From a virus: a stretch of DNA of 42,933 nucleotides. A program made the position numbers and the translations under genes. Under the pieces are notes generated by a model. That model searched no databases, was not told where the DNA came from, and saw only the letters and a program-made list of their open reading frames with translations. The stretch is from positions 1-42,933 of IMG/VR virus record IMGVR_UViG_3300045988_062945. One strand, 5' to 3'. Of the stretch, positions 1 to 42,933 are shown one piece after another (within the stretch, counting starts at the first letter, position 1; every line of letters begins with the position of its first letter).

Positions 1-119
1 ACTGCGCCGCTTCAAGCTGCACGGCTTTTTTGTTTTTCCCGGTAAAGCTCCGGTAATGCGCCTTTCCGTCCTCGTCCTTATAGTCAAGGACTTTTATCCG
101 GTACGACCCCGACGGTAGC
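1..119. repeat. Terminal direct repeat identical to 42815-42933 (circular closure or assembly overlap; unique genome length 42814 bp)
   Basis: Both window ends read actgcgccgcttcaagctgcacggc...ggtacgaccccgacggtagc. Identity was checked base by base over 119 nt. Confidence 0.95.
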
Positions 120-136
120 CTTTCTGCCTTAACCAT
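1..136 (-). CDS. int: First 45 codons of the tyrosine integrase (same gene as 41880-42933; it crosses the circular junction)
   Basis: Minus-strand ATG at 136-134, 5 nt after GGAGG (plus cctcc 142-146). It reads MVKAERLPSGSYRIKVLDYKDEDGKAHYRSFTGKNKKAVQLEAAQ and continues in frame through the 119-bp overlap into 42814 and below. Confidence 0.85.
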   Translation of the reverse strand, partial: MVKAERLPSGSYRIKVLDYKDEDGKAHYRSFTGKNKKAVQLEAAQ

Positions 137-179
137 TTTGACCTCCTTCAAAAAGAACCCCGCACGCGCGGGGTGTAGT

Positions 180-647
180 TCATATTATCGTTATAAGGAT
201 TTCTTTCTGCGTCTCGAAGGAACCGAGTGCCTGCCTGAAAAACCCGATGTCGATGTGTGTGAAATCGTATATCAGTATGCCGATGATCGCGGCAACCAAC
301 GCAAACAAAAGAAAGCCGAGAAAGATTATCCAAAGGTTTTTGCCTCTTAAAGAGCGGAGATAGATCTCGGATATCCGTTTCTCCGTTCCATAGTCTCGGA
401 CATACTTAATGACAGTCGCGGTTCCGGTTGTAGGCTCAATCTGCTTTTGCTCGATTCCCGCAAGCTCATCGAGAGAGCCACCAAGAACTTTTACCACACT
501 GGAGACGGTGTAAAACGCCGCTCCCTCGGCATGACCGGAGAACAGCCGCGCAACCGTGCCGGGAGCGATGCCGCTCAGCTCTGCAATCTGCTGATTGGTC
601 AGGGCTTTTTCCTTTTTCAGCTCGTTCAGATACTCTGAAATCGTCAT
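180..647 (-). CDS. Membrane-anchored XRE-family HTH protein (repressor-like)
   Basis: The start was moved to ATG 647 (MTISEYLNELKK) with gaaggaagg upstream. It has an N-terminal HTH (LTNQQIAELSGIAPGTVARLFSG) and a C-terminal hydrophobic helix (LWIIFLGFLLFALVAAIIGILIY). It is co-directional with int. Confidence 0.75.
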   Translation of the reverse strand: MTISEYLNELKKEKALTNQQIAELSGIAPGTVARLFSGHAEGAAFYTVSSVVKVLGGSLDELAGIEQKQIEPTTGTATVIKYVRDYGTEKRISEIYLRSLRGKNLWIIFLGFLLFALVAAIIGILIYDFTHIDIGFFRQALGSFETQKEILITII

Positions 648-703
648 TTTTTTTGACCTTCCTTCATTGTATAGTTTCCAGCATTTAAATATGAATCGCA
701 ATT

Positions 704-715
704 CTCATATATGAG
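704..715. promoter_or_regulatory. Perfect 12-bp palindrome CTCATATATGAG in the divergent gap between 647(-) and 817(+); candidate operator
   Basis: Read directly. It is flanked by near-repeats gcaattc and acaattc. Confidence 0.35.
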
Positions 716-816
716 TTGCACAATTCGATTAAATATGCCGGTATTCATAACTGGTTATTGCTATTCACCTGTAAATGTGGTATGGTAAATATAACATAAA
801 AAACCGGAGGTATACT

Positions 817-984
817 ATGATACGCAATCGCTATGAAAAACGGCGCATCGAAAGAGAGCGCCATTACACCGACCCGATAATCACCGAGGACGAGCTTCGG
901 CTCGCAAGAGCCTTGCAGCTCCGCATGAGGCGCGTGACGTATCAGGAGGACTGTGCGCCGGAAGACGGAAAGGAGGGTGATTGA
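817..984 (+). CDS. Small basic hypothetical protein (55 aa)
   Basis: ATG 817 lies 7 nt after ggagg (806-810) and reads MIRNRYEKRRIERERHYTDPIITEDELRLARALQLRMRRV. No family was recognised. Confidence 0.5.
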   Translation: MIRNRYEKRRIERERHYTDPIITEDELRLARALQLRMRRVTYQEDCAPEDGKEGD

Positions 985-1131
985 ATGGGAGAGATTCGTT
1001 TGACGCCGGATGTTGCCCGGTTTATCGCAAAACTCACGCAGGAAGAATTCACAATTATTAAATCTCTCTACGGAGAGGACGACGAAAGGACAGAACAAAA
1101 TGGACGAAAAAATAAATCTTGCCACACTTGA
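985..1131 (+). CDS. Small hypothetical ORF (48 aa), possibly the 5' part of a gene split from 1100-1216
   Basis: ATG 985 lies 8 nt after AGGAGG (971-976). It reads MGEIRLTPDVARFIAKLTQEEFTIIKSLYGEDDERTEQNG and ends at TGA 1129-1131. Confidence 0.4.
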   Translation: MGEIRLTPDVARFIAKLTQEEFTIIKSLYGEDDERTEQNGRKNKSCHT

Positions 1132-1216
1132 CATCGAGTACATAAAGCTTATCGACAGAGTACTCAACGCCACCCCTGAACAGCTCGAAAAAATCGAGCA
1201 GTTGATAAACGAGTAA
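1100..1216 (+). CDS. Small hypothetical ORF (38 aa) overlapping 985-1131 in the +1 frame
   Basis: It reads MDEKINLATLDIEYIKLIDRVLNATPEQLEKIEQLINE and is followed by a terminator. An A6 run lies in the overlap. Confidence 0.35.
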   Translation: MDEKINLATLDIEYIKLIDRVLNATPEQLEKIEQLINE

Positions 1217-1236
1217 ATCCAATATATCAGGCAACT

Positions 1237-1256
1237 GCCCGCTTCGGCGGGCTTTT
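1237..1256. terminator. Bidirectional rho-independent terminator between convergent genes
   Basis: gcccgc-ttcg-gcgggc stem-loop followed by tttt, between the stop at 1216 (+) and the stop at 1267 (-). Confidence 0.7.
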
Positions 1257-1266
1257 GTCATCTTAG

Positions 1267-1665
1267 TTATACGAAATAAGGGTTGGGCTTGAAAAGTATC
1301 GCGAAAAAGTCAATTACAACCCCGACAAATCCAATTCCGCACGTGAATAGATAAACAATGCCCAGCAGAATCTTGCCCTCGTAAAATTTATGCGCGCCCA
1401 AAAAGCCCAAAAACACGCACAACAGCAGGGCAATCCATTTGTTTTTCATATTTCCATACGGGAAATAATCAGCATTATCGTTGATGTTTGTGTTGTTGAC
1501 AATAACAGCCGGCTGCGATTGGTTTTGATGAAAATTCTCTTGTGTAGCCGGAACGATATCTTCTTTAGCAAGAACCTTCGCTTTTTCCGATTCAAATTCC
1601 TGTACAGTAAGCACGCCCTCGTTGAGTAAATCTTTCAGCTTTGTAAGCTCATCGTATTTTGACAT
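1267..1665 (-). CDS. SHOCT-domain plus TM2-domain membrane protein (superinfection-exclusion candidate)
   Basis: The start was set at ATG 1665 (MSKYDELTKLKDLLNEGVLTVQEFESEKAKVL, SHOCT-like) with aaagga upstream. The C-terminal part WIALLLCVFLGFLGAHKFYEGKILLGIVYLFTCGIGFVGVVIDFF matches the TM2 pattern. Confidence 0.75.
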   Translation of the reverse strand: MSKYDELTKLKDLLNEGVLTVQEFESEKAKVLAKEDIVPATQENFHQNQSQPAVIVNNTNINDNADYFPYGNMKNKWIALLLCVFLGFLGAHKFYEGKILLGIVYLFTCGIGFVGVVIDFFAILFKPNPYFV

Positions 1666-1713
1666 TTTCTGATTCCTTTCTTTGATTGTCATTATTATTC
1701 CGGCATAAATCCC

Positions 1714-2043
1714 TTAGTGCTCGGTATCGAGCAGTTTATTTATAGCCTTAACCTTATCCAAGGGAGAGGCGACTATTTTTTTTATTAAAGCGGCGACAGC
1801 AGGATCAAGCTTCGATAAATCGAGGGTGTCGGGGGTACGGGAAGGTTCATCGGTTTCGTCTCTCAGGTATTCGGGCGTGGTATCAAGTAGTACCGCGATC
1901 TTGGAAAGGATATCGTCTGGGATATTCAAGTTAAGTCTTTTGCAGTCCTTCAAGTATCCTCGCGACTTTCCGCTTAATACACTGAGCTTTGATTTAGATA
2001 TTTTCTTGTCACTCAATGTATCTATTTTGCTATAATTGACCAT
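1714..2043 (-). CDS. XRE-family HTH repressor-like protein (CI analogue)
   Basis: The start was set at ATG 2043 (MVNYSKIDTLSDKKISKSKLSVLSGKSRGYL) after gggggg. It is divergent from the early operon across the switch region. Confidence 0.75.
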   Translation of the reverse strand: MVNYSKIDTLSDKKISKSKLSVLSGKSRGYLKDCKRLNLNIPDDILSKIAVLLDTTPEYLRDETDEPSRTPDTLDLSKLDPAVAALIKKIVASPLDKVKAINKLLDTEH

Positions 2044-2077
2044 AAAACCGCCCCCCAGATTTGTGCAAACTCTAAAA

Positions 2078-2094
2078 TCGCTCAAAATGAGCGA
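2078..2094. promoter_or_regulatory. Perfect inverted repeat TCGCTCA-aaa-TGAGCGA; operator candidate next to the rightward -35
   Basis: Read directly from ...aaaaTCGCTCAAAATGAGCGAaaaac. Confidence 0.45.
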
Positions 2095-2101
2095 AAAACT
2101 A

Positions 2102-2130
2102 TTGACTTCGCCCGTTTTGGGTGATATAAT
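2102..2130 (+). promoter_or_regulatory. Rightward early promoter (TTGACT, 17 nt, extended -10 TGaTATAAT)
   Basis: -35 at 2102-2107, TG at 2122-2123, -10 at 2125-2130, upstream of the Cro-like gene. Confidence 0.7.
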
Positions 2131-2220
2131 GTAATTACGGTAACAGAAATGATTGCCACAGACAAAGAACCTCCCGAGACAAAAGCGCCGGAAAGTGATT
2201 AAATTGTACCTCGCAATTAC

Positions 2221-2249
2221 AGTATATCATTTAACGGCGCGATTGTCAA
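2221..2249 (-). promoter_or_regulatory. Leftward promoter (TTGACA, 17 nt, TATACT on the minus strand) facing the rightward promoter
   Basis: Plus-strand tgtcaa at 2244-2249 and agtata at 2221-2226 with a 17-nt spacer. It points toward the repressor-like gene at 2043. Confidence 0.6.
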
Positions 2250-2283
2250 GGGAAATTCGTAACAAATTTAAAAGGAGGAAAAA

Positions 2284-2493
2284 ATGGAACTCGATCTGAA
2301 ATCAAGAATCCGTCGTTTGGGCATAAAGCAGAATTACATCGCGAAAACGCTAAGCAAGCCGGGTTTTTCGGTAACTCCTCAGGAGCTTAGCAATGCAATA
2401 GCAAAAAACACCAATTATCCGAAAGACCATAAAATCCGCAACGAAGTGTTGAACCTGCTGACAAAGCTCGAACATGAAAGGGGACTTGACTGA
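2284..2493 (+). CDS. Small Cro-like / HTH early regulator (69 aa)
   Basis: ATG follows aaaaggagg. It contains GIKQNYIAKTLSKPGFSVTPQELSNAI and is the first gene of the rightward operon. Confidence 0.7.
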   Translation: MELDLKSRIRRLGIKQNYIAKTLSKPGFSVTPQELSNAIAKNTNYPKDHKIRNEVLNLLTKLEHERGLD

Positions 2494-2738
2494 TGCCCCG
2501 CGCAGCCATGACCGAAACCGAAAAACGGTGCGCTTCGGTCGTGCGGCATATCGACGCATACAAAGCAGAAAGATACCGGAAGGGAGACGACAAGGACACC
2601 GTCGCAAAGAATCTCGGTCTGTCCTACGGTCGCTTGAAAAGCATTCTCAGGACATCCCCGGAAAGCGTCACCCTCTCGGAGCTTTCTGCCATCGCAAACG
2701 CGTTGAACATCTCAATCTCAACTCTCATAGGAGGCTGA
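2493..2738 (+). CDS. HTH (XRE-like) DNA-binding protein
   Basis: ATG overlaps the preceding stop (tgATGc). It contains VAKNLGLSYGRLKSIL...LSELSAIANALNISISTLIGG. Confidence 0.65.
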   Translation: MPRAAMTETEKRCASVVRHIDAYKAERYRKGDDKDTVAKNLGLSYGRLKSILRTSPESVTLSELSAIANALNISISTLIGG

Positions 2739-2739
2739 C

Positions 2740-2892
2740 ATGAAAAAGTACATCCCCGGCACGATTGCCCTCACACTCATGTATATATTTCTTGCGCTTG
2801 CCGTGACCTTCGGAGTAAAGGCTCTCGCCGCCCTGCCGGTTATCGTGTACGCGCAGTACAAACTAATTTTCAAAAGGAGAAGCAAACCATGA
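2740..2892 (+). CDS. Small membrane protein (50 aa, not in the ORF track)
   Basis: ATG 2740 follows ataggagg. It reads MKKYIPGTIALTLMYIFLALAVTFGVKALAALPVIVYAQYKLIFKRRSKP. The stop overlaps the next ATG (ATGA). Confidence 0.55.
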   Translation: MKKYIPGTIALTLMYIFLALAVTFGVKALAALPVIVYAQYKLIFKRRSKP

Positions 2893-3182
2893 AAATACTC
2901 ACCCCCGCCCAAATGCATACCTTTGCTGAATACGCGCTCGAACACATCTACATCCTCAACTGCCGTGCTCCGAAAAATGTGGAATTCAGTGTGTCGTACA
3001 GCCCGACCGTGATCACTGTCAGCCTTTTCATCTATCAGGCAGGCACCATTGAAATTCTTCACTCTGAACACGCATACACATACACATTCAACAAAGACAA
3101 CAGCGAGGTGTTCAACAAAATCAAAAGCTGGGAAGAAAGATACCTCAAAAAGGAGACCCCCGAAGATGACAATCTGGGATGA
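2889..3182 (+). CDS. Hypothetical protein
   Basis: ATG follows aaggag. It is coupled to its neighbours and no family was recognised. Confidence 0.6.
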   Translation: MKILTPAQMHTFAEYALEHIYILNCRAPKNVEFSVSYSPTVITVSLFIYQAGTIEILHSEHAYTYTFNKDNSEVFNKIKSWEERYLKKETPEDDNLG

Positions 3183-3399
3183 AATCACCATAACCGACTA
3201 CGAGCAAAAATGGCTCGACTCGCATTATGACTGGGAAAATCACCGCTATCGCACATATGCGGACGAACCCGAAGAGAAAGACGAAGAAGAAACCGAAACA
3301 CCGGTCTTTGAGACCGAGGAAGAAGAAAATGACTGGCAGGAAGCACAGCTTCTTGTCGCCTGTGAAAAAATAAGAAAGATGGTGAGATGCAATGCTTAA
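3166..3399 (+). CDS. Very acidic small early protein (77 aa)
   Basis: The start was set at ATG 3166 after aaaaaggag. It reads MTIWDEITITDYEQKWLDSHYDWENHRYRTYADEPEEKDEEETETPVFETEEEENDWQEAQ. Confidence 0.6.
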   Translation: MTIWDEITITDYEQKWLDSHYDWENHRYRTYADEPEEKDEEETETPVFETEEEENDWQEAQLLVACEKIRKMVRCNA

Positions 3400-4042
3400 G
3401 AAATTCGACGAACTTTATAAAATCGATGTAAGCCCCTTTTGCGACAAGAAGAAGGGCAAGGACGACAACGGACGGGTGATAGATATCCCCTACCTCAACT
3501 GGGCGAAATGCGTTACCCTGCTTCATGACAACGGCGCGGAAACGGTGTACTACACCCCGGTGAAGAACGCCGAGGGCGGATATCTCTTCTCGTCCCGCGA
3601 AACACACAATAAGGACGGAAGAACCACAGGCTGTTACTTCGTCAGCGTTGAGATACACATCGATGACCTTGTCTTTACTCAGGATATGCCGCTCCTCAAC
3701 GGAAACCTTGTGGTGTACGACGATACCCTGAATCAGCTCCGTATCTCAAACGCACACGCAAGAGCTTTCGTGAAGGGCGTTGCGATCCGAACCGGTCTCG
3801 GCTTCTCCCTCTGGGCAGGAGACGACGAAGGCGAAAAAGCCGAAAACGAAGACCTCAGTATTCATAATATCTGGAAGATAAAACTGCGCATCGAACAGAA
3901 ATTTACCGAACTCATGAAAAAGGGAATGTCTCAGGCAGAAATCTGCAAGAAGTGCAACCTCAAAGAGAGCGATGTCGGACAGATACTCATCAAGTATATG
4001 AACGGCATCTCGTATCTTGAAGAAGCTCTGAAAAAGCTATGA
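3392..4042 (+). CDS. Rad52-like single-strand annealing protein (Sak/DUF1071-type, by recollection)
   Basis: The segment PYLNWAKCVTLLHDNGAETVYYTP and the position immediately upstream of an exonuclease gene form the usual phage recombination pair. Confidence 0.6.
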   Translation: MLKKFDELYKIDVSPFCDKKKGKDDNGRVIDIPYLNWAKCVTLLHDNGAETVYYTPVKNAEGGYLFSSRETHNKDGRTTGCYFVSVEIHIDDLVFTQDMPLLNGNLVVYDDTLNQLRISNAHARAFVKGVAIRTGLGFSLWAGDDEGEKAENEDLSIHNIWKIKLRIEQKFTELMKKGMSQAEICKKCNLKESDVGQILIKYMNGISYLEEALKKL

Positions 4043-4593
4043 TAAAGAGCAAATCCCGCGCCGGATGGTTCGGCGCAAGCGACACCGCAACAATCATGGG
4101 AAACTGGCAGACAAAAACCTTCGCGGCGTGGTGGATGGTAAAGCTCGGGCTTGCCGAGAATAACTTTACAAACATCTACCTTGCCGCCGGGACAGCCTAC
4201 GAACACCGCATCCTCGACGCTCTCGGAGTAAAAAAGCGCGACCGGCAGATAAAAATCAGAAAGATTGACGGTCAGCCCGTCCGCCTGAGAGTAAACCTCG
4301 ACGGAGAGGATAAAGAGTACATTCACGAAGTCAAAACCCACAGTAAGCCGGGATTCAAAGTGCCGAAAAATTACTGGCAGCAGGCGCAGGTCGAAATGTT
4401 CGCGACTGGGAAAAAGCTGTATATCGACCATTACCTTCTCCTCCCCGAAGATTACGACAATTTCTTCAACGAAATCGACCCTGACCGTCTCGGCAGGATC
4501 GAAATCCCATATGACCGCGAATGGGTTGAAAAAGAGTACATCCCCCGCCTCATCCACCTTTCAAAGTGCTTGAAAGAAAGGAGATTCCCATGA
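4039..4593 (+). CDS. YqaJ / lambda-Exo-like PD-(D/E)XK recombination exonuclease
   Basis: It contains AGWFGASDTATIMG, GTAYEH and VNLDGEDKEYIHEVKT (D...E-x-K). It is coupled to the annealase gene. Confidence 0.7.
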   Translation: MIKSKSRAGWFGASDTATIMGNWQTKTFAAWWMVKLGLAENNFTNIYLAAGTAYEHRILDALGVKKRDRQIKIRKIDGQPVRLRVNLDGEDKEYIHEVKTHSKPGFKVPKNYWQQAQVEMFATGKKLYIDHYLLLPEDYDNFFNEIDPDRLGRIEIPYDREWVEKEYIPRLIHLSKCLKERRFP

Positions 4594-5120
4594 AAGGCAG
4601 GATCGCCTCCGAAATAACCTTCACTGCCGACCGGAAGCAGCGCGTCACAATAGAGCTTGACGAGGACTTCCGTCCGGCATGGGACGGGCTTCACGGAGAG
4701 GATGTCGAAATCACCGTTAAGAAGTACCGCAAAAAGCGCAGCCTTGATTCGTCAGCCTACGCATGGGTGCTCCTCGACCGCCTCTCCGAAAAGCTCCGCA
4801 TCCCGAAGGAAAGGATATACCGCTCCCTTATCCGCGACGTTGGCGGCAACTGTACAACCGTCTGCGTGCAGGATAAGGCAGTGGATAAGCTGACGGAATC
4901 ATGGCAGAGAAACGGCATCGGATGGGTGACAGACACCATGCCATCAAAGCTGGACGGCCGTAAGACAGTGATCCTCTATTACGGCTCCTCCACCTACGAT
5001 ACCGCCCAGATGTCCCGCCTCCTCGACCTCATCATCGAGGAGTGCAAGGAGCAGGGCATCGAAACCAAAACCCCGAACGAGATCGCGGAGATGCTGAGCC
5101 TATGGGAAAACGCGAGATAA
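4590..5120 (+). CDS. NinB/Orf-like recombination mediator (tentative)
   Basis: The start was set at ATG 4590 (ATGA overlap, SD aaaggag). RSLDSSAYAWVLLDRLSEKL and SSTYDTAQMSRLLDLIIEECKEQGI parallel lambda NinB RSLDQNRKLWACLGDVS and STSRMRVGEFAELLELIQAFG. Confidence 0.5.
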   Translation: MKGRIASEITFTADRKQRVTIELDEDFRPAWDGLHGEDVEITVKKYRKKRSLDSSAYAWVLLDRLSEKLRIPKERIYRSLIRDVGGNCTTVCVQDKAVDKLTESWQRNGIGWVTDTMPSKLDGRKTVILYYGSSTYDTAQMSRLLDLIIEECKEQGIETKTPNEIAEMLSLWENAR

Positions 5121-5419
5121 AATCCGTACTCAAGACCCGCCCCGGCATTTGCTACATATGCCGCCGCAGAGGAGACACGGCATTGCATCATTGTTTTTTC
5201 GGCGCGGCAAACCGCTGGATGTCCGACGAAAACGGCTTCGTCGTCTTCCTCTGTCCGTCATGCCATACCGAATCCCCCGCATCAGCCCATAAATGCCGCG
5301 ACACAGACCTTTACCTCAAGCGCAGATGTCAGGCGGCATACGAAAAAAACCACACAAGAGACGAGTTTATGCGCCTTGTGGGACGAAATTACTTAACCGA
5401 AAAGGAGAAAGAGAAATGA
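5102..5419 (+). CDS. Cys/His Zn-binding protein, YbcO/NinG-type phage nuclease-like (tentative)
   Basis: The start was set at ATG 5102. The pattern CYICRRRG..ALHHCFFGAANR..SDENGFVVFLCPSCH resembles the DUF1364-type layout. Confidence 0.45.
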   Translation: MGKREIKSVLKTRPGICYICRRRGDTALHHCFFGAANRWMSDENGFVVFLCPSCHTESPASAHKCRDTDLYLKRRCQAAYEKNHTRDEFMRLVGRNYLTEKEKEK

Positions 5420-5703
5420 AAGAACAGAACTACATCGTAAGATCCGACAGAGCAGGAGTGTTCTTCGGCAAAATCAAGGAGCGCAACGGAAGCGAAGTCA
5501 CCATGACCGATGTCCGCCGTATCTGGTACTGGAGCGGCGCGGCATCCCTCTCAGAGCTTGCCGTTGAGGGAACAAAAAAACCTAAAGATTGCAAGTTCAC
5601 CATCTACGTCCCCGAGATGGTTATACTCGGAGTGATTGAGATCATCCCCTGTACCGCCGAGGCTGAAGTCAGTATAAAGGAAGTTCCGGAATGGAGAGTG
5701 TAA
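5416..5703 (+). CDS. Hypothetical protein
   Basis: ATG 5416 (ATGA overlap) follows aaaggagaaagag. No family was recognised. Confidence 0.6.
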   Translation: MKEQNYIVRSDRAGVFFGKIKERNGSEVTMTDVRRIWYWSGAASLSELAVEGTKKPKDCKFTIYVPEMVILGVIEIIPCTAEAEVSIKEVPEWRV

Positions 5704-6311
5704 AAAAATTTGTTGCTGTCAGCTCCGGCAACGGCTCCGGCTACGGCTCCGGCAACGGCTCCGGCAACGGCAACGGCGACGGCTCCGGCTCCGGCTACGG
5801 CTCCGGCTTCGGCTACGGCCACAGCTCCGGCTACGGCGACGGCTACGGCGACGGCGACGGAATTGCGTCGTACGACGGCAGAGATGTGCATCTGATTGAT
5901 AACGTACAGACCATAATAACCGCCGTGTTCGGCGGCGCCGCAAAAGGATACATTCTCGAAACTGATCTGACCCTCACGCCCTGCTACGTCGCAAAAAGCG
6001 GAAACACCTTCGCCCACGGAAATACATTAAAAGAAGCAATCGACGCACTGCACAAAAAGCTCTTTGATGATATGCCCGAAGAAGACCGCATCGCAGAATT
6101 CTTCAAAGCCCACAGCCCCGGCGTGAAATATCCCGCAAAAGATCTCTTTGTGTGGCACAACAGGCTCACCGGAAGCTGCGAAGCCGGACGGATGTCCTTC
6201 GTCCGCAGCCACGACATAGACCTCGAAAACGATACCTTCACCATAGAGGAGTTCATCAACCTCTGTAAAGACAGTTACGGCGGAGAAACGATAAAAAAGC
6301 TCCTCGGATAA
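5691..6311 (+). CDS. Protein with an N-terminal Gly-Ser/Tyr/Asn/Asp dipeptide-repeat region and a globular C-domain
   Basis: It reads MESVKKFVAVSSGNGSGYGSGNGSGNGNGDGSGSGYGSGFGYGHSSGYGDGYGDGDG, followed by non-repetitive sequence. Confidence 0.65.
   Translation: MESVKKFVAVSSGNGSGYGSGNGSGNGNGDGSGSGYGSGFGYGHSSGYGDGYGDGDGIASYDGRDVHLIDNVQTIITAVFGGAAKGYILETDLTLTPCYVAKSGNTFAHGNTLKEAIDALHKKLFDDMPEEDRIAEFFKAHSPGVKYPAKDLFVWHNRLTGSCEAGRMSFVRSHDIDLENDTFTIEEFINLCKDSYGGETIKKLLG
5721..5861. repeat. Degenerate 6-nt periodic repeat (GGC-NNC)n, coding
   Basis: agctccggcaacggctccggctacggc...ggctacggcgacggcgacgga. Several reading frames on both strands are open across it. Confidence 0.85.
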
Positions 6312-6425
6312 CCCCTCAGACAGCCTGATGACAGCCGGCAAAGACCGACCGCCCGACGGAGCGCATCCGTCCCAGCCGAAAGGCAAAAATACCGAAAAAC
6401 AATTTCGAAAGGAGATTTCCCCAAG

Positions 6426-6668
6426 ATGAACGCTACAACACAATGCTTTAAGGTGCTTGAACACCTGAAGTACATAGGGTCTCTCACACAAGCGCAGGCG
6501 CTTGAGCTGTACGGCGTTGCCCGTCTCACTTCCCGCGTCAATGACCTTAAAAGGAAGGGGATTGTAATCAACACAAGGACGATCCCCGCAATCAACCGCT
6601 TCGGCGAGAGAGTGCGTGTCGCCGAGTACAGTTTACCGAAGGGAGAGCAAAAGGATGAGCAATCTTAA
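6426..6668 (+). CDS. Winged-helix DNA-binding protein (HTH_39-like pattern)
   Basis: It contains GSLTQAQALELYGVARLTSRVNDLKRKGIVINT...NRFGERVRVAEYSL. Confidence 0.6.
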   Translation: MNATTQCFKVLEHLKYIGSLTQAQALELYGVARLTSRVNDLKRKGIVINTRTIPAINRFGERVRVAEYSLPKGEQKDEQS

Positions 6669-7113
6669 CTTTAACCAAGTCATTCTCGCCGGTCGGCTGA
6701 CCGCAGACCCGGATGTCCGCACGACACCGCAGGGCAAACAGGTGCTTCAGGCAAGCATCGCAGTCAACCGCGACCGCAGAGACGGAAACGAGCAGACGGA
6801 TTTCATTGACTTCGTCGCATGGGAAAAGAGAGCCGAGTTTATCTCGAAATACTTCCGTAAGGGAAGCGCAATCCTGATATCCGGCAAGGTACAGACCCGC
6901 ATATGGACGGACAAAAACGACCAGAAGCGGAAAGCGGTCGAGGTGCTTGTCGATGACGCAAGATTTGTTGACGGAAAATCCGACACCGCGCAGAACACGC
7001 AGAAATCGCCTGTGACGAACGAAAGCGCCGGAGCGCCTGCTTATATTCCCGACGCATACAAAGCCCCGCGGTTCGAAGAAATGGCGGGCGACGACAGCGA
7101 CCTGCCGTTCTGA
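6655..7113 (+). CDS. ssb: Single-stranded DNA-binding protein
   Basis: The start was set at ATG 6655. It begins MSNLNFNQVILAGRLTADPDVRTTPQGKQV, contains DFIDFVAWEKRAE and ends in the acidic tip DDSDLPF. Confidence 0.9.
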   Translation: MSNLNFNQVILAGRLTADPDVRTTPQGKQVLQASIAVNRDRRDGNEQTDFIDFVAWEKRAEFISKYFRKGSAILISGKVQTRIWTDKNDQKRKAVEVLVDDARFVDGKSDTAQNTQKSPVTNESAGAPAYIPDAYKAPRFEEMAGDDSDLPF

Positions 7114-7137
7114 TACAGAAAGGAAAAATGAACTCAG

Positions 7138-7956
7138 ATGAAAGCATCGCTTGAATGGTTCAAGCTCGATGTGCATCTTGATGATAAATTTCAGCTCATA
7201 GAAGCTGAATACGGATTGAAAGGGTTTGCAGTAGTCGTCAAGCTGCTACAAAAGATTTACGGCAGCGAAGGTTACTATTGTGAATGGACAGACGAGGTTG
7301 CATTGTTGTTCAGCCGCAAGGAGTGCGGCGAGGGTGGCAATGTCGTTTCGGACATAGTCGCGTCAGCGATCAGAAGAGGCATTTTTGATAAAGAATTGTT
7401 CGACAGGTATCACATCCTGACATCCGCAGGAATACAGAAACGGTACCTCGAAGCGGTCAACCGCCGTAAAGATTCAAAAATCAAAGATGAGTACCTCTTA
7501 ATAAACTGTACCCAAAAATCCGAAAATGATGACATTTCGGGCGAAAATGTTGACATTTCGGGCGAAAATGTTGACATTTCAGAACAGAAGAGAAGAGAAG
7601 AGAAGAGAGAAGAAAAGAAGAGAACAGATTATATAGAGGTCTTCGACCTCTTCAATGACACTTGCGTGTCATTCCCGCGTGTAACCGCCTTCTCGGATAA
7701 GAGAAAGCAAGCTATACACGCAAGGACTATGATGTATTCCCTTGAGGACTTCAAGAGACTGTTTGAAAAAGCAGAAGCAAGCGATTTCCTGAAAGGGAAA
7801 AACAAAAGGAACTGGCGTGCGGATTTTGATTGGCTTATGTGCGATTCAAATTTCGCCAAAGTTCTTGATGGCAGATACGATAACCGGGGAACAAGTACCG
7901 AGGAAGGAGATACAGGCAACGTCTTCCTGAAGATGTTGCAGGACGAGTATGGATAA
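7138..7956 (+). CDS. Replisome organiser / replication initiator (DUF4373 Lin1244-like N-domain, by recollection)
   Basis: It has an N-terminal WFKLDVHLDDKFQLIEAEYGLKGFAVVVKLLQKIY, internal 21-bp iterons and a C-terminal NWRADFDWLM segment. Confidence 0.65.
   Translation: MKASLEWFKLDVHLDDKFQLIEAEYGLKGFAVVVKLLQKIYGSEGYYCEWTDEVALLFSRKECGEGGNVVSDIVASAIRRGIFDKELFDRYHILTSAGIQKRYLEAVNRRKDSKIKDEYLLINCTQKSENDDISGENVDISGENVDISEQKRREEKREEKKRTDYIEVFDLFNDTCVSFPRVTAFSDKRKQAIHARTMMYSLEDFKRLFEKAEASDFLKGKNKRNWRADFDWLMCDSNFAKVLDGRYDNRGTSTEEGDTGNVFLKMLQDEYG
7522..7580. repeat. 2.8 tandem copies of a 21-bp unit (GAAAATGWTGACATTTCGGGC); iteron-like putative origin inside the organiser gene
   Basis: Copies at 7522-7542, 7543-7563 and 7564-7580, followed by a purine-only tract (agaagag)n to about 7625. 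Confidence 0.8.
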
Positions 7957-8554
7957 GAAAGATATACTTGAGTGCCTGTCACTGCTGAAGGTTGCGTATC
8001 CGTACATATACCGCGATATAAGCGACGGTGACGCAAAAGCGCTCGTAAACCTATGGAGCTTCAGCTTTGCCGACAGCGACCCGCAGACCGTGAAGTTTGC
8101 CGTGTCCGAGCTGATAAAGAGATCAAGCTACGCGCCGTCTATCGCGGATATAAGGGATTACATATCAAGTATGGAGGATATCGCTTCCGGCACGCCCTCC
8201 GACAGTCAGATGTGGTCAATCCTTCTCCGTGCCGTGCGAAACGGGTACTACAACTTCCGCGAGGAGTTTGAAAAACTCCCGGACGAGCTTAAGGCTTACG
8301 TCGGACAGCCGGAGCAGCTTCGGGCATGGGCGCAGATAGACGAATCGATCTTCAACTCGGTTCATCAAAGCAACTTCGCGAAAAACTTCAAGGCATCTCG
8401 GCAGCGCGTGAAGGACAGCAAGCTCCTCTCACCCGAAGTAAAACAGCTCTTGCTTGCGCAGAAGGAACGAATGAGTATGCCGGGAGACAGACTGCTCCCG
8501 GACGAAAACGAGCGCAGAAACGCGGTTCTGGACGCTTTGGAGGCAAAGAGATGA
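7949..8554 (+). CDS. Helicase loader/inhibitor-like protein (G39P-type, tentative)
   Basis: It lies directly after the organiser. The segment LSLLKVAYPYIY...ALVNLWSFSFADSDPQTVKFAVSELIKRSSYAPSIADI fits the remembered G39P-like pattern. Confidence 0.45.
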   Translation: MDKKDILECLSLLKVAYPYIYRDISDGDAKALVNLWSFSFADSDPQTVKFAVSELIKRSSYAPSIADIRDYISSMEDIASGTPSDSQMWSILLRAVRNGYYNFREEFEKLPDELKAYVGQPEQLRAWAQIDESIFNSVHQSNFAKNFKASRQRVKDSKLLSPEVKQLLLAQKERMSMPGDRLLPDENERRNAVLDALEAKR

Positions 8555-9102
8555 GCAAATATAACATCATCTACGCTGACCCGCCGTGGCGGTACAATCA
8601 GCATGGCGTACAGGGAGCGGCAGAACACCATTACCCCACAATGTCTCAGGAGGATCTGAAAAATCTCCCGATATCCGAAATCGCAGAAAAAGACTGCACG
8701 CTGTTCATGTGGGCGACCTTTCCCATGATAAAAGAGGCGCTGGAGCTGATAGAAGCATGGGGCTTCCGGTATAAAACAACCGCCTTCGTGTGGGCAAAGA
8801 AAAACCGGAAAACCGATTCATGGTTCACCGGTCTCGGCTTCTGGACGAGGAGCAATGCCGAGATATGCCTGCTTGCCGTCAAGGGGAATCCGAAAAGGCA
8901 GTCACCGTGCGTCAGTCAGCTTATCGTTTCCCCGCGCGAGGAGCATTCCAAGAAGCCCGACGAAACCCGCGACCGCATAGTAAAGCTGATGGGCGACCTC
9001 CCCCGCGTCGAGCTGTTCGCAAGGCAGAAAGCCGAAGGATGGGACGTATGGGGCAACGAGGTCGAAAGCGATATATCCCTCAAGGAGGCACACCGTGAGT
9101 AA
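8551..9102 (+). CDS. MT-A70 family N6-adenine DNA methyltransferase
   Basis: The start was set at ATG 8551 (ATGA overlap). It has the DPPW motif (IIYADPPWRY), plus TLFMWAT and HSKKP. Confidence 0.85.
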   Translation: MSKYNIIYADPPWRYNQHGVQGAAEHHYPTMSQEDLKNLPISEIAEKDCTLFMWATFPMIKEALELIEAWGFRYKTTAFVWAKKNRKTDSWFTGLGFWTRSNAEICLLAVKGNPKRQSPCVSQLIVSPREEHSKKPDETRDRIVKLMGDLPRVELFARQKAEGWDVWGNEVESDISLKEAHRE

Positions 9103-9430
9103 ATACCACAACCGCAAAACCACCCTCCCCACCGGCGAGACCTTCGACAGCCAACGTGAAGCCCTCCGGTACACACATCTTGCCTTCCTCGCAAAAACCG
9201 GATACATAACCGACCTGAAGCGTCAGGTAAAATTCACCCTGATCCCGAAGCAGCGCCTGAAATCCGGCAAAGCCCTCCGCGAATGCGCATACGTCGCAGA
9301 CTTCACCTACACCGACACCCGCACCGGAGAGCATATCGTCGAGGACGTAAAGGGACACCGCACACCGGAATATATCATCAAGAAAAAGCTCATGCTCCAC
9401 CTATATGGAATCGAGGTGACGGAGACATGA
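9095..9430 (+). CDS. DUF1064-type PD-(D/E)XK nuclease (resolvase-like)
   Basis: GTG 9095 follows caaggagg. It contains FDSQREALRY...YVADFTYTD...VEDVKG. Confidence 0.65.
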   Translation: MSKYHNRKTTLPTGETFDSQREALRYTHLAFLAKTGYITDLKRQVKFTLIPKQRLKSGKALRECAYVADFTYTDTRTGEHIVEDVKGHRTPEYIIKKKLMLHLYGIEVTET

Positions 9431-10092
9431 AAGTGCTTGTCGCTTGTGAAGAATCGCAGAGAGTTTGCACCGCCTTCCGCGAGAAAGGACACGAGGCGTA
9501 CTCCTGCGATATACAGGAGTGTTCCGGTGGACATCCGGAGTGGCACATAAGAGGCAACGCTCTGGAAGCTCTGAAAGGCGGGACTATCCTCACCGACGAC
9601 TGGGTAATGCACGATATAGGCAAGTGGGATATGCTGATAGCACACCCGCCGTGTACGTATCTTAGCAACGCTGGTGCCTGCCGCCTTTTCAAGAAAATCG
9701 ACGGGGTATCATGGATAAATGCCGATCGCTTTTACAAAGGGCTTGAAGCAAAGGAGTTTTTTCTGAAATTTTTCCATGCCGATATCCCCCGTATAGCGGT
9801 CGAAAATCCAATTCCTTCAAAGGTTTTCTGCCTTCCGCAGTACACACAGATCATACAGCCATACTTCTTCGGTGATCCTTACGAAAAGAAAACTTGTTTG
9901 TGGCTGAAAGGTATTCCGCCGCTGGAAGAAACTGAACGCATCCCCCCCCCGATTCCATTGGATCTCTGCCGGGAGTTTCAAAGCGGACGGGACAAGAAGA
10001 GATTCTGTCGGGGTGACACACAATCAAAAGCTGCGGAGCAAAACATTTCCCGCCGTTGCAAGGGCAATGGCAGAACAGTGGGGCTGATATGA
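9427..10092 (+). CDS. C5-cytosine-methyltransferase-like gene whose 3' end is out of frame at a C9 tract
   Basis: It contains MKVLVACEESQRVCTAFREKGHEAYSCDI, a PPC motif (LIAHPPCTYLSNAG) and an ENP motif (IAVENP). The family-typical C-terminus ...KLRSKTFPAVARAMAEQWG* is readable only in the +1 frame (open 9908-10087). Confidence 0.7.
   Translation: MKVLVACEESQRVCTAFREKGHEAYSCDIQECSGGHPEWHIRGNALEALKGGTILTDDWVMHDIGKWDMLIAHPPCTYLSNAGACRLFKKIDGVSWINADRFYKGLEAKEFFLKFFHADIPRIAVENPIPSKVFCLPQYTQIIQPYFFGDPYEKKTCLWLKGIPPLEETERIPPPIPLDLCREFQSGRDKKRFCRGDTQSKAAEQNISRRCKGNGRTVGLI
9942..9950. repeat. Homopolymer C9 at the frame break of the methylase-like gene
   Basis: The sequence reads gcatCCCCCCCCCgattcc. 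Confidence 0.95.
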
Positions 10093-10268
10093 CCTTCACC
10101 AAAACCCTCCACCAGCAGGGCAAGCTCACCCGCATACACCCGGAGCGGAAAATAAAGCACAACCCCGACCCTCTCCACCCGGACGAGATCGAGATGTGCC
10201 TGACCTGCGAAAAGAAAACCTGTCGCGGATGCGAAAATAAATTCAGAGAAATGAGGAAAACAACATGA
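10089..10268 (+). CDS. Small Cys-containing hypothetical protein
   Basis: ATG 10089. It reads MTFTKTLHQQGKLTRIHPERK...CLTCEKKTCRGCENKF. Confidence 0.5.
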   Translation: MTFTKTLHQQGKLTRIHPERKIKHNPDPLHPDEIEMCLTCEKKTCRGCENKFREMRKTT

Positions 10269-10564
10269 AATGCGAGAAAGTATTAGAAATTCTTGAAGAA
10301 AACAAAAAGTCAACAATTAAATATCTTAACAACATCGCCGGAAATCAATATGGAGATTCTGTATTTTATACATTGTGCTCGGCGCTAAGAGAAAAAGACA
10401 AAAACGAATGTTACAATGCCGCCTTAGACGGATTCGTGTGTTCCAAGTGCAATATCGCCATTGTTGATCCCGTTAATTGTTCGTACATAGAGGATACAGA
10501 GCCGCTGTTTTTTAGATATGAACCGAGTTACTGCCCGGAATGCGGGAGAAAAGTAGTAGAATAA
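10265..10564 (+). CDS. Zn-ribbon hypothetical protein (AT-rich gene)
   Basis: It has an ATGA overlap and CxxC pairs (CSKCN, CPECG). By eye the composition is much more AT-rich than the neighbours. Confidence 0.6.
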   Translation: MKCEKVLEILEENKKSTIKYLNNIAGNQYGDSVFYTLCSALREKDKNECYNAALDGFVCSKCNIAIVDPVNCSYIEDTEPLFFRYEPSYCPECGRKVVE

Positions 10565-10587
10565 ATTTTTGAGAGGAGAAACAACAA

Positions 10588-10854
10588 ATGACCTACAAAG
10601 AAACCATCACATGGCACGAGATAAAGACAAGACCGCTGACAGACGAAGAAAAAGAAAAATATGCCGAATTTGAACCCGAATATATGCTTGATTGTCCTTT
10701 ACCCGATGACGGCGAAGAAATCCTTGTCGCGACAAAATACGGTGTTGACGTTGATGTGTGCGGCATAGACGAAGGATATTATCTTGAAAACCGGGGCGAT
10801 TGGGACGGCATTATAGCATGGGCACCAATGCCAAGGTACAAGAAAAATGTTTGA
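10588..10854 (+). CDS. DUF551-like hypothetical protein
   Basis: SD gagaggag. It contains EILVATKYG...DWDGIIAWAPMPRY, which matches the remembered DUF551 pattern. Confidence 0.5.
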   Translation: MTYKETITWHEIKTRPLTDEEKEKYAEFEPEYMLDCPLPDDGEEILVATKYGVDVDVCGIDEGYYLENRGDWDGIIAWAPMPRYKKNV

Positions 10855-10980
10855 TTTCATTGAGGAATACAAAGCATTAACAAAAGATTTTTGTCCCGCG
10901 CCGAACGCAAAATATCAGCCGAAACGGTCAATGGTACTGAAAAGAAAGAAAAGAATCAAAAGAAAAGGACGAAAGAAAAA

Positions 10981-11445
10981 ATGAACACTTCAAAAATCGA
11001 AAAAGCAATTCTCGCGGCAATGCAGAAAGACGTGACCACAGTAAAAAGAGAAACCCTCGCAGACGGCGACGCCTTCATCACGGCAGATGGCGTGACGGGG
11101 TTCGTCCTGAACGAAGCAGAGACGAACCTCAACCTCAAAAAAATCCCGAGCGCAGAAATGAAAAGCCTCATTGATGCGTGGGAAAGCCAGATGTGTGAGG
11201 GAAACCTCCTCAAGAAAACTGAAAACCTCATAGAGGCAGACAACAATCTCGGCATATACCGAGAGCTCGCCAACGAAAGAGGGGTATTCTATGTAAAAGA
11301 GAAAGCGGTCGAGCTTTTCGACGGAGAATTTACAAGCTATTACGCCTCGGATGTAAGCAACATCGTCACCGTGGCGCAGATAACGCCGCGAGGAGAAAAG
11401 ATGGTCGGAGTTATAGCCAAGCTCCGCATGGATAATGAGATATGA
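10981..11445 (+). CDS. Hypothetical protein
   Basis: ATG 10981 was preferred over the upstream TTG 10891. No family was recognised. Confidence 0.55.
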   Translation: MNTSKIEKAILAAMQKDVTTVKRETLADGDAFITADGVTGFVLNEAETNLNLKKIPSAEMKSLIDAWESQMCEGNLLKKTENLIEADNNLGIYRELANERGVFYVKEKAVELFDGEFTSYYASDVSNIVTVAQITPRGEKMVGVIAKLRMDNEI

Positions 11446-11906
11446 CGCTTTCACGCAACACTACAAAAGCCCGTGAAGAATTAAGGGCGGAGAAAGGAAG
11501 AGGTGCAGACAAGACGAAAATCACTTGTTTGAATTGCAAACACCTTATGTTTTCCGATATGTATGGAGAATGTAAAATACAATTAAGAATAGTCAATCCG
11601 AGCGATACTTGCGAATATGCAGAGCCAAAAGAAAGAGGCAGTGAAGAATTGAGGAAAAAACAAATGACCACCAAAAACGCAATAAAAATACTGAAAAGAC
11701 TGTACCCGGCTCTCTCCAGCGCAGGAAAAGAGGCAATTGGCGAGGCAGTCGAAGCCCTTGAAAAGCAGATACCGAAAAAGCCGGATAGAGGGCAAAACAT
11801 ATTTGACAAAGAGAACGAAGTGCTCTGCCCGGTATGCGGAAACCCAAATCCCAATACATACTGCGGAACCTGCGGACAACGGATTGATTGGAGCGATATC
11901 ACATGA
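11442..11906 (+). CDS. Hypothetical protein with two Cys clusters
   Basis: It has an ATGA overlap, plus CLNCKH..C..C and CPVCG...CGTCG. Confidence 0.55.
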   Translation: MTLSRNTTKAREELRAEKGRGADKTKITCLNCKHLMFSDMYGECKIQLRIVNPSDTCEYAEPKERGSEELRKKQMTTKNAIKILKRLYPALSSAGKEAIGEAVEALEKQIPKKPDRGQNIFDKENEVLCPVCGNPNPNTYCGTCGQRIDWSDIT

Positions 11907-12154
11907 CCCTCTCCCGCAAAACCCGACAGGAAATGCACGACAATGCGCTCGTTGATACGGCAGTCTCGATGTGCTTCCTCGCCGCCGGACTTGTCTTAAA
12001 CGGCGAGTTCGGCTTCGGCGAGAAGCGCATGGAAAGGTTCTCAAAGGAGTTCACACAGACGATAATCGACTACCGCAACCGCTACGGCGAGGTCGCGCTC
12101 GAAGCCCTTGAAAAGCACGCAAAGCAAAAAGGAATTGAGGTAAACTGGAAATGA
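11903..12154 (+). CDS. Hypothetical protein
   Basis: ATG 11903 overlaps the previous stop. Confidence 0.55.
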   Translation: MTLSRKTRQEMHDNALVDTAVSMCFLAAGLVLNGEFGFGEKRMERFSKEFTQTIIDYRNRYGEVALEALEKHAKQKGIEVNWK

Positions 12155-12432
12155 AAGTAGAAAAAGATGTACTTAAACTGATAAAGGAACTGAACGAACA
12201 CGAAGCGGAGGCGATAAAACTTAGACAAGCCCTTTGCGACAGATTCTGCGACGAATTCGACGGCTGTTATATCGGCGATTTCTTCGTCGTTGACAAGCCG
12301 CAAGGGAGAAAGCAGGACGACGGCGAATGGTGTGATCAGTATACAGGTTACGAAAGCGACACCGGAGGCGGCACTTACTACTATGCCGTCGAAGGATCGA
12401 AGAAGTATATCGCCATTACATATGGCTTTTGA
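12151..12432 (+). CDS. Hypothetical protein
   Basis: It has an ATGA overlap and sits in the same operon. Confidence 0.55.
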   Translation: MKVEKDVLKLIKELNEHEAEAIKLRQALCDRFCDEFDGCYIGDFFVVDKPQGRKQDDGEWCDQYTGYESDTGGGTYYYAVEGSKKYIAITYGF

Positions 12433-12444
12433 GGAGGAACCACA

Positions 12445-12726
12445 ATGCACCCGACACTTAAAACCGCCCTCGATACCTTCGGGGCATACGCTCAGACCGT
12501 CGTCGCAATAGAGGAGCTGTCCGAGCTTCAGAAGGAGCTTTGCAAAGCCATCCGCACCGGCATCGGTGACCCGGAAAACCGCGACCGCATAGCCGAGGAG
12601 ATCGCCGACGTGTATATCATGCTTGAGCAGATGGAAGCCCTCTTCGACGTGTCCGAGGACGTCCCGCTTTACAGGATAGCAAAAATCGACCGCCTCGAAA
12701 AAAGGCTGAAGGAGAAGACAAAATGA
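12445..12726 (+). CDS. MazG-like nucleotide pyrophosphohydrolase (small phage type)
   Basis: SD gaggagg. It has the IEELSELQKE...AEEIADVYIMLEQ (EExxE...ExxD) pattern. Confidence 0.6.
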   Translation: MHPTLKTALDTFGAYAQTVVAIEELSELQKELCKAIRTGIGDPENRDRIAEEIADVYIMLEQMEALFDVSEDVPLYRIAKIDRLEKRLKEKTK

Positions 12727-12941
12727 AAGCAAGAAAATGTGATCGATGCGGCAAACTTTATGAGTACTATGAAACAACCGGGCAGTCGTTAGGAAACGCT
12801 CTTAATGTTCTTCGGCTGAGATATCCGGAACCGAGGTATGACAGCGGCGATTGTGCAGAATTTGTTTTCAACGCAAAAGACCTTTGCCGGGAGTGCATGG
12901 AGTCGTTCTGTGAATGGTTCGGGGAGGGGTTGTACAAATGA
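12723..12941 (+). CDS. Zn-ribbon hypothetical protein
   Basis: It contains KCDRCGK...CRECM and has an ATGA overlap. Confidence 0.55.
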   Translation: MKARKCDRCGKLYEYYETTGQSLGNALNVLRLRYPEPRYDSGDCAEFVFNAKDLCRECMESFCEWFGEGLYK

Positions 12942-13423
12942 CAATAAATCTCCCCGTCAGCATCGGCGATCACGTCTACTTCATCCGCGATCACGAAAAC
13001 CAGAAACGCATAGCCTTCGGCACGATAAAGGAGATATTCTTCTCTCAGGATATGCGCCTCATGATCCGCGTAAAAGGATACCGAGCCGCCGAATGGGGCG
13101 TGAAAGCCTTCAGAACGCGCAAGGAAGCCGAGACCGCCGTCGGAAATACCGTGTGGGAAAGCGCAAGCGACGCGCAGAAAAACGCGACAGCGGTATATAA
13201 TGCCATGGTCGAGTACGTCAGAAACGCGCTCACCGAATCAAGGGAATCGCAAAAGAAGCTCGCCGACCGGGCAGGAGTTTCACAGGGAACCGTCACGAGC
13301 TTCCTCTCCGGAGGACGCTCCGTCGGCACGAACCTGACGCTTGCGCTCCTTGAAGCCTCCGGAATCGACACTTTTGATATGTTCTATACCTACATTGACA
13401 AAAAAGAGGAGGAGACAGCATGA
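12938..13423 (+). CDS. Hypothetical protein with a C-terminal XRE-type HTH
   Basis: ATG 12938. It contains SQKKLADRAGVSQGTVTSFLSGGRSVG. Confidence 0.6.
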   Translation: MTINLPVSIGDHVYFIRDHENQKRIAFGTIKEIFFSQDMRLMIRVKGYRAAEWGVKAFRTRKEAETAVGNTVWESASDAQKNATAVYNAMVEYVRNALTESRESQKKLADRAGVSQGTVTSFLSGGRSVGTNLTLALLEASGIDTFDMFYTYIDKKEEETA

Positions 13424-13611
13424 TCTGCCCATACTGCAAAAGCAAGTCAATGTTCTGCTGTGAGAAGCGGAACAACAACGACGATAACGAAAATTACCGC
13501 AAGCGCAAATGCCATGACTGCGGACAAGACTTCTACACCGTCGAGTTCGTCGCCGAGGAAAACGAATCTTTCGTCAAAGCATGGCGCAAAGCCGGGAGGA
13601 GAAGCAAATGA
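13420..13611 (+). CDS. Zn-ribbon protein resembling the NrdR N-terminal finger
   Basis: It reads MICPYCKSKS...RKRKCHDCGQDFYTVE. Confidence 0.5.
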   Translation: MICPYCKSKSMFCCEKRNNNDDNENYRKRKCHDCGQDFYTVEFVAEENESFVKAWRKAGRRSK

Positions 13612-13700
13612 CGACCGAAGAACGTGTTCAGAAGATCCTCGCAAACAGCACCTTTCCCTCGCTCCCGAAAAAAGGAACAGCGCGAGGTAAGGAAACATAA
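13608..13700 (+). CDS. 30-codon ORF with a good SD, possibly the 5' part of 13624-13833
   Basis: ATG 13608 follows gggaggag. It reads MTTEERVQKILANSTFPSLPKKGTARGKET* and contains an A6 run at 13669-13674. Confidence 0.35.
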   Translation: MTTEERVQKILANSTFPSLPKKGTARGKET

Positions 13701-13833
13701 GATCGAGACACATATTGAAGTTCTCAATTGGCTCCTTGATAACGACGAAATGCCCGACAGCTGGCGCAAAAAGTTGAAAAAAAGACTTGAGTTCTGGCTT
13801 GACACATACGAAAGGGATTACACAAATGGCTGA
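13624..13833 (+). CDS. Hypothetical ORF (GTG start without SD; see split-gene note)
   Basis: The frame is open and contains ...EVRKHKIETHIEVLNWLLDNDEMPDSWRKKLKKRLEFWLDTYERDYTNG. The stop overlaps the next gene's start region. Confidence 0.4.
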   Translation: MFRRSSQTAPFPRSRKKEQREVRKHKIETHIEVLNWLLDNDEMPDSWRKKLKKRLEFWLDTYERDYTNG

Positions 13834-14323
13834 AATGATGACATTTCCGGAGACCTTCGACGAGTTCGTAGAGGAGTACGGATTCGTTGACAAAAAAGAA
13901 GCATACACAAACGGCTCGGAGCTTATTCAGGTATTCCGCGTAAAACAGTGGCTCGATCACGAAGCGGGATTGAAAAAAGCGGAGGATAAACGCTTTAAGG
14001 TGGCAAGTGATACACTGACCGACATCGCGCATTATCTGCTCGGAAAGGACTGGCACTCCGAAAAATGGAATTTTGAAGACATATGCCCGGACATATTTGA
14101 AGCCATCCGGGCAAGATATAAAAGCGCGAAAGAAGACCCGGTGCGCAAATGGCGGCGCAGACACAAACGTTGTTCCTTCTGCAATCACTTTGCGTTGTAT
14201 CCCGAAGACGTGAGTACAATCGGAATCGGCAATAAAGGCTGGTGCAGAGCAAAGAACAAAGGGGTGAACTACTCCCGCCGCCGCATATGCAGATTATTCG
14301 AACTGAAAGGAAAGCTGAAATGA
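13826..14323 (+). CDS. Hypothetical protein
   Basis: ATG 13826 is coupled to the preceding stop. The C-terminus has a CSFCNH...WC cluster. Confidence 0.55.
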   Translation: MAEMMTFPETFDEFVEEYGFVDKKEAYTNGSELIQVFRVKQWLDHEAGLKKAEDKRFKVASDTLTDIAHYLLGKDWHSEKWNFEDICPDIFEAIRARYKSAKEDPVRKWRRRHKRCSFCNHFALYPEDVSTIGIGNKGWCRAKNKGVNYSRRRICRLFELKGKLK

Positions 14324-14619
14324 CCGACTACAGTGAAGAATTCGACCGCCTCCGCAGAAACCGCGTTGAGCTGTCGCATATAAAGTACGGCTCCGCAAGG
14401 ATAAATTTCGGCGGCGGCAGAGTGGACGCTCTCAAAACCGCCGAGGATTGCCTTGAAGCCTTCAAGCGGGACAAAAATACCGAACATCTCGTCGATGCCG
14501 CGAACTATCTGATGTTCCGGTTTATGTACCCCTACCCCGGAGAACACTTCCGCGCCACCGACAGCAGCGAAAGCGTAAAACCCGTCGGAATACCGATAAA
14601 TATGGAGGAATCAATATGA
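14320..14619 (+). CDS. Hypothetical helical protein (faint likeness to phage dNTP-pyrophosphohydrolase N-domains)
   Basis: ATG 14320 (ATGA overlap). It contains HIKYGSARINFGG...LVDAANYLMF. Confidence 0.45.
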   Translation: MTDYSEEFDRLRRNRVELSHIKYGSARINFGGGRVDALKTAEDCLEAFKRDKNTEHLVDAANYLMFRFMYPYPGEHFRATDSSESVKPVGIPINMEESI

Positions 14620-14741
14620 CCATCGTACTCTTTGCCATAATAGGCGCAGCCATAAAAGCCGGAACAGCATACTGGATATGTTTCGGAATCCTCTGCCTGT
14701 GGAAACTGGCGGAGTGTATATACAACATCCTCAGCGACTGA
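14616..14741 (+). CDS. Small hydrophobic protein (41 aa, not in the ORF track)
   Basis: ATG 14616 follows atggagg. It reads MTIVLFAIIGAAIKAGTAYWICFGILCLWKLAECIYNILSD. Confidence 0.45.
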   Translation: MTIVLFAIIGAAIKAGTAYWICFGILCLWKLAECIYNILSD

Positions 14742-14754
14742 AAGGAGAAGTATC

Positions 14755-15099
14755 ATGACCCTGAAAAACAAAATCCTGAAAGCCCTCGGCAGAGAAGAGG
14801 TGCAATGGTACAGAGAATTCGGTGTCCTCGCTCCCTTCTGCCCGTATTGCGGCGAACCCGCCTACGACACGCACAGATGCGCTTTCTGCGGAAGAAAATA
14901 TATCTGGAGGGATTCGCCCCACCCGCCGACAATCGCTGAATACGGCGATTATACGGCGGCTCAGACCGGCGGCTCCATCCTCATCTTCAAGGGAGACCGG
15001 CTGGTATATCATGCATCGTATACAGGCGACCCCATGACGGAGGACGAGCTGAAAGACCATATAGCCTTTGTCTTCGGACTGGGTATGACAGATGACTGA
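14755..15099 (+). CDS. Zn-ribbon hypothetical protein
   Basis: SD aaaggag. It contains CPYCGEPAYDTHRCAFCG. Confidence 0.55.
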   Translation: MTLKNKILKALGREEVQWYREFGVLAPFCPYCGEPAYDTHRCAFCGRKYIWRDSPHPPTIAEYGDYTAAQTGGSILIFKGDRLVYHASYTGDPMTEDELKDHIAFVFGLGMTDD

Positions 15100-15111
15100 T
15101 AGGAGGTAAAA

Positions 15112-15405
15112 ATGCGGACACGGGACAAGAGATATAAAGACTATGAAATCACAAGGGAAAATCGGGACTTTCTCCTTGCACTCTGCCGGATGGAAAAGCC
15201 GGAGGTACAGGGACTGCTGCGGCAATCATGCGAAGAATCGAACGACCAGATAGCGGAGCTGCTTTATCAAAATCTTTCTCGTGGCGATTCTTACGACAAG
15301 ATCGAGCGCATACCTTATGCGCAGACGGACTTCTACGCATACAGAAAAAAGGCTCTCGCGATTTTCCGGGATAAGTATATCGTCTGGCTCGGAAAAGGGA
15401 AATGA
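15112..15405 (+). CDS. Candidate late-gene transcriptional activator (sigma region-4 / RinA-ArpU-like C-terminus)
   Basis: SD ataggagg. It contains ...LSRGDSYDKIERIPYAQTDFYAYRKKALAIFRDKY. It is the last early gene, immediately upstream of the first late-motif copy and the packaging genes. Confidence 0.5.
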   Translation: MRTRDKRYKDYEITRENRDFLLALCRMEKPEVQGLLRQSCEESNDQIAELLYQNLSRGDSYDKIERIPYAQTDFYAYRKKALAIFRDKYIVWLGKGK

Positions 15406-15410
15406 AAACA

Positions 15411-15431
15411 GGGGAGCTGTTACGGCTCCCC
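15411..15431 (+). terminator. GC hairpin (GGGGAGC-7 nt-GCTCCCC) at the end of the early operon, abutting the late motif
   Basis: Read directly. The downstream sequence is TTAAATGCGTATTT, which is U-rich but not a clean U tract. Confidence 0.45.
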
Positions 15432-15472
15432 TTAAATGCGTATTTGACGCAAAGCTCATACTGCTATACAAT
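15431..15472 (+). promoter_or_regulatory. Late promoter copy 1: CTTAAATGCGTATT motif, TTGACG, 17 nt, TACAAT
   Basis: The 14-nt core is identical to those at 25708 and 37877. The -10-like hexamer starts exactly 36 nt after the first C in all three copies. Confidence 0.6.
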
Positions 15473-15482
15473 GGAGGTACAC

Positions 15483-16514
15483 ATGGAAATCAAAACACTT
15501 AAAATCGGAGAGATACACCCATACGAAAAGAATCCGCGAAAGAACGACAAATCCGTCGCGGCGGTGGCAAGGTCGATTGAAGAGTTCGGGTGGCAACAGC
15601 CCATTGTGGTTGATGTAAATCACGAGATTATCTGCGGGCATACAAGATACAAAGCCGCAAAGAAGCTCGGCATGAAAGAAGTGCCGTGTGTTATCGCGGA
15701 AAATCTCACCGAGGAGCAGATAAAGGCATATCGTCTCGCGGATAACAAGGTCAGCGAGAGTTCCGAGTGGGATTTGCCGGTTCTCGGTGAAGAGCTTGCG
15801 GGCATCATCGATATCGATATGTCAGATTTCGGTTTTACTCTTGAAGTGCCGGAGGAGATCGAGCCGCCGGACTACAAAGCCGAAACGCAGAGCATGAAAG
15901 AGGATATCCTCAATCTCGGATATGCGCAGTTCCCCGGTGTGGGCAAGTACGATATCCCCGAAATCACCCCGGTATATGATCTGCCGGAGATAGAGGAGTG
16001 GATCGGCTTCAATTATGTGCTGAGCGAAAAGAACCCGGAGGGAAAGGGCGTTCACTTTTTCGTGGATGATTATCAGTTTGAGCGCGTCTGGAACACCCCC
16101 CGCGTGTGGGCAGAAAAGCTCTCAAGGTTCGCGGCGGTCATGTCTCCGGACTTCTCTCCGTATGGAGATATGCCGCTTATAACGCAGATGTACAACCATT
16201 ACAGAAAGCATTGGTGTGCGGCATTCTGGCAGAGCGAGGGGATAACGGTTATCCCGACGATCAGAAGCTCGACCGACACACGAAGCCTTGAGTGGTATCT
16301 CGACGGTGAGCCAAGAGGCGGGATAGTCGCGTACAGCTCTATGTGGGTACGCACCGACCGGAAGGATATATATCAGGCGGCTGAAGCAGAATATTCCGGT
16401 ATGATGCAGACGCTGAGGCCGTCACAGGTCATCGTGTACGGCAAGAAGTTTGATTTTATGGGCGACGAAGTCGCAACCATAGAAAAATTTACGGATAAGA
16501 GGTGGGGCAATTGA
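15483..16514 (+). CDS. ParB-like nuclease N-domain fused to a DUF4417-like C-domain
   Basis: ATG 15483 follows ggagg. It begins MEIKTLKIGEIHPYEKNPRKND and contains ICGHTRYKAAKKLG. The C-terminal part matches DUF4417 by recollection. Confidence 0.7.
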   Translation: MEIKTLKIGEIHPYEKNPRKNDKSVAAVARSIEEFGWQQPIVVDVNHEIICGHTRYKAAKKLGMKEVPCVIAENLTEEQIKAYRLADNKVSESSEWDLPVLGEELAGIIDIDMSDFGFTLEVPEEIEPPDYKAETQSMKEDILNLGYAQFPGVGKYDIPEITPVYDLPEIEEWIGFNYVLSEKNPEGKGVHFFVDDYQFERVWNTPRVWAEKLSRFAAVMSPDFSPYGDMPLITQMYNHYRKHWCAAFWQSEGITVIPTIRSSTDTRSLEWYLDGEPRGGIVAYSSMWVRTDRKDIYQAAEAEYSGMMQTLRPSQVIVYGKKFDFMGDEVATIEKFTDKRWGN

Positions 16515-17332
16515 ATATCAACGATTTTAAAAGAGAGTTCAAGCAGGTAAATTTCGTATATCTCGGCGACGGGATAATTCTTTTCAGAAAGCCGCTTGAG
16601 ATTTTCGACGAGCGGAGCGGAGAAACCATTGAGAAATTCAAGGGGAAAGATACCGATCCGGTTCTGGATTACGTCTTAAACGGCAAAACCGTCAGGAGCA
16701 TCATAGAATCATGGAAAGAGCTTCCGAAGGTATACGCGGATATGCCGAAGGGAAGCCGAACCGGGGATTCTTACAGCGCGACGTGGACGCTTCAAGCCGG
16801 TGGCAGAGGGAACGGTAAGGACGAAACGGATTTGCCTGCCCGGATGAACGTCAAGGTTGCGGCAGACAGGCGTGATTATCAGGATATGCTGAACGCTTTC
16901 ATCGAAAAACACGCAGACAGCAACAAGGAGCACGGCATTACCATCGATACGCACGGATTCACAACGCAGTACGTTCATGGTCAGCAAGGGTCGGTCGGGA
17001 TATGGGGAAAGAAGGGCGAGATGGTCATTCACAACCACCCTCACGACGGATGGCCTACATTTTCGAAGAATGACATTGTCAGCGTCACACAGTCACGGGA
17101 GCGCGGAATCGTTGCGGTAAGCTCAAAGAAAGGCAGAGACGCGGCAACGGCGAAGTATGCCGGGACATATACGTTTGAGAAGGGAAACAATTTCAACGCA
17201 TCCGGGCTGATGAAAGCATTGAGCAGAGCAAAGATATCCGGTAAGGATTACAACGACGCTGTCTCGGCATGGCTTAAGAAGAACCAGAAAAAATACGGAT
17301 ATAAGTACTCATATACACCGGCGAAGAGGTAA
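16511..17332 (+). CDS. Protein with a C-terminal JAB/MPN (RadC-like) metalloprotease motif
   Basis: TTG 16511 (or GTG 16502) follows aagaggtgggg. It contains ...NKEHGITID...MVIHNHPHDGWPTFSKNDIV, compared with RadC HNHPSGxxxPSxxD. The spacing is one residue longer. Confidence 0.55.
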   Translation: MNINDFKREFKQVNFVYLGDGIILFRKPLEIFDERSGETIEKFKGKDTDPVLDYVLNGKTVRSIIESWKELPKVYADMPKGSRTGDSYSATWTLQAGGRGNGKDETDLPARMNVKVAADRRDYQDMLNAFIEKHADSNKEHGITIDTHGFTTQYVHGQQGSVGIWGKKGEMVIHNHPHDGWPTFSKNDIVSVTQSRERGIVAVSSKKGRDAATAKYAGTYTFEKGNNFNASGLMKALSRAKISGKDYNDAVSAWLKKNQKKYGYKYSYTPAKR

Positions 17333-17337
17333 GGACT

Positions 17338-17928
17338 ATGCCAAAAGGAAGCAGAGGCGGGAAAGGCGCAGTGAGACCGTCAGCGGACGGGGTTATTACG
17401 GCGACAACGAAACAGACGTGGATAGATGATAATCCGGGCATGTATATTGAAGAGGTTCCGGAGCCTGTATATAAGGCAATAACGGACGGAAACGGGACAT
17501 TGTATTTTGAGCCTGCGTCGCCGGAAAAACCTATACGGTATCAGACGAAAACTGGCGAGTGGCGCACAGACAGAATAGGAATATATAATTTACAAGCCGG
17601 TTGGAGAAGTTCAGCAATATTTGAATATGGTAACAAGGAGGGGACTTATAGGGAATCGGATCATGGTCAGTTCTTCGGAGTGGATTTAACAAAGGCAAAG
17701 AAAATAGTTATACCAAACAGTCCAGCGAAAAAAGCTATAATTGAAAGCATGGAAATACCGGCTAATGCCGCGGGATTATATTGGAGCAATTCTGCGAATG
17801 CATTTATAAGCCGCAGAGGTTATTATTTTAATTACAAGGCAGGCGAGTGGCTTCCGTCAAAGTATGAGCAGAAATATAGAAACGTTGGGACGGCGCGGGA
17901 AGAATTAATCCGAAGGCTTAGAAGGTGA
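17338..17928 (+). CDS. Hypothetical protein (no TerS-like features)
   Basis: SD gaggtaagga. No family was recognised. It looks comparatively AT-rich by eye. Confidence 0.6.
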   Translation: MPKGSRGGKGAVRPSADGVITATTKQTWIDDNPGMYIEEVPEPVYKAITDGNGTLYFEPASPEKPIRYQTKTGEWRTDRIGIYNLQAGWRSSAIFEYGNKEGTYRESDHGQFFGVDLTKAKKIVIPNSPAKKAIIESMEIPANAAGLYWSNSANAFISRRGYYFNYKAGEWLPSKYEQKYRNVGTAREELIRRLRR

Positions 17929-17937
17929 GGTGAACAC

Positions 17938-19542
17938 ATGGCAGACGGACACGACAACCTGATACCTTTTCCTGAATCCGGAAGGAGTAAGGAAGAAGTA
18001 AGGGAAATCAACGCACGCGGCGGCAGGAATTCCGCCAAGGCACGCCGGGAGAAAAAAGCAATATCACAGCTTGCCTCTGCCATGATTTACTCACAGCTCG
18101 ACGGCAAGGGCAAAGACGCGATCAAGAAGCAGTTTGGCGGGCTTGTAAGTGACGATGTGACCGTTGCCTCGGCTATGATAGCGGGACAGATACAGGCGGC
18201 AATGAAGGGCGACAGCAGGGCTTTCAGCACGGTCGCGGCACTTATCGAAAAGCAGGAAGAAAAAGAAGCCAAGGCAGAGGAAAAGCGGCAGTCGCTCATC
18301 AACCGCGTATACCATATGGACTTGTACGAAGTGCCGGACGCTTTTCACAGTACGCTCCGGGCAGTGCGGGATCAGAAATATCTTGAGTATGTCTTTTCCG
18401 GCGGCAGAGGCTCAACGAAGTCGTCCACCATCGCGCAGATTGTGGTCGAAATCATGAAAAACTATCGGGATATACACTGTGTAGTGTGCCGAAAGGTCGG
18501 AAACACTTTAAAGGATTCTGTGTACAGTAAGATAAAATGGGCGATTGAAAAGCAAGGGCTGACGGCAGAGTTTACGGTACACAAAAGCCCGCTTGAGATA
18601 ACGCTGAAGGCAACCGGGCAGAAGATATACTTCCGTGGTGCCGATGAGCCGGAAAAGATAAAGTCTATCTCTCCGGAGTTCGGATATCTCGGCATCCTGT
18701 GGTTTGAGGAGTTTGACCAGTTCTGCGGGCAGGAGGAGATACGAAACATTACGCAGTCGGTCATCCGAGGCGGTGAGCACGCGTGGATTTTCAAGAGCTT
18801 CAACCCACCGAAATCAAAGGTAAACTGGGCTAACCAGTACATACTTGAGCCGAAGGACAACCGGATCGTGCATAAGTCCACATATCAGGACGTCCCGGTT
18901 GAGTGGCTCGGACAGCCCTTTATCGATGAAGCGGAGCACCTGAAGGAGATAAACCCGTCAGCTTATGAGCATGAGTATCTCGGCATTCCCAACGGGAACG
19001 GAGGAAATGTTTTCGATCTTGTTGAGGTGCGCGAGATTACCGACGAGGAGATATCCAGCATGGACAGGATATATCAGGGCGTGGACTTCGGTTGGTATCC
19101 TGATCAGTTTGCTTTTCTCCGGACGCACTACGATGCCGCGCGTGAGAAGATATATCTCATGGACGAGCTGTATGTGAACAAGCAGAGCAATGCCGAGACC
19201 GGAAAATGGATCATCGACAAAGGTTACAGCGATTTTGCCATCACGTGCGACAGCGCAGAGCCGAAGTCGGTCAATGATTACCGGGACATGGGGCTTAAAG
19301 CGCGCGGAGCGATAAAGGGCGCGGGTTCGGTGGAGTACGGCTTCAAGTGGCTGCAATGCCGGACGATTGTCATCGACCCGAAGCGCACACCGAACGCGTA
19401 CAACGAGATCACAAAGTATGAGTATGAGCGGGACAAAGAAGGAAATGTAATCAGCGGATATCCGGACGGCAACGACCATGCGATTTCCGCGCTCAGATAC
19501 GCATACGAAAGTCTATTCAACAAGCGAGGGATAAACGCATAA
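17938..19542 (+). CDS. terL: Terminase large subunit (PBSX-type) with a roughly 115-aa TerS-like N-terminal extension
   Basis: It has a Walker A motif (FSGGRGSTKSS). It lies just upstream of the portal gene. The N-terminus reads NLIPFPESGRSKEEVREINARGGRNSAKARREKKA. Confidence 0.85.
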   Translation: MADGHDNLIPFPESGRSKEEVREINARGGRNSAKARREKKAISQLASAMIYSQLDGKGKDAIKKQFGGLVSDDVTVASAMIAGQIQAAMKGDSRAFSTVAALIEKQEEKEAKAEEKRQSLINRVYHMDLYEVPDAFHSTLRAVRDQKYLEYVFSGGRGSTKSSTIAQIVVEIMKNYRDIHCVVCRKVGNTLKDSVYSKIKWAIEKQGLTAEFTVHKSPLEITLKATGQKIYFRGADEPEKIKSISPEFGYLGILWFEEFDQFCGQEEIRNITQSVIRGGEHAWIFKSFNPPKSKVNWANQYILEPKDNRIVHKSTYQDVPVEWLGQPFIDEAEHLKEINPSAYEHEYLGIPNGNGGNVFDLVEVREITDEEISSMDRIYQGVDFGWYPDQFAFLRTHYDAAREKIYLMDELYVNKQSNAETGKWIIDKGYSDFAITCDSAEPKSVNDYRDMGLKARGAIKGAGSVEYGFKWLQCRTIVIDPKRTPNAYNEITKYEYERDKEGNVISGYPDGNDHAISALRYAYESLFNKRGINA

Positions 19543-19543
19543 T

Positions 19544-20959
19544 ATGGGACTTATTTCATGGATAAAAGGATGGTTTAACAGAATGCTTTTAATCGACAGC
19601 CGAATCAAAGACGAGTTTGACGTGGAGCCTATATCATCCACTGCGATGGACAAGTACATCAAGCGGTGCATGGATATATACAGCGGTATGCCTGACTGGG
19701 TAGACCCCGACGGGCATATCAAGACCGTAAACGTCGCGAAAAGCGTATGCTCCGAGGTCGCGCGGCTTACTACTCTTGCTATCGGTATAAAGATAGACGG
19801 GAGCGCACGCGCAAAGTGGCTTCAGGAGCAGATAGACGCAGCATACTCAAGCTTCAGGGACTGGACGGAATACGGATGCGCGGCGGGGAATATGATCCTC
19901 AAGCCCAACGGCGAGGGGATAGATTTCGTCATGCCGGACAGATACAAGATTGTTGACATGGCAAACGGAGCCATTACCGGGATTGTGTTCATCGACCGGC
20001 AGAAGTATGAGAAAAAGTGGTACACCCGGCTTGAGTATCACCGCTTCACCGGCACGGGGGACAACCGCAAGTATGAGATATCCAACCGGTGCTTCAAGGG
20101 AGAGAGCGAAAACGACAACGGACGCGCCGTACCGATAGCCGAGACCCCGTGGAGCGGCTTGCAGGAGGATATAGTCGCTGTCAATGTCGATAAGCCCCTG
20201 TTCGGGGTTTTCCGCACACCGAGCGCGAACAACGTTGATATCGGCTCCCCGCTGGGCTTGCCGGTCTTTGCGGAGGCGACCGAAGAACTCCGGGACTTTG
20301 ATATAGCATATAGCCGCAACGCGAAGGAAATCCTCGACAGCAAGCGGCTTGTGCTACTCGACAGCGACCGCCTTCTCAGCACACCCGGCGCACGTCTCAG
20401 CCAGAAGAACGCCGATGCGCTTTCCCGTGACATGGGGCTTCCGGACTATATCAAGACTGTCGAAGGCGACGGCAACAGCGAGATATATCACGAGATCAAC
20501 CCGTCCCTCAATACCGAGATGCGCAAGAGCGGCATGGACTTCCTTCTTTCGCAGATCGGGTACAAATGCGGCTTCTCCAACGGGTACTTCGTTTTCAACG
20601 AAAAATCCGGCATGGTCACGGCGACGCAGGTCGAATCGGATGACCGCCGCACGATACAGCTCATCAAGGATATGAGGGATAAGCTTCAGGCTTGCCTTGA
20701 CGGTGTGATATATGCCCTTGACAAGTTCGCTGATGCATACAACCTCGCCCCGGCGGGGACATACAAGGCGACGTATGACTTCGGGGACATCACATACAAC
20801 CGGGAGGAGGATCGCGCGAGGTGGTACAGCTATGCACAGTCGAACAAGGTTCCTTTCTGGTATTATCTTGTGAAGTTTGAGGGACTGAGCGAGGAAGAGG
20901 CAAAGGCTCTCATAGAGGAGGCAACCCCGGCAGACCCGATGTTCGGAGGCGAGGAGTAA
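19544..20959 (+). CDS. Portal protein (SPP1 gp6-like)
   Basis: 471 aa, placed between terL and the MuF-like gene. Confidence 0.8.
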   Translation: MGLISWIKGWFNRMLLIDSRIKDEFDVEPISSTAMDKYIKRCMDIYSGMPDWVDPDGHIKTVNVAKSVCSEVARLTTLAIGIKIDGSARAKWLQEQIDAAYSSFRDWTEYGCAAGNMILKPNGEGIDFVMPDRYKIVDMANGAITGIVFIDRQKYEKKWYTRLEYHRFTGTGDNRKYEISNRCFKGESENDNGRAVPIAETPWSGLQEDIVAVNVDKPLFGVFRTPSANNVDIGSPLGLPVFAEATEELRDFDIAYSRNAKEILDSKRLVLLDSDRLLSTPGARLSQKNADALSRDMGLPDYIKTVEGDGNSEIYHEINPSLNTEMRKSGMDFLLSQIGYKCGFSNGYFVFNEKSGMVTATQVESDDRRTIQLIKDMRDKLQACLDGVIYALDKFADAYNLAPAGTYKATYDFGDITYNREEDRARWYSYAQSNKVPFWYYLVKFEGLSEEEAKALIEEATPADPMFGGEE

Positions 20960-22873
20960 ATGCTGTCTCCTGAGTACCTTCTGCGCGTCTCTGAGGGCGC
21001 GGAGGAAATAGCGGAGCGGTTACACCAAGACATCGTCAAAAGGCTCATACAGCGCATTGTGGCGCGTCTTGAGCGGGGAGACGATTACACACTCACCCCG
21101 ATTGACAAATATCAGCTTGAAACGCTGAAGCAGGCGGGCTTCCTCATGAAGGATATCGAAAAGGAGATAGCGGCAAAGACCAAGCTCCAGAGGGCAGAAA
21201 TCCGCGCCGCCTTTGAGGATGCCGGCATACGCTCTTACGCCTACGACAGCCGGGTATACGAGGCGGCAGGGCTTGCAACAAAGCCGCTCACACAGTCGCC
21301 GCAGTACATCCGCATGATGCAGAGGGCATACGAAGCGACGCTCGGAGAGTGGCGTAACTTTTCCCGCACGACAGCGGGGGAGGCATACCGCCGTTTTATC
21401 GTTGAGTGCGACCGTGCCTATTACAGCGTGCAGTCGGGCGCGATATCGTATACGCAGGCATTCCGTGAGGCGATAAACCGCATAGCCGACGAGGGCGTTG
21501 TGGTGGCATACCGGGACAAGGACGGCAACATCACCCGGCGGGACACGATTGAAACCGCTACACTTCGCAACATTCGAACCGGAATCTCTCAGTCATGCGC
21601 GGAGATCACCAACGCCCGCATGGAAGAAATGGACTGGGATATACTTCTTGTGTCTGCCCATCTCGGCGCGAGGTACACCGAGAAGAACGATTACACAAAT
21701 CACTTCTGGTGGCAGGGTAAATTTTACTCCAAAAGCGGCAAAGACAAGCGTTTCCCGCCCTTCAGCGTATGCGGACAGGGGGATGTGCAGGGAATCAACG
21801 GTGCGAACTGCCGGCATTCTTACAGCCCCGGAGACGGTGAGACAAATCCCTTCTCGGATTTCGACAGCGAGGAGAACAAAAAGGCATACGATCTCTCCCA
21901 AAAGCAGAGGCAGCTTGAAAACCGCATCCGGCACACCAAGCGTCAGGTCATGGCGATAAAGGAAGGTCGCGATTATGCCGAACACCCCGACCACAAAGCG
22001 GCACTTGACGAGGATTACAAGAAGAAAGCCGCGAAGCTGGAGCGGCAGAACAAGGAATACAAGGGCTTCTGCGAACAGAACGGCTTGAAAACACGTCAGG
22101 AACGGCTGACGATAGCCAAGTGGGACAGGCAACAGGCGGCAGAGGCGCGGGGAGCTGCGGCAAGGTACAAGAACAGCCGGAGCACAGAGCCGAGAGAGAA
22201 GCCGGACACGGGCACGGTTGAGGTGACCGTCGGGACAGATATCTATAACGTCGAAAAGCCGATGTCGGAGTACAGGGACGCATCGGGGCGGTTCGATATA
22301 GATAAAGCAAACGCAGATTACGAAAAGCTCTTGACAAAAGTTCCGGAAGAGTATAAAATGAGCATAGAGACAGCTTATAAAACGACGGAATTTGAAGAGA
22401 GCACGGAAATCAGCTCCGCTTTCCGGTATGATACCAAGCGCGACAGGGTAGTGTATAATCCTGAACACCGAAACTTTGACAATTACAGTTATCCTCAAGC
22501 GGTCACACATGAGCTTTCTCACCGCATTGACGCTCTGGATTATCATTCAGAGAAAAACGCGAAATTCAGCAAGGCGATTGATGATGCATACCCGGTCGCT
22601 ATGCGGAATGCGGGGAGGTTGAGCGAATACAGCGTGAATTCCGACGGTGACGGTTTCTTTTCAGATATCATCTCTGCGCTTTCAAACGGAGACGTTGAAA
22701 CAACGGCATATCACTCGGCAAAATATTGGTCAAAACATGGCGCCAAAGAAAAAGAGATATTCGCCAATCTGTTTTCAATGGGCGTCTTTGATCAGAAGAA
22801 ACACATTGATCTCATTAACGAGATTTTCCCTGAAGTCTACGAAGCATATAACGAAATCAGAAAGGATGTATGA
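20960..22873 (+). CDS. MuF / SPP1 gp7-like head morphogenesis protein with a C-terminal HExxH domain
   Basis: It follows the portal gene. It has a central ...WWQGKFYS...GANCRHSY segment and a C-terminal THELSH at 22508-22522 with a downstream EKEIFANLF. Confidence 0.75.
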   Translation: MLSPEYLLRVSEGAEEIAERLHQDIVKRLIQRIVARLERGDDYTLTPIDKYQLETLKQAGFLMKDIEKEIAAKTKLQRAEIRAAFEDAGIRSYAYDSRVYEAAGLATKPLTQSPQYIRMMQRAYEATLGEWRNFSRTTAGEAYRRFIVECDRAYYSVQSGAISYTQAFREAINRIADEGVVVAYRDKDGNITRRDTIETATLRNIRTGISQSCAEITNARMEEMDWDILLVSAHLGARYTEKNDYTNHFWWQGKFYSKSGKDKRFPPFSVCGQGDVQGINGANCRHSYSPGDGETNPFSDFDSEENKKAYDLSQKQRQLENRIRHTKRQVMAIKEGRDYAEHPDHKAALDEDYKKKAAKLERQNKEYKGFCEQNGLKTRQERLTIAKWDRQQAAEARGAAARYKNSRSTEPREKPDTGTVEVTVGTDIYNVEKPMSEYRDASGRFDIDKANADYEKLLTKVPEEYKMSIETAYKTTEFEESTEISSAFRYDTKRDRVVYNPEHRNFDNYSYPQAVTHELSHRIDALDYHSEKNAKFSKAIDDAYPVAMRNAGRLSEYSVNSDGDGFFSDIISALSNGDVETTAYHSAKYWSKHGAKEKEIFANLFSMGVFDQKKHIDLINEIFPEVYEAYNEIRKDV

Positions 22874-23067
22874 TAATGTACCTGTGCCCGAAAGAAATCG
22901 CTATGTTGAAAAGCAAAGAAATACGCAGTCTGATGGGTGAATACAGAAAAGTGTTCAACGAAACCCCACCCGGATTCAATTATGATGAATTCGACAGCAT
23001 AGAGGACTATGTCAGAATACTGAAAGAGTGCATCAAAACAAAGAAGAGCTGGTATGACATTCCCTGA
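22870..23067 (+). CDS. Small hypothetical protein downstream of the MuF-like gene (immunity/partner candidate)
   Basis: It has an ATGA overlap, is 65 aa long and is followed by a hairpin. Confidence 0.5.
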   Translation: MIMYLCPKEIAMLKSKEIRSLMGEYRKVFNETPPGFNYDEFDSIEDYVRILKECIKTKKSWYDIP

Positions 23068-23113
23068 CCGCGCGTATAAAACCGCCCGCAAACCCCGATA
23101 AAACAGCCACAAA

Positions 23114-23139
23114 AAGCCCGGTGAATACACATCGGGCTT
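23114..23139 (+). terminator. Hairpin AAGCCCG-12 nt-CGGGCTT followed by ttt
   Basis: Read directly after the stop at 23067. Confidence 0.5.
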
Positions 23140-23145
23140 TATCTA

Positions 23146-23173
23146 TTGACTTTCGCTCCCTGTATGGTATAAT
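23146..23173 (+). promoter_or_regulatory. Sigma70-type promoter of the accessory island (TTGACT, 16 nt, TGgTATAAT)
   Basis: -35 at 23146-23151, TG at 23165-23166, -10 at 23168-23173. The SD ggaggtgggg and ATG 23195 follow. Confidence 0.65.
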
Positions 23174-23194
23174 TATTACAACGGAGGTGGGGCG

Positions 23195-23425
23195 ATGAAC
23201 TTCATACAGTACAACCCCAACCCAAGGGGAAACCGCGTCGGAGACTGCGTCATCCGGGCGATATCGGGGGCAACCGGACGGGATTGGGAGACAACATATG
23301 CCGGGGTGTCTGCCTGCGGGTTTGAGCCGGCGCTCAGGCTTCGCTATCTTATTTCACTCCACAGGTCCATACCCTGGGCTCTGAGAAGGTCGCCGATCGT
23401 GCTTGGAGGGCAGTCGGCGGTGTAG
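23195..23425 (+). pseudogene. Truncated gene: only about 45 N-terminal codons of a small Cys-peptidase-like phage/plasmid protein family
   Basis: MNFIQYNPNPRGNRVGDCVIRAISGATGRDWETTYAGV matches a remembered family of about 130 aa. After about 23330 the frame runs antisense through the next gene and loses resemblance. Confidence 0.5.
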
Positions 23426-31259: not shown

Positions 31260-34115
31260 ATGGCAAGGCACGCCGACGGAACAATAGTAATAAACACAGC
31301 CATCGAAACCGACGGCTTCAAAAAAGGCTCCAAGGACATGGAAGCCGCTTTCCGCAAGGCGGCGCACAACCTTGAGGGCGTAAGCGAAAAAATACAGATA
31401 TCCATCGAGAAGTCCGTACAGGCTTTTGAGAAGCAGAATGCCGCATACAGGGAGCAGGAAGCGCGGGTTGAATCGCTCAAGGCGAAGATAGAGGAGGCGC
31501 AGAGCGAAAAGGTTGAATCTCAGGCTTTCACTGACATAAACAAGCAGATAGACGACTACCAGAAGAAGCTTGACGCGGCAATCGAAAGAGAAATCCGCTT
31601 CATGGAGACCGGAGGAAGCACCAGAAGCACGGCATATGAGCGCATGGAGTATGATATCGAGATGCTTCGGGAGAAAATAGCCGAGGCGAAAGCCGAAAAA
31701 GACCGGCTGTTGCAGTCCGGCGAAGCATACACCGGCGCGGACATCTCCGGTCTTACCTCTCAGCTGACCGAAGCACAGGACAAGCTCGGACAGATGGGCG
31801 GGAAACTGGAAGTAATTTATGCTTCACTGCGGGAGAAACTGGGCGAGTACACAAGCTCGGAGCAAGAGGCGGCAATAGCGACGGCTGAAACGGCTGACAA
31901 CACCGCTCAGGCGGCAACGACAACCTCGGAAATGTCTTCAGAGGTCGAACAGGCAGCCGCAAAGGGTAATATTTTCGCTCAGGCTTTCGATCGCATAAAA
32001 GCCGTATTTGCTACCATAGGGGCAATTCCTCAAAACGTTCGAGAATCCACAGCGGCTCTTGAAGAATCGCTCGGTATAGTATCTCAGGTATCAGGAGAAG
32101 CGGAACAGGCGGCAGAATCAATAGGAGAAATGGCTGATGAAACCGAACGCGCGGCGGGAAGCGGCGGCGGTTTTTCCGGCGTTTATGAGAGAGTAAAAAA
32201 CACCATGAACAATGCGGCGGGGGCGGTGAAAAAGTTTTTCGCAGGGATTAAAGGCTCCGGAAACCCGCTGAAAAAGTTTATCAAATACGGCTTGGGCATC
32301 GCAACGGTCTATTCACTCTTTAATAAATTAAGGTCTGCCATCAAGGACGGTATAAAGAATATCGTCCAGTTTGACAAGAAAACGAACACAAGCATTTCCG
32401 GCATACAGTCAGCATTTGCGAAGCTGAAAAACAACCTCACTGCAGCTATCGCTCCTTTGATAAATGCACTTGCGCCGTACATTATTAAAGCTGTGGATTG
32501 GCTTAATCAGGCAATAAACAAAGTGGCGCAGTTCATTGCGGCAATGACGGGTCAGACCACATACACAAAAGCTAAAGACGTGTGGAACGATTATGCGCAA
32601 AGTCTAATAGATACTTCTAACGCTGCCAAAAAAGCAAAGCAGAACCTTTCCGGACTTGACGAAATTAAGACGTGGGATTCTGGAAATGATTCAACTACCA
32701 TATCAAAAATCTCGGATATGTTTGAAATAGTCGAGGTTGAGGATAAGTTCAAGGATATATCATGGCGTGATTTCGGAGAGATGATTGGAGAGGGGCTGAA
32801 CAACTTTTTGCAGGATGCCTCAAATTGGATTGATAACATCGATTGGAATGCGATATGGAATCATTTGAAAGAAGGCTTTGATGGATTCCTCAAAGGGCTT
32901 TTCAAGGGAACTCATTTGGGAAATGTAATCGATATCGGAGACGTGCGATCGAACACCGATCTGCAAAAGGATTATATCGATGCATACCAAAAAGTGATAC
33001 CGAAGCAAACCACATTATTGTTCGACCCCAAAACGGCAAAATACACTCTCGAAGAAATAAACGCTCTTCTCAAAAAAAGCGACAACTTCAAGTTCAAAAA
33101 ATTAAGGGAAAGCGGGCTTGTTGATGTAAAAACATGGATAAAAATCAAGAACGAGGTTGAAGATACTGGGCATAGCATTGGAGATGTGGCGAAAAAATAT
33201 GTCGACCTTTCTGATACTTCTGTATCGTGGCTAAATGCGTATATAGGAAAAGAAAGTCAATTCAAACTTGCAAACAGAAATATAATTGCAGAGTACGAAA
33301 ACGCTGTGGAAATGGCAAAGAAGGCGCTGGACGAACTTACAAATAAAGGCAAAGGATTTATTGACGATCAGATAGAGCTTAACCGCCGCGCTGCAGAGAT
33401 AACAGCAAACACGGTAAATGATGTATTAAATAAAAACAAAGAAATATTAAGCAAGGTTGTCGAAAATGCAAAAGCGGGAGGGCAGGAAGCAGGGAGATCA
33501 TACGCGGAGGGTTTTGAGTTAGAACTGCGCAATGGCAAGCTATCAATAATTAAAGCCGGCGAAACAATTATTGATGATATACGAGAAAACAGCAAGAATC
33601 TTATATCTCAGCTTGTAGCAACTTTCGGAAAACAAGCTCTTGAAAGAGCAAATCAAAAGGCTGCAAAAGCGGCAGGAGAAGCAATCGGAGATGCGCTTGG
33701 AAACGGTATAATAAGTTCTGTTAACCAAACCAATACGCACGTCGCAGATTATACGGAGTTCTTGATCGGACAGCTTGAGGACAGCATGAAGCCCGGAGAG
33801 GATTATTACAAGAAAAAAGCGGCAATACGCAAACTCAAGTCTTTTACCGTTCCATATCTTGCATCCGGCGCGGTGATCCCTCCGAATGCGCCGTTTACGG
33901 CAGTTCTCGGCGATCAGAAGCACGGGACGAACGTCGAAGCGCCGCTTGAGACCATAAAACAGGCGCTGCGGGAAGTGCTCGGCTCCGGCACCGGCGGCGG
34001 GAACACTTACAACATCACCGCGACGGCAAATGGGAAAACGCTTTTCCAGCTCCTGCTTGAAGAGGGGCGCAACGCGCAGATGCAGACCGGGAAGAATCCC
34101 TTCCTGCTTGCATAA
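31260..34115 (+). CDS. Tape measure protein
   Basis: 951 aa, with a coiled-coil N-part and hydrophobic segments. It is the longest gene in the tail module. Confidence 0.85.
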   Translation: MARHADGTIVINTAIETDGFKKGSKDMEAAFRKAAHNLEGVSEKIQISIEKSVQAFEKQNAAYREQEARVESLKAKIEEAQSEKVESQAFTDINKQIDDYQKKLDAAIEREIRFMETGGSTRSTAYERMEYDIEMLREKIAEAKAEKDRLLQSGEAYTGADISGLTSQLTEAQDKLGQMGGKLEVIYASLREKLGEYTSSEQEAAIATAETADNTAQAATTTSEMSSEVEQAAAKGNIFAQAFDRIKAVFATIGAIPQNVRESTAALEESLGIVSQVSGEAEQAAESIGEMADETERAAGSGGGFSGVYERVKNTMNNAAGAVKKFFAGIKGSGNPLKKFIKYGLGIATVYSLFNKLRSAIKDGIKNIVQFDKKTNTSISGIQSAFAKLKNNLTAAIAPLINALAPYIIKAVDWLNQAINKVAQFIAAMTGQTTYTKAKDVWNDYAQSLIDTSNAAKKAKQNLSGLDEIKTWDSGNDSTTISKISDMFEIVEVEDKFKDISWRDFGEMIGEGLNNFLQDASNWIDNIDWNAIWNHLKEGFDGFLKGLFKGTHLGNVIDIGDVRSNTDLQKDYIDAYQKVIPKQTTLLFDPKTAKYTLEEINALLKKSDNFKFKKLRESGLVDVKTWIKIKNEVEDTGHSIGDVAKKYVDLSDTSVSWLNAYIGKESQFKLANRNIIAEYENAVEMAKKALDELTNKGKGFIDDQIELNRRAAEITANTVNDVLNKNKEILSKVVENAKAGGQEAGRSYAEGFELELRNGKLSIIKAGETIIDDIRENSKNLISQLVATFGKQALERANQKAAKAAGEAIGDALGNGIISSVNQTNTHVADYTEFLIGQLEDSMKPGEDYYKKKAAIRKLKSFTVPYLASGAVIPPNAPFTAVLGDQKHGTNVEAPLETIKQALREVLGSGTGGGNTYNITATANGKTLFQLLLEEGRNAQMQTGKNPFLLA

Positions 34116-34124
34116 GGAGGATAT

Positions 34125-34502
34125 ATGGCACAGGACAAAATCAAGATAAACGGAATTACCATAAGACAGCCCGACGAGGGGCTTGGGTACGACTTCGAGA
34201 CTACCTATGACGAAAGCGCAAAGAGGGCGCAGAACGGCAAGCTCAAGGCTTCAAGGCTTTTCACGGTCGAAGCCCTGAGCTATGCCGCAAGCAACCTCAC
34301 GCTTGACGAGATGAAAACCATCCTTCAGCAGGTGGCAAAGGGAAGCTCTTTCACGCTTCACTATTTCTCGCCTTACTATGGTGCATGGAGAGACGGAAAA
34401 TTTTACGTCGGGCGCGGGAATCTTTCGATAGGTCGGCTTATCGAGGGAGGGGAAGTGTATGAAAGCCTGTCGATACAGATGACGGGGGTGAATCCTATAT
34501 GA
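34125..34502 (+). CDS. Small tail component (distal-tail position)
   Basis: SD aaggagg, directly after the tape measure gene. Confidence 0.5.
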   Translation: MAQDKIKINGITIRQPDEGLGYDFETTYDESAKRAQNGKLKASRLFTVEALSYAASNLTLDEMKTILQQVAKGSSFTLHYFSPYYGAWRDGKFYVGRGNLSIGRLIEGGEVYESLSIQMTGVNPI

Positions 34503-35980
34503 TATCGGTATCTGACGCCTTCAAGGAGGCGATGAAAGACCGGTCGAATTACAGGTGTAGCGCGACAATCACCCTCGCAAACGGCACGGTTCTGACGCTT
34601 GCGGAGAACGATTTCTCGATCATGGGAAACAAGGTATCGGAAGGGGCAGAATCCGACGGTCTGCCCCTCGGAGAAGCAATCAGCAGGAGCATATCGCTTG
34701 AACTGCTGAACTTCGACGGTGCGCTTAGCGCATACTCCTTCACCGGAGCAAAGATCGAGCTGCATCTTCTTTTCGCTCTTGAGGGAGGCACGGAAGATGT
34801 ACTCATGGGAACCTTTACGGTACTGACCCCCGAAACCCCCGGCACGATAATCTCCATCACCGCCAACGACGATATGTACCTCACGGACAAGGAGTACGAC
34901 ACCGCACTGTCTTATCCGGCAACGCTTTCGGAAATCTTCGTCGATGTCTGCAATCGGTGCGGTCTTGCTCACGGAAGCGACAGCTTTGTAAACAGCGACT
35001 TTGAAGTGACGGCAAAGCCGGACGGATATACTTACCGAAAGGTTCTCGGCATGGTGGCGATGCTTGCCGGAGGAAATGCCCGGATAAACCGCGCCGGGGA
35101 GCTTGAAATCATCACATACAGCTTTGCTTCTCCCGCCGTGCAGACGGTGGAGGACTGGATCAAGCTGACCGTCGCGACGGATGATATCACGATAACCGGC
35201 ATTTCGGCGATAGCCTCTCAGGTGGTGGACGGAAAAATTGTCCGGAACCGCGTCATATCCGGAGCCGACGGATATGTGATAGAGCTTGAAAACCCGCTGA
35301 TGGACGGAAAAGAAGCCGAGGCGGTGAATGCACTCAACGGCATCTTCGTCGGGAAAACTCTCCGGAGGTTTGACGGAGAGATAGGAGGATATCCTCTCGC
35401 GGAGTTTATGGACACGATCAGCGTGAAAGACCGGAACGGGACGGAATATTTCTCCATAGTGACGGATATGTCCTTTACTTTTCTCGGCATGACAAGCATC
35501 AAAAACTCTGCCGCGTCCGAGATGCGCGTAAACAGCACCTTTGACGTATCAAAGGACGTCGGAAAGCTGATCGATAACGAGCGGACGGAAAGAATTACCC
35601 AGATCACAAAAACCGAGGAGGGACTGCGCTTCGATGTAGCCCAGCTGTCTCAGCAGGTCGCGATGACCATGACGGCAGACCAAGTCAGAATCGCGATCTC
35701 GGAAGCTGTCGGGGACATAAACTCGGTGACGACCGAAACCGGATATACCTTCGACAAAGACGGTCTGCGGATAAAGAAAAGCGGGGAGGAAATAGAGAAC
35801 CTTCTCGACAACACCGGTATGTACGTAAACCGCGATGACGAAAACATCCTGACGGCAAATAACGAGGGTGTGAGCGCGATAAACGTCAGCGTGAGAAAGT
35901 ACCTGATTATCGGCAAAAACTCGCGTCTTGAGGACTATGACGGCACACGTACAGCGTGCTTCTGGATAGGAGGAACATGA
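34499..35980 (+). CDS. Tail tip / baseplate hub candidate
   Basis: 493 aa, coupled, in the Dit/Tal position. Confidence 0.55.
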   Translation: MISVSDAFKEAMKDRSNYRCSATITLANGTVLTLAENDFSIMGNKVSEGAESDGLPLGEAISRSISLELLNFDGALSAYSFTGAKIELHLLFALEGGTEDVLMGTFTVLTPETPGTIISITANDDMYLTDKEYDTALSYPATLSEIFVDVCNRCGLAHGSDSFVNSDFEVTAKPDGYTYRKVLGMVAMLAGGNARINRAGELEIITYSFASPAVQTVEDWIKLTVATDDITITGISAIASQVVDGKIVRNRVISGADGYVIELENPLMDGKEAEAVNALNGIFVGKTLRRFDGEIGGYPLAEFMDTISVKDRNGTEYFSIVTDMSFTFLGMTSIKNSAASEMRVNSTFDVSKDVGKLIDNERTERITQITKTEEGLRFDVAQLSQQVAMTMTADQVRIAISEAVGDINSVTTETGYTFDKDGLRIKKSGEEIENLLDNTGMYVNRDDENILTANNEGVSAINVSVRKYLIIGKNSRLEDYDGTRTACFWIGGT

Positions 35981-37881
35981 TGGAACTCACAAGCACATAT
36001 CAATATCTCGGACGGTCGGCAAAGATCGCACCGCAGAGCGGCAACTACGGCTTTTATATCCTGCTTTACGGGAAATCAACGCCGAACACCGTGACAGGAT
36101 ATCACACGGTATCAACAAAAATGGTGCTTGCGTGTACTATAAACTCGGAGTTTTACCAGTACGGCACGACATACACCGGAACGATAAACGGCGCGTCGGC
36201 TTTTTCCGGCACGAACGAGCCTTCTGCCGCGTGGGAGCTGTCGGCATTTTCCGAGGGCGGGTACAGCTATAAAAAAGGCACTATTATCGACGAGGGAACC
36301 GTGTATGTTGACTGCACTGACGGATATGCGAAAAACATCCCGCTCTATGGGAAGTGGACTTTCACGGTAAACGGTACGACATACACCCCGGCAAAGAACG
36401 CAAGCGGGACGGTGTCGGTCACTGCGACACTTCCGGCAATCGCGAGAAAAAGCACCGTGACGGCAACGGATGCTTATATCGGCGCGGCAAGCACTATCGT
36501 TATAAACAAGAGCAACAATGCGTATACCAGCACCCTTTCATACCGGTATTATGGGCAGAGCACGTACACCGAGATCGTATCCAAAACCGCCGCGACACAG
36601 TACGGATGGACGGTGCCGGAGGCGGCATATCAGCTGATACCAAACAGCCGGGAAATCAAGATATACATCCGGTGCGAAACCTTCAACGGCTTGACCAGTA
36701 TGGGGACGAGCGAGACATATCTCACCGCATCCGTGAGGGAAAGCACCAATGCCCCGGAAGCCTCTGCAACCGCGCAGGATGTAAACACAAAGGCAACAGC
36801 CCTCACAGGAGCCGCCACAACGCTCATCAAGGGCGTTTCCAATCTTCGGGTACAGACAATCGCGACGGCAAAGAACGGCGCTTCCGTGGCTTCTGTGCGC
36901 GTCACGTGCGGCGGCATAAGCGCAATCGGAGCTGACGTCACCCTCAACGCCGTCGAAAGCAGTGCCGTCACCGTCAGCGTGACCGACAGCAGAGGGCTTA
37001 CAACCGCCATACAGCTTGCTGGGCTTAGTATGGTGAACTATATACCCCTCACACTCAATCCGACCGTACAGCGCGAATCTGCGGGTTCTGACGTGGTGTC
37101 GGTAAGCGCAACCGGAAACTTTTTCTCCGGCTCCTTCGGCGCGGTCGCAAACACTCTCACGGTAAAGGTGAGGGTAAAGCCCGACGGCGGTTCTTACGGC
37201 GATTATACGGAAATCACGGCATCGTCGGTCGGGAACACATACACCGCATCTGGTAACGTGTCAGGAGTGTCCTATACTGCCGTAAATGACGTGGAAGTGA
37301 CCGCGTATGATAAGATATACACTGAAGGTAAAACCGCCGTATATCGCGTAAATAAGGGCGTTCCCGTCTTTGACTGGGGCGAAAACGATTTCCGCTTCAA
37401 TGTCCCGGTCAGCATCGACGGAAACCTTACGGCAAAGAAGATCACCGGCACACAAGGGGAGTTTTCCGGCGCAATGGCGGTTAAATCTCTGACTGTCAAC
37501 GGGAAAACCTTTTCTGACTATGTCATCTCCAGATATACAAGCGGTATATGGAAGGTGTGCAAGTGGAGTTCCGGCTTCTGCGAACTGTGGGGTACATACT
37601 CAAAGACCGTAAACATTTCCACAGCATGGAACGGTATGTACATCAAGGACGACGCGATACCGAATCAGACCTTCCCGGTGACCTTCACAAGCATCCCGAC
37701 GGTCACGGCGACGCCGCATATATACGGCGGTCAGCGTTTCGGTCTGCTCACCGGCTCCGGTGATACAGAGACATCCAAGCCATCAAAGACCGGAACCGGC
37801 GCGTGGGGCGTTTTCCGCATGAACAACCAGTCAAACATCACCATCGGTGCGGATTTTTACGTCGCAGGGTACATCTCTTAA
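35977..37881 (+). CDS. Tail fibre / receptor-binding protein candidate (DUF859-like N-region by recollection)
   Basis: ATG 35977 or 35980 follows ataggagg. It is 634 aa, Thr/Ser/Gly-rich and beta-type, and is the last large structural gene. Confidence 0.6.
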   Translation: MMELTSTYQYLGRSAKIAPQSGNYGFYILLYGKSTPNTVTGYHTVSTKMVLACTINSEFYQYGTTYTGTINGASAFSGTNEPSAAWELSAFSEGGYSYKKGTIIDEGTVYVDCTDGYAKNIPLYGKWTFTVNGTTYTPAKNASGTVSVTATLPAIARKSTVTATDAYIGAASTIVINKSNNAYTSTLSYRYYGQSTYTEIVSKTAATQYGWTVPEAAYQLIPNSREIKIYIRCETFNGLTSMGTSETYLTASVRESTNAPEASATAQDVNTKATALTGAATTLIKGVSNLRVQTIATAKNGASVASVRVTCGGISAIGADVTLNAVESSAVTVSVTDSRGLTTAIQLAGLSMVNYIPLTLNPTVQRESAGSDVVSVSATGNFFSGSFGAVANTLTVKVRVKPDGGSYGDYTEITASSVGNTYTASGNVSGVSYTAVNDVEVTAYDKIYTEGKTAVYRVNKGVPVFDWGENDFRFNVPVSIDGNLTAKKITGTQGEFSGAMAVKSLTVNGKTFSDYVISRYTSGIWKVCKWSSGFCELWGTYSKTVNISTAWNGMYIKDDAIPNQTFPVTFTSIPTVTATPHIYGGQRFGLLTGSGDTETSKPSKTGTGAWGVFRMNNQSNITIGADFYVAGYIS

Positions 37882-37918
37882 ATGCGTATTTGCAATATCA
37901 AAGAAAGTGTAGGATAAT
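37877..37918 (+). promoter_or_regulatory. Late promoter copy 3: CTTAAATGCGTATT motif, TTGCAA, 17 nt, GATAAT (overlaps the fibre gene stop codon)
   Basis: Identical 14-nt core, with the hexamer at +36. Confidence 0.55.
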
Positions 37919-37980
37919 GAAGTCATGAGACAAGGAAAAATCCACAATCAAGAACTCAAAATCAATTAAGGAGAACCATT

Positions 37981-38172
37981 ATGGCTGTTAAGTTAATGAA
38001 TCAGAACATCGATCAGTATGCGAAGGCGACGACCTTTGACTACCTTTGCGACACGGATGACGACTTTGCGTCGCTTCCGGAGACTACTGTCGGGTCAACG
38101 GCAGTAAGCATAGCGTCCGGGACGGTGAAGGTCGTGAACACCGAGGGACAGTGGGTTACATTCGGAGGTTAA
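37981..38172 (+). CDS. Small hypothetical protein (63 aa)
   Basis: SD aaggag. It reads MAVKLMNQNIDQYAKATTFDYLCDTDDDFASLPETTVGSTAVSIASGTVKVVNTEGQWVTFGG. Confidence 0.6.
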   Translation: MAVKLMNQNIDQYAKATTFDYLCDTDDDFASLPETTVGSTAVSIASGTVKVVNTEGQWVTFGG

Positions 38173-38173
38173 A

Positions 38174-38505
38174 ATGGATATTACGAAGTATGCGATTTTG
38201 AAGAAATTGGCTGGGGGGGGGGGGGTAATGGTAGCAGTGATGTAATGATTGTTACTTTTACCTTTGATGCGGAAACAGAAAGTGTTACCGCTGATAAAAC
38301 TGTTAATGAAGTATATAGTGCCATGCAAACTAAAGCGATTATTGGCGTTTTGACTGCCGGCGACACTATCATTCCTCTTGGACCGTGTTGCGCCCATTGG
38401 GCAGACATGATGGGCTATCCATCGTTTATGCCGAACGTTGCTAACGGTAAGCTGTTCTATTTAATTTCAAGTTTAAAAGGAAGTTGGGTATTTAATGCCA
38501 GTTAA
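38174..38505 (+). CDS. Gene interrupted by a G13 tract: SD-led 23-codon ORF (38174-38245) plus SD-less 86-codon ORF (38245-38505)
   Basis: GGAGG at 38164-38168, then ATG 38174 (MDITKYAILKKLAGGGG). The downstream frame is open back through the G tract. G14 or G11 would give one 110- or 109-aa ORF. Confidence 0.6.
38213..38225. repeat. Homopolymer G13
   Basis: The sequence reads ggctGGGGGGGGGGGGGtaatgg. Confidence 0.95.
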
Positions 38506-38555
38506 TGAATTGAAACAATAATGCGACAAAATCGCAGAAAGGAACATAATGAAAG

Positions 38556-39002
38556 GTGACACTTAAAGAAATCCTGTGGGGGAGCGGCGGTGCTATAATC
38601 ATCCTGCTTACCCTCATACAGATAACGCCTATCAGGGTCAACCCTTGGACGGCGATAATAAAAGCCATAGGGAGGGCGTTTAATACAGACGTGATTAAAG
38701 ACCTTAAAGAAATAAAAACGTCGCTTCTTGAGACGCAGGAGCGGCTTGAAGGGCATATACTTGCCGACGACATGAGAGCGGCGGACGAGCATCGGAGGCA
38801 GATACTCCGCTTCAACGGGGAGGTCTTGCGCAAGCTCCGGCATACCAAAGAAGAATTTGACGACGTGCTTGTCGAGATAGACGAGTATGAGAGGTATTGC
38901 AAGGCTCATCCCGACTACAAGAACAACCGGGCGGTGCTTGCGATAGAGAACCTGCGCCGGGTATACAAGATACTTCTTGAAACAAACGATTTTTTAACCT
39001 GA
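38556..39002 (+). CDS. Membrane-anchored coiled-coil protein upstream of the lysis genes
   Basis: GTG start. It has an N-terminal TM segment (GSGGAIIILLTLIQITPI) and a helical remainder. Confidence 0.55.
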   Translation: MTLKEILWGSGGAIIILLTLIQITPIRVNPWTAIIKAIGRAFNTDVIKDLKEIKTSLLETQERLEGHILADDMRAADEHRRQILRFNGEVLRKLRHTKEEFDDVLVEIDEYERYCKAHPDYKNNRAVLAIENLRRVYKILLETNDFLT

Positions 39003-39015
39003 AAGGAGAAAAAAT

Positions 39016-39270
39016 ATGACTAATGCAGAGTTTGTCGGGAAAGCAAAGGCACTTGTGCGAGATTACACAAACGAAAATCTTGTTGAAAAGAATGCCGTGA
39101 TCGGAACAGAAGATGTTTTTGTGGTGTGGGACTGCTATATCCTCGGGAACATCAAGGCTTTACTTGCTACATCGTTGCGAGACGGAATGTTCTATGAGGT
39201 CACATACAACAAGCAGAAAGAAGAAATTTATCTTGACGCTTACAGGAAAATCGAAAACAGAAAATACTGA
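39016..39270 (+). CDS. Small conserved phage protein of the fibre-to-holin interval
   Basis: SD aaaggag. The pattern VVWDCYILGNIKALLATSLRDGMFYEVTYNKQKEEIYLDAY was remembered from streptococcal and clostridial phages. Confidence 0.6.
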   Translation: MTNAEFVGKAKALVRDYTNENLVEKNAVIGTEDVFVVWDCYILGNIKALLATSLRDGMFYEVTYNKQKEEIYLDAYRKIENRKY

Positions 39271-39286
39271 AAAGGAGACAAACATT

Positions 39287-39580
39287 ATGGATTTCGGAAT
39301 TACGGGAATTGCGGCGATAACGGTTATCTGTTACCTTGCCGCGCAGCTTATCAAGGCGACACCGCTTGACAACAAGTGGCTTCCGGTGATATGCGGCATA
39401 CTCGGAGGAGGGCTTGGTGTACTGGGAATGTACATAATGCCGGACTTCCCTGCTGGGGACATCATTACAGCAATCGCTGTGGGCATAGTATCCGGGCTTG
39501 CGGCGACGGGAGCGCATCAGATATACAAGCAGCTTTCCGGGGACAAGCCCGGTGCCGACGACGGTGAGGAGGGCATATAA
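39287..39580 (+). CDS. Holin (LL-H / phi-LC3-type, three TM segments)
   Basis: ATG 39287 follows aaaaggag. It reads MDFGITGIAAITVICYLAAQLIK...WLPVICGILGGGLGVLGMYI...AIAVGIVSGLAATGAHQIYKQL and lies directly upstream of the lysin. Confidence 0.85.
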   Translation: MDFGITGIAAITVICYLAAQLIKATPLDNKWLPVICGILGGGLGVLGMYIMPDFPAGDIITAIAVGIVSGLAATGAHQIYKQLSGDKPGADDGEEGI

Positions 39581-40389
39581 TGACTATAACCGAATGCCTT
39601 CACACGCAGAGCCGGTGCTATACGGTATATCAGGAGTGTAAGCCTGTCGGGATCGTGGTACACTCGACCGGAGTTAACCAGACCTCGGTGGCGAGGTACT
39701 GTCAGCCGTCTGACGACGATCCCGACCGCGCGGAGATAATCGCAAAGATCGGGAGGAACAGGTACGGCAATCACTGGAACAGACCGAACGTGAACAAGGC
39801 GGTTCACTATATGATCGGACGGCTTGCTGACGGCACGGTCGGCATACTTCATCTGCTTCCGGAGGAGATATGCGCGTGGGGCGTGGGTAACGGCAAGAAA
39901 GGCTCTTACAACTATCCTCCGTATCCGCACATACAGTTTGAAATATGCGAGGACGGGCTGAAGGACGAGACGTACTTCAAGGCGTGCTACAACGCGGCTG
40001 TTTCCCTGTGTGCCGACATCTGCCGCAGATGGGGATGGGAAGCCTCGGTCATCGTATCGCACAGAGAAGCGTACAAAAAGGGCTATGCAAGCAATCACGC
40101 CGACTGCGATCACTGGCTGAAGCGGTTCGGGCTGACGATGGACGACTTCAGGCGCGACGTGGACGGGCTTCTTCATCCCTCTAAGGTGATATCCGTCGGC
40201 GACACCGTGGTCTTTGCCGGGAAAAAGCATTACCGGAACGCGAACGCGCTTATCGGCTTCGGGTGCAAGCCGGGAAAAGCAAAGGTCATGAGGATATACC
40301 GGCTCGGCAAGTCGAAACATCCGTATCTGCTGAAAGGCTTCGGCGGGTGTACGGCTAACGGGTGGTGCAACGAAGAAGAAATAAAGTAA
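39580..40389 (+). CDS. Endolysin: N-acetylmuramoyl-L-alanine amidase (Amidase_2/PGRP fold) with a C-terminal SH3-like binding domain
   Basis: It contains GIVVHSTG, AVHYMIG, AWGVGNG, HIQFEICED and SHREAY...NHADCDHW. The C-terminus reads GDTVVFAGKKHYRNANA...AKVMRIYRLG. Confidence 0.85.
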   Translation: MTITECLHTQSRCYTVYQECKPVGIVVHSTGVNQTSVARYCQPSDDDPDRAEIIAKIGRNRYGNHWNRPNVNKAVHYMIGRLADGTVGILHLLPEEICAWGVGNGKKGSYNYPPYPHIQFEICEDGLKDETYFKACYNAAVSLCADICRRWGWEASVIVSHREAYKKGYASNHADCDHWLKRFGLTMDDFRRDVDGLLHPSKVISVGDTVVFAGKKHYRNANALIGFGCKPGKAKVMRIYRLGKSKHPYLLKGFGGCTANGWCNEEEIK

Positions 40390-40398
40390 AATAAGTGC

Positions 40399-40435
40399 GC
40401 GGCAAGAGCGATTTTGCCGCCATTTATTTTTTTCA
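40399..40435 (+). terminator. Rho-independent terminator of the late/lysis operon
   Basis: GCGGCAA-8 nt-TTGCCGC followed by catttattttttt. Confidence 0.75.
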
Positions 40436-40465
40436 AAAATTTTTTTATTTTTTTTCAAAAACCCC

Positions 40466-40494
40466 TTGACAAATGCACTCAATGAGTGTATAAT
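40466..40494 (+). promoter_or_regulatory. Consensus sigma70 promoter TTGACA, 17 nt, TATAAT with an A/T-rich upstream region and an internal palindrome CACTC-aat-GAGTG (40476-40488)
   Basis: Read directly. It drives 40546-41621. Confidence 0.75.
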
Positions 40495-40545
40495 AGACAC
40501 GTAAGATAAAAAACACCCTGGACACCGGGAAGAAAGAGGTACAAA

Positions 40546-40998
40546 ATGACACACGCAGAACTTGAAACACGCATCGGCGAAACCAAGACCCTCCGCGAAT
40601 GGATCGCAGAGCTTGACCTTCGCCCCACCACCCTCAATGCCGAAACTACGGACGAGACCTATGCATATGTGGTCTGCACCGAGGACAGGACATACCATGA
40701 GTATATAGTCGTATCCGACTATCGCGGAAGAAGCCTGACGGCAGAGAGCGAAGAAATGTATCTTGACGCGGAGTTTGAGCTTGACGGCATGGGAGGGTAC
40801 AGCCTTGAAGAGACCGCAGCATCCTTCTCCGCACGTCATGAGAAAGCAAGAGCGCTCAGAAAAGCCATTATCCGCGCGAAGTTCGAGCTTGCAAGGCTTG
40901 CCGGGATGTCCGACGCCGCCGATTCAAGCATCGATGAAGTCTGCCGCCGGATGCCTGAAATCGCAGACCGTCTTTACATAGACGGCGAGGTTCTTTGA
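40546..40998 (+). CDS. Acidic hypothetical protein (150 aa), first gene of the post-lysin operon
   Basis: SD agaaagagg. No family was recognised. Confidence 0.65.
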   Translation: MTHAELETRIGETKTLREWIAELDLRPTTLNAETTDETYAYVVCTEDRTYHEYIVVSDYRGRSLTAESEEMYLDAEFELDGMGGYSLEETAASFSARHEKARALRKAIIRAKFELARLAGMSDAADSSIDEVCRRMPEIADRLYIDGEVL

Positions 40999-41009
40999 GG
41001 AGGCGCACG

Positions 41010-41621
41010 ATGTTTAAGCACATAGACATATTTCTTCAGGAAAAGCTCATCGCCCGCCCCTGCTTCTATCGTGAAAGCATACAGGACGACCGCAAGCCCG
41101 CAATATACCTTGAGGGCACCGACGATCTCGGCACGGAAGTGCATATATCCCTCTCCGCATATATGCCAAAGACGGAAAATGAGTGGTCTGATATCTGGAA
41201 TGAAGGATTCACCCCATCAGAGGAAGCGGTCGCCGACTTGATTTTTGCCGACGACGACCAAGTCGAGGAGCTTGCGGAAACCATCCGCGAGGCAGGCGAC
41301 TGGAGCGAGTGTCAGGACGAAGTGAAGCGTCTTTGTGAGCTTGCCGGTCTGCTCGACGAGTATAACGAGGCAGACGGAGATACCTTCGAGTGCGTTATCG
41401 ACCGCGCCGCAGAGTTTTTCGGTGTAACCGTCATCGCGACGGTCGCCGAGGCTCTGAAGTCTCTCCGTAAAAGAACCGGTCTTTCGCAAACAGCTTTCGG
41501 CGACATCTGCGGCGGCATCCCCCTCCGCACGATCCAGAACTGGGAATCGGGGATCAGAGAATGCCCCGACTACGTCCTCTTCCTCATAAAATCCCACCTT
41601 AAGAGCGAAAACCTCATCTGA
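41010..41621 (+). CDS. Acidic N-domain fused to a C-terminal XRE/HigA-like HTH
   Basis: ATG 41010 follows gaggagg. The C-terminus reads LKSLRKRTGLSQTAFGDICGGIPLRTIQNWESGIRECPDYVLFLI. Confidence 0.7.
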   Translation: MFKHIDIFLQEKLIARPCFYRESIQDDRKPAIYLEGTDDLGTEVHISLSAYMPKTENEWSDIWNEGFTPSEEAVADLIFADDDQVEELAETIREAGDWSECQDEVKRLCELAGLLDEYNEADGDTFECVIDRAAEFFGVTVIATVAEALKSLRKRTGLSQTAFGDICGGIPLRTIQNWESGIRECPDYVLFLIKSHLKSENLI

Positions 41622-41627
41622 AAAAAC

Positions 41628-41665
41628 AACCCGCGCCGGGAACGGAATGCGGGTTAGTTTTTTTG
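41628..41665 (+). terminator. Rho-independent terminator
   Basis: AACCCGC-14 nt-GCGGGTT followed by agttttttt. Confidence 0.7.
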
Positions 41666-41685
41666 TGGCAGATTCGTGGCAGATT
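41665..41685. repeat. Two tandem GTGGCAGATT units (left arm-type integrase-site candidates)
   Basis: Units at 41665-41674 and 41676-41685. The same decamer occurs twice more at 41884-41906. Confidence 0.7.
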
Positions 41686-41771
41686 TGAGGTCAAAATTAT
41701 GCCCCATGGGGCAAAATCGCGCCCCGCAGGGCAGAACAAAAACCTGCCGCAAAGCCCCGTAATACAAGGAA

Positions 41772-41802
41772 AAACCCGCAATCCCAAGCGGGACGCGGGT
41801 TT
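41772..41802 (-). terminator. Minus-strand hairpin plus T tract just beyond the tRNA-like CCA end
   Basis: Plus strand AAACCCGC...GCGGGTTT with an inner TCCC-aagc-GGGA. On the minus strand it is followed by TTTTTCC. Confidence 0.55.
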
Positions 41803-41809
41803 ATCGGCT

Positions 41810-41848
41810 TGGTGCGGGTAAAAGGACTTGAACCTTTCTGAAAAGTCC
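41810..41848 (-). other. attP core candidate: 3' portion of a tRNA gene (T arm, acceptor 3' strand, discriminator, CCA)
   Basis: The minus strand reads GGACTTTTCAG-AAAGG-TTCAAGT-CCTTT-TACCCGC-A-CCA. The matching 5' acceptor strand GCGGGTA does not occur within the 60-80 nt upstream (minus-strand sense) where a full tRNA would place it, so this is a fragment. Confidence 0.65.
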
Positions 41849-41879
41849 AAAAAAGCCCGTATTTATTGGCTTTGTTGCT

Positions 41880-42933
41880 TCACGTGGCAGATTTCGTGGC
41901 AGATTTCTCCGAAAACTGCTTAAAAGCATCGGAATAGTATGCCTCTAACCTCTCAAAAAACATATCTGTTTTATCCCTCATGATGTGTCCGTATACCCGG
42001 TTGACCATGTCCTCTGTCTCGTGTCCGAGCATATCTGCGATGTACTTTACAGGTATTCCGAGCATGATCATGACCGATGCGGTATAATGTCTCAGCTCGT
42101 GAAAGGTGTAGTGTGTTTCCGGGCATACTTCCTCAAGCACTTTCTGATACCGCTTGTATATCTGGTGCGTCTTAAGCGTCGTGATAAATATGTCATCTGG
42201 GTTGTAAAGCCGCTTCATTTCCGTTCTGAGATACGGCACCATTTTTATTATCCGGAATCCTGAGTAAGACTTCGGGGCTTTTTCAACAAATTTGTTTTCT
42301 ATGTCACGGACGATGGCAGTATCAACCTTTATCGTGCCGGCTTTGAAATCAACGTTTTTCCATTTCAGCCCGACGATCTCGCTCGATCTCATCCCTGCAA
42401 GCGCCGCCAGAAGCACCGGAAGCTCGATTTCGGTATCATGCACCGCTTGTATCAGCTTCATAACCTCTTCTTCGGTCGGAATTATAATATCCGGCTTTTC
42501 TTTTTGTGGTAATACCGTCCTCAACGTAAAATCCGGTCGGAACATCTTGAGAGCTGTTGAAAGCATACCGTGCATATTACGAACCGTCTTCGGCGCGTGA
42601 TTTTCTGCCTCAGCATTTATAGCTATCTGTACATCTTCTTGTGTCAGATCGTAAATGTTAATGTCGTGGAGAGGCTTGAGCGCATTTTCCCGCGCCTTCG
42701 TGTACACCCTGTATGTGAGCGGCGACAAAACGTTCTTTTTGGATTCCACACATCGCTCCATTGCCTCATATACAGTGATTTTACCCTGCCTGTTTCCTTT
42801 CCTGCTTGCCTCAAACTGCGCCGCTTCAAGCTGCACGGCTTTTTTGTTTTTCCCGGTAAAGCTCCGGTAATGCGCCTTTCCGTCCTCGTCCTTATAGTCA
42901 AGGACTTTTATCCGGTACGACCCCGACGGTAGC
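41880..42933 (-). CDS. int: Tyrosine recombinase / phage integrase (5' end runs off the window; the true start is the ATG at 136 after circularisation; 356 aa in total)
   Basis: The frame is open to the window end. Catalytic-type motifs are AGMRSSE (Arg), HELRHY (H-x-x-R), LGHE and VYGHI (Tyr), with an N-terminal arm-binding-like LPSGSYR segment. The gene lies next to attP. Confidence 0.9.
   Translation of the reverse strand, partial: LPSGSYRIKVLDYKDEDGKAHYRSFTGKNKKAVQLEAAQFEASRKGNRQGKITVYEAMERCVESKKNVLSPLTYRVYTKARENALKPLHDINIYDLTQEDVQIAINAEAENHAPKTVRNMHGMLSTALKMFRPDFTLRTVLPQKEKPDIIIPTEEEVMKLIQAVHDTEIELPVLLAALAGMRSSEIVGLKWKNVDFKAGTIKVDTAIVRDIENKFVEKAPKSYSGFRIIKMVPYLRTEMKRLYNPDDIFITTLKTHQIYKRYQKVLEEVCPETHYTFHELRHYTASVMIMLGIPVKYIADMLGHETEDMVNRVYGHIMRDKTDMFFERLEAYYSDAFKQFSEKSATKSAT
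41884..41906. repeat. Two tandem GTGGCAGATTT units (right arm-type site candidates) inside the last codons of int
   Basis: Units at 41884-41894 and 41896-41906. They encode the ...KSATKSAT C-terminus on the minus strand. Confidence 0.7.
42815..42933. repeat. Second copy of the 119-bp terminal direct repeat (equals 1-119)
   Basis: Same string as 1-119, starting at a42815 within tcaaACTGCG. Confidence 0.95.

Follow-up and report, generated by a model that had tools for sequence, protein, structure and literature searches.

A poly-G tract splits a modular accessory gene of a gut siphovirus, probably through a recent slipped-strand frameshift

The viral DNA analysed here (IMG/VR record IMGVR_UViG_3300045988_062945; the whole stretch of 42,933 nucleotides is called the window below) carries, past its tail genes, a gene that is split into two ORFs by a run of 13 G residues. 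We consider, with moderate confidence, that this arrangement arose by a recent slipped-strand frameshift of +2 nt in the glycine-linker of an optional, fast-evolving modular accessory gene of about 110 aa, which would now be OFF. The closest cultured relative of the phage terminase is that of Blautia phage Montmirail (66.5%), which fits a temperate gut siphovirus of the Lachnospiraceae type.

Results

Structure of the split gene

The features of the locus are listed in Table 1. The upstream stop TAA 38170-38172 is followed by a single base and then by ATG 38174, the start of the split gene. Translation from this start gives MDITKYAILKKLAGGGGVMVAVM up to the TAA that ends the frame. The product comprises a conserved N-terminal module, MDITKYAILKKLA, Gly residues and an out-of-frame tail, VMVAVM. 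The 86-codon ORF lies in the +2 (= -1) frame, which is open backwards to TAA 38170 and offers no other start codon, and its ATG has no Shine-Dalgarno sequence in front. All coordinates were re-read from the sequence and agree with those of the initial annotation, which had proposed that G13 splits one gene and that a change of tract length would restore it. In fact G14 yields one ORF of 110 aa and G11 one of 109 aa, both of which align end to end with the homologues. The fused product, whether from an ON variant or from recoding, would contain the junction peptide (K)LAGGGGGNGSSDVMIVTF...

The G13 tract is far outside chance expectation. In dinucleotide-preserving shuffles of the window, runs of at least G11 have an expectation of 0.01 per shuffle, and the G and C runs elsewhere in the window reach at most 6 nt, save one G8 and one C9. 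G13 has the make-up of a phase-variable homopolymer, that is, a run of at least 7-8 nt in frame at which a change of +/-1 nt toggles the ORF. The G8 (25680-25687) is intergenic, 6 nt past the stop of ORF 25216-25674, and breaks no frame.

Table 1. Coordinates of the split gene, its surroundings and the methyltransferase-like gene in the window
Feature	Position	Strand	Remarks
DNA methyltransferase-like gene	9427..10092	+	read as 221 aa; +1 frameshift at C9 (9942-9950)
Sigma-70-like promoter match TTGCAA-17-GATAAT	37889..37918	+	consensus match only; ahead of the 63-aa gene
63-aa gene	37981..38172	+	highly conserved, dN/dS 0.30; constant partner of the modular gene
Shine-Dalgarno GGAGG	38164..38168	+	5 nt 5' of ATG 38174; from sequence
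5' fragment of the split gene	38174..38245	+	23 codons plus TAA (38243-38245)
G13 homopolymer	38213..38225	+	within glycine-linker codons; in-frame state exceeded by 2 nt
Predicted RNA hairpin	38230..38262	+	starts 5 nt past the last in-phase G_GGG_GGG
Stop/start overlap TAATG of the 23-codon and 86-codon ORFs	38243..38247	+	from sequence; V-M encoded there in intact relatives
3' fragment of the split gene	38245..38505	+	86 codons, without lesion; alpha/beta domain

Homologues, gene order and predicted fold

A search of 5.8 billion proteins with the fused protein retrieved 11 clusters at 54-97% identity. All 11 are single ORFs of 107-115 aa with a query coverage of 95-100%, and they share one layout, in which a Gly linker joins an N-terminal helix (MDITK[YF]AILKKLA) to an alpha/beta domain of about 86 aa. 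This comparison bears out the view of one gene broken by a homopolymer. The initial annotation had also considered that homologues might consist of two genes with an independent start for the downstream one; this does not hold, because every homologue cluster is a single ORF.

In an AlphaFold2 model (pLDDT 80.8) made for the closest intact homologue, residues 3-12 form a helix, residues 14-19 a Gly linker of low confidence, and residues 23-109 an alpha/beta domain that is modelled with confidence. With the linker at 14-19, the frameshift therefore falls exactly within it, and ATG 38245 is predicted to encode the first residue of the folded domain.

The fused protein had no match in Pfam, PHROGs, NCBIfam or PDB sequences, and Foldseek of the model against the PDB gave nothing significant. 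Against BFVD, the best Foldseek matches were unannotated 530-684-aa proteins of gut siphoviruses (E = 7e-4). A profile search of 1.84 billion representatives returned 99 clusters, mostly of 100-160-aa proteins, and its large hits were uninformative when compared with Pfam. At the nucleotide level, blastn of the locus found no match among INPHARED phages, and a 23 kb megablast gave two short 75% matches only; protein-pattern scans of genome and viral contig collections yielded no relatives. When genome contigs were scanned with a 23-nt DNA pattern taken from the N-terminal module, the only matches were in seven MAG contigs of Pseudomonadota (L024-L030; Rhodoferax, Comamonadaceae and others), which are probably unrelated to the phage locus, a conserved gene containing the pattern by chance.

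The gene order around the locus is conserved: tail proteins (493 aa; 633/641-aa DUF859) are followed by the 63-aa gene, the split gene and a 148-aa protein (phrog_37604), then sometimes by DUF6275, and then by a Hol44 holin and an Amidase_2 endolysin. The split gene is accordingly the second gene past the 641-aa DUF859 tail protein, in agreement with the initial annotation, which had placed it two genes past its receptor-binding candidate. The 63-aa gene itself had no family match in Pfam, PHROGs, NCBIfam or PDB sequences. Just 3' of the endolysin gene, T7, T7 and T8 runs with CAAAAA-type spacers occupy positions 40427-40455. Past the endolysin region, some relatives contain a giant ORF of 3,925-3,990 aa as the next gene (L004, from 6272 onward; L005, from 6239 onward), one of them with a match to ART-PolyVal (PF18760); the window has no such gene.

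Modular exchange and selection

Other phages carry an identical set of 63-aa gene, N-terminal module and Gly linker with the C-terminal part swapped. Behind the linker stands either the 86-aa domain, an LRR_5 (BspA-like) protein (198-309 aa) or a protein of 306 aa. The mosaic junction is located in the Gly-linker DNA, at window position 38223, and similarity resumes at 38552. The conserved block comprises a promoter-like site, the 63-aa gene, the N-terminal module and the Gly linker; its edges as drawn by blastn are 37950-38223, and the putative sigma-70-like site lies just 5' of them. Contigs with an alternative cassette (L014, L016, L018-L023, L043, L044, L047, L050 and L051) have an extra 58-aa gene there. 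The whole cassette, that is, the 63-aa gene plus the split gene, is absent from five relatives (L042, L045, L046, L048 and L049), where the tail genes run directly into the 148-aa gene. Since the cassette is optional in the phage group, a frameshift in it would be tolerated.

The dN/dS ratio was about 1.9 for the domain (12 homologues, 76 codons, window 38245-38472), as opposed to 0.30 for the 63-aa gene and 0.21 for the 148-aa gene that flank it. About 15 codons of the 86-codon ORF are hypervariable (9, 12, 38, 43, 51-56, 64, 66, 69 and 71). These values suggest that the domain is under diversifying selection. A diversity-generating retroelement was considered as the source of the hypervariable codons and rejected for lack of a template repeat and of a reverse transcriptase: the window holds no second copy of 38174-38560, and no reverse transcriptase occurred among the 18 window ORFs put through Pfam, a minority of the ORFs in the window.

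A role in host interaction, or as a tail accessory protein, is plausible for this gene because of its position in the tail module, its N-terminal module shared among swappable C-termini that include LRR_5, and the dN/dS of about 1.9. A constant N-terminal module joined by a Gly linker to an exchangeable C-terminal domain is also the architecture of modular phage receptor-binding and accessory proteins; unlike these, the product is very small (about 110 aa) and has no detectable homology to a known receptor-binding or tail protein. The label of tail accessory protein that the gene had been given thus stands as far as position and architecture suggest it, and finds no counterpart in homology.

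The poly-G tract in the strain and its relatives

Exact-sequence look-ups retrieved three further assemblies of what is essentially this phage, with 99.8-100% identity to the window. They derive from three different samples and two assemblers: L010 (ERZ959585/SRR2249437; MEGAHIT k127), L011 (ERZ2663650; SPAdes, 2.4x coverage) and L013 (ERZ27229778; k119, a 42,928-bp contig). All three read GCT-GGC-G11-AATGG, with 14 nt between GCT and AATGG. The corresponding G13+T of the window has the same length, and the stop after 23 codons is present in all four. In L001 and L002, the nearest relatives with an intact frame (97% aa identity), the linker is GGCGGCGGGGGT, 12 nt long; with 14 nt, the strain is therefore at +2.

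The linker was then compared between the window and 28 relatives, 29 distinct contigs that all carry the N-terminal module. The linker of 24 contigs is encoded by mixed GGN codons, for example GGC GGG GGA GGT GGA GGC GGA, with G runs of at most 8 nt, all in frame; an in-frame G8 is found in L020. The remaining five have a G run of at least 9 nt and are all frameshifted. Four of them represent the window strain, and the fifth, L041, belongs to a different lineage. Its tract, GGC-G9-T-GGAAAC, can be derived from the L003-type linker by an A>G change and the gain of a single G (+1); this frameshift is independent and lies on a different linker background, on a short scaffold. Two independent slippage events are thus counted in about 20 lineages, one of them on the short scaffold L041. 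The long homopolymer is not conserved among relatives, being absent from all 24 in-frame contigs with the N-terminal module. A collection of 15 billion proteins contained neither an in-frame allele with the strain's C-terminal sequence nor an ON allele with a long tract. The tract does not appear to be a conserved design, and this pattern fits a recent frameshift in a successful strain.

The following course of events may be proposed. In the intact protein, an N-terminal helix of 13 residues would be joined by a disordered (Gly)3-8 linker to an alpha/beta domain of about 86 aa under diversifying selection. Synonymous N-to-G changes would merge the codons of a (GGN)n linker into a G run, a single such change sufficing for a long one, and the run would slip once a length of about 8 is reached. 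In this strain, GGC GGC GGG GGT (12 nt, in frame) would have become the 14-nt tract that is read as G13+T in the window and as GGC+G11 in its siblings, truncating the gene after 23 codons and leaving the 86-codon domain in the -1 frame. By its consensus DNA, the gene would then be OFF in all assemblies of the strain, a loss presumably tolerated with an optional cassette. A G11-13 run is intrinsically hypermutable, and in-frame revertants (G14 or G11), slipped transcripts and -1 shifted ribosomes would therefore be expected at low frequency. The tract would thus be a young accident of linker coding and not a conserved contingency locus.

A second homopolymer in a methyltransferase-like gene

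The C9 of the window is located in a DNA methyltransferase-like gene, which the initial annotation had described as broken. This gene is truly frameshifted: the ORF from ATG 9427 passes C9 into the wrong frame, and residues 1-219 of a C8 version are colinear with 154 phage records, for example the 'DNA methyltransferase' of Clostridium phage phiCs5676-1 (52%). A sibling contig has the identical C9 (100% identity over 3,336 bp). Among proteins of at least 90% identity, three frame states coexist, namely 219 aa with IPPRFHW (inferred C8), 221 aa with IPPPIPLDL (C9) and 195 aa with IPPDSIGSL (C7), the C7, C8 and C9 of these relatives being deduced from protein frames and not from DNA. The OFF alleles occur on several N-terminal backgrounds, and for each such background an ON allele is as close as, or closer than, the nearest OFF allele of the same state. 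Alleles with an interrupted tract were also seen, IPHRFHW being ON and IPPTIPL being OFF. A search for the poly-C flanks in IMG/VR gave no match, and the C run is absent from distant methyltransferase relatives. The allele pattern is the population signature of recurrent +/-1 slippage, which makes the methyltransferase C9 a stronger candidate for phase variation than G13. It also modestly raises the prior for SSR switching in this phage group.

Could the poly-G tract be a switch?

The G13 tract could alternatively be a functional contingency locus, a reversible poly-G ON/OFF switch of a host-interaction accessory protein in mixed populations, with the window caught in the OFF phase; we regard this as possible, though unlikely. 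Such a switch would agree with a long homopolymer that is one step (+1) from ON, with diversifying selection on a swappable cassette of host-interaction type, and with two independent frameshifts in the same linker (+2 in the window strain, +1 in L041). It would also agree with near-identical genomes that differ mainly at the tract edges, and with the polyphyletic C7/C8/C9 alleles at the methyltransferase poly-C of the same genome. The tract is, however, not conserved, as all 24 in-frame contigs have mixed Gly codons, and the four assemblies of the strain show no length variation, all having 14 nt and all being OFF. Moreover, an ON allele with a long run was seen nowhere, and a shift of +2 lies two steps away from the ancestral frame, which the drift of a broken gene would explain equally well. 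The earlier suggestion of a deliberate contingency locus therefore stands for the structure of the tract and fails for both its conservation and its ON/OFF length polymorphism.

A precedent is provided by Campylobacter (Fletchervirus) phages, in which hypermutable polyG tracts in receptor-binding genes have been described (Sorensen et al. 2021, Cell Rep 35:109214, as cited in PMC10579305; PMC10877375). These polyG-controlled receptor-binding genes are the closest known system. As there, an intragenic poly-G of more than 9 nt lies in a gene adjoining tail-fibre genes, a +/-1 nt change toggles the ORF, and a function in host interaction is plausible. In the Campylobacter phages, the polyG tracts are reportedly conserved across related phages, and mixtures of lengths are said to have been measured in phage populations. 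In contrast, G13 is confined to one strain (plus the independent event in L041), its relatives have mixed Gly codons, neither a mixture of lengths nor an ON long tract is found here, and the host is of a Gram-positive gut anaerobe lineage.

Similar mechanisms are known from bacterial SSR contingency loci and phase-variable methyltransferases (phasevarions) of Campylobacter, Neisseria and Helicobacter (PMC3401435, PMC5084427, PMC4209511). The likeness lies in slipped-strand mispairing at G/C homopolymers of at least 8 nt, and in a methyltransferase that is ON (C8) or OFF (C7, C9) on several backgrounds. Unlike the bacterial loci, those described here are phage-borne and not chromosomal, and G13 is without their typical conservation. 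A more general proposal, that this group of temperate gut siphoviruses of Clostridia type uses SSR contingency loci in which poly-C toggles the methyltransferase and poly-G toggles a fast-evolving host-interaction accessory protein in mixed phage or lysogen populations, appears doubtful.

Possible expression of the split gene

Homopolymer frameshifts may be rescued by infidelity of the polymerase or the ribosome, through transcriptional slippage or programmed -1 frameshifting, the latter for example in the phage tail chaperone G/GT. The split gene could be expressed in such a way, by -1 frameshifting on G_GGG_GGG or by polymerase slippage (+1 G), both of which would give the full-length protein, or by reinitiation at TAATG, which would produce the 86-aa part alone; we hold this to be improbable. 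The downstream ORF at 38245 is exactly in the -1 frame, the 86-codon ORF is intact, and two in-phase G_GGG_GGG heptamers (38215-38221 and 38218-38224) have the slippery form of programmed -1 sites. A predicted hairpin starts 5 nt past the last heptamer (z = -2.4 to -2.6). An identical hairpin is, however, predicted in the in-frame relative L001; being present in in-frame relatives and older than the frameshift, it probably did not evolve as a stimulator.

Unlike at programmed -1 sites, the frameshift is not conserved in homologues, which are all single ORFs without a two-frame architecture. L041 would need the opposite shift (+1), and Rfam gave no match. RNA polymerase should slip on a G11-13 run. 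The TAATG overlap, in which the stop TAA shares bases with ATG 38245, is a possible termination-reinitiation site that would yield the 86-aa domain without the N-terminal module, although this ATG lacks a Shine-Dalgarno sequence. We regard leaky rescue of expression as possible, but not as the evolved mechanism.

Sequencing or assembly errors

The initial annotation had raised systematic homopolymer errors of this assembly as one explanation for the two broken genes. The two ends of the window form an exact 119-nt direct repeat (1-119 and 42815-42933), so that it represents a genome of about 42,814 bp assembled as a circle. Relative to the window, L013 is circularly permuted, and together with the terminal repeat this identifies both as circular de Bruijn short-read contigs. 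The sibling contig of 42,928 bp (L013/L033), set beside the genome of about 42,814 bp, differs by 5 nt from the 42,933 nt of the window. Long-read homopolymer error as the cause is ruled out by the 119-nt terminal repeat and by the recurrence of the tract in contigs from both MEGAHIT and SPAdes.

Over 6,192 bp, the window and L013 have just two mismatches, both at tract-edge bases (38215, G vs C; 38226, T vs G), and there are 0 other differences in about 9.5 kb between genomes of the window strain. These mismatches reflect either faster local mutation or unreliable base calls, and the frame is the same either way. Classic systematic errors of Illumina sequencing include T>G after GG as well as phasing problems at GGC (PMC3295828).

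An artefact, with a true tract in frame and systematic miscalls in G-rich sequence, is very improbable: the GGC/GGT contexts are Illumina trouble spots, two tract-edge bases differ between window and siblings, L011 has a coverage of just 2.4x and L041 is a short scaffold, but four assemblies that differ in sample and assembler agree on the 14-nt length, systematic errors of the known kind are substitutions and not +2 indels, C9 is identical in an independent contig, and the window forms a circular contig whose size is consistent. As the same +2 frameshift recurs in three independent assemblies, the frameshift at G13 appears to be real and not an error peculiar to one assembly. Likewise, with C9 reproduced and C7/C8/C9 states present among relatives, the two broken genes do not come from systematic errors of assembly.

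Discussion

Taken together, these features favour a recent slippage of +2 nt in the glycine-linker, with loss of the gene tolerated by the strain. Three observations have to be set against a mere slippage accident. First, the 86 codons carry no second lesion; a strain too young for decay would explain this, yet a switch or a recoding site would look alike equally. Second, differences restricted to the tract edges over 6.2 kb favour either hypermutability or unreliable base calls. Third, the C7/C8/C9 states of the methyltransferase suggest that SSR switching is active in the phage group. Adaptive phase variation at G13 would be the less likely reading.

If the frameshift is a tolerated loss, it is a routine matter of annotation: the two ORFs are to be recorded as one frameshifted gene, and the frameshift is not to be 'corrected'. 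The by-products of the analysis may then be more useful than the tract itself, namely a small modular family, a domain with dN/dS above 1, and a methyltransferase with recurrent C7/C8/C9 alleles. If the switch is true, homopolymer phase variation of phage host-interaction genes would extend beyond Campylobacter phages, and under the SSR-contingency reading, phages of Gram-positive gut anaerobes would, to our knowledge, gain their first example of SSR phase variation. Its new setting would be the temperate phages of abundant human-gut Firmicutes, where it would bear on host range and on the coexistence of phage and bacterium.
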